A DNA stretch of 62,052 nt from Harriotta raleighana (Eukaryota), in the NCBI GenBank assembly GCA_050575255.1, contig JBNZDD010013691.1:1415961-1478012 (forward strand), read 5' to 3'. The position numbers and the translations under genes were made by a program. Of this stretch, positions 1-62,052 are shown piece after piece. The notes beneath the pieces were generated by a model, which saw only the letters and a list, made by a program, of their open reading frames with translations, did no database searches and was not told the origin of the DNA. The stretch's first letter is position 1, and every line of letters starts with the position of its first letter.

Positions 1-554
1 ATATGATAAACAAATACAGTCACGTTTTCAGTTTGCTGAAGTGTGAGGCTTGTGGAATGGGAGGCTTGCTGAGGTGTGAGATTTATTGAAATGTGAGAGA
101 TTTGCTGAGGTGAATTTTACTGAGTCATGGTTATTCTAGTGGGAGAGGCATCCACTTATCGTGGGGTATAGTAGGGTGGAGGAGGGGGTGGGGGGAGACA
201 CAATGTCATCTCCCCCTGTAAGTCTCACAGCCAGAACATTCCCTGCTTAAAATAAATCCATTTCAACCATTCATCAGACAACAGGTGGAAAGTCCTTTCA
301 AAAAGTGTTGGATCCAATGAAAGAATACATTTCAAACAAAAGCGATTGCATGAGTGAGCAGTACTGATTGATAGGAGCCAGTCACACCGTTGTGAACAAG
401 ATGTTGTATGGAAGTTTAATGATTGCAATTGTTGAAAAACAATGTCCAATCTCCTTGGAAATGTAGCAAAGCCTTTTGTTGTCCTTGGTATTCGGTAGGC
501 TAACGGAGAGCTTCACTTTCTCTTGTTACAGAAGGCAGAAGGATTTAACACCAC

Positions 555-630
555 CAGATGGCTGGATAAGGAACATCTGCTCATGTCCATCACCAACCAG
601 TCTTAGTCTTTTCAAAATTCCTATTTATAC
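555..630 (+). promoter_or_regulatory. Candidate proximal muscle promoter: paired E-boxes plus TATA/MEF2-like element
   Basis: CAGATG 555-560, CATCTG 574-579 and CTATTTATAC 621-630, 130-200 nt upstream of the ATG. Motif-only evidence. Confidence 0.4.
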
Positions 631-760
631 TTAGATCTGCCACGGCCTCCATTGGGGTGTGCAAGGGAGGGCTGAGAACTTAACATCCACAAACCGTTTT
701 TAGTGCAGAATACAAAGAAAACCCTGGTTTATTTGGTTGGAAAGTTGGACTAATCTCACC

Positions 761-845
761 ATGAGACCCTCCTCAATTGACATTCCACTCCTGGTGATCT
801 TCGTTGCAACAGCCGGGAGCACTTTTGATGGGACATTTCCTAAAG
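761..845 (+). CDS. MUSK: MUSK exon 1 coding part (signal peptide [28 protein letters not shown])
   Basis: Kozak-like CTCACCATGA, hydrophobic [11 protein letters not shown], phase-1 donor AAG|GTTTGC compatible with exon 2. Confidence 0.88.
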
Positions 846-3800
846 GTTTGCTTCAATCATTCAATTCTTTTTGTGAACAAATTGCCATATGTGTGTGTAT
901 GTAAGCGTCCGATTCATGTGTACTGCTCTGTTGACTGACTTTAAACTGTTTGACATGGAGGTTTAACCATTTGTTAACTAGTATAATTTAAACAAAACAA
1001 CACACAAATCTTGAACAACTAGGCCTCCAGCAGGCAAAACATGCAGTAAAGCTCTTTATAGTGTTGTCCTGTTTATACCATACATGTTTTACTAAGAGAC
1101 AAGACAGACAGTACTCATTTATGATTACAGAAATTATAAATTCGTACATGTTGAAGTGACATATAGTTTTACACTAAACATTGATTAACAACCCACATAA
1201 TAATTAAATAGTTCTCCAAAATGTATCAACCACAATAAACCCAAATATTCAGTGCCAAACTCAGCACATTGAAAGGAACTTTTTCTAACGTTTTGGCATA
1301 GAAAGGTCAACTGAAAAGTTTTGAACACAGAATAATGTGAAAGGTGAGAATGTAGCTATAAAATAATACTCCTTATAGCATTTGATACAATGCCTTTCAT
1401 GTCAACTGGACACCTCAAACGCTTCACAAACTTTACTGTAAACTTGATTGTGTATTGTGTCGACAAGCATGGTAGCTAATGTATACACAGCAATATACCA
1501 CTTACAGTATGAAGTGAATGCCCAATTTTATTTGAGGGATTGTTGATCAGGACACCTGGAGAATCTCCTTTTTTTTAACAATGGATTTTTATCGTCCACT
1601 TGAACAGGCAGATAGCACCTCGAATTAACATCTCGGACAAACAAGACCTTTGACAATGTGCACACTCCTAACACCATATATATTAATATATATTGTCTTT
1701 AAAGGCAATAGAGTAGTCACGGGAATGTTATTTTCTGTGGGCGGGATGGGGGGGTGTCAGGACACAGTGGCCATGACACAATTTTCAAAGGGAGAGGGTA
1801 TGATTCTGAAGGGAGAGATTGCTGATGTCAATGCCTTTGGATGTTCTCCCAAAGGCCCTATTTAAATGCAATTCATTGTTAGCCAGCATAGGGCCAAAGA
1901 AGGGATAATTGGTTTCAAAGGATTTGGGTTTCTTACAGAGTTAAGGAACAAATGATAGATTTAATCTGGGATATGAGGGAGAGACTGGGGTAAAAATGTG
2001 TATGGAAAGGAGTGCGGGCAGGGCAAAGAGGGTTTGGTGAAGGTGACTAGTGGAGAAGCAGGGAGAAATAGAGGAGGATTAGACAACAGAGTGGTAACAA
2101 TTTGGGATACCAGGATGTCTGTGAGCTCCTTACATTGCGACAGTGAAATACATAAATAATCAGGATAAGATACTATTTCCACTCGTGGGCGAATCTGTGA
2201 CCCGTGGTCACAGATTTAAAATAGTTTCAAAGCGAAGTAGAGGGGAGCTGAGGAGAAACTTTTTCACTCAGCGAGTTGTTCGAATCTGGAATGCATTGCC
2301 TGAAAAGGTGGTGGAGGCTGATTCGATAACAACTTTTAAAAGGGAATTAGATCTTTATTTAGGGAGAACAGGTCTATTAGGCTATGGGGAGCGAGCAGGG
2401 CAGTGGGATTAAATCGCTCTTTTCAAAGAGCCGGCACAGACTAGATGGGCCGAATGGCCTCCTTTTGTGCCATAAACGTCTATGAATCTATGAATCTATG
2501 AATCTAAGAGGACTTGGCAAACATGGCAAACAGTAATAAAATTCAGTTCAATACACCAGAATTCTGATAAGGAGGGATTTTCTCACTGGCTATGCCTTAT
2601 TCCCAGGAGCTCCCTTTGCAATCTGAATTGCATTCACAATCTACGCACCATTCCCATTAGACCTTCCACTGCTATTCCGCTTGCTAATCTCAGTCGCCCC
2701 ACTCATTTAAACTCTGCCCACTTAAAGCAATGAGAGCAGATTGAGTTGCAGATATTAAATTGGGTGCTATGCTATGAGTACAGACTTTGCTCAAGCCTTA
2801 TTTTGTTCATCTTGAGCTGCAGTTCAGCATAGCTGGTAGCTTGAGAAAGAGTTGGGATGATTTTTTAACAAATATATATGGCCGGAAAGAACAAACTAAC
2901 TTATATCTTATCTTGATCCAATATCTTAAAAATGCTTTGGGTTGCCCAACCTTTTGGGTGCCGAAGATCGGATGCCATATTTCCTCGACGGTTAAGCGCT
3001 CTGAGACGCTAACTCTGAGACGTGGAGGATAATATATAAGTGCAAGTTGTTGTTGTTGACTTAGCAAACAATTAAATGTCTTGGTCTTAAATGCAAACAC
3101 TTGTGGAAAATGTTTCTCATTAACCAGATCTCCAATGTCAACTTCAAATTCAGTAGTGGCAAGTCGGAGAAAGCACCCTAGGTATTTCTATCAAGTGTAC
3201 TTATCGGGTTTTATTGTAGAACATGTGCTTTCACAAATGTATCTAATTACATGATTACAAACATAGAACACATCTTCAGTGTGAAGTCATTTAATTTGTG
3301 GAAAAGATCTTTGGAAATAATTTTCCAGAAGTTTTCAAGAATCTTATTTTTTCTTGAGGGAAAGAAAGGGTCACTCTGCAGTTCATACATCTCCATCTGA
3401 ACATATTTTGGTTGTTGCTCAATCAACACCTCCATTGGATTGTTGATTAGTTGGACGCTGGAACTCAAACCCTCAAAATCAGCAAATTTGGCACTGAACA
3501 CATTCAATAGCTCTTATGATTGAAAAAAGCCGTGAAAATCAGCCTAATCAAGCTCTATTGCATGTTCCTTACATGATGGAAAATGGGTGAGATCATTCTG
3601 CAAAAGTGATGAGTTCAACAGTTTTACTTTTAAGCGGAACCCATCACTATACTCATAAGGGGTAAAATGTTCTGCTTTCTACCTTGATGCCTAAGATTGA
3701 GAATGTTGAGATGTCATGTTGTTTTTAAAGAAAGCTAATGAACACAAGTAGGAATCTTCCAATTCCTCTTTAAACTGTGTGGTGTTCCTTAAGAAATGAA

Positions 3801-6800
3801 GGTACCTCGTTCCTGAGTGCCAAACATTGCAAAAGTCATTTGCGTGACACAGCAACTGAACTTATGAATAGAGAGATAAATCACCATATTCTGCATCTAA
3901 TTCTTGGAGGAAGTTTATGTTCTTTCTGTGCTTGATTTCCTCTGCAGATAATATTGATCACTTTGATGACACTGCTAATCACATTCCACATTTTTATTGA
4001 TTTTCCTGGCATATGATGCAGCAGAGAGTAAAACATTTAATTAAATTTTGTTTCGGCAAACCAGCCCAATCATTCTTACAGTATGTACTTGATTTTGCAA
4101 CATCCATCACAATACAGGAACACTTGTGAAATCCATTGTATTTAAATATCCAAAACACCAAATACTGCAGATGCTGGAAATCTGAAACAAAAACAGAGAG
4201 AGCTGGGAAAACTCAGCAGGTCAGGCAGCTTCTATGGAGAAAGGAAAGTGAGTCAACGTTTTGGGTCCACCACCCTTTATCAGAACAACCCTTTTAAAAA
4301 AATAGTTTTCAAGAATTGATTTCAATAATTTGTCATGAATAGCAACATTTTTATCAATAGTTGTGATGAAAATGAATAACTAATTGATATCAAATTATGG
4401 GAATCAGAACTTCACAGTCATAGAAAATAAACCAAGCTAACTCTCAGAGGCTAAGTAGAGCAGCAAATATCACATGCTTTGTGAATATACAAAATACAAA
4501 AGCCAGAGTGGATTTAAAGCCAGCGACACCACCTGGGCTGAGTTAATATTGACCATTACTTCACTCTAACTGTTTGAAAGGCATCTCAACCTCCCTCAGT
4601 GTGTTTTGCCTAAAAACATAGATTAACCTATGAAAAAATTAATCTGGATATCAGACGCTTTTTTGTATGGAATGTTTCTGTGCCACAGATTTCAATGCAA
4701 ACCATTTGCCTGTAACCAGTAGGAGCAACCATTTTACTGTAATATTTCCAAGTCAAATATTATGATTTAAAGATGCAATAGGATCCTGTGTTAGATTTAA
4801 TAATGTTAACATCCTCTGCTGTGTGTGATGTTCCATGTTTCGTTTATTTGAACTGCATTTAAAGAAAAGTTTCCCAGTTTTGTTACACAGGGGCTTACCC
4901 ACAGAGAGAAAATATCATTGGAAGGAAGGGACAACAAAATTAAATCAATAAACTTGAGCCCCATAAATTTATTATTGCTGCACTTTATGAATATGTATGT
5001 GATTTTGCAGCTCCTCAGATCATTAGTCCTCTGGAGACAGTGGATGCATTGGTGGAAGAGGAAGCCACCTTCCTGTGTGCAGTGGATTCCCATCCACCAG
5101 CTGAGATAATTTGGACGCGCAATAACATTCCTGTAAGGTAAGCGTGCGCATATACACACACAAACACGCACACACACAGGCATGAATATGGAGACAAGAC
5201 AATTGTCAGAAAAAGAACCTCCTCCTATGATAGAGTCAAAGTTGAGTGAGGTATATGGGAGCTGGTGTTTGCCTAATTTCTCCCACAAAATACAAAGTCA
5301 ACCCACTTTTTACAGTATATTCAGAAAAGCTCTTTGAGACCTCAACAAGGTGATAAGGCACTATATCAGATGGAAGTATAATTATTATAGTGGCTTTGCT
5401 GGTCTATTTGGTCAAGTGAGCTGGTGCTGTGACCCAGCAAACAGTGGTGGAATGTGTGTATTCACTATTTCTGTCAGAAAATCATAGGTGTTACATTTTT
5501 AAATAACAGCTTTTGATCCATTTATTCCACTCTGTTATTCAGGCCTTTCCCTGCTGTAATCACGTAGGATAGAGCTGTACATTCATGCTTCCCATGTGGA
5601 AAATGTTAACGTGGAAATATTGGTGGCAGCTAAAAATAAATGAAATAATAAAAGGAATAAAATAATAATAAGATGAAATAATAAAACACTACGCATTATT
5701 GGTGTGTAAATTGAGGCTCGTAAATGTTTAATTTATCATACTATCGATGATATTTTATTGATACTTTATCTATGATAAAGATAGGCAACGAAACAAACTT
5801 TGCAGGTTGGAATTTTGCCCCACTTAAGTATTTTATTTAGGAAGCAACATTTTTACTGTTTTCCACCCTCCCGTTCACTCACTGCTGGTGGATCCCAGCT
5901 TCAAATATTACCCCCTTCCTTCTACTACCAACCCCAGCTCCCCCAACCAACCTGTGCTATGGGAGTTGATGACATCAAGTGCTAAGGTGAAATAAAACTC
6001 AATGTTCCTGGTTCATAATCATAATAAATATATAATCCTTGCATTTGATATAGCGCTTTTCACATCTTCTTATTTTTTGGGAGGGATCATTATTAGGCAT
6101 GTGGAGTAAGGAAACTTGCCCAATGTTTCGCCCTAACCTATCTGGATTTAAACACAGGTCTCACGCTCGTAAAGCGAGAGTTCTAACCACTGAGCTACAG
6201 GACTCCAATCAATGTCATTACCCTCAGTGTCTCTGGGTCTCAAACACTATCATTGCCCTCAGTGTCGTGAACCCCAAACATATTAGAATATAAGAACATA
6301 AGAGGTAGGAGCAGGTGTAGGCTATTCGGCCCCTCGAACCTGCCCTGCCATTCAATAAGATCATGGCTGATCTACTCTAATTCCACCTACCTGCCTTGTC
6401 CCCATATCGCTTAATCCCTTTATCCACAAGAAATCTATCAATCTCAGTCTTGAATATGTTCAACGACTGAGCATCTACAGCCCTTTGGGGTAGAGAATTC
6501 CATAAGTAAAGAAGTTTTTTCTGAGTGAAGAAGTTTTTTCTCAACTCAGTTAATGAGTTAACTAAGTTACGGTTTCTCCAACTATCTAATCTGTCTTGCC
6601 CCTTAATATTGTTGCCCTTGGTGTCCCTGGGTTATTCATTCTCAGTGTCTTTGTTGGTAAGTGTGTGTTGTGAACAATGAGTAAGGGCAGGATCAGACTA
6701 AGAGTGAAATAATGTGTGAAAAAAGGCCTTTCAGATCATTTCATCACCTCCTGTGGATCGCACTGTTCCTGCTCACTGGATTTATTTAATTATTCAGAAT

Positions 6801-9800
6801 CCGTAGTTTGTGTCCATTCCTGCACCAGGCTCCAGCAATCTATCACCACAGTTCTTCCCCTAATTCACTTGCTCTCATTCCTCAGTATAACGTGTACAAA
6901 ACCCTTATTCTTACGGTCAATGCCTTCCACAGTCTTGCTCTCACCTTACCTCTCCAACCTCATTACCCAATATCAGTCTGTTTGCTCCCTCTGCTCCCTC
7001 GATGGACACTTCAGGTCCCCCACACTTCAAAGCCCCACCGTTGTCGGTCGGGCATGCAGAATCTTTGTCCCCAAACTCTGGAACTCTATCCCAGAATCCC
7101 TCCGCCTCACACCTCCCTTGCCTCCTATAAGTTCTGTCTGAAGTCCTTCCTCTTCAACTGTGCTTGCAGTCACCCGCCCACCCCATCACTTCTGCCCTCC
7201 TGCCCTTCTGACACCAAGTCCCAGCTCTGGTCCAACCACTTGATCAACCAGCTCCCTGGGACATCTTTCTGTCATGAAAGGCGCTACACAAGTGTAATTT
7301 GTTGTTGTATACAGGAAGTGAATGTAGCATGGCTTCATGCTCAAAGTGAGCATGAGAAAATGAAGTTTTCTTGTGTCAGAAGTAGAAATGTATTGTACGT
7401 AGAAATTGCTGGTCCACAGGCAAGTCAATTACAAGTGAATCCATACTCTGGTGAGGACTTAATATTGCTGATGACCTGTAATTCTTGTTCAGAGTAAAAT
7501 TGTTTGTTGCACATGCTTTTTGCTAAGATTTAAGCTCTTACGTTTTTGTTGATGTTCACTGGCCAGTGTAGAAGTGAGTGATGTGGATGAGAAAAGACCC
7601 CATTCTCATCCCCAATGTGTGCAGAATTGGTTGATTTTGACTGGGCAGCAGTAGGGATGCTGTCATAACCTGAGTGATGCTGCCCTAGAAGAGGATTAAA
7701 CAAGCCATGGCTGCCCAATGACCTCAACTGAATATTGTCCTTGTGGGAATATTGCATGAGTTTGTTGACTTTCTTTGTTTGGGCCCACACATTAAAATGC
7801 TGAGTGAGGTACTGATGCCTCTCGAAACACACTGTTATAAAGTGAACACAGATGCATGCCTTTCTGCACTTCATTCCAAACTGCAGGCACTTTTCTGTGT
7901 GATAGTTAAATTGTTTGTTGAATCAATTCACTGTTTTGGCCCTTCTTTCGCAGGCCGTTTGACACACGCTACAGCACAACGGAGAAAGGGCAGATTTTAA
8001 CCATTCTCAGTGTTGAAGACACAGACAATGGTGTGTACTGTTGTACTGCCAACAATGGTATCGGGACCCCTGTGCAAAGCTGTGGGGCTTTACAGGTTAA
8101 AATGAGTAAGTTTCACACCATTTTTTACTTTACCTAACTCCAACAACAGTAGGTTTGCACAGCATGGTCAAAGCTTCATTCAGTGAACATAATAATAATC
8201 CTTGCATTTGATACAGCATCTTATCTTGCCATCAAATGTCTCAAAGTATTTTGTAGTCAAACCCAGCAGGCAATTTGTCCACACCAATGTGCTACAAACA
8301 GCCTTCATAAAGTGAACGATCAGTTCTATCTGAGGGAGAAGCTCTTTTCTCTTTTCAAACACTACCATGGGATTACCAATGTCCGCCTGGACAGGCAGAC
8401 AGAATCTTGGGTTTAACATCTCATCCAAAGGATGGCACCTCTGACAATGCACTATATTGGAGTGTCATCTTAGACTTTAACTCTGCCCCCAATCTCTGGA
8501 ATTCCTTCCCACCATCCGTCCTCCTTGCCCCCTCCCTAGCCTCCTTCAAGTCCCACCTCAAGATCCTCCTCTTCGACAGTTCCATTAGTCAACGCCCCTC
8601 ACTTCCCTCCACCCTCTCAACTTCAGCTTGCGTCTGAAACACTGAAACACAACCCCTTGGGCATTCACTCGATGTGAAAGGTGCTATACAAATGTAATTT
8701 TGTTGTTGTTGTTATTGCTGCTAGTCTTGATTTGTGTGGTTAATTAGCTTTCAATTGGGTCAACAATTATGTTCATTAATAAGTGAACTACTTTGATGGT
8801 CTATTGCTTGTTTACTTGAGTTTTCAGGTCCAAAATAATTCCCTCTCACGATTTTCTCCCTTTTAAGTCATAAAAAATGGACTCTACATAAAAAAAAATA
8901 TTTTGTGGATAAAAATGACTATAATGGTCCTTAAACATGTTTATTTGTTTAAAATATTTGCTGGTATCCTGAGTATAATGCATAGTTCCTCTATAGAGTC
9001 ATGTAGCTCAGTGTTTAGAGCACTCGCCTCACAAGCAAGAGACCTGGGTTCTATTCCCAGCAGGGTGAAATGTTGGGCAGATTTCCCCACACCTCTGTTT
9101 ACATAACAGTAAGTAGGAATCTGTTTGTTAGTTATCTTCTGTCTGGGGAAAATAATCTTTTTTTAAAAAAGTAACAATTTTGTCATTCAATCAACAGCTG
9201 TTTGTGGGACTCTGCTGTGCGCAATTGGCTGCCGTATTTCGCCCACACAAATGCAGTCAATTCACTTTACAGTATATTCTGTGAAGCGCTTTGAGACACC
9301 TAGAAGACATTAAAAGTGCTATATCAAATGCAAGGATTATTATTATTCCTCTTTTTCGTGTTCGTAGAACCAAAAATCACTCGACCACCTACTGATGTGA
9401 AAGTGCTGCTGGGATCAAAGATTGTGCTACCATGTGGAACAATGGGAAATCCCAAACCAGCCATTTCGTGGATCAAGAATGAGGTTGCACTGAAGGTAAG
9501 ACAATAAGCAATCTCCACAGCTCTCTAAATACACACTCGACCCACATGTTGAGCAGGTGGAAAATTATCTGATTGACATGGCTAATTGGGATTGTCTTTG
9601 TTACATTTGCTTTTGGTGGTAAGCCTGGTTTCCTGAGGCTACCAATGTATCTCCTGGCTGCGGAAACTGGGGAGCTCGGAAGCTCAGAGCAATGTACTGT
9701 CACATACCCACCAAAGGAGAGATTATAATAATATGATCTTTTCACTTGATATACAGTATCTCCTTGTTGGAAGTATCTCAAATAGCTTCAGAAATGTTCA

Positions 9801-12800
9801 CCTTATAATGAAGGCGAGAGCAGGCACATTTGTAAGCGAGAGCAGTTTCCAATATGTGGACTGGATGGTGCAGTAATGTCCTACACACAGACATGAAGTG
9901 AATCCAAATTGTATTTTGGGAATTGTTGGCCACGATATGGGGAGAAACTGGGTGAGGTTAGGATTTAATCTGGGTCAAGATTTACTCTATTGATGTAGCA
10001 TTAAGAGTTCAAAGTCCCAACTTGAGTTTAATCACACAATATTCTGAGTCAGAGGTGAGAGTGCTACCAACTGAGCTAGTCTAGTAAATTGCTCTTGGGT
10101 TCGGTTCTATTTATGTAGCATTTTTAGAGATTCCAGAATTATACTTTTTTTTAAATGTAGCTTGAATTGTGAAGCCAGTTTTCTTTAAGTTTCCCATAAG
10201 AACTATAGAAAAATGATTTCTGCATTGGATGCATGGGCACCCAGATTGGAATAGTGATGTTAATGTTGATGCTCTGATACCAGAGAATGGTTTGAAGCTT
10301 GAATAATTCACTTAACGTAGGAAAAGGAGGAAGAGTCATACAGTTATTCTTATGCGGACAAAGGAATAACTTATCAGAAATAGCTCTTTAAAATGGTCCC
10401 ATGGTAACAATTTAATAGGGGATTGAATAAATACTTAAGGAAAAATAATACGAGTATTTAAGGACTGAGGAATGAAGTAGAGGAGATCAATCACTCCACC
10501 GGGACACTTTGCAGCATCAAAGATACAATGAACCAAATGACCTCCTTCAATGCTGTAAACATTCTATGAAGCACAATTGACAGTAGCTCATCCACAGCAA
10601 GAGTAATTGAGAAAGAGAATGCAAACCTGGTCAGTTTGACTGGATTTAACTCAGAAACAGTGTTACCCCCACCTACTCAACCAGCAAAACAGTGGAAGGG
10701 ATTTTACTTAGGAATCATGAATAGCAAAGAAACATTTTGAGCAGTTTACTAAGATTGATTTAGTTACACAAACATCCAAAACTATTTATATAATTGTGGA
10801 GACTCAGTATATTAAGGATTTATATCACTAGTGTGAGGGAATCAGATCGCTGAATACATTTTTCTCTTGCAATAGTCTTTCGGTGCACAATTTATCAATT
10901 TCAACAGCTGGAACTAATTTCCTTCTCCCTTTGGCTTCAAAAGCTGCCTTCAGGTAATGCTCAGAGACTATATTAACAGATTCATTCCTTGCCGGGATTT
11001 TTATCGCTGTGGCAAACTGGGGCTGTAACTATAAATGTATTTTAAAATAAACAAAATGGAAAGGAGATGAAATGAGTAAGTGGTGTTCTTGTTACTGGTA
11101 GCTTGCAGTAGGGCTGTATAAGGGCACTGGTATTATTAATTTATATTATTGTAAATACTAAGAGAGTTATGCTTTCAAGGAGATATAAATTTAAAGTAAC
11201 TACAGGGTACAATAAAACACTATCTATCCATAAATTTAATCTCCACCAACAGGATGTTAATAGTGAAGGAAGTGAATAGACTGTGAATGCTGGAAAGGTG
11301 AAATAGAATCAGGAAATGATGGATATCTATAATAAAAAATATGAAATATTGGAAATCTGTAATAGGCTGTTCAGCAACTGAAAGCGAGAAATAGGTTAAA
11401 GTTTTTGCTTTTACCATTCATCAGACCAATAATGTCCTGGCCAAAAAACTTGCTTACAAAATATTTATTACACTTCACATCATATGAAGCGTTTTGAGTT
11501 GTCCTCCTGAAGTGAAAGGGATTCCATTCTGGAACTCCATCCCACAGTCCCTACGCCTCGCTCCCTCCCTCACCTCCTTCAAGGCTGGTCTCAAGACCCT
11601 CCTCTTTTACCATGCCTTCTCTGGCCGTCCCAACTCTCTCCCTCCCCTCCTAACTCTCTCCTGCCCCTCCACCTCATCCTGCCCCTCTCCCTTGCTTGGG
11701 TCCCGACCTGACTGTTCAGCGCCTTGGGATGTCCTCCTGACGTGAAAGGCTCTCTATGAATGTAATTTTGTTGTTGTTATATCAAATCCAAGGTTATTAC
11801 TATTAATTGTGATAAGCAGCATTTTTACCTCAAAGTTTCTTAAGAACTTTGTTTCTGAATCAGAGTCAGATGCATAATGATGTTAATTCCATGTGTAGCA
11901 GGACTATCCTCGAACTTCCATATTGGAGTCTGGAAACTTAAGAATCCGCAGTGTTCAACTGGAAGATGCAGGACAGTATCGCTGTATGGCCAGAAACAGC
12001 CTGGGATTGGAGTATTCCAGATCTGTCACAGTGGAAGTGCAGGGTAAGTCTGCTATACAATGTTCCAAATGATTGTGCTTTCTGGGACTAGAAATACCGG
12101 GAGTGAAAAACGTGACTTGTGATGTAATAATTATCATTGGCAAGAATTATCGCATTGCACAATATATTTTCTCAGCCTGTAGCACATTTCACTCTCCTCA
12201 ATAATCTGTAAGAGTATCTCATTCATCTATGTCCTACGAGCACCCGAGTAAATGAGGGTGAATAAGAGACAGATAACTGATCGCATCAATCCATACACCT
12301 CACCCAATAATTCTAATAGTGCAAGTTTTACTTCAGATCAAGTTCCAGGAACAGTCATTGATGGTCTTGTGGAAAAAAATCCTTAGGTCTCCTGAAGTCA
12401 TTCTTAAACCTAACCCTAAAGATTAAGTTTCTAGGAAGGGTGGTTGAAGCCTTTCTTCCCGAAATGTTTCTACATCTCAGTGCAAAAAGATAGACATTTA
12501 CAAAGCAGCTTGATACTTTGATGAGGATGGTAGCATGGATATTCTGGAGAGTGAGATAGGATAGGTCAAATGGCTTTCTTTCTTCAACCAAACTGATCTT
12601 GTGCTCTTATGCCATTGTGATGGTGAATTGCTAGCAATTAAAATACAACACTTCACAAAGTTTCTCATGAACACTTGGCATTCTTGCATTGCACTACAAT
12701 CCAATCCACCTGAAAATCAATAGCCGGTGAGGGTATTGCCTGCATAAGGCTTAACGCAGTACTGTCTGTTAATGTGGTTGTTCTATTTGCATGACAAATC

Positions 12801-15800
12801 ATTTTCAGATATTTATTTGCTTTTTTCTATTTGTTGTGCAGATTTTAATATGACAAATGCAACAGAAAGAGGTATTTTGCAACTAAATAAGGCCAAAAAA
12901 AATGCATGTCTGCTTGCTTCTAATACATTAGATTCAAGTTAATAGGAACTCTGTTGAGAGGAACATTTAGGAAGCAGTGATGTTCAGTCCAGGCCCAGGT
13001 TCAATTTTCTATACATTGTGTAATAAATAACGGAACATGAGGAGTATTTTGCTCAACACAGAACTGTTCCCAATAAGAGGTTTCTACAATGTTGCAATAA
13101 TCAAAGCGTAGCTCACCTTGAACAAGCTTTGCAGGGGAGCAATTCCACCAGGGTCTCCATTTACTCTAGGTAGAATGGTAAAATGCCAGATATTTTAAAA
13201 TTTTGAAACTGGTTATACATACCTGCTTTTATGTCCAACTTCCCTCCCTCCCTTCCTCCTTCCCTCCCTCCCTCCCTCACTCAGTTTAACATTGTGCTTC
13301 TTGACGTGTCTACTGCACATTACTAGGTGAGCTTACAACCATTTTGTCCCATTCTCTGCCTTTGATTTGCCCCCTCCCCACTTTTAAATCCTAACTTAAG
13401 ACTGTTTTAACATGCTTTTGATCATCTTCCAGGGCACCCCCACTTCATCCCTTTACACCTCCTCTCTCCTACCCCAGGGTGCCCAGTCCGCTACGTGTAA
13501 CTTATCTGAGACGCCGCCCGGCATGGAGAGCACTATATAAATCAAAGTTGTTGAAGTTGTTGTTATAAAGCACTTTGAGATATTCTCCCAACATGAAATG
13601 GCTACAAATATAAATTGTATTGTGTTTTGTATTTTATTTTAAGAACTACAAAAACTGATTTCAAAGTTAAGACTGAATTCAACAATTTGCCATATTCTGG
13701 ATGCTCGAAATGCACCAGACAGAGAGTAATACAATAACAAAATAATCAATCAAAATCTAGGTAAACCTTCTGCCCATGTGCTTTCTATCTGTTACTGCTA
13801 AAGGGTGTTATTTTTTCCAAAGAATGCTGTATGAAATTATGGACTGTAGTTTGTGCATAACCATTTAGAGTTTGCATGATGTACTCAGTGTACTGAACAC
13901 TTTAGACTTACTCACTTTCCTCCCTACACCAATTTATGTTGGCGTCTGTGGGTTCTCTCTATCTGTTTAGGCCCTTCTTCCCTAAATATTTCTACATCTC
14001 AGTGCAAAAAGATAGCTGCTGTGAAGGTGTAATACCATTCATTGATCTCATTGCATTGTGGACATTGTAATGGCTTTGCAATAAATGCTTGACAGCCCAA
14101 GTGAAATAACTCAGTAGAAGAGCACAGGGAAAAAAGACAGAAAACAGACAGGATCATGGACATGTTGATAATATCACCCACGTTTGTCTGTTCCCCAATA
14201 GCAATAACAACAAAATTACATTTGTATAACGCCTTTCACATTGGAAGAATGTCCCAGTGCACTGGACAAACACTATTTCGGACCCAAGCTGAATAATAAT
14301 TGATTGACTGAGACATTTTGTGGACATTGCAGCCTTTGAGAACACCACTTCTTGATTGTTGACTCCTCCAATCAGATTTTCTTCACGTTAAATAGGAAAA
14401 GGCAGCAATGGAAAATGAGGCTGTTTCAGAGACAACAGGTTAACGTGTTGCACTGCCTCTGCAGCATCTAGATCAAAGTGCGTGTCATTACCATGAAATT
14501 CCCCAATGACCTAGTGGATAAACGCAATGCCCAATGCTAACATTATTGATACGGTCACAGATTTGATACTGATTTAGTTAATCTCAGTTTGGATGGAAGG
14601 CAGTTCTGTGCTGCAAGAAAATTAAGCAATGTTCTTACTCCTCCTGCTCACTATCACGTGACACAATCAATGCACAATTACAATGTGAGATAAGATTCAG
14701 CTGTGATATCCACTAAAACCAAAAGTAATTAAAATCTATTGACATCAAAGAAAGGACAGAAAATTAGTGAAGAAACTATTGCCAAGAAGAGAAATGGGCC
14801 ACTGACAAAAACACCGATTCCACCCTCAGTAGGAATTAAACCTGTTACTCCTCAAAAAATATACAGTAAACGCCTGGTAATTTGTCATCCCAAGGGAAAA
14901 GGGCTCAACAAAGGGTTTATTGGGAGTGGTTATGTGGTCATAGGTACTGCTGGGACCTGTGCCTGGCATGGGCAGAGATTGGGCATACATGCTCAGAGGC
15001 ATCACAGAGGTCTCTAGTCTATTTGAGGGTCGCATTGCCCCCACAAACCGTCCAATATATCCTGCCTCATGATAGGACAAGAGGTGGGACAGGCTGCCAT
15101 GGCACTGCCCTCCAATAGACCAGAGGCCTTTGCGATGCATGTGAGCATGTACTTCCAACCTTTGTTAAATGTCCACAGGATAGGGCAGAAATCCTCTGTA
15201 ATCCAACACACCATTTTATAGGATGAGTTAGCTGAAGTAGTACTATACTTACAAGAATTTCTAGAATGCAACAACAACAACAATTATAGCTCCTTTCTAC
15301 AGTTGAATGTCAACCAGACCGAGGCCCTCCTGATTGGCTTGCGTCAGCGTCTTCACACCTCAGGCACTGGCAGCATCAACCTCTATGGTTGCACACTCCA
15401 CCTCACCAAGCCAGTCAGGAACTTAAGTGTCTTGTTCGATCCTCAACTGTCTTTCCTACCCAACATCCAAGCCATGACCCGCTTTGCCTTCAATCACCTC
15501 TGCAACATTGCCCGACTCCGTCTCTACCTCACCCCTCAGGCCGCTGAAACTCTCATTCATGCCTTCATCACATCCAATCTTGACTACACGCTGCTTGTCA
15601 GCCTTCCATGTAAGTGTCGACTTAAAATGTAAGTCCTATTAAAGTTGATCTAATTTATGTATTCTATCAGCTAAAAATAATATTTCACTGTCACTGGGCT
15701 AATTGATTAATTTCTAATTGACTATTCCAAACTTAGAATAATCCCTCCAAAAAAAACCACAGAAACAAAAATTAGTCATTTCTATCCACGACTGTTTGTG

Positions 15801-18800
15801 GGACACTGCTGTGCATGATTGGCTGCCGGGTTTTGCCCCAAAATACACAGTAAATTCACTTTACAGTACATTCTGTGAAGAGCTTTGAGATGTCTAGAAG
15901 ACATGAAAAGCACTATATCAAAATGCAAGGATTATTAATATTATTATTCCAAATTCCTCCCTCAATAGGCTGCAGATCATCCATAATGCTGCAGCCCATG
16001 TCCTCTACTGCTCCAAGCTCTGGGACCCCATCTCCCTCATTCTCACCTGACTCCATTGGCTTCCCATCATCTAGAGGATTCAAGTCAAGATCCTGGTCCT
16101 CACCTTCAAAGCCCTCCATGGCCTCACCCCACCTTACCTTTGCGACTTCCTAAACCCCGACCTATCCACCCCACCATCGCCTGGCGAGCCTTCAGCCACT
16201 CTGTCCCTAACATCTAGAATTCCATTCCGCACTCCCTCCGTCACACCCCCTCCCTAGCATCCTTCAAGTCCTGCCTCAAGACCCTCTTCTTTGACTTTTC
16301 CACTGGTCAACACAATCCCCTCCTTTTCCTCCACCTTCCCTGATCCTAACCCCAGCTTGAGTCTGAAACTTTGACTGCAGTGCCTTGGGATGTCCTACCG
16401 ACATGCAAGGCACTATACAATTGAAATTTTGTTGTTGTTTCATGTCCGGAAGATGTCCCAAGCTGCTGGACAGTCAAGGAAGTGCACCCAAGCTGAGGTT
16501 TGGTATCAGGAGGGTAGGAAGGCATGGAAGCTGGGGATAGGAGGGTAACTAAAGGTGGAGTCAAAGGGGAGGGTATTGAGATGGGGAGTTGAAAGAGGCG
16601 TGAGGGCGGCGAGGGAAAGGGAATGTTGGATGGAGTTCCAAAGAATGGAGGCAGAGAGGCTGAAGGTCCTACAGCTGATGTGGGGCGGTAATGGTGGGGG
16701 GTACATGGAATTGGCCAGAGTTCATTAAGTGGAGGGAGCAGACAGGTTAAGCTGAATAAGAAGTAAAACAGAGTCTCTTATTAATATTTTGCAAAAATGG
16801 CTTCAATATTGACAGAATGGCTACTTAAGTGGTAGTGACAAGTTAAGCCAGGGACTTGTCATCGGAAATTTACTTGTGTTTACATTTTTGAAAACCTTGT
16901 TTGTTCCTCAGCAAACTTGCTGAGGATTTGGAGGATTGAATATCCTGTGAACTTTTCAAAATATTGAACATCATAAGGTCCAATGGAAAAAATACTCCTT
17001 CTGGAAACTGTTATTTCCAAGAAGCACAAAGTAAATGCAAAGAAAGATTCAGAACATGGATAAATTCACGCAAAGAACTAAAGTGCAATATGGTGCTGTT
17101 GTTGAGACATTGATTTTGAGGTCAAAATTCTTACCTCAGTCTTCAAAGAAATAAAGCAGCCTCCAGCGATTCAAACATGTGTGTATAATGTGAGATGTAT
17201 AAAACCATGTGTTGAGAGAGAATTATAGACCTTTTTAATGGGGTCTTTTTCAGCCAAATGAAAAGGTCCAAAAAAACTACTTGTACTCATTTTAATTGGC
17301 TGGGAAACTCCTAACTAAGGGCACCTGGAGTTCCATCTTTATACGTGTATTTAGACAGCACAACTTGCATAATAGCAGAGGGAAACTTACACTGCGCTCA
17401 AGGCTTCAAACAGCTGCTTTGATTGTTGCTGTGGATGTTCTTGTTCTTATATGGCTTATTCTTCATTCATTCACATTAACAATTCTCAGTTTATATTCAT
17501 TGTTGAAGCAAAGCAACGATGGAGAGGAAACTCCCCCAACCATCCACCCACCCACATCCTATTTGCCCCCTCCTCGTGTTATTTCCCTTTAAATAGATAC
17601 AAATCATAGCTTTCATCAAAGCCAGTCCTGTCCGTATTCTTTGGATGCTTAAATCCTGTTATAAAAGAAAAATAGAATTTGAAGGATTATAGCATCTTTC
17701 TTTATGTTTAATGGAGAATTTGCAGTAAATCCATCAGATTTTGCCCACAAACAACAAAAACTTGCATTTATATAGTGCCATCCACATTGGGCAGCATCTC
17801 AGTGTGCTTCACAATGGCAGAGCCCGAGGTGGAGCCATTGGGTGGGGAAGGTGACCGTAAGAGTGATCAAAGAGAAAAATCTTCAGGCACGACCAGAAGA
17901 TGGGAAAGGAGGAGTTAAGCAAAGGGATTGAGGGAGGGAGTTCGAAAGTTTTGGGTGCAGTAGCTGAAAGCACCGCTGCCAATAGTGGAGCGGAGGATTC
18001 GGGGGAAGAGGAAGAGGCCAGACCCAATAGTGTGGAGGAAGTGGGGACCGCTGTGAGAAGAGAGGAGGTATGAGAAGAGAGGAGGTATGAGAGATAGGGA
18101 TTGCAGAGGAGTGGAGGGATTTAAACACGAATCAGGATCTTGAAGTTGATCCCCTCTGTAACATGGAGCCAGTGGAGTTTGGCAAGGACTAGGATAATTG
18201 GGTAATTGGGGTATGAGGTTTGGTGCGAGTGAGAATGTGGGCAGCAGAGTTTTGTTTGAGCTGAATTTTGTGGATGGTGGAGGTGGGTAGACTGGCGAGG
18301 AGGGTGTTGGGAGTTGTCCAGCCAAGAGATGACAAAGGCATGGACTAGGGTTTTGGTAGCTTTGGGGGTGAGGCATTGGCGGAGACAGGCAATGTGGTTG
18401 AGAATGCAAGAAATCGGCGCTGGTGCAAACAATCAGAGCTGTAGCTCACCTACTCTGTCACATAAATTGGATGCATGGAACTAGGAAGGGGCTAATGAAA
18501 CCAGTTTAAAATATTCCAGATAGGACGAGCAAAAGTGTAATCCAATAACTCACTGTTTATAAAGTGAAGACATTCCTTTGGAGTTGTTTAAAGAAGGGCT
18601 GATTGAAGAGCTGGGGAATGAAGGCAGCTGGGCTCAGTATGATGCCAGCAAGGGCATGCAGGCTCAGCAGCTCCCAATCTGACCCTAACCCCAACAAAAA
18701 AAAAGCTCATTTCCCTCCGCAAGCTCAGGGCTGAATTACATTTCAACTTCCGCTTTGCTTCAATGTTAATCTCTTCCAACACCACCCCCCGGACAGCTTC

Positions 18801-21800
18801 AATTAAACCTCAGTTAAAGACTGCCCTTCCCAAGGCTTAATTGAGGAATCCTGCCTCAGACCCTGTTATTGTCTGACAAATAAATTGTTTTCATCCCTGG
18901 GGCTTGCTGGATACATTTCAGAAACGTTTGTCTCCGATTCTTTGATATTAACCCCTCAGCCTTGCCTGACAACTCCACACAACCCACCCCCCCCCCCACC
19001 CACCACACACACTCAATTGCGTGTGTTTTGTAGTGAAGCCAGTCATTACATCACTGGTAGAGAAGCAGAATGAATCATTATTAACCCAGAGTCACTAATA
19101 TTCCCTGGTGAAAGTAATCATGAATAATCCGCTGCCTTGGCAGAGCTTGCTCTACATCTGCTTTAAGTATCAGTACTGATTGCATGACACACAGAACATG
19201 GGATTTCACTGTCACCACTTACCCCACCAACAACAACACATTGAATTGTCAAATGCAGCCTCATACACTGGGCCAGATTGAGAATCTACACTGTTTCAAC
19301 TCAATGTTGAAGGATTACATCAGCCACACCACACACACCACACCAGACAAGAGGTTTGACATCTGTGTGGTGATCATGTCAGTCCCCTGACATCATGAGT
19401 TCAGAACATCAGTTGCTCTGCAAGTTGCATCTTCCTTAAATCATCGGTAATTTATTCCCTGGCACAATCAATTATTGGCAGAACAAATTCTTAATTTAAT
19501 TTTTCATAAAAGCACGCTGTACATTTTTCTGTGGTGCAGTGCGGTGCGCTGTGGTGTGGTGTTATTGGAGATGAATTGTTATTAAAGTAGAAGATATGAG
19601 TGTCCTGTCTACCATTCCACTGACAAACCTGCACATTGCTCCCATGGTTTGATTAACAACTTTGCTTCTGATGTTGGCCGATAACTCTGTTTCACTGTTG
19701 TGCTGGAAGGTTTCTCACTCTAATGTGCTTCTTGTCTTTTCATGGCGATAGAAGGAAATGAAACTCTGCAGGAAATCAAAGGTATCCTTGATTCATTTGT
19801 TATCAGTGTTTCTTGTAAGATTTTTAATGCCAGACCAACTCTGTGCCTTTCAAACACTTTTTGATCTTGTTTATTGGGATGGGTATTTCATAAAAAAGTA
19901 ACTTAAATCAGGACCCACCTGAAATATGCTTAGCCCAAATTGAACTCTGAATAAATTTAACTTAAGGTTAAGAACTGAATAAATGGATATATAACTATTC
20001 AATCCACCAACACTCCCCATACTGAAACATAGACACATAGTTGGCAATGGCATTGTAATGGATAATGTCACAATTGAGAGAATTGGATACCTACCTACCA
20101 CTACATAACCACTGGGATTCAAACCAACATAAAAGCATTAAAACATTCGGGTGAGATATTATACTGAGGTACCACCTGTGCCTGTTCATATGGATATCAT
20201 GAAGCCCATGATATTGTTTGTTTAAGGAGCATTTCTGTGCACAAATTGACTTTGAGTTTCATCTACAAAATACACAGTCACTACACTCTACAATGAAAGC
20301 TACACTAAATATAAGGATTTTAATTATTATTTAATAGCACAGAGATTGCTGGTTTAACCGTTGCATAACTTAGCTCAAGAGACAAATTGAATGTCATATT
20401 CAAATTAATCCAAATTAGATCACTGCTTTATATTGCAGAGAAGACCTGCATCTGGCTCAATTTTCCATAACATTACCTGTTTCTGCATTCATAAGGCTTG
20501 TTTGCTTTTTTTTTTGCCTTTATGAATGGCTGACATCTGCAGCTAGAACACAGTGACAAAGGCAAATAGCAATCCTTATATTTTTTTAAATTAAGCAATA
20601 ATAGTCCTTACATTAAATATAGCATGTTAGAAGGACGCCTCAAGTGCTTCACGGGATGTACTGTAGAGTGTATGTTGTGTGGGCAGCCAATTTATGCACA
20701 GCAATGTCCACAAAGAGTCTTCTCAAACATTACTATGGGATCTTCAACATCCACCTGAACAGGGAGACAGATGCTTGGTTTAACATCTAATTTGAAGGAC
20801 GGCACCTCCAACAATGCAGCACACCTCCAGCACTGTATCAAATGCAAATATTATTATTGCTTTAATCTATCCCATTCTTTAATCCAGTTCTAATCTGCAT
20901 CAGAATATATTACATCTGCTGCAGAGAAGTTCAGGTTCATTTATAACATGATTGGATTGTGGACTTTGATATTTGCTTACCTGAAAATCAAATCTGTGCC
21001 ATCCAAATCCCACGATTGTGGAAAAAATGGTCAACTTGCAACCCATCAGATGTCCACTAATATCTTTTCCTGTGGGCTATATACACACACTATGCATATA
21101 AAACACTTCTGATGCCATTTGGCCATGGTAGTGATGTCAGCATCACTTTTTGCACACAATGTGCAGGAATTGACATTGGCAGCAAATCCTTGCTGAACAA
21201 TGGGCAAGAAATGACATCAATGACAACCTGACAACCTGGAAATCACCATTTTATTGTGCCTCTTTATAATGTGAGATCTGACACATTATCCACAAGCAAT
21301 CATCTTATGAGTGAGTGAATTCGCTTTATAATACAGGACCTCTGATTCTTCTATTAGATGCATAACAAGTGTCGCAATCCTTCAGAAGGAAGTGACAGAA
21401 AATATACATCTGTGACAAATATAGCGTGAATGGCAAGCTTGAATATTCATTGCATGGGCTAACTATTTAGCTTGTACTTGACAACTTGATGAAGCTTAAA
21501 ATCTGTACAATATGTTTTGGTGAACTTCTTCCCAGCCACAGCACCCCTAGTGGCCATGGAGGACTTGTGTCTATAAAGTCATTCCAGATATAGTCATTAA
21601 ACTCTTCTTCCTTGGAGTGACGATATATTAACAACAATAACAAAATTACATTTATAGAGCGCCTTTCACATCGGGAGGACAAAATTCCAATGGTATAGCG
21701 CCTTTCATGTAAGGTGCTGGACTGTCAGGAATTTGGTCCTGAGCAAGTGGGGTGAAGGGTGAGAGGTGTTGAGATGAGTGAGGGTGGAGGGTAGGGAGTG

Positions 21801-24800
21801 AGTTTATCAGGAGTTTACTGTGAATAGATTGCCCTGTATTAGGTTTAGCAATGGTGCAGTTATTTGAATGATCCGAGTTATCACCTCATGGGATGATCTT
21901 CAAATCCAGGCTCGGAGCGGTAGATGAAGCTCTCATTTCAATCTGATATTGGACAGTTGTAACTTTGGTTAGTAGAGGTTTGCTTGCCATTCATGACCGG
22001 GTCAGCTGAGAGGGCAGATCTTTCACAGCCTTTGCAGGAGGAAAAGAAAGCCAAAAAAGTTCAGAAGCTGAGAGGAGAAGATCGAGAAACAAATTCTACC
22101 CTTTGCAGTGTTTATCCCACAAGACAGACAGACATCTGAAACAAAGTCTTAAAAGAGGGTGTGACCCTATAATCAGCGTTTGCCACAATCTTAGCTTGGA
22201 TCACTTTCAGACGTTTCTGCCCATGTTATTGCCAACGAGTAGGGTGCACAGAGATATTTAACTACACAGTAATTGTGAGCTGCTAAAATTCTGGTTTATA
22301 CCAACCAACAAATTGCAGGTACTTACTTCTCAGAAAGTAAATGATGGGCACACAAGCAATGTTAAAATACAGGCTCTCTGTGATTGTGAGTTTAATGTTT
22401 AAAAGGAGTTAAAGGCTAGTTGAATTTTATCCTTCCCGCATTTCCAAGCTTGCTTGTTTTTTTTGCTGCTCCTGCTGGTGGCATCACTGCTGTAGAAATC
22501 AGCAAATCAACAACAACAAAATTACACTTATATAGTGCCTTTCACGTCAGGAGGACGTCCCAAGACACTGGACAGTCACTGCTTCAGACCCGAGCTGAGG
22601 ACAGGGATGGGGGAGGGAAGGGGGGGATTAGGAATTGCTGATGGATCCATCGAAAGAGGAGAGGCAAGACTTGAAAGAGACCAGGGAGGGGGTGAGGCAG
22701 AGGGACTGTGGGATGGCGTTCCAAAGAAGCATGTCCTTAATTGATATCTCAGATGTGAAAAGAAAAGAGGAGAAAAGTTAAACCTCATGAACATGGATAC
22801 CTGTGTGTGTAACTAACTGCCAAGACTCAGATCCCAAGTCAATCAAATAAAATATTTTACTTTAGACGTCATAATGCTTGCATTTAATGTAGCACTTTAT
22901 CATATCATTTAGACCTCCCCAGTGTTTCAATTTTTTTTACTGTGGAGTGTAGTGATTGTGTGTTTGTAGTTTAATGCAGCAGCCAATTTGTTCATAGTAT
23001 TGTCTCACAAACAGCCATGAAATAAATGATTAATTTTATTTGGGGATTCGTTGGCCAGGACACCAGGAGAAATCCTCTTTTCTTTCTGAGTAGTGCCATA
23101 GGATCTTTAACATCCACCTCAACAGACATATTGGACATGAGTTTAATGCCTCATTTAAAGGATGGCACTTCAAACTCTCCAGCACTATATTGGAGTGTCA
23201 TCCTATAATGTGAGTTCAAAGTCTTGATGTGAGGCTGGAACCCTCAACCTTCTGACTCAAAGGCAAAACTATCATAAACTGGCTGACTTGCCATGGACTG
23301 GCTGACTTACACATGTCCCCTATTCCCCCATTCGCAACTTGCCACCATGCTATTTGATGTTTCCAATAGTTTGAAACATAACATCAACAGTTTAGGCTCT
23401 ACGGTGATCCAAAGGAAATCAGTATATTCCTCTGGTAGCAGGGTGTCTGTAACATTAGGAAAGAGTTTATCAGTCTAAATCTGAAAAAAAAGTATCTTCA
23501 GGGTGGGCTCCCACAAAAGTAAAGGAGAGGGTCAAATGACAGAACCCTTCAACAGTTTCATCTCGGTCTTAAGGAAAAGTTCACCTACAAAATACAGATT
23601 CTATACTTGATAATAAACCCTGAAAGGCTTTGAGACAACCTCTCAATATGAATGTTGTTATATCGAATGTATGTATTATCGTTATTTTCACTGCTCAATG
23701 AGTCAGACAGAATTAATGTAAAATAACCATTAAAGGAGAAATAGGGAAGATCGTGAGGAATGATTTTACACAGAGTTATCAGAATGTAGATTATACTGTT
23801 ACAGGTGCAGTGGTCAACTTAAAATCCATATTAGTTTTCAAGAGAGAACCAAAGTTCAGTTGTTAGCACTTTTGCCTCTGTGTTAGAAAATTATAGGTTC
23901 AAGCTCAACATCAGGACTTTGAACTCGCAGTCCAGGATGACAATACAGTGCTCAATTGTCGTAGGTGGTAACCTTCAGGTGAGACATTAAACTGAGGTCC
24001 CATCTGCTAGTTCGGGTTGACGTTACAAATCTTGTGGCATTATCCAAAAAGAGAAGGGAGTTTCTCCTTGTATTCTGGCCAACAATCCTCCTGTTGGAAT
24101 TAATCATATATTTCATGGCTGTTCGTGAGACATTGCTGTGTGCGTTGTTACACGTGGTGGGAGTAGCAGGGCAGAATTGGACACTCCGACACTTAGTGGG
24201 AGGGAGCATCAAATGGGAGAGGACACTTGGGTTGTCCCTGTGTGCTCCTTCTGGTGACTTCCCAAGTGATAGCACTGGCAGAGATTTGCAAGCAGCCATC
24301 CTCTTAACCAGGGTTAAAGCACAACAAGAGCAAAAAAAAATACAAGGAGAAAATAAAATGAATTAGAGATAAATAAGTCCTGCGTGCGTCATTTGTTTCA
24401 GTGGCAGATGTGGAATGTTGACTCACTATCTGACCCTTGGGATTGTGCAATGGAGCGTTCTGTGTTTGGTGGGCGGGTGAGGCTGGAAATGGTCCAATCT
24501 CAAATCTGTTGTTACTGGCTGCTCTAGAAATACAACACAACAGAATGAACTTTAAAGAACTTTGACTTCAGCAAAATGATCTGATTTTTATGTGGTTCAA
24601 GTAGAACTTTAAAGGGTGCTTTGTTCTTCTGTCTTTTCCTCTACCTCAGGATGTGGGTGACGCTGGCATTTTGCCAGCATTTAATAGGCAGAGCTGGCTC
24701 CATTGACAAGCCAGTGGTGGGGCCTTCTCTTTAAATCACTGCAGTGCTTGCTTGTGGTCATGGCGCTCCATCCATGTGCTGGATCATGATTTAACATGAT

Positions 24801-27800
24801 GCCTCAATCCAGTTCAGTTTGAATTTAAACGATATTTCAGTACAACCCCGTTATGGCATGATTGTATGTTCCAGTGTCTTAACAGCTGTGAAATCAATGT
24901 CCAGGTAGTCAGGTTGCTACTGCCGTTTCTTCTGGTGGCGTTCTTTGTATCTACACGTGCTGGAAATAATTTTAATACTACTCACTGTGCACGCATGCAA
25001 TGAACAGGAAACAAAATCAGTGGTGACATAATAATCCCCAAATCGAGATTTTATAGCACCTTATATCTGTGGAGCCCTGTAGCTCAGTGTTTAGAGCACT
25101 CGCCTTACAAGCAGGAGACCTGGGTTCAATTCCAGACAGGGTGAATCGTTGGGCAGGTTTCCTTACTCCACACTCCCAATAATCATCCTTCAAAAAAACC
25201 AATAATAAACAGGTCATTTAAATCCACGACTGTTTGTGGGATGCTGCTGTGCGCAATTGGCTGCTGTATTTCACCCACATATATACAGTCAATTCACTTT
25301 ACAGTACCATATATTCCGTGAAGCACTTTGAGACATCTAGAAGACATGAAAAGCCCTCTATCAAATGCAAGGATTATTATTATCTCTCTGATGACGGTAT
25401 TTATATTTTTAAAAATGAATAGAAACCTTGGGGTGAAAATGCAATGGTTCATAACTTTTTTTAATGTTCTAATTATCATATTTAATCTGTTATAAACATT
25501 GCACTCTGCTTAACCCCTATAAAGCTAAGTATTCTAACACTCCCCCCACCCCCACCCTCTCCATGGCTCAGAAACTAAAGCTGCTGCCAAGAGTGAAACT
25601 GAGCCAAGCAAATTCACTTCCCAGTAGGTGCTGAGTTAGCTGATCTCACCCAAGACAGCAGCAGGAAGAGTAAAATTAGGGCAAGAGTAAACTTTCCCAA
25701 GGTTCTCACTACTACTGACTATTCAGCTACATAAATTGGAAAGTGCACAGGTAACATTGGACGAGTCAGTATCAGGTCTAGTTACTGTGGCAACTAAAGT
25801 CAAACAGTTCACAGGCACATACTCTCCAGGATTATACATTACAAATGATCCTTTTGGTGAGCTATCAAAGGATCAAACTGTAACCCAGCATGAGTCTGTG
25901 TGCGAAAGAAAGTGAGAGAGAGAGAAAAGGGAAGGAAGGTTGGATGGGGAAAAAAGATAACCATTTCTGATATGCAGTACGAAGAGTAAAAAGGAAGGAA
26001 GATTATTAGTTGAGCTTCAGATTGTACAGATTGAATTTCCATGACATGTTATATTCCCATTGTTTCTTGTAGTCCCTGCCAAGATCGTGAAGGCTCCAGT
26101 CTCCCACAATGTCAGTTTTGGTACAGAAGTGATTCTGCGTTGCAAAGCCACAGGTTTTCCTATTCCTACTATAAAGTGGCTGGAAAATGGAAAAACAGTG
26201 AGTGCATTTCCAGCATGTTTCACTTATAAGAATGTTCCATCACTAGATACTTCAGCTCATTTGTTGCGTTTCTCTGCCGTGAGTATGGCATTTACAGAAA
26301 CACATCATCATGCTTAAGAGTATCTAACCTGACTGAGAGTTCCACATAGGTATGCCACCTAATTGTGGGAATTTACATTTGTCTGGAATGGAGTGTGCGC
26401 CCTGCTTCCCTAAACCTGGAATACTTTAAAACTTGGGAACCCACTACGATTTCCCCACAAAGGACTGACTCCCAACATTCCATTGCCCCACTGTTTATTT
26501 TTCCTTCCTCCATCATCCTCCCTTCTCAAGGAGGATAGAGGATAGCACTTTGACTCATAGTCTCATCTTACATTTCACTGCAGTGCTGGGGGGAGTGTTG
26601 TATTGTTGGAAGTATCTTTCCTTGGATGGAAAAATACGCCAAGTTTTAAAAGTTCACCTGTTGAAGTGGATGTAAAAATTCCATGACAAAATGTATAAAA
26701 AGAAGGCAGTTTCTCCAGGGTTAAGAAAGAAAACCACCATCAGAAATACTAACAAGTAATCTGGAATTCCTCCCAATGCTTCATTCTATTCTACGATCAG
26801 AGTCAAGTTTTGAGTCCTATAGCTCAGTGGTTAGAGCACTCGTCTTAGAAGTAAGTGACCTGGGTTCAAAACTTTGGGCAAGTTTCCTTACTCCACATGC
26901 TTACTAATAATCCCTAAAAAAAATAAAAAATTGGTTATTTCAATCCACGACTGTTTGTGGGACAATGATGTATGCAAACGGCTACTGCATTCACCCACAC
27001 AAAATATAGACAATTCACTTTACAATTTATGTGAAGTGCTTTGAGACATCTAGAATACGTTTAGAAGTGTTACATCAAATGCAAGTATTATTATAATCAA
27101 TTCAGCATATTTATTGCTCTCTCCTCACATAGTTAAGTCTAAATCACCTGATCATCTTTTTGCTTTGGAGATGTTGTATTGACTGGTGACCAGGTCAACA
27201 CAAACTGCAGTAATGTGAATATCCTGTGGCCAAAGCAACATCCCAGGTTCAAGTGACTCTGGGACAGATTCCATTGTTCAGTAAATACAAAACCTTCTCC
27301 ACTTCAACCTCAGAATCCACCATGCCTTTAGCACAAAGCTTGTGGTGTAAAACCAGTTTTTTGCCTTTGATTCTCTCCAGGTGCCCCAGGTATCAATACA
27401 GAACAGTATTAAGAGAGACGTAACAGAATCCAAACTTCGCATCTATGTTACCAGACCTGCACTGTTCACTTGCCTGACGAGCAACAAACATCGTGATGGA
27501 ACATCTACAGCAAAAGCCACTGCAATGCTCAGTGTCTCAGGTAGGTTTCAGTCACTATTCATCTTCCCTTTCATTTTAAGACAATCACACCATGCTGCCC
27601 ACTACCATTCATTGTTTAAAGAGGAAAGTCTTCATGAATGAAAGTTTTTGGCAAATGTCTTCAGGTTAACAACCTAATCTTGTTTAGTGAATCATTTGGA
27701 TTACTAGCAGATCATTCATTTCAAAGGCTGTTTGGGATATTTTTGTGCACAAATCGTCGGTTTCATTTACCTCTAAAGTGCTTTTGGTGCTATTTGAAAA

Positions 27801-30800
27801 GAGAAGGGAGTTTCTTCCAGTGTCCTATGCAACAATCCCCAAGATAAAATTGGTCACTTACTTCATGGCTGTTTGTGTGCCAATGCAGTGTGCAAATTGG
27901 CTGCCACATTTGCCTGCAGGCTCCTTGAGACATCTCAAAGACATAATATGGCACTGTATCAAATTCAATGCAGAATACAGGGGGGGATTAGGAGGGAAGG
28001 GAGGGATTAGGAGTTGCCAATTGGTCCATCAAAGAGGAGAGTCTTGAGGCGAGACTTGAAGGAGGCCAGGGAGGGGACGAGGCAGAGGGACTGCGGGATG
28101 GAGTTCCAGAAATTGGGGGCAGATTGGCTAAAGGCTCACCCACCAATGGTGGGAGGGTGAGTCGGGTGACGTGAAGCAGGCCAGAGTCTGCTGAGCGGTG
28201 GGGGCAGCCAGGTTGGTAAGGGGGTAGGAGGTCATGGATGTAGGGTGGGGGGAGGTTGTGGAGGGCTTTATATGTGAGCACTAGGATCTTGAATTGGGTC
28301 TTCTGGAGGATGGGGAGCCAATGGAGTCAAGTGAGGATGGGGGTCATGGAGTTTGGAATGATAGAGGACATGGGCGACAGAGTTCTAGATTATCTGCAGC
28401 TTGTGGAGGGAGACACTATATTAAATGCAAGACTTATTAGAATCATTATGTTATGACCTAACTGGGAGAAAATGTCTTTCTTGGCTCTCCTCCTTAGCTC
28501 AACAGAATACATTTCCCCTCCCTAGGCCGCAGCAGAGAACATCAGTGGGGCTCATTTATACTTCAATATTCTGTGTTATGGAATGTTTCAGTAGCATAGG
28601 ATTTCCAGCTTCAGATGTCCTGGAGACTGAGTGATGACTCACAGGGATACAAAGAGACCTGGATGGGTCACTTTAGGTTTCTCTTTCATGGATCCTCTGA
28701 AAGGAAATACCATCAGATGCCTGGGAATATATAGTGGTCTGTCAAATGCCAACCCCTAGAAAAGTAGCAACGGTTTCATTACTTGGATCTAGCAGTGAAA
28801 TAAAACATGGTGTGTGATGTGTGTAGGACTTTATACTTCTGTCAATGTCCCAATCATTGATCCTCCAACCCATTCTGTCCGACAGCCAAGTTTGTTCATA
28901 TGTGTTGAAAGCCATTTGCAATGGTCATTGAACAAGCCAGCAGGCCACACTTTTTAAAACAAAACCAGAAATTGCTGGGAAAACTTTTTAAAGGTTGGTT
29001 AAGATGATATTCATCGAATAGGGATTGAAATGCTAGCACTCACATGGTGGCAAATTCAAAAGGCGATAGTCATCAACTGGGGCAAGTCCAGAAGAGGAAT
29101 GTTTGATGGCCTGGTCAGCTCACAAACTGTATTTTTCATCTCATGGTGTGATGTCCCCATGTAAACAAACAATGAACAGATCACTAGTCTTAGCAGCAGG
29201 GACATTTTGAGCAACCAAACACTCGCTCCTTTCTCAGCACACAGCATAGAGAGAGACCTGTGGAGGCCAAGAGTACAACGTGCTAAAGTAATAAAGGGAT
29301 GGAGTATGGCTGTTCAGCTTCCTGGAAGGGAAACTGGAATGAAGTCTAACAGATGTTAAAGATCCTAAGTAGAATGAGTTTGGCTGGTCTCAGGTCACAT
29401 TCGATTATATTGGCTGCACCATCGGGCTTACCTCATAAGTGGCACCACTTCAAACTAATTGCCTTTAATTCATCATTTTTGCTGAGGGATGATGCGTGCA
29501 ATAGAATTCTCCCACTGGAGTGGTGCTGGAAGTCTTTCTAGATGCTGCGGTTTAAGTACATTGTGACAGGTTAGGGATGAGCACTGTAGTCAGATTGTGA
29601 ATCTCCATTGGCCAGAATTAGAAGGAAACATTGGATACTCATAAAAGTGAACTGAGACATCCCAAGGCGCTGGACAGTCATTATTTCGGAACCAAAGCTG
29701 GGGTCAGAATCGGGAAGGAAGGGGAACTGGGCTGATCGATGACACGGTCGAAGAGGAGGTTCTTGAGGTGGGACTTGAAGGAGGCTAGGGTGGGGGCGAG
29801 GCAGAGGGATTGTGAGATGGAATTCCAGAGGTTGGGGGTAGAGTGGCTGAAGGCTCACCATCGATGGTGGGGTGGGTGGTGGGTTGGGGGACATGGAGCA
29901 GGCTGAGCGGAAAGAGCGGACAGATGGTAGGGATTAGGAAGTTGCAGAGGTAGGGTGTGGAGCAAGGCGATTGAGGGCTTTAAAGGTGCGGACCAGGAGC
30001 TTAATTTGAACCCTCTGAGTGATAGGAAGCCAGTGAGGTCGGTTGAGAAAGGGGGTGATAGGGTCACAGAGTCTCGTGCGGGAGAGTATACATGCTGCAT
30101 AGTTCTGGATGATCTGCAACCTATAAAGGGAGGAACTGAGGAGATCAACAAGCAGGGCATAGGCATAGTCAGGCCTGGATGTGATGAAGGCATGAATGAG
30201 AGTTTCAGTGGCCTGACAGGTGAAGAAGTGGTGGAGTCGCAGTCAGTATAGACACCTGGTGGCAGGAAGGACTTTAAGATAACCTTGCTGGATTCTTGTG
30301 GAATCTTGTAGCAAACGAATCTTAAAAGTGAGAAGACCTGAGTTTGATTCCTGGGCAGGATGAAACCTTAGGCAAGTTTCCGTATTCCAAACTCCTGTTT
30401 ACCTATGAGTAAATACATTATTTTTTAGTCACATGGCAGATCGCTTCCCAGGGGTAATAATCACTCCCCACCAAAAATATTTATCATTCAATTTGTGAAT
30501 GTTTGTTTGCCGAACACTATTGTAGTCCGCCCTCAAAATACACAGTCTACTTTATAATATATTCTGTGATATGTTTTGAGACAACTCAATATGATAAGGC
30601 ACTGTATCAAATGCAAGGTTTACTGTTATTGTCAGATACCAGCTTAAAATAAATTTGAATAGTTTATTTTTAAATCGTAAATAAATTGCTTCACCACTCC
30701 ACTCACTGGGAATGAAAGTCTAAGGGGGCCCATTATTAAGAAAAAAACATTCCCTTTAAGTGAAGAGGTGTGTTCATTCTCAAACCTGTTGTTAAGATCA

Positions 30801-33800
30801 TGTTTTAAAGACATGTTTTCACCGTTTCATTTTGGTTCCATTTTTTAATGATGCCAGTGTTAGCTAAGCAATAAATTGGAGAGAGATTTTACCTGGGACT
30901 AGATTTACTCTATTTTTGTAGTATTTTGTCATGTCCAGCACTTGACAAATTGTTGGGTTGTGTTTCTGTATGTGTAAGACACCCGGCTGGCCAGGAAAGA
31001 AACCCTCTTGTGGTATCTGGATTGACATTCGCGGCATTCCTTTACTGTTACAAGGCAATAGAGACCTGACATCAGTAGCATAAAGATCCTGTCCCACATT
31101 CCTGTAATAATAAACTGGCCCACTTACCACTGGGACTGGCCTACCGGTCTACTGATACACGTAATGTCTGCAGGCCAGACATTTGCTCTTTTTCCTACCG
31201 TGAGGTGACCTGGAACAGTTGAGGCAATGTGCAGAGTCTAATTAAAGACACCAGCATCCCCGGATGCACAGTGGGTGAAAGCACTATCACTATCCTGTAC
31301 AACAGTGTCTCAGAGTGCTTTGCAGACCAGATTGGCAATGGCTCTCTTCCCAGTCCGTGCTGAAAGTTAGTTGGTTTGTGATTTTATTAGTTGTGACCCC
31401 CAGTCCCCTGATGTTCTATCAGCTTGTCTGTCAAGAGCTGGATGAGCACCAGTTTCCTGCGGTTAACTATCAACAAGGCAGAAGCCATACTCTATGGCTC
31501 CCATCGATGTCTTCTATCCCACAGTTCTGACCTCCTCAACCTACCCGACCTGTCCTTAAAACTCCAAACCTGTGCACAACTTAGGGGTCAGGTTCGATCC
31601 CCAGTTTTCCTTTGTCTCCCATATCCGGTCCCTCACCAGCAATGCCACATTGCCTGTCTCCACCAATACCTCACCCCAAAAGCTGCCGAAACCCTGGTCC
31701 GCGCCTCTCTGCTAACTGCTCCAATGCCCTCCTCGTCTATCTCGTCTCTTCCACAAAATTCTCATGTTCTTAAATTCAGCTCATCCAAAATTCTACCGCC
31801 TGCATTCTCACTCTCACCTAACTTTATACCCTGATTATCCCAGTCCTTTCAAAATTGTACTGGATCCCTGTCACAGTGTGGATCAACTTCAAGATCCTCA
31901 CTCTTGTGTTAAATTACTGCACTCCTTGGCACCTCCCTACCTCTCTAACCTCCTCTCTTCTCACAGCAGTACCCGCTGCCTTCACTCTACCAGGTCCGGC
32001 TTCCTCCTTGTCCCCCGAATTCTCCACCATCGGCGAAGGTGCTTTCAGGCATTATGCCCCGAAATGTTGGAACTCCCTCCCTCAACTCCTTTGCCTCATC
32101 CCCTTCTTTCCCATCTTCAGGGCGTGACCGAAGACCTTTCTTTTCAACCACACCGTTGACAGTTGCCTTCCCCCTCGCCCTGGCTGGCTCCAACTTTCTC
32201 TTTGTGAAGCACATCTGCATTTACGAGGAAGCTAGATATACCCTTGAGAGAGAAGGGACTAGAAGGGAATCAGAGTAAGGAAGAAGACTGATGTGGAGAA
32301 TAAACATGGATTGAATGGCTAGCTTCCATGCTACACAGAATATATATGTGTATGTACCTCCTGGAAAGGCAGACATTAACTAGTTGCCTCTCCTGAACCG
32401 TATTGCTGTCCCTGCTGGAAGGTTTGTATCTGTGAATGTCAGGTAAGGAAGGGATCATTCTTGGCAGTGATATCTTCCACAGTCAAATGGGACTCTAAAC
32501 TTGCATTAGAGAAACTTGCATTTATATAACATCACAAAGAGTAACGTTTCAGGACTCTTTATAGACAGTGCCAGAGACCTAGGAGGGAGGAGGATTGTGA
32601 AGTGGGGACAGAGAAATGATGCCAGACACAGTGATTAAGATTTTACGGGGCTTTTGACAGGAAGATAGATTTTTGAAGCAGGCGGGGGGTTGAGGGAGGG
32701 AATTCCAATGGATAGGAGCACAAATCCTGAAGGTTGATCAGTGATGATGAGACAGAGAGAGCCCAAGGGGAATAGATGTCACTTGTATGAGAAAAGTTTA
32801 ATCAGATATATGCAATACTTGACTTTCCAATGGCAAGAGCTTTGATGGGATACCAGAAACAGGAAAGGGATTTAGGAGATTCTAGCCATGTGTTTGCGTG
32901 TGTGATAGGACATCTGATACCAGAGGGGTTTTTTTCTCCAAGGTTTGATCTCTGTGGGTGTGAGAGCACAGCTCAGCAGCAATTCCATCTTTCACAGGTC
33001 TGTCCCTAGACCATGTGAAACGCATTGCCAAAGCAGCTGTCCGCTCTGGTCAGCAGGTGTGGGCTTGAAAGACAGGGAACCACAAGTGGGGTTTGTTCCT
33101 TTCCTAAATTTAGTGCAGCAGCCTTGGCTGATGGAGCTACTGTGACTCTTCACCGCATTTTTTTCCATACCGTTAAATTGCAGGGAGCATCTTTGTAATC
33201 CAGGAGGAGAGCACATTCTCTCACACACATATATATTCTTACATACACATTCTCACATACACTTGTTCTCACACATATACGTTCTCTCTCACACATAATA
33301 ATAATAATAATAATCCTTGCATTTGATATAGCGCTTTTCACATCTTATCAACGTCCCAAAGCGCTTCACAGAGTATATTGTAAAGTGAATTGACTGTATA
33401 TTTGTGGGCAAAATGCGGCAGCCAATTGCGCACAGCAGTGTCCCACAAACAGTCATGGATTGAAATGACCAATTTTATTATTGTGGTTTTTTTGGAGGGA
33501 TTATTATTAGGCATGTGGAGTAAGGAAACTTGCCCAAGGTTTCGCCCCGATCTGCCTGGATTCGAACACAGGCCTCATGCTTGTAAGGCATGTAAGGCGA
33601 GTGCTCTAACCACTGAGCCACAGGAGCTCCACATATACAATAACAACAACAAAATTACATTTGTAGAGCGCCTTTCACATCGGGAGGACAACCCACGTTT
33701 GCGCGTCTCTCTCACATAATCTCTCATATATACATGTACTAGCACATGTTCTCACAGACATGTTTGCTCACATGCACACACTCATTCTCATACACTCACA

Positions 33801-36800
33801 TTCTCTCTTATATGTGCAAGCATGTTCTCTCTCCTACTTACAAATATTCTACTGGTGCTTTGCTCACAAGCTCTGTTTAACACGTACATTGGAGCATGTT
33901 GTCCTAGTACAGTACTAGAGTGGCCACAACTTTCTGCGCATAAGATGCTTTTCTACCATGTCTATACATGGACATTACTGATGTGCCAGTTTATTGACCA
34001 GTGTGCCTGCATAGACCTGAGCCAGTCTGTTAAAGTCTGTTGTGCAGACACACAATAAAATGCTGACTGTACAAACTGATCCACGGAATGGTATCAGATG
34101 TACGGAGCTTTGTTTGCCAGCTGCTGGAATCCAGATGGACAGCAGATGCACTGAGCAGTCTGGTGAGTGGAGGGGAGAGAGATAAAAGAAAGCTGAAAAA
34201 GGAAGGGCAAGGAGGACATGTTGTGCCTGCTGTAAATCAGACCAATAATGATACTGGATGCAGACCTACTCTGCTCACTACTTTGTTCATCTCTCAGAAT
34301 TTCAATGCAGTCACAGTGGCTGGCTTGCTCTGGGACTGGTGTAACCTTTACTGATGCACTGGCAAAACACATTCAACTATGATATTTAAAGTGCAGTTCG
34401 GTATTAATCTCATTCTTCTGGACAACTCAAGTCTACAAACCTCACAGGAACATAGGAAATGCTAGATTGAAAAATGACTAAAATCCATTCAGTTTGCCTT
34501 CCATCATCCTGATAGTTGCATGCATGTGTCATGTCCTGAACTTCTCATGTACTGTATGCAAAATATTATTTCCTAAAATAAATCTTGTCTAATTTGCATT
34601 TGAAAGAATTCACATTTTCTATCTCCACCATCTCCCTAGGGAGCCTGTTTCATACATGTACTCATCTCTGCCATCCATACACAACCTCAACATGCTCCTT
34701 ACATGTTTCAAGAAATTCCAGGGATTGGATGGGTGGGGGCGGAGGGTGGGAGGCAGTTAGGGAATTAACTTTAAAAAATGCAATTTAATTAAAGTTTTCA
34801 TTTTTTTCCTTTATATATATTTATTTGGCTAGACATTTATTTTGGGAGGACAGGTCTGCACGGTTATGTGGAGAGAGCTGGGGAGTGGGATTAAACTGCT
34901 CTTTTCAAAGAGCCGGAACAGACTTGAAGGGCCGAATGGCCTCCTTTTGTGCCATAAGATTCTATGATTCTATGATATATTTGTACCAGAATAAATTAAG
35001 GAATCTTTTACCATTATATGCAATCATTAGTACGTGCTAAAACTAGGATGAATTTCAGGCTCTAGTACTGTGTTTCTCCCTTCAGATACAAGCATGCTAA
35101 ATATCAGGACTGTTTTTTTATAGAGATGGAAGAAAATCATCTAATTCTCTTCTTTTATCTTGTTTCCTAAATCTCTCTGTCCGGTCTCCAATGGATTCTG
35201 CTCCTTCCCATAGAATGGAGGTAAGATCTTTTAAACAGTGCACTATACAGTACCAGAAGATTGCTGATCACTTATGCCACTGTCTCTTTGACTGTCACAG
35301 CCTGGGAATTGTCTGTAGTAGACACAGAACATAACAATAAATCAAAATCCTATCAATAGCTAGATGGTGAAATATTTTGGGATTTAAAATTCAAATCAGA
35401 AAAAATGTCAGAGCACACATTAAATAAAATGTTCAAATGAGAATGTGGAAGATCACTTTCGATAAGACGAGCTTCCCGATCTGGTTTCTCACTCTCAACC
35501 TTGGATGCTGTCGTGTTATTGTTGGCTTGCTGTTATCCAGGACTGTCTGCAGTGATATAAATAATGTATCAATAGAGGTAAACAGGGGAGTTGGATGCTT
35601 AAGCCAGCAGACATCTTCTGCACATTTTTGTGTGTCGTGTGATAAATTTTACAAGTGCCAGAACAGGATGGTGCTGACAACATAAGGGATTGCAGTATCA
35701 AGTTGCAGTGGCTTTACTCTGTACAGCACTTCATTGATGGCTGGGTGCATAATTGTGATCCTACGTATTCAGCCATTGCTATTTAATTTTCAGTTACTCA
35801 GAGTCTATACATAGCTCATTGGGTGCTTTGTGACAACATGTTGAATGTTAAAATTCAGTCATGCCACCTGCTCAGGACCATCAAAAAAAGGCTTGTTACA
35901 GGCAGTGTTTTTATGGAGAAATTTGTTCTATGAGAGATTCTTCCATATCAGTTTTATATGGAGATGTCTAGAAGATGTGAAAAGCCCTATATCAAATGGA
36001 AGGATTATTATTATTATAGTGAAGATTGAGAGCGTTTTTAAAGTGTTTACAGTGCATCAGTGTTACAAATGAGGGCTAGTGTTACAGAGGGTAATACACC
36101 AGAGATTATTGTGTATCACTGTTATAGTTATAATGATGGGCCGAGTTACAGGGAGTGTTATACTAGAGCTCATTATGTATCAGTTGTAAAATGATGGTCA
36201 TGTTGTAATTCAGAGTGTTATTCTAGAGGCTTTGTGTTACATTGAGTGTGTCAAGAAAGTGTTACACGAGTTGTCATTATACATCTGTGTTACATTGAAA
36301 ATGTTTTACACCAGATGTCATAGTATATTATGATTTACATTGATATCGCTTGTTTCATGTTGGGAGGACGTTTCAAAGTGCTTTACCCCTCCACCCACGA
36401 CATCAGCCCTCGGGTGGAGGTTGACAGAATTGAAGCTGACAACTGAAAGTATTTTGCCGCAAATCAGTCGCCTGTATAGCTGTTTCTGATCATGTAAAGA
36501 AAAATATTTCAATGCCACCTCATGAAATACCAGCCTCACTCGATGTGAGCTCAGCTAGTTTTTCCTGAAGGCAAGTGCTAAGATCACAGTTTTCTGCTGA
36601 CGAGAATATAAATGGTGGTGCTAATTTCTGCTAGCCCAACATCTGTGCTGCATGGAGAGGAATTCTGATGCAAAATGAAAAATTATCGCCTGATAAGCTG
36701 ATGTTTCTTAACATTCGATGTGATAAATATCGCACGTTTCAATCCCTTGATATTTTAAATTGAAATACTTTGTTTATCTGTAAAATTCGGTTGATAAATT

Positions 36801-39800
36801 CCATTTATAACAATTAGAAAATGTGACATTTCTCATGCCATCTACAGTACATCCTGACATTTCATCCAGCTGGGAGAGAAAAGGCCAGAGAGAAGCTGCT
36901 TTAACTTCAGGCACAACCAACAAACTCCATTGCTTGACTCTCCGCAACCCTTGTTTTATTATTGCCTGGAGTATTCTGCTGTGCAAAGCATAAAATTGAT
37001 TCATTTGTAGATTTTTTTTCAGAAACATATGATTACACGGGCAGAATTATAGTCTACTACTCTCCAGTGTTTCCCTGGCAGTGGCCAAGTAAATTGGTTG
37101 CCAGGGAATGGAAAGTCCACTCTGTGCCGCAAACTCTAGCAGTGAGGAGAAAGACCCAGGTTTGAATTCCAGTGGATTTACCATCTGCAAGACCAGTGGT
37201 AAATCAATAACATCTGGTGAATTTTCTCATAATTATAAAGCTTTTCAAAAACTTTTCTTAGACTACATTAGCGGAGCCTGTCTCTTATGAACTTTAAGTC
37301 CCACTCATTGTATTGAATACAATAATGATCCTTACCTTTGATATACCACATTTCATTGACATTTCTCAAAGTGCTTCACACGATATACTGTGTGGTGACT
37401 ATAGACAGAGTATTGTGGTGATAACTTAGACTATAAGTTTAAAGTCCCAACATGGGGCTAGAAACCAACAACCTTCCAATTTGAAAGTAAGAGCGCAACC
37501 ATAGGAGCCAAGCTAATAGCAGAATTTCCAAAGTTACTGAAGTTCACATCCTAAACTAACCAATAACTCTTGACTGAAATTCTAATATTTATTCATACAT
37601 TTAGTGCAATTATTAGTAACACATTTTTCATCCCTGAATGTTTTCTACCATATCTTCTTTTGGGTAGGATGTCATGTGTCTTTGCATTCGAGCTCCATGT
37701 CAGGACTTTGAGTTCATAGTCTAGAGCAGTAGCTTCCAAACTTTAAATAGCGCGTCCCCCACTAACTCAGCAAAGTTTTCATTGCACCCCCCCCCCCTTC
37801 ACACTCTGGTCCACACACTTGGGTCCTCGGCTCCACACGCACTCAGGGGATCGAGACTCTAAAGCTCCGCAAAGCTCTTTGGGTCCTCACCCCCTGTCCT
37901 CACTGTAGCTTGTTAAGACTCGAGCTGCTTTTGGTCACCCACCACAGTGTCCACTCTGAGCTGCCCTGCCTTCCTTTGTTTTTCTCTCTTCACCCCCTTG
38001 GCAAATGAGGCCAAAAAAAATATATAGAAATGTGAAATGAAAGTTTCAGTGTTTTCTAGTCGACCTTCAATAATAATCAGACAAAAACGCCAAATACTGC
38101 AGATGCTGGAAATCTGAAACAGAAGTTACTGGGAAAACTCAGCAGGTCAGGCAGCATCTATGGAGAAAGAAAAAGTGAGTCACAGTTTTGGGTCCACGAC
38201 CCTTCGTCAGAACAATAATAATCAGTCATTGGTTGTTAAGCTATCATCGTCAACAACTTTTCTGCTTCTTCCTTCATTATTTTGGAGCTCTACTGCCAAA
38301 CATCCGTGCCCCCTTAGCTAACGGTAGGCACCCCCTAAGGGAGGCGCACCCCACAGTTTGGAAACCACTGAAAAATTTGTAATTGCATTGTCGTAGGTGC
38401 CAACTTTTGGTTAAGACATTAAACCAAGGTCCCATCTGCCTATTCCAATGGATGTTAAATGTTCAATGTTAAATGTTCACTTGACAGTGTCCTGGGGCAG
38501 TATCCTCTAGATAAAATTAATGATCCACTTCATTTCTGTTGCACAAATTGGTCGCTGCAAATGCAGAATCACTAGAATTTGCTAATTCTTTGGGGAGTCA
38601 TTTGAGATGTTCTAATATGTTATAGGCATTGTATTAAATAATAATCTTTGAATTTGATATAGTGCTTTTCATGTCTTCTAAACATCTCTACGCACTTCAC
38701 AGAATATACTGTAAAATGAATTGACTGTATATTTGTGGGAAAAACACCCAAGCCAATTACACACCGTATTGACCCATAAGCAGTCATGAAAAATGACCAA
38801 TTTATTATCATTTGTTTTGAGGGATTATTATCAGGCTGTGGAGTAAGGAAACCTGCCCAAGGTTTCGCCCTGGTCTGGAATTGAACCCAGGTCTCGCGCT
38901 TATACAGCGAGTGCCCTAACCGCTGAGCTACAGGACTCCGCAATATCAAAATTCTATATGTATTGCAGGCCTGTTGTAGTGCAATTTGATTTTAACGTAG
39001 TTGCAGTGTGGACTCCATTCTGATTCTCATACGCCAGCTAACTTTTGTCATCAAATGACCGACTTCCAGATCATCAGATCACTGTCAACATCACTTCCTG
39101 CTCATTAAGCATATGCAGAGCTCAGGGAGACACATTAGTGGAGATCTGCTGAAACAGAAGTTGGTCGCTTTGGCTTCCAGAATTAAAGAAGTGGCCAAAG
39201 GAATCAGTTCATTTCCAATGTCACTTCCTGCTTTACAAGTGTGTTATTTTTAAAATATGTACAAAGTCCTGTTACCTCTATGTGCTCCACACAATGTACT
39301 GACTCAACAACTAAAACATATGGAAGAATGATGATAATTATACTTCCTGCATAAGTAGTTCATTGTATTCAGTACAAGTGCTTAACTGTAGTTACTTATA
39401 CAGAGGATTGGGGTGTATGAGCACCATAATTTTCATGGCAGATAATGATCCGTTGCCAAGTTTGGTGCCATATCTTTTTCACCAATGAAATATAGTCAAT
39501 TTATTTTACAGTATATTCTGTGAGATGTCTCAAAGACGTGATAAGGCAATGTATCAAATGAAAGGATTATTATTATTATCTTCAGTAACATGGATGGAGT
39601 AATGAGTTGGCATCAGACATTGTTACATTTGACTGATCTGCAACAAAAAATAAAAATCATTGTAAGAAAAAAATGGGGGTGTGGATGCAACACGACTTTG
39701 TGAACAACCTGTAGGCAGTGCTGATGTACAATGAGCAGTGCTGGCTGGCTGTCTACACTTAGAGTGAAACTGCCTATTGCAACAATTTACAGAATGAATC

Positions 39801-42800
39801 CCAATCATCATGTAACAGGGCTCTAAGGATAAAAGGGAGATGAACCACAGTTGAAAGGAGAGAGGGGCCACGGTTGAGGGGGAAGTGCCTACAATTACCT
39901 CTGAGCAATCTTATGAGTTCCATCAATGTAAGGATCTGGTTCTAGTTAGTTCAGGGAATTAAAGCGGTAAATCTATGGTATTAAAAATTAATAGGGGAAC
40001 AATATGAAACTTACCCATGCAGTGATTACAGGAATGTCCTGACAATTAACATCTGAAATACAATACTATACAAGAATCCTAGGAAGTTTTACAGAAGCTA
40101 TTGAGGGCTATAAATAACTTCCTCTCATTCAATTCTATGTCTGCTGGTCAGTCCCAGCTAGAGGATATGCAGGCAACAGTGTGCTGCAGACTCCTCGGTA
40201 ACTTCTTGCTCCATGGATCACTTAGCCTTTATGTTGGGTCCTGTCCCAAACATGCAGTTATGTATGGCTTGGTGTCAGTAATAATTAACCAGTGTGTAAA
40301 ACTCTTTAGCCTAATACCATTGTTCACTGAGTGAGTGAATCATCTGGCAGGTGCTTTTGTATCAAGACTTCTCTGCTTAGCTCAATAATTGGCTCATGAG
40401 GCCTCTGATAGGATTACAGTAACTAAGCTGTAGTCTCACACAGCTCTCTGTCGCATATGGAGATGTGGTTGGAGTTACTGTATAACAAGTCACATTTTCC
40501 ACAGGTTGAATTAACGATGGCCAGCAATGCAATTTAAACCAATCAGGAAATGAACGAGTTGTAATTTAAACAGGGGAGAGAATGAGGTAACTGAAGCTTT
40601 TATCACAATTGGCAAAAATGTAGAAAGTCAAACGTATTCTCTCAACACGTCAAACCCTTTGGTAAATCACAGATTAATAACAATAGGGATGGTATGACTG
40701 AGGTCTGTCATGATTTCCTACCTATATTGGGAGTCTATAAACGATTTCCCATTATATACTCGAGCAAAAAGAGCCCTAGTAGTAGTGACTAGCACACCAA
40801 CAGCTAAACCCTCTGGTCTGTTTTTATTTTTAAATGTCACTGCAGCCATTTCTTTGAGGATATCAGCCATTTTTAATTCTGGATTGAGAGATCACAGACC
40901 TAGTATAAACTAAACACAAGGTCATATGATTGTTTCAAATGAAGAAGGTCCTTCCACCCAACCAATTTCGCACTCCCAGAATTCTCATCTACGATCTAGC
41001 CAACACTGTTTTTTTTAATTACTCAACCTTCTTCCCTGCAATTTGTTGCAATCATAACTATCATAACCTTTACCCTCTGGGCAATGAAATACATCTTGTT
41101 ATCTGTCCTGATATTGCCTTTTGCATCTCTAAATCTGTATTCTCTACTATCCTGGTGCATCCATTGTTGTCTTTAAATTGTAACTATTTCATAAAACCCA
41201 AAGCAAGACTAATCTCATTTGCACAAATGTTTACAGAATACGGTGAACACAACAAATTCCACACCTGGCATTTTTGCTTTAATAATGGGGTCTGCCTTAT
41301 ATTCCCATTGCATTACCCATTGTAAGGACCTACCAAAACAATTACCATTTTTACTGATTTAGTGATTTGTGTAAAAAAAAGACTGATTTCTATTTGAGTT
41401 ATTAGAAATGACAGAGGCCTGTATGGGTCCTAGTATGACAGGATTCTTTTATTTATGAGTTAAGGTTGTGGCCACTGAATCAGAAATTTTAGGGTTCAAG
41501 CCCATGCTGGGATTTTGAATTCATGTGTTCTGACATTCCAGTGCAGTGCTGGAATAAGCTGTATTGTTGCAGACGACATTCTTCGGTTGAGATGTTTAAC
41601 CTTTAGACTTTAAATTGGTTGCTTTGTTTGCCTACAATATATACAGTCACTGCTTTACACAGACAATTCTGGGACTCTACTTTGTGCCCACTTTCTGGAA
41701 CATCTCTTCTTAAATCCCTCCAGTTGGCATGCTCCCTCTCTTGTTTTCAAATCCTGTCTAAAAACCTATCTCTGACTGCACTTTCGTAAACCTCCCTCCA
41801 ACCAACTCCCCTGTAAAGTGCTCTAGACAACTTACCATTCACAACCAAGGCCGTTCACGGTCTTGCCCCAGCCTATCACTCTAACCTGCTGTCTCCCTAT
41901 CAGCCTGCCCACACCCTTCGTTCAGCAGACTCAGGCCTGTTCCACATCCACCGCCCTAACCACCCAACCATCGGTGGCCAGGCTTTCAGCCTCTCTGCCC
42001 CCACACTTTGGAATTCCATGCCACAGTCCCTCCGCCTTGCTTCCTCCCTTTCCTCCTTCAAGACCGGTCTCAAGACCTTCCTCTTCGACCGCGCTTTTGG
42101 TTCGCCCCCACCCTAACTCTTCCCACTTTCCTTCCCCCTACCCCAATCCCCCCCATGCTCGGGTCTCGACCTGACTGTTCAGCGCTTTGGGACGTCCTCC
42201 CGACATGAAAGGCGCTATACAAGTGTAATTTTGTTGTTTTTGTTACTCAAATTAACAGTGTTATACATGCGTAAGTCATTGTAATTTCGCAACTTCCTGC
42301 TGCTTTCCAGGCTTGTAGTTAAAGAGTTAAAGAGTAACTCTTCTCCCGAATCAAACCCTCACTTGTGACTGCAGTGATTCTGGGCTTTCGATCAAACCTA
42401 TGGAAGAAGCAGCTGCAGCAATGGAAAGCTGGCTAACTTTGCTGAATGTTGCCGTGGGTGGTCGCTGGGCTTTCAGCGGGCCCAAAATAACAATGGATTT
42501 CTACAGTGGGGCCTTCCACAATGATGTGGCGAAATGTTATCACCTGGAAACATCAGCAAGTTAAAATCCCTTTCAATAGTCCATAAGCCATCAGCCAGCA
42601 AAGAGGGAGTGAAGCTAGCTCACAAGTTTTTGCTGCCAATAGTTTTTTTTACACACACACAACCACATCATGTAGGAATCATGTTGTAGCGAGAGGTTTA
42701 ATACCGGTGTTGGTTCTATATTTGCACTGAGCATGTTTATTAATATTAGTGGTTTGAGAGGGGGATAAACGGTCTGGGTTAAAGGATTCCTCATAACCGA

Positions 42801-45800
42801 CTGATATTGTGCACAGATCATTTCACTCTGAGGTTCAGGAGGCTAGAGTGATTGCAGGGAGCTGATATGAAAAAGGGATGGTGGAAAGAACAAAACTAAG
42901 ATTTTGGGGGGCCATCAGCCAGGTGTCTGACACATGCGGAAACCCATCATTATGCTTAAGATTATCCAAACTGAGCTGAGAGTTCCATGCATCCCACCCA
43001 CTCATGAAAACCTCAGCGATAGATTGTTGGAAAGGAAGGCACACCCTCTCCCTGGAAGGACACATCCTGTTTACCTAATTCCAGAAAGTATTAGATGCAG
43101 GATGCAGAGTCAAGGCTTGGGTACAGCAGAGTGTGCTTTGGGATACTGCCGGAATATAACCAACCATTGGTATCACTGCCTGGCAAGCTAAGGTGTAACA
43201 CAGTGGTGGCTTTTTGGTATCAATGTATTTCCGTCTCCATTTTCAGGTTGTACAGAGGTGACACGGGCTATTGTAGCACCTATCGAGGTGAAGTGTGCAA
43301 AGGGCTCCTGGAAGAAGGCTCACTTGTTTTCTTCAACTCTTCTTATGCTGACCCGGAGGAGATGCAAGAGATGCTGGCTCGTGGAGCCTGGGCGGAGCTG
43401 GATCGAGTGAACCCGTTGTGCAGGCCGGCTGCAGAATCATTACTTTGCCGCTTTCTGTACCAGAAATGCAATCCCTCTAGGTCAGGGCCTGCTCCTAAGC
43501 CTGTGTGCAGGTAGGACTGCGGCAGAGGCATTGGCTGTGATTTGACAAGTTTACTGTTCATTAACCAAGCTAACAACAACAATGACAACAAGTGCAATTA
43601 TAGCTTAGACCATTTTCTAGCTTAAACGGAGGAGTCACCAGCTCCTCCATCCAATCCTACATGCCTTAGCCATTCTCTACTCAAGCTCTGATTGTGAGGA
43701 AATGCTGGAATTCTTTGAGTCTAAAATTGAGGGGATTTGTTCAGCTGCCTTCACCCTCCCAACCATCACTCCTTCCCCATCTCTCCCCTCACACTCTGAC
43801 CCCTACCCTTCCTTCCCTCCACATTTTCAAACCTGTTTCTCCCTCCTCTCTCATCATCACCATATTCCAATATGAGGCACACCACCTGCTCCCTTAACTC
43901 CATTCCCATCCATCTCCTTACTAACAGCTTTACCTCCTTTCCCCTCTATTCTGACACCATCAATCTCTCCCTTTCATCAGGCACTGTTCCCATCCCCTTA
44001 AATCCCTAGATTCCTGTAGCTCAGTGGTTACGGCACTTGCCTCACAAGCAAGAGATCTGAGTTCGATTCTAGGCAGTGCGAAACCTTGGACAAGTTTCCT
44101 TACTCTACATACCTGAAAATAATCCCTCCAAAAAAACTACAATAATAAAATTGGTCATTTCAATCCGTGACTGTTTGTGGGACACTGCTGTGCGCAATTG
44201 GCTGCCGCGTTCCGCCCACAAATATACTGTCAATTCACTTTACAATATATTCTGTGAAGCGCTTTGGGACGTTGATAAGATGTGAAAAGCGCTATATCAA
44301 ATGCAAGGATTATTATTATTAAACAGAGGCATGTGGAGTAAGGAAATGTACCTAACATTTCGCCTGCCGGGAATCAAACCCACATCCTCTCGTATTTTGA
44401 TGGCTTATTATTTAGGGGCTGAATTGTTCAGAAAAATGCAAAGTAACTTTTTAAAAAAAAATGTAAAACTGTATTGCATTTAGTACTGGACCATTCTTTC
44501 TTTCTTCCAGAGAGCACTGTCTGGCAGTGAAAGAACTCTATTGTTACAGAGAATGGCAGTCCATGGAAGATAACTCACGCAATGGCCTTTATACAGCAAG
44601 TCTGATCCTGACCTTGCCGGACTGCAATCGCCTTCCCAGCATGTACCAGGACCCAGACACGTGCACAAAAGTCTCCTTTCTTGGTAATTACTCCCTCGTT
44701 GAAATGTTAATGGGTTTCAGGTACCCAACATAGCAATTCTTCAGAGCTAATCTCAGTGACTAACTGCAATACACAGTTTAATGAATGACTTCAATGAGCA
44801 AACTGGCAATTTTCTGTACTCAATTAGTTCCTCTTGTGCCCTTTTATCTTTCAGACATGAAGAAAGATCTCATTACCAGTGAGTAAATATGCCCCCTGCT
44901 GCTGTTCACTGCCATGCTGGGAACAGTAAATCAGATATAATTACAGTCGCTGCGTTTGTTGAAAATGTGTGCATAAGATCACATGACATGAATAATCAAT
45001 GCAATCAATACATGACATGAATAATCAATGCATAATGTTTGATAATACTCCTCCACATAAATACATTTTCCTTCCACTTTCCTCCCAGGCTGTTTCTGAA
45101 ACTAAATATAAAATGCAGGGTTTGCAGCACTTGTTTATTTCACCAGCAGCGCTGAGTTTTCGACATCCTCGTCCTCACTTTCAAGGCCATTCACGGCCTT
45201 GCCTCCGCCTATCTCTCTGACCTGCTCTCCCTATCAGCCTGCCCATCCCTTCCATTCAGCGGGCTCTGGNAAATGTACCTAACATTTCGCCTGCCGGGAA
45301 TCAAACCCACATCCTCTCGTATTTTGATGGCTTATTATTTAGGGGCTGAATTGTTCAGAAAAATGCAAAGTAACTTTTTAAAAAAAAATGTAAAACTGTA
45401 TTGCATTTAGTACTGGACCATTCTTTCTTTCTTCCAGAGAGCACTGTCTGGCAGTGAAAGAACTCTATTGTTACAGAGAATGGCAGTCCATGGAAGATAA
45501 CTCACGCAATGGCCTTTATACAGCAAGTCTGATCCTGACCTTGCCGGACTGCAATCGCCTTCCCAGCATGTACCAGGACCCAGACACGTGCACAAAAGTC
45601 TCCTTTCTTGGTAATTACTCCCTCGTTGAAATGTTAATGGGTTTCAGGTACCCAACATAGCAATTCTTCAGAGCTAATCTCAGTGACTAACTGCAATACA
45701 CAGTTTAATGAATGACTTCAATGAGCAAACTGGCAATTTTCTGTACTCAATTAGTTCCTCTTGTGCCCTTTTATCTTTCAGACATGAAGAAAGATCTCAT

Positions 45801-48800
45801 TACCAGTGAGTAAATATGCCCCCTGCTGCTGTTCACTGCCATGCTGGGAACAGTAAATCAGATATAATTACAGTCGCTGCGTTTGTTGAAAATGTGTGCA
45901 TAAGATCACATGACATGAATAATCAATGCAATCAATACATGACATGAATAATCAATGCATAATGTTTGATAATACTCCTCCACATAAATACATTTTCCTT
46001 CCACTTTCCTCCCAGGCTGTTTCTGAAACTAAATATAAAATGCAGGGTTTGCAGCACTTGTTTATTTCACCAGCAGCGCTGAGTTTTCGACATCCTCGTC
46101 CTCACTTTCAAGGCCATTCACGGCCTTGCCTCCGCCTATCTCTCTGACCTGCTCTCCCTATCAGCCTGCCCATCCCTTCCATTCAGCGGGCTCTGGCCTG
46201 TTCCATGTCCCGCCGCCCGAATCGCCCCACCATCGGTGGCCCTACTTTCAGCCTCTCTGCCCCTACACTCTGGAATTCCATCCCACAATCCCTTTGCCTC
46301 GCTTCCTCATTTTCCTCCTTCTCAAGACCTTCCTCTTCGACCATTCCTTCTGCTGCCCTCCTAACTCTCCCCCTTTACCTACTCTTGTTTCCCCTACCCC
46401 AAGCCTTCCCTCCCGCTCGTGTCCCGACCTAACTGTTCAGCATCTTGGGACGTCCTCCTGACATAAAAGGCGCTCTTTAAATGTCATTTTATTGTTGTTG
46501 TTGAATTGTTTTTAAAAGTCAAGTAGAGTTAGACATTGAGAGCTGACGAAGGGTCATGTACCCGAAACATTGACTCAACATTGCTTTTTCCAAAGATGCT
46601 GCCTGACCTACTGAGTTTTCCTAGCATTTTCAGTTTTTGTTTTAGAGTTAATCATTGGCTGGGTCAATAAACATTTGCAACAACAACAACAAAATTATAC
46701 TTATATAATGCTTTGGATCCGAGCTGGAGGTTGGGATTCGGGGAGGGTGGGAAGCAGGGGGATGAAGGAGGGTGAACAAAGGCACGGCCAAAGAGGAGGA
46801 TTTTGAGACAGATCTTGAAAGAGGCAATGCAGGGCATGAGGAGGATGGACTGTAGGGTGTAGTTCCAGAGGGTGTGGCAAGGCAGGGGATGGAAGCAAGC
46901 TGGAACCTGCGGAGAGAGTGGGAAAGTTGGTAGGGAGTTAGGAGTCATAGAGTTTGGGGGGAGCAAGGCCCTGGACGGTTTTAGAGGTGTGTGGTTGGAA
47001 GCCAGTGGACTCAGGCCAGGATGGGTGTGATAGAATAGCATAGGTGTGGGAGAGGACCCGAGCTGAAAAGTTTTGGATGGTCTGCAGCCTATGGAAGGAG
47101 TAGTTGGGAGGCCGACAAGCGGGGAGTTTGAGTAATCGAGCCTGGACGTTATGCACATGAGTGTCTCAGCGGTCTCAGTGGATGTAAGACAGTGGAGGAG
47201 CAGTGCAATGTTGCAGAGGTGGGGAAGGCACATTATGACATGGCATAGATATTTGGTAGAAAGGATAGTTGAGGGTAAAATAAGACACCAAGTTGGATTG
47301 GCTTGGCTCAGAGTATGCATCCTCGAATGGTAATGCTGTCATACGAACATCAGAACAGGAATAGGCTATTCAGCCCTTCAAGCCTGTTCCGCCATTTAGT
47401 TAGATCATGGCTGATTTGTCCGGTAACTAATCCTTTCAATTCCAATTTTCTCTTTCTCCCTATATCCCTTAATATCCTGACCTACCAAAAATCTATGAAC
47501 CTCACTCTTGAAGTTAAGAAGGACCTCAGTCTTGTTGACATTCAGCTGTAGAAAGTTAGTTCTCATCCAGGACTTGATGTCTGGCAGATATTCTTTCAGA
47601 ACAGGCCTTGGAGTTGAGGGTGGAGGCAGAGAGATTCAGTTGGGTATCATTGCATACATATGGAAATTGACGGGAGAGGAATGAGCGAAGCTGGGAAACA
47701 GGACCTTGGGAAGGAAAGGGAGCTTGGAGATGGGGGGGGTAATTTGAGAGCAAGGATGCATCCAGGGAGAGTTTTTTTTATTAAGGCTAGGAGTGATGAC
47801 GGCTGTTTTTAAATGGGTTTTTAAATGGTGCCAATGGATAGAAATTAATGATGTCAGTGAGTAGAGGGGCAAGGAGGTGGAGCTGGGAGGTAAGGAGGTT
47901 GGTAGGGATGGAGGTGAGAGAGCAGATGGTCAGTTTCATCTGTGTTATAGTGGTAATGAGAGAGGTGGGGGAAACAGGTTTGAAGGTGTGGAGGAAGGGA
48001 TGGATAAGTTGATGTGAGACAGATTTTGTGAAACAACCTGCATTAAAACTATAGGCATATATTTCCTGTACATGTAATGTTTAACATAATAAAAATGTTA
48101 AACTATATAGTAGAGCACTTACAAAGAATTGGGTGCAGGAGTTCAGTTTAGGCCGGGCAATGAGCAAATAGACTGCAGTAATGTCCCGCAACTGCCATTT
48201 CACTCACTGGTGGGCGAAGCACTGTTTTCACAATCCCAAAACTCCCTGTGCCAAGCAATGCCCGACTAGAACTTTTCTACTCACATCAGCAGCATCAAGC
48301 AAACAGCGCCAGAGATGCTGGTATGTACAAGTTTGTAGCGGAGGGAGTGTTTATAGCAGAGGAGGGTGTTTGTAGCAGATTACACAGAAAAAGTGCAGCC
48401 ACACTTTTCTATTGGCACAGGTCATTGGCAACTTTAAGATCATTCAACTTCTTGCTGTCTCTTCCTGGTTCTATTCATTACTGCTCAGAATATTTTTGCT
48501 TCAAATGTCAACGAAAACCAAAGGTCAAATGTTGAACTTCATGAACATTCGTTGGTTTGGAGTATGACCAAAAAGACGGAGATTAAAATTGAGCCACACT
48601 GCTCATCTGAAGTTCATTTAGCTGACTTACCTAGGGTATTAAACTGGGTGGATATAATTTCACTGTTGAAATTCACAAACACAGGAACATTACCCTCAGG
48701 AAAATGTTGAACATTCCACATCCTTTGGCATTTCAACATGTTTCCAGTATAGGAACTGTCCACCAAACTGCTGAAGATAGCACAATAATTCCATACTTAA

Positions 48801-51800
48801 TAATAATGTAAAAATTTAATTTCTAGCTAATGTAGACATACCACAATATTTGAAATAAACAAAGCTTGCATTGTATGAATGTAGAAACAGCAATATAGCT
48901 GACCTCTTATTGCACATTCACAAGTGCACCTAAACAGAGATCATAATAATTCTTGCATTTGATATAGCACCTTATCATGTCAGTCAAACAGTTCACAGGG
49001 TTTACTATAGTATCGATTGTAATTGTAGACAAATGTGGCAACCAATTTTCATCATAGCAATATCCCACAAAAAGGCATAAAGTGGATGAGCAATTTTATC
49101 TGGGAATTGTTGCCCAGGACACTAGAATAAACTGCCTTCTCTTTTTCAATAGTGTCGTGGGAATTTTAAGATTCACTTGAACAAGTTGACAGGGCCTTAT
49201 TTTCTCATCCAAAGGACGACAATGTAACAATCCCCCAATGTCAGGCTTGACCAGCAGCTAAAGTCTCTTACATGGGTCTGAAACCAATCCTTCTGAGTTA
49301 GAGGCAAAAGTGTGGTCCACTGAGCCAGGCTGACACTAACCAAATGAAAGGAGGAACGACTCAAACTATATTTAATGCGTCAAAATGTTCTGCACGTCTG
49401 AAATAGAGTTTGAGGATGCTTACATTTGTTTAGTGAAATCTCAGGTGTGATAAGAGAAACAAGTACAGTGAATGTGGTAATAAATATTGTGGATAAATAA
49501 TTCATCCTAACTCTGAATAACATGTGAATCAGACTGGCTCAGTTGGTAGTACTTTTGCCTCTCAGTTAGAAAGGCATTGGTTCAAGCCCTGTGTTGGGAT
49601 GTGGAACTCATATAGTCTAGGCTAACACCAATGCTGTGCTGAGGATGTGCTTCAGGTGAGAAGTTAAACTGAGGTCTGTCTGCATGTTCAAGTGGATTTT
49701 AAAAGACCCATTTAATGATACTATTCAAAAAGAGATGGGAGTTTCTCCCGATGTCCTGGCCAAGAATCATCCAGTTAAATTGGTCATTCACCTCCTGAAT
49801 GTTTGTGGGATATTTTTGGCTGTAAATTGGCTTCTGATCTGTCTACAATTAAAGTTATTACATATCACAGTGTTTACTCTGAAGTGCTTTGAGTCATTTT
49901 GGAGTTATTAGATGCTATATCAAATGCAAGGATTATTATTATGTCCACCTCACTGGGCTAGTCCAGACCTGTGGCATTTTGTTTAACCATCAACTATCCT
50001 TTCTACCCCCAATCCGTGCCATGACCCTGTCTGCCTTCCCCCACCTCCGCATTCCCCTGCTCCACCACTGCCTCTCTACTCGCTGCTGAGAACCTCATCT
50101 ATGCATTTAGCATGTCTAGGCTCTACCACACCAGCTCCCTACTCGTCAGCCTTCCCAATTCTTCCTTCCACAAGCTACATATCATTCAGAAATCTGCAGC
50201 TCGGGCCCTCTCCTGCACCAACAACTACAGTAAAATTATATTTCTAGAGCACCTTTCATGTCGGGAGGCTCCATGAGTCTATCAGCCCCACCCTCGTCTG
50301 GCTTCACTGGCTCCACTTTCCCCGGAGGATAGAGTTCAAAATCCTCGACCTTGCCTTCAACTCCTCAATGGCCTTGCTCCTTCCTCCCTATCTCTTTGAT
50401 CTACTAACTGCTTATCAACCTGTCCACTCCCTCTGCTATTCCAGGGCCCACGCTTGGACTACCCCACCATTGGAGGTCAGGCCTTCAGCCTCTCATTCTT
50501 CACCCTTTGAAACTTCATCACACAGTCCCTTTGCCTTGTTCCCTTCCTTTGCTCCATCAGGCACATTTCAAGCATATTTTTCCTCTTCAACCATGCCTTC
50601 AGGCAACTTCTCATCTTCCCTGCCCATCCCCTTTTACATGCAAATGTAATGTGTTGTTGTCATCGAGATGTCTGTAGTTTGCTTGATTTTCTACGTATAA
50701 TTTTCAGCAATTTGGCTGAAATGTTCTACCACTAGGGCTAACAAGTGATTATCGCCAGCTTGGCTGTCAGTGTAAGCTAATGAGCTGAGCAAAATAGACT
50801 GAAATGTAATGTGATGCCAAAATGAGGTGGATAAATTGTAGACTCGGAATTATATCTGGCTCCAAGAAAAGTTTTGATTGATTCCAGGATTGTTGAATTG
50901 ACCTAAACTCTAAAAAATATGTTTGCTGGAGCCAAGGGTACTCTTCGTTTCCGATTCAAAGTCACTCAGCTGGACTTCTGCCAATTTCCGTGATGTTTCA
51001 ACCTTTGAAATAAAATGCTGGCAGAGGAGCTATAATTTACAGTAAAACTAATCAAGCCTATTTAGCTTTGAAATATTGGATTCAAAATGAAATATTCCTA
51101 AATACATTCCATTCCTCATCAAGGAATGTCATTAAGATATGTTATAAAAATACCCCCTGACTTATAAATAATGGTAGCAGCAGACCTCAGGTGAGAAGCC
51201 CAAACACTATCTTGAATTCTCACGTAGCAGTGATCATCGTTTGAGTGCCTAAAGTGGTCTATCCAGTCCTGTAGCTGAGTGCTTAGAGCACTCGCCTCAC
51301 AAGTGCGAGACATGGGTTTGTTTCCCGAGAGACTGAAATCTTAGGCAAATTTCGTTACTCCACATGCCTCTGATTACTTAGCAGTAAGTAGGAACGTGGT
51401 TTAGATAAAATTGGCTGATCGCTTTTTTAGGATTAATAATTCCTTGAAAAAAAATACAAAAAAACTGGTAACTCAATTCACAACTGTTTGTGGGACACTG
51501 CTATATGCAATTGGCTGCCATGTTTTGCCCACAAAATATGCAGACAATTTACTTTACAGTACATTCTGTGAAGCACTTTGAGATGCCTAGAAGATGTGAT
51601 AATGTGATACACCAAATGTAAGGATTATTATTATTTCCTGACTTACTCAGGACAGACTGGCCTAACGCAACGTGAGCATGATAATGTCCTATGAATAAGC
51701 TTGGAAAGACCATTTTGTGTACTTGTAAAATGATTGCTGCTCAGTACCAATCAAAAGAGGTGGGTTCAAAAAACCCACAATAATAAACATTGTTCATTTC

Positions 51801-54800
51801 ACTCCATGACTGTTTGTGGGACACTGCTGTGTGCAATTGGCTGTCGTGTTTCGCCCACAAAATATACAGTCAATTGATTTTACAGTATATTCTGTGAAAC
51901 GCTTTGAGTCCTCGATAAGACGTGAAAAGCGCTATATCAAATGCAAGAATTATGATTATTATTATTATTAATATTTGAGTCAAATCAGGTCATCACCTGC
52001 CTGTTTACCCATCCTCCACTTGTGCACAGAAGATGAAAAAAGACCTACATTACTGAGAGGGATGCTTACATATAGTGCAACATTTAGAGCTATCTTGTTT
52101 TGTATTTAATTCAAAAGTTCAGAGTAATTTCATGTTTTTATCATCCTGGTTTATCAACACTTTGTGATACCCAATCAATGGGAAAGGCGCTATATAAATG
52201 CAATTTGTTGTTGTTGGTTTCCACAGAAACATGTTACAGAGACCGAGGGAGATATTACCAGGGTTCAGTGAATGTCACAGTATCTGGTATTTCCTGTCAA
52301 AAGTGGAGTGAGCAGGTTAGTGTCTATTATTGCCACCGATGTACTGTTCATATCATAGAATCATAGAATCTTATGGCACAAAAGGAGGCCATTTGGCCCA
52401 TCGAGTATGTGCTGGCTCTTTAACATGCGCAATTTAATCCCACTGCTCAGGTCTCTCTCCTCAATCTCGCAAACCCCTTCCTCTCCAAATATGTTTATTA
52501 ATTGTGTATTTGTGGAGTTCTGTAGGTTGGAGCATTCACCTTGCAAGCAAGAGACTTGGGTTTGATTACAAACAGGGCAAAATAATGGGCAAATTTCTTT
52601 ACTCCAAGTGTCTAATAACTATTCCTCAAAAAAAGTAATAAATTGATAATTTTCAATTCATCACTTTGTGGGACACTGCTGTGCATAATTGGCTGCCGTG
52701 TTTCTCCCAAAAATATAAAGTCAATTCACTTTACAGAATAGTCAGAACTGACGAAGGGTCGTGGACCCGAAATGTTGACTCACTTTCCTTTCTCCATGGA
52801 TGCGGCCTGACTTGCTGAGTTTCCCCAGAAACTTCTGTGGGTTTTTTTAACCTGTGGGATATTGTTGTGTGCTAAATGACTGCTATGTTTGCCTAAAAAA
52901 CTCAGCCACTGGATTTTATATACTGTAATCCACAAAATGTCTCAAAGCACTTCAGCACTTCACAAGATTGGCTGTAAAGGGCAGTGACTATATATATTGT
53001 CCAAATGTTGTTTTGATTTGTCATTCCTCTCCGCATTTCCACCCGACAAGGCTCCCCATTTTCATCGAAGTTTGCCAGAAATATTTCCAGAACTCACCAA
53101 CTCAGAAAACTACTGCCGTAACCCTGGTGGTGAGAGTGAGCATCCTTGGTGTTACACTATGGATCGATCCATCAGATGGGAATTCTGCAATGTCCTTCTA
53201 TGCACCAATGGTATGTGTTTTCAGCTACAGTGTGTCAGACGTACAGTAGAATTGTTCTGACTCAATGCGAGCCAAGAATAAGTGACTCGTGACTGAATTT
53301 AAAAACAAGGAAATTATGACAAATATTTATAAGGCAAAGGTTAGACCACAACTGGAATGTTGCGTGCAGTTTTAGGCCACACAAAACAGAAAGGATGTTA
53401 AAGCCATGGAGAGGGTACAGTGTGGATTCACAAGGATGATACTGGGAATGAGAGCATAAGGCTATGCAGAAAGGTTGGAGGATCACATTCACTGGAGCTG
53501 AGAAGATGTAAGTTAATAAAAAGGTTTGAGAGAATAAATGATGAGGAACATTTTGCTCTGGAAGATGATTCAAGGGGTGATTCAAGGCAGGAGGACATAA
53601 ATATAAGATTCTACCTAGGAGCATAAATCTGGAAATTGGAAGTTTTTCTCTTCCAGAATATAGAATGAATTGTTGAGGGGTCACTGATGGAGCAAAGGCA
53701 ATTGGAGAAAATTATAAATGATTTAGATAAGCACATGCAGAGGAGGAACATTGGAGGCTATGGAGGAAAAGCAATGGAGTTGGGATTAGAATAAATGGCA
53801 TTATTGGAGAAACAAACATCAAAACAAATGCTGTAAGGTAGACTTCCATGGTTCAATAGTAAGCAAGGAGTTAATCATCCACAAAAACAAAAGAAATATA
53901 GAACTACCTATATTGCCATTGATCTCCATTGGGGGCAAGTTCAAAGGCAGGAAGTGTTCCCAAAAGGGAGGGAGAAATATATGGAAGACAAATCAGCCTG
54001 ACTCACACGGGTCTGTTTCTGATTTGGTACAGAATAGAAGTAGTCCTTCAATAGTATATGGTGTGCAAAAAAGAAGTCTATAAAATCATTCTGTGTGCTT
54101 TTACAATCATTTGATCCATAACTTCATGTTGTCACTGGTGTAGACATGCAAAACGAAGAACACAATGTGAATGCTGACCTTATATGCTGCACTTTACTAC
54201 CTATAGAACCAAGGCCAATCACAGAGAAGATCTTTTGCCAACCACCTGTGAATATTTTCTGTGTTTCATAAGCACTGCACTAAATACTGAAATCACATTC
54301 TCAAATGTGCCCTTTTTTTCCCAGGGACCCCAATAATAGGTGGGAAACCAAAGGCAGGAACATCCAACACCTCAATCCTTAACTCTGCAACCTACTCTAT
54401 GACGATCATCATTTTCATTATCTCAGGCTTTGCAGTCATGGTGTTATTGATATTTGCGGTTCTAATGTGCCACAGGCGTCAGAAGGAATGGAAGAACAGG
54501 AAGAGGTGAGAGATGCCTTTGAGCTTTTATTTTCATAAAAGGAATCCAAATGGATAATGTGAATTGAATAGATTTTTGCCCCTTCTATGTTTGTCTCTGT
54601 TTGAGACATACAACTTCAGAAATGTATTGGATTGCAACTTCTGATTAATTGTAATTTCTGGTTTGTGAAATTTGCTTAATTTGTAGAACATTTTTAATGC
54701 AATTTGGTTGCTTTGTTTGCCTATAAATTGCACATTCACTGCACTTTGTAGTAAATCATGTGAAGACATGTTGAGATATCCTCCCAATTTGAAAGGCTCT

Positions 54801-55410
54801 ATATTTAATGCCAGGATCAATATTATATATTCATAGTCAAAATGTGGAGCTGTAGTCAGCAAAGCCTGAACAATGGCTTGCCTGGAAACAACAATCTCAT
54901 CGATCAAATGGTCTATTATTGTGTTGATTTTTAGGGTTCTGTTAACACTACTTGAAGAGTGAAGGGAGTTTCTCCCTGTGTCCTGCCTAACAATCTTCCA
55001 AATAAAATTTGAAAGTCATTTCATGAGGTTTGGGAGCTTTCTTATGTATAAAATAGCTGTCATGTTACAAAAAACAGTGACTACACTTAGCAATAATTGC
55101 AGTGAAGCACTTGAGATGTTCCGATGTTATAAAATATAAGTTACTATTATCTGACTTTGAATTCTTTATTTAAATACTATCATTATTAGTATTTTCACAT
55201 TTTATTTTCTACTTACAGAGGAGCTGAAACACCGACGCTAACAGCTTTTCCTTCAGAATTGTTGCTTGACAGACTTCACCCCAACCCAATGTACCAGAGA
55301 TTACCCCTACTTTTAAACGCTAAACTACTCGGCCTTGAATACCCAAGGAATAACATTGAGTATGTGCGAGACATTGGAGAGGGAGCCTTTGGAAGAGTGT
55401 TCCAAGCAAG
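761..55410 (+). CDS. MUSK: MuSK receptor tyrosine kinase, spliced CDS, 3'-partial (kinase exons continue beyond the window)
   Basis: 15 GT-AG exons join in one frame (2009 nt). Domain order SP-Ig-Ig-Ig-Fz CRD-kringle-TM-NPMY-GEGAFG is diagnostic of non-mammalian MuSK. Several exon sizes (127, 152, 128, 142, 125, 160, 7, 264, 24, 192) equal those I recall for human MUSK. Confidence 0.97.
2161..2505 (+). mobile_element. Young CR1 LINE 3' end
   Basis: [11 protein letters not shown]...[17 protein letters not shown] (CR1 ORF2 C-terminus), 3' UTR GATGGGCCGAATGGCCTCCT, (TCTATGAA)3 tail. Confidence 0.92.
3100..4392 (-). pseudogene. Decayed hAT (Charlie/SPIN/GTF2IRD2-like) transposase, interrupted by the 4151-4286 repeat
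   Basis: Minus-strand fragments resemble family motifs: [16 protein letters not shown] (~CTDGA), CCIICQE (~HCIIHQE), [16 protein letters not shown]...NNPM...[10 protein letters not shown]...FWK...CSMF; stops and frameshifts present. Confidence 0.75.
4151..4286 (-). mobile_element. Short Penelope-type repeat with decayed hammerhead motif (copy A)
   Basis: Reverse complement GTTCTGATAAAGGGTGGTGGACCCAAAACGTTGACT followed by the GCTGCCTGACCTGCTGAGTTTTCCCAG body. Confidence 0.65.
5011..5137 (+). CDS. MUSK: MUSK exon 2 (Ig1 N-half, [43 protein letters not shown])
   Basis: ttttgcag acceptor, AG|GTAAGC donor, 127 nt. Confidence 0.96.
7954..8105 (+). CDS. MUSK: MUSK exon 3 (Ig1 C-half, [50 protein letters not shown])
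   Basis: ctttcgcag acceptor, A|GTAAGT donor, 152 nt; YCC and SCGAL motifs typical of MuSK Ig1. Confidence 0.96.
8996..9347 (+). mobile_element. tRNA-derived SINE, same family
   Basis: GTAGCTCAGTGTTTAGAGCAC head and (TTA)n tail; ends about 20 nt before exon 4. Confidence 0.88.
9368..9495 (+). CDS. MUSK: MUSK exon 4 (Ig2 N-half, [43 protein letters not shown])
   Basis: ttcgtag acceptor, AAG|GTAAGA donor, 128 nt. Confidence 0.96.
11902..12043 (+). CDS. MUSK: MUSK exon 5 (Ig2 C-half, [47 protein letters not shown]); alternative start 11899
   Basis: TAGCAG tandem acceptor, G|GTAAGT donor; 142 or 145 nt. Confidence 0.93.
12842..12871 (+). CDS. MUSK: Candidate MUSK 30-nt cassette exon 5a ([10 protein letters not shown])
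   Basis: U-rich tract plus tgcag acceptor, GAG|GTATTT donor, exactly 30 nt, phase 1-1, stop-free. Confidence 0.6.
15950..16740. mobile_element. Two L2 3' fragments tail-to-tail (+ 15950-16440, - 16440-16740)
   Basis: GGGATGTCC...GGCACTATACAA..(TTG)n tail followed by its inverted counterpart. Confidence 0.8.
17750..18410 (-). mobile_element. L2-clade LINE 3' fragment
   Basis: Translates [27 protein letters not shown]...[15 protein letters not shown] (L2 ORF2 C-terminus); (TTG)n tail. Confidence 0.85.
19752..19781 (+). CDS. MUSK: Candidate MUSK 30-nt cassette exon 5b ([10 protein letters not shown])
   Basis: Branch-like CTCTAAT, pyrimidine tract, atag acceptor, AAG|GTATCC donor; 30 nt, phase 1-1; resembles the mammalian 10-aa Ig2-Ig3 insert (recalled as EESEPEQDTK). 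Confidence 0.75.
25071..25383 (+). mobile_element. tRNA-derived SINE, same family
   Basis: Same head, body and tail as 33295-33630. Confidence 0.88.
26073..26197 (+). CDS. MUSK: MUSK exon 6 (Ig3 N-half, [42 protein letters not shown])
   Basis: ttcttgtag acceptor, ACA|GTGAGT donor, 125 nt. Confidence 0.96.
26812..27095 (+). mobile_element. tRNA-derived SINE, same family
   Basis: TAGCTCAGTGGTTAGAGCAC head; shared body and tail. Confidence 0.85.
27381..27540 (+). CDS. MUSK: MUSK exon 7 (Ig3 C-half, [53 protein letters not shown])
   Basis: ctctccag acceptor, CAG|GTAGGT donor, 160 nt. Confidence 0.95.
29655..30245 (-). mobile_element. L2 LINE 3' fragment
   Basis: [15 protein letters not shown]...[14 protein letters not shown]. 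Similar pieces near 6780-7310, 11520-11780, 15300-15600, 27980-28410, 31420-32170, 41840-42245, 46110-46503, 46680-47280, 49950-50660 and 60660-61140. Confidence 0.85.
33295..33630 (-). mobile_element. tRNA-derived SINE, full length
   Basis: A box TGGCTCAGTGG, B box GTTCGAATCC, body GGGACACTGCTGTGCGCAATTGGCTGCC, tail AAATGCAAGGA(TTA)n. Confidence 0.9.
35214..35220 (+). CDS. MUSK: MUSK exon 8, 7-nt microexon AATGGAG (E-W-R)
   Basis: ctccttcccatag|AATGGAG|gtaaga; needed to convert phase 1 (exon 7 end) to phase 2 (exon 9 start). Confidence 0.92.
36060..36320. repeat. Degenerate GTGTTA(C/T)-rich tandem or low-complexity tract
   Basis: Recurrent GTGTTAC/GTGTTAT words at irregular spacing. Confidence 0.5.
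37727..38370. mobile_element. Non-autonomous hAT (Charlie-type) element
   Basis: Terminal inverted repeats CAGTAGCTTCCAAACT / AGTTTGGAAACCACTG (14/16 match); left flank GTCTAGAG fits a Charlie-type target; right TSD not seen. Confidence 0.7.
38081..38212 (-). mobile_element. Short Penelope-type repeat with hammerhead motif (copy B), 13-bp target-site duplication
   Basis: Flanked by CAATAATAATCAG at 38068-38080 and 38213-38225. Confidence 0.75.
38638..38939 (-). mobile_element. tRNA-derived SINE, same family
   Basis: Reverse-complement head and tail. Confidence 0.85.
43247..43510 (+). CDS. MUSK: MUSK exon 9 (Frizzled-like CRD part 1, [17 protein letters not shown]...PKPVCR)
   Basis: ttttcag acceptor, AG|GTAGGA donor, 264 nt, 6 of the 10 CRD cysteines. 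Confidence 0.96.
44008..44320 (+). mobile_element. tRNA-derived SINE, same family
   Basis: TAGCTCAGTGG A box, GTTCGATTC B box, (TTA)n tail. Confidence 0.88.
44511..44683 (+). CDS. MUSK: MUSK exon 10 (CRD part 2, [15 protein letters not shown]...[22 protein letters not shown])
   Basis: ttcttccag acceptor, G|GTAATT donor, 173 nt, remaining 4 CRD cysteines. Confidence 0.94.
44855..44878 (+). CDS. MUSK: MUSK exon 11, 24-nt microexon (DMKKDLIT)
   Basis: tctttcag acceptor, A|GTGAGT donor, phase 1-1; corresponds to the 8-aa juxta-CRD cassette of vertebrate MuSK. Confidence 0.9.
45271..46196 (+). repeat. Tandem duplicate of 44344-45269, including second copies of exon 10 (45438-45610) and exon 11 (45782-45805); probable assembly artefact
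   Basis: 926-bp copy at offset 927 with no difference I could see, separated by a single N at 45270. Confidence 0.9.
46541..46642 (+). mobile_element. Short Penelope-type repeat with hammerhead motif (copy C)
   Basis: CTGACGA-A-GGGT(CATGT)ACCC-GAAA-CATT at 46543-46571. Confidence 0.7.
49535..49940 (+). mobile_element. Deu-domain SINE, near full length
   Basis: tRNA-like head TGGCTCAGTTGG, Deu core GGGAGTTTCTCCCGATGTCCTGGCCAA, tail AAATGCAAGGATTATT. Other copies near 1375-1660(-), 8190-8470(-), 20600-20840(-), 22870-23270(-), 23860-24150(+), 48945-49340(-) and 54900-55150(+). Confidence 0.75.
51265..51970 (+). mobile_element. Two tRNA-derived SINE copies (about 51265-51635 full; 51765-51970 3' half)
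   Basis: Shared body and tail motifs; further copies near 6021-6206(-), 15735-15948, 30330-30630, 52520-52740 and 59410-59550. Confidence 0.8.
52227..52315 (+). CDS. MUSK: MUSK exon 12 (kringle N-part, [30 protein letters not shown])
   Basis: ttccacag acceptor, CAG|GTTAGT donor, 89 nt; kringle pattern CY...G..Y.G....T.SG..CQ.W. Confidence 0.95.
52748..52838 (+). mobile_element. Short Penelope-type repeat with hammerhead motif (copy D)
   Basis: CTGACGA-A-GGGTC(GTG)GACCC-GAAA-TGTT at 52748-52776. Confidence 0.7.
53051..53210 (+). CDS. MUSK: MUSK exon 13 (kringle C-part, [53 protein letters not shown])
   Basis: NYCRNP and PWCYT kringle signatures; AAG acceptor, G|GTATGT donor, 160 nt. Confidence 0.95.
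53280..53800 (+). mobile_element. Old CR1 LINE ORF2 C-terminal fragment
   Basis: [15 protein letters not shown] resembles CR1 YKALVRPHLEYCVQFW. Other CR1 ends near 6283-6550(-), 34830-34975(+), 40690-41150(-), 47340-47520(-) and 52353-52470(-). Confidence 0.75.
54325..54505 (+). CDS. MUSK: MUSK exon 14 (stalk and transmembrane helix, ...[39 protein letters not shown])
   Basis: tttcccag acceptor, AG|GTGAGA donor, 181 nt; hydrophobic run followed by basic stop-transfer residues. Confidence 0.94.
55219..55410 (+). CDS. MUSK: MUSK exon 15 (juxtamembrane NPMY at 55283-55294 and kinase G-loop GEGAFG)
   Basis: [52 protein letters not shown]; cttacag acceptor, AG|GTAAGG donor, 192 nt. Confidence 0.97.
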
Positions 55411-55755
55411 GTAAGGTTGTTTTCAATCTTTAGATCAGCAAAGCTCAACAGAATTCCATTATGAACATGATTACTTACACTGCACTTCCATTGATATATA
55501 CTTTGGTGATTCGAACAGTGATGCTCTGAAATACACTTTGAAATCTGAATCCATTTATCTGTAATTTCTTTCAAAAACTACCAGAAAACCACCTTCGTAG
55601 TTGAGATTGCATTCAACAATTTGCCCAAACCCCTTAGGACGGGTGAGTTTATCTCTCTGACTATACTTTCAATCAGTCAACTCTAAATTCCTGACTCCCT
55701 TTGGTAAGCACTTTGCAATAATCCATCAGCTAATAGCAGTAGATAAATACAAGTA

Positions 55756-56727
55756 CAGTTAACCCTCGTCGATCGCGGGGGTTATGTTCCTGGAAAACTG
55801 TGCACTCAACAAAATTGCGTTGGAGAAATTCACAAAGTAATGGGAAAAGTGGGGTTAGGGAAATCCAGTTGCAGGCTACCCACCTCAAGCCTCCAGCACA
55901 TCTAAGGCGGGCTACAGCTGGCTGGCCCATTCCTCGCTCCGCCCGGCTCTCCCTGCTCTTGCTGCTCCTCCCCCCTCCCCACTCTTCCTTCTCTCGTCTC
56001 TCCTACCACCCAGGAAGTAGGCAAATCAGGGCAGCCTGGGAGGGAGGCAGAGAGAAATTGGGGAGAGTGGCGGGCGGGCAGTGGGGGAGAAAACAGAGAA
56101 CCCCTCGGAGGCGGTGGGGGGCTCAGGGACATGGGGGGGAGAGAGCCGATTGGAGTGGGGGGGACTCACGGAAGTGCGGGGGAGAAAGCCGATCAGAGGG
56201 AGGTGGGGGGGACTCGCGGAAGTCCGGGGAAGAAAGCCGATCGGACGGTGGTGGGGGACGGCAGACACAGAAAGGTTACAGTGGCTTTGTTATCGCTTAT
56301 TGCTTGTTATTGCTATAATAAAGTGATAACAAAGCAGTAAAGCAATAAAAAAAGTAATACAACAACAGGGTAGATTAGTCTACATTGCTGTCTCTCTCTG
56401 TGTCTCTTGTTTACTATGCAACGCAATAAAATTCTCCAAGGCCGAAGCGTTATTCTATTTACCCAGAATGCATTGCACATGGGGCTTCGGCTTTAGTCGG
56501 GATCTACCGGCCTCGTCAAAAATGCGCATGCGCGTGGGACCAGCCAGCCGAGGAATCATCGGATTTAGTCGGGAGCTATCGGCGTCTTCACCCGTGTGCA
56601 TGCACGTGGGGCCAGCCAGTGCGTATACACAAGTTTTATGCGTGCTGCACAAAAAAATGATGCTTTTGTCTCATCGCGTATACTTGAATTCGTAATCGAT
56701 AAAGCAGCCTTTGATGAGGGTTATCTG
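55756..56727. mobile_element. Non-autonomous Tc1/mariner (Tigger/pogo-like) element with internal GC-rich repeats
   Basis: TA|CAGTTAACCCTCGTC ... GATGAGGGTTATCTG|TA inverted ends (13/15 match) with TA duplication. Confidence 0.8.
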
Positions 56728-59700
56728 TAGGTTTCTAATGCCAATATAAAAGTGCCTGGTTATTCAGAAGGATGGGTTGTATTGCTCGTGTATAGGAGTT
56801 GTTTTTTTAGCACTTTGGGACATCCTCCCGACATGAAAGGCGCTATTCAAGTGTAATTTTGTTGTGTTGTTGTTGCTAATTTACTAGGGTGGGTTGTTTT
56901 GTCACATTTTCAATCCTTATGTCAGAAAGACAATAAACAATCCTGAAATGATTCAATCTCTCCTTTAGTGGTAAATCTCCCTTGTTATTAGAAGTGCTTT
57001 GAAATGGATCAAAGATGTGATAAGGCACTATATAAAATGGAAGGATTATTAATATTATTATTATTTTACTGAATTTATATTGTGTTTGTTAAATGGAAAA
57101 TATTACTTGTGTAAAGGCCATTATATAAAAGCAAGTTATTGTTGTTATTATTGCTGCTGCCTGCATCCTTACCTCCATCAAACAGACACCCATTACCCCA
57201 TTCTTCACTAGTCTTCACTGGCTCCCTGCCAAAGGATTTGAAATCCTCACCTAAAAATCCATCCTCTTCCTGGCACTTCCTTATTTCTCCAGCTGCCTTA
57301 CTCCTCCACCTTACCCCATTGTTCAATTAATTCCAACTTGTTGCTTGTCCATTGCTCTCTTTCTGCCACAATCAATAGCCATTTGTTAGTTTCAACGTCT
57401 GGAACTCCATCCTTCAACCACTTCATCTCACCCTCTCTCTTTTTGACGTGAAATCCCAGATCTTTTAACGTTCTTGTGGCCACCTCCCCTGTCACCCTTG
57501 CTCAGTGTCCAACCCCATCCCTTTGAATAACCGGACTATTTATATTGGCAGTATAAAACTACTTGAATTTATCTATTGACCTGGTAGATTATTGCAAAAT
57601 GTTTATCAAAGACAAGTTGGCAAATTGCTGAATTGAGTCTCAACTATGAAGCTGGTTCCTGAAGAAATGCAGAAAGATGGCTTCAGATTTTAGCTCTGAG
57701 ATGTTGCTCTACATGAAGAGCTCTATATGAATGCAATTTGTTGTCACAGTGAACACAGCTTTTGGAGTTTTTTATGTAATATGATTGGATCAATTATTTA
57801 TCTGCCTGAGATCACAGAACACTCTAATGTTTCCATAGATCCTGGAACACATCTGTTTAGATTTTGCCTGAAATATGGTGTTTTTGTATGAAAATAACAT
57901 TTCCTGTATTTAAATCAACAAAATCTATGCAATCTTCACATTGCGTGAGGCAAACTGCAGTTTCGACTGTCCTTGGTTCAATGGATAAACATCATTAAAA
58001 TGTTAAAAGCTAGTTTGGACATTTTTAGTTAGGAATGAACTCCTGAGCCAGTTACAAATACCCAACTTAATTTATGGAAACTTACAGGAGTATATGACGA
58101 AATTAAAGCTGTCTAAATTGGGTTCATTTAAAGTTTTTGAGATTGGGACGACACCCAAGTGAACTCTATTTATGCTAAGCTCGGACTCAGGGTTTGCAAA
58201 TGGAGATTCAGCACGACAGGAAGCTGGTGTCAGAATCTAAATGTGTCATTCAGAATTAACATCTCAAAGTGCAGCTTGCAGAATCAACTTTGAGTAGAGT
58301 TGACCTGATATAACCCCCCACCCTCACACCCACCATAACCTGGAAAGTCTATTTCCTGAATGAACTGAAACAGCGGAGGGCACTGGATAGCATATTAACA
58401 TAGACAAACATTTAGAAATGAACAGAATGTTATGTATGTTTGGGAGTTATATGGATTCCAGCTGTTCAGCTCTGCATCCTGAAAACTGCAGCAAGGCCAT
58501 ATAGGCTTTTTCTTCATATGTGCCAATGGAAGTGTGAACAGGCATTTCCTGTTGAAGAAACTTCCTGAGCCAGTACAACTGTGTAGGGAATTCATGCACT
58601 GCACAACATTCCTGTTCAAATTAAATTTTGTGCAACTTTAAATTCTAGCCTTTGATTGCATCACCACATTTAATATCTTACCAGGTTATTTGTTAAAGCT
58701 GTAAATGGTCACATTACACTATCTGGCAGCAGAGGATATAAGTCATCGTTGTAGCAACACACATTCAGATTCTGAGGTGATCTTGCATCAAAACTCTGCT
58801 CACCACAAAATAATACAGGAAATGTATACAGATTATATCTCAACTTGTGAGAACTAATTAATAGACAGCACTGTGGACAAAGGAAGTTAGTGTAATATAC
58901 AGCCCTGCGTGCTTTTCTACTAATAGAATGACCTTTTGATATACTGATACCAGCCTGACTCATTTGGTAGCATGCTCACCGCTGGGTTAGAAAGGTGTGT
59001 GATCAAGCACTACATCGGGAGGGTGATTTCAGTCAGTTTGGTTTATATAAACCTGTTGAAGTATTCGTCTGATACAAAGTACAGAATACCCAGAACATGC
59101 AGATATGTACATTAGGAGGCGGTTGCCATCAATATAACATAAGCATTCTCAAGATCCTTAAGCGGGCAAACTCTGTTGACGACCAGCATCAAACTCTCCC
59201 AATCTATTTACTACTATTACTACTTATAAATAATATAATTAGAAGTACAGTACTTACTGTTATTTACAATCCACTTAAAGCCTGTGATTCTAAGGCTTGC
59301 AAACCCCCTTCCCAATGTTGGGGGATATCATTTATTGAAAAATGCCCACCCCTTAGAATATACATTTGACTTGATTATGGCTTCCATAATTCTGACTTGA
59401 TTTAATGGAACTCAGTGGTTAGAGCACTCACCTTGCAAATGAGAGACTTGAATTCAATTCAGGGCTAGTTCAATTCCAGGGTGAAATGTTGGGCATACTC
59501 CACACGCCTGTTTACCTAGCAGTAAGTAGGAATCCGATTATTAGTCAATTGAGTGAAAGATTCAATGCAACCTTCACTCCTGACTACGATTCCCAAAGCT
59601 TCTTCTGAGTCCACATGTTTGATCAACATTTAGTACATCATGGAAGAACATCTATAGAATTATAGAAAGGGGGAAACTGACTCACTCTTATTACAATGCA

Positions 59701-59863
59701 GCAGTTAGAAATCACATTGCATCACTGTTTCCAAAACAGAAGGAATAACCATCAACAGCCCAATGAGTGTCATAACTCCTCTATATGTTCACTTTCCACA
59801 GACTGCGCAGAAATGTGCTCTCCTAGACTGCCACTGTTATAGGTCTAGTGCCACCGCCACTCG

Positions 59864-60250
59864 ATAATAATCCCTGCATTTGATATAGCGCTTTACACGT
59901 CTTCTAGACATCTCAACGCGCTTCACAAAATATACTGTAATGTGAATTGACTATAATAATAATCGTTGCATTTGATATAGTGCTTTTCACATCTTATCGA
60001 TGTCTCAAAGTGCTTCGCAGAATATACCTTAAAGTGAATTGTCTGTATATTTGTGGGCGAAATGCCGCAGCCAATTGTGCACAGCAGTGTCCCACAGTCG
60101 TGGATTGATAATGAACAATTTTTATTCTTGTGGTTTTTTGGGACGGATTATTATTAAGCGTGTGGAGTAAGGAATCTTGCCCAATGTTTCACCCTGCCGG
60201 GAGTCAAATCCAGGGTTTCTGCTTGTGAGACGAGTGCTCTAACCACTGAC
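59864..60250 (-). mobile_element. tRNA-derived SINE with duplicated 3' tail segment
   Basis: Tail ATAATAATC..TGCATTTGATATAG occurs twice (about 59864 and 59955). Confidence 0.8.
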
Positions 60251-60399
60251 GAGTGTTCTAACTTCACTCCTCCATATTGCTCCCTTCATGTAGGACAATG
60301 TCTTGGAATACTTCAGTGGGATTGAACAACAAGTTAGGATGAAAGATAAGGGGAAAGATAACCATAGTATAGTTGAAGCAGCAGGTTTTAAAGTGGGAT

Positions 60400-60660
60400 T
60401 CGAGTACAGATTAGAATATCTGTCCTTCAGATGAGAGTTTAAACCAAAGTTCTGTCTGCCTGTTCAGGCGGATATTAGAGATCCCAAGGCACTTTGCGAA
60501 AAGAGAAGGGAGTTTCTCCGGATGTCCTGCTCAATAAATCTCCCAAATAAAATAGGTTACCAACTCCATGGCAATTTGCATGAATGGTTTGGTCACTCAA
60601 TCCATGACTGTTCGTAGGACATTGCAGTGTGCAAATTGGCTGCCGGATTTTGCGCCGACA
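60400..60660 (+). mobile_element. Deu-domain SINE (DeuSINE/SacSINE-like)
   Basis: GATGAGAGTTTAAACCAAAG...GATCCCAAGGCACT...GGGAGTTTCTCCGGATGTCCTG matches the Deu-domain pattern as I recall it. Confidence 0.75.
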
Positions 60661-61679
60661 ACAACACAACAAAATTACATGTGTATAGCGCCTTTTGTGT
60701 CTGGAGGATGTCCCAAGGCGCTGGACAGTCTGTGTTTCAGACCTGAGCTGGGGTCAGGATCGGGTGGGTGAAGGGAAGGGAGGTGGGTGACCAATGGAAC
60801 CATTGAAGAGGAAGGTCTTTAGGAGGGACTTGAAGGAGGCTATGGAAGGGATTGCAGGATGGAATTCCAGAGGTTGGTGGCAGAGTGGCTGAAGGTTCTC
60901 CTGCCAATGGTGGGGTGGATGGGTCAAGTGATATGGAGCACTGAGTGGATGGAGGAGACAGGTTGATATGGGCTTAGGAGGTTGCAGAGGTAGAGTGGGC
61001 ACAGCTATTGGAGGACTTTAAGGGTGAGGGCCAGGATCTTGAATTGAATCCTCTGGATGTTGGGGAACCAATGGAGTTGGACAAGATGGGGGAAGATGTG
61101 ATGGACATAGGCAACAGAATTCTGGATGATCTGCAGATACACAATCACTCCACTTTAGAATATATCATATGAAGCACTTTGAAACGTCTCAACGACATTA
61201 TAGAAATTATAAAAGGATTATTATATATAGAGAGGGGGCAACGCGGAGGGTTAAAGCAAAGTTCCAGTAGTTGGGGGCACAATGACTGAAGACAATAACA
61301 ACAAATTACATTTGTATACTGCCTTTCATGTCAGGAGGAAGTCCCAAAGCGCTGAAGACAAAATAGTTATTCTTGTTACTAATGCTGTTGGACCCCATCA
61401 AAGCCCATAAAGTATTGTGTTAGATACGAGATTCAGCCCTCAGGGTACCCAGCAGTATTGTGTGCAGTACATACTGTTACAGTGGGAACCATCCCTGCTG
61501 ATATATCCATCATCAGTGATGAACATTACTGCCAATTAACTTATTTATAACTTACCCTAGAAATTAGAAACTGTGATTTGTTTTTTACCTACTCCTGCAG
61601 AAGCTGTGGATCTCATTTCAAGCACAGGAAATCCTTAACCGTTGACTATTAGACTTTCTGAATAGCTGCCATTTTTCAC

Positions 61680-61839
61680 TACAGTGCTCTCTTTTGAGCC
61701 TTTGGGTACAATTGTGTTGCTGCCACAGCACATTCATAGATTCATAGATTCATAGAATTTTANGTACAGTGCTCTCTTTTGAGCCTTTTGGTACAATTGT
61801 GTTGCTGCCACAGCACATTCATAGATTCATAGAATTTTA
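61680..61839. repeat. About 80-bp duplication across a single N (61763); probable assembly or haplotype artefact
   Basis: TACAGTGCTCTCTTTTGAGCC...CATAGAATTTTA repeated on either side of the N, with one substitution and 3 vs 2 TTCATAGA units. Confidence 0.8.
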
Positions 61840-62052
61840 CGGCACAAAAGGAGGCCATTCGGCCCATCTAGTCTGTGCCGGCTCTTTGAAAAGAGTGATT
61901 TAATCCCACTGCCCTGCTCGCTCCCCATAGCCTAATAGACCTGTTCTCCCTAAATAAAGATCTAATTCCCTTTTAAAAGTTGTTATCGAATCAGCCTCCA
62001 CCACCTTTTCAGGCAATGCATTCCAGATTCGAACAACTCGCTGAGTGAAAAA
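61818..62052 (-). mobile_element. Young CR1 LINE 3' end (same subfamily as 2161-2505), runs off the window
   Basis: Reverse complement matches 2260-2480 with about 4 mismatches by eye. Confidence 0.92.

Follow-up and report, generated by a model that had tools for sequence, protein, structure and literature searches.

Positions 12842-12871 (forward strand) of the window, the 62,052-nucleotide stretch of Harriotta raleighana DNA analysed here, very probably form an alternatively spliced microexon of MuSK that is probably of jawed-vertebrate ancestry and encodes a predicted flexible, likely N-glycosylated spacer between the second and third immunoglobulin domains (Ig2 and Ig3). This microexon, called cassette A below, is very likely real, but it is an ancient MuSK cassette that is already annotated and known, not new. 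Its useful point is comparative: an optional insert with two sequons (NMT and NAT) is invariant wherever it occurs in the records of chimaeras, sharks and rays.

The MuSK host gene and the splice anatomy of cassette A

Residues 1-690 of elephant shark (Callorhinchus milii) MuSK map in order over 761-55411 of the window, with 80-100% identity per exon by tblastn, and Ig1-3, the Frizzled CRD, the kringle, the transmembrane segment and the kinase follow one another in the order of the MuSK receptor tyrosine kinase. The second half of Ig2 is encoded by exon 5 (11899-12043, forward strand), which matches residues 165-209 of human MuSK and, at 94% by tblastn, residues 165-211 of C. milii; its tandem acceptor tagCAG gives a start at 11899 or 11902, and it ends in phase 1 with GG ahead of the donor gtaagt. 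The first half of Ig3, with a conserved NVS/NVT sequon, is encoded by exon 6 (26073-26197, forward strand), which was placed by protein matches, tblastn and its boundaries; all nine of its nine protein matches are named MuSK, the best being C. milii at 90%. A second 30-nt, phase 1-1 microexon, cassette B (19752-19781, forward strand), is the orthologue of the mammalian EESEPEQDTK insert, and tblastn aligns residues 222-231 of C. milii isoform X1 to 19751-19780 with eight of ten residues identical. The order of the four elements was tested, and exon 5 (ending at 12043), cassette A, cassette B and exon 6 (starting at 26073) do follow one another in this sequence. The initial annotation had placed the end of exon 5, the start of the second cassette and the start of exon 6 at these same positions. 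As both cassettes are 30 nt long and in phase 1-1, any combination of them (neither, A or B for ten additional residues, or both for twenty) keeps the reading frame.

NAGNAG acceptors occur at 11896-11901 (exon 5) and at 19749-19754 (cassette B, tagAAG). They fit a one-residue gap between C. milii isoforms X3 and X4, and also the 9-aa and 19-aa inserts of capuchin and zebra models. The tandem acceptor of cassette B may, judging from these sequences, be conserved from sharks to mammals.

Cassette A is preceded by a U-rich polypyrimidine tract at 12810-12839 (15 pyrimidines among 20 positions of the scored stretch) and an AG acceptor at 12840-12841, the two together spanning 12810-12841, and is followed by the donor gtattt at 12872-12877, all on the forward strand. 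Between AG and GT lie exactly 30 nt in phase 1-1, reading ten residues of the form xxN(M/I)TNATER with both sequons; the length, phase and sequons agree with the initial annotation. In the catshark gene model GCB64139.1 the translation continues across the cassette A donor as G-I, the same residues as in the window, and this common read-through would fit a conserved GT-AT donor. A look-up of sequencing runs for 9300-13100 of the window listed none with RNA, which counts neither for nor against splicing of the exon. The 34-base string made up of AG, exon and GT has a single occurrence in the 1.1-Gb genome. A further AG lies at 12807-12808, 33 nt upstream of the acceptor, in frame and open, so that a 63-nt form is possible; zebra models X1 and X2 carry 22 additional residues ahead of the cassette A peptide.

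A scan of the 14 kb of intron 5 for AG..GT segments of 15-60 nt that are open and in frame returned 432 candidates, among which cassette A alone passes the splice-site filter and alone has two sequons. When the intron was resampled 200 times with a composition-matched Markov model, 21% of the resampled sequences contained a candidate that cleared the filter and 27% contained one with two sequons, and in none of the 200 did a single candidate combine the two properties. This test is taken as supporting only, because the filter thresholds were chosen with cassette A in view and the genuine cassette B narrowly fails them. The decisive support, resting on sequence comparison, is orthology to the elephant shark: tblastn places residues 212-221 of C. 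milii isoform X1 at 12841-12870 with ten of ten residues identical, immediately ahead of the cassette B residues. The same orthology bears out the proposal in the initial annotation of a 30-nt cassette exon at the MuSK Ig2-Ig3 junction, upstream of a second 10-aa cassette, and we regard cassette A as almost certainly a real exon.

Cassette A in cartilaginous fishes and mammals

The main protein listing comprised the best 120 of 580 matches in order of similarity to a query that carries the insert, which makes it a biased sample, and cluster members were taken at up to 15 per cluster. Together 262 proteins were listed, of which 247 could be parsed across the Ig2-Ig3 junction, the other 15 being mostly fragments or truncated forms. 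Among these matches, 33 of the parsed proteins have both cassettes, four have A alone, 79 have no insert, 130 have only a B-type insert (129 recognised by pattern and one variant outside the pattern) and one has a 3-residue extension. Cassette A is found in 38 of the 262 listed proteins, 37 of them parsed and one among the 15 unparsed. These orthologues come from gene models in databases, most of them predictions (XP_), and some may have been carried over by homology.

Among the matches listed, 13 records from nine of 24 chondrichthyan species contain cassette A, and in all 13 the ten residues are identical to those in the window. The species are the elephant shark, whale shark, two catsharks, two bamboo sharks, a skate and two stingrays. 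As in the window, C. milii X1 (XP_042188562.1) and the models XP_048476112.1, XP_032874051.1 and XP_038660064.1 have these residues at the same junction, followed by the cassette B orthologue. The C. milii RefSeq isoforms show the behaviour expected of two cassettes, with both inserts in X1, B only in X2 and neither in X3 and X4. Models with A alone come, among the matches listed, from a catshark, a skate, a stingray and a bamboo shark, and the relatives' database models thus contain inclusion as well as skipping forms of cassette A. The other 15 of the 24 chondrichthyan species have no cassette A model among the matches listed, the Torpedo cDNA product included, and both this product and a human cryo-EM construct lack A as well as B. 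Low inclusion, gaps in annotation or true loss may account for the models without cassette A. Unlike cassette A, cassette B varies in sequence among the chondrichthyan records. It bears a third sequon, NET, in the window, as in sharks and rays, whereas C. milii has SET; this sequon is also absent in the coelacanth and in mammals.

In mammals, 25 records from 16 species contain cassette A among the matches listed, with both sequons kept. The species include camels, elephant seals, panda, stoat, bats, equids, buffalo, ground squirrels, guinea pig and capuchins. The mammalian peptide shares eight of ten residues with the window in 23 records and seven of ten in the two that read ALNITNATER, where the substitution sits at the variable position of a sequon and leaves it intact. 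The first two residues are AL in mammals and DF in the window. Mammalian 20-aa inserts (XP_034871977.1, XP_032334051.1), which consist of A and an EESEPEQDTK-type B, agree with the window in position, order and sequons, again with eight of ten residues of A. In mammals A always occurs with B (25 of 25 listed records), in contrast to the four chondrichthyan models with A alone. The EESEPEQDTK insert of human MuSK isoform 2 has the same junction, length and phase as cassette A, but its orthologue in the window is cassette B, and it is without a sequon.

From the window to most mammals, cassette A is more conserved (8/10) than the better-known cassette B (4/10), with 66-68% identity over the whole protein, and this makes cassette A the best candidate for a real function among the Ig2-Ig3 isoforms. 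The simplest reading of these sequences would be that it was present in the common ancestor of jawed vertebrates, although the bony-vertebrate records are patchy. That ancestor lived some 450 million years ago. Coelacanth records have B or no insert and the milkfish has no insert, cassette A being absent from both among the matches listed. It is likewise absent from the three human records listed (P0050, P0054, P0133) and from the human cryo-EM construct. Other ape and Old World monkey records listed are without it, and two New World monkeys have it; the catarrhine pattern is either loss of cassette A or just isoform sampling. The records listed include no bird, reptile or amphibian, and a search with the insert region alone, which returned eight chondrichthyan proteins among 14 candidates and missed the mammalian orthologues, is uninformative on birds, reptiles, amphibians and teleosts.

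The initial annotation had called the exon unannotated and possibly lineage-specific. Neither description stands, as RefSeq models of the elephant shark, whale shark, catsharks, bamboo sharks, a skate and stingrays include it, and an orthologous peptide with both sequons is present in models of 16 mammal species. A new lineage-specific exon is therefore ruled out by the existing chondrichthyan models together with the mammalian orthologues.

The Ig2-Ig3 joint and the possible role of the insert

AlphaFold models were made of C. milii X4, which has no insert, and of X1, which has both. In X4 (27-row alignment) a single strand at residues 201-218 runs from Ig2 into Ig3 with pLDDT of about 89-90. 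In X1 (38 rows) residues 214-230 have pLDDT below 50 between Ig domains that are mostly at 70-90, and these low values may partly reflect a shallower alignment in the insert. Both models are poor overall (pTM 0.31 for X4 and 0.27 for X1) and were interpreted within Ig1-3. The contrast between them predicts that the cassettes turn a linker-free joint into a spacer of 10 or 20 residues. The sequons of cassette A, three residues apart and additional to the conserved Ig3 sequon, are conserved within a segment predicted as an unstructured linker. The initial annotation had proposed that the exon adds two sequons and lengthens the hinge; the reading frame confirms the former and the predicted spacer agrees with the latter.

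Cassette A likely serves as an optional, putatively glycosylated spacer that loosens the Ig2-Ig3 joint and tunes receptor activation. We infer that it is spliced in this species, that its sequons are occupied by glycans and that it affects signalling. In forms without the cassettes, the last strand of Ig2 is predicted to continue without a break as the first strand of Ig3; in forms that include them, the coupling of Ig3 to the Lrp4-binding Ig1-2 unit would be lost and the distance between the two would grow. Closely spaced glycans on cassette A could stiffen the spacer and add bulk, and a stiff, bulky spacer might raise the threshold for ligand-independent MuSK dimerisation. The effect would be one of fine tuning and not an on/off switch. 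Watty and Burden reportedly found in 2002 that the N-glycans of MuSK restrain its activation, and damping of ligand-independent activation is favoured because of the analogy with this result; as a specific mechanism it is offered tentatively, at somewhat under an even chance.

The joint may matter little to agrin signalling, because Ig3 can be deleted with agrin-induced clustering intact, according to the accessible text of PMC2169478 and PMC10002845. A real exon could act at Ig3, with the spacer tuning access of BMP4 or another Ig3 partner and not the agrin/Lrp4 threshold. The insert adjoins Ig3, high-affinity BMP4 binding is stated in the accessible part of PMC10002845 to need Ig3, which agrin-Lrp4 signalling does not, and PDB 9lgg is a structure of human MuSK Ig3-Fz with a peptide partner; Ig3 folds with or without the inserts in both AlphaFold models, however, and we consider action at Ig3 possible but rather unlikely. 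Slightly less probable still is that the exon affects only folding, trafficking or surface half-life, through ER quality control or protease shielding, or that it is a nearly neutral spacer. This would suit the many species' models without cassette A among the matches listed, as well as the statement, in the accessible text of a review (PMC5855712), that it is not known what functional significance the MuSK isoforms have. Neutrality is difficult to reconcile with the seven to eight residues that are invariant from sharks to mammals, which extend beyond the sequons and exceed the conservation of cassette B and the protein average.

It is highly improbable that the sequence is a pseudo-exon arisen by chance, or that it is conserved within the intron but left unspliced in this species. 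Filter-passing splice pairs did arise in the 21% of resampled introns noted above, and the in-frame AG 33 nt upstream could yield the 63-nt form instead, but annotated exons of nine chondrichthyan species encode a peptide matching at ten of ten residues, and these exons share both the junction of cassette A and its order with respect to cassette B. The optional spacer that tunes activation remains the preferred reading. An extension of it is speculative and on balance doubtful: cassette A as a glycan switch in the hinge of MuSK that is controlled by splicing and has stayed nearly identical since jawed vertebrates arose, to a depth that has gone unremarked. Such a switch would set the activation threshold or BMP access by muscle type or stage, and some lineages, perhaps humans among them, may have lost or silenced it.

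MuSK 60 and a repeated block in the window

MuSK 60 is likely the variant in which cassettes A and B together insert 60 nt, or 20 residues, between Ig2 and Ig3. It is reportedly described as a 60-nt insert by Richman in 2012 and by Kuehn in 2005. The name, and the name alone, was found for a mouse variant in one preprint. That this mouse variant contains cassettes A and B is likely, given the sum of 30 and 30 nt. No mouse record with cassette A is among the matches listed. A full-text literature search did not find the peptide core of cassette A, and the accessible text of PMC4213890, PMC6678492, PMC10968960, PMC10167245, PMC11954543 and PMC2199313 does not describe it. The mouse variant likely to contain cassette A is in use as an antigen, and the insert could change the epitopes of an ectodomain antigen in models of MuSK myasthenia.

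Elsewhere in the window, a 926-base block is present in two identical copies, at 44344-45269 and 45271-46196, separated by a single N at 45270. The repeated block doubles two MuSK exons, namely the second exon of the Frizzled domain and a short one that reads DMKKDLIT, and it is likely an assembly overlap artefact and not a genuine exon duplication.
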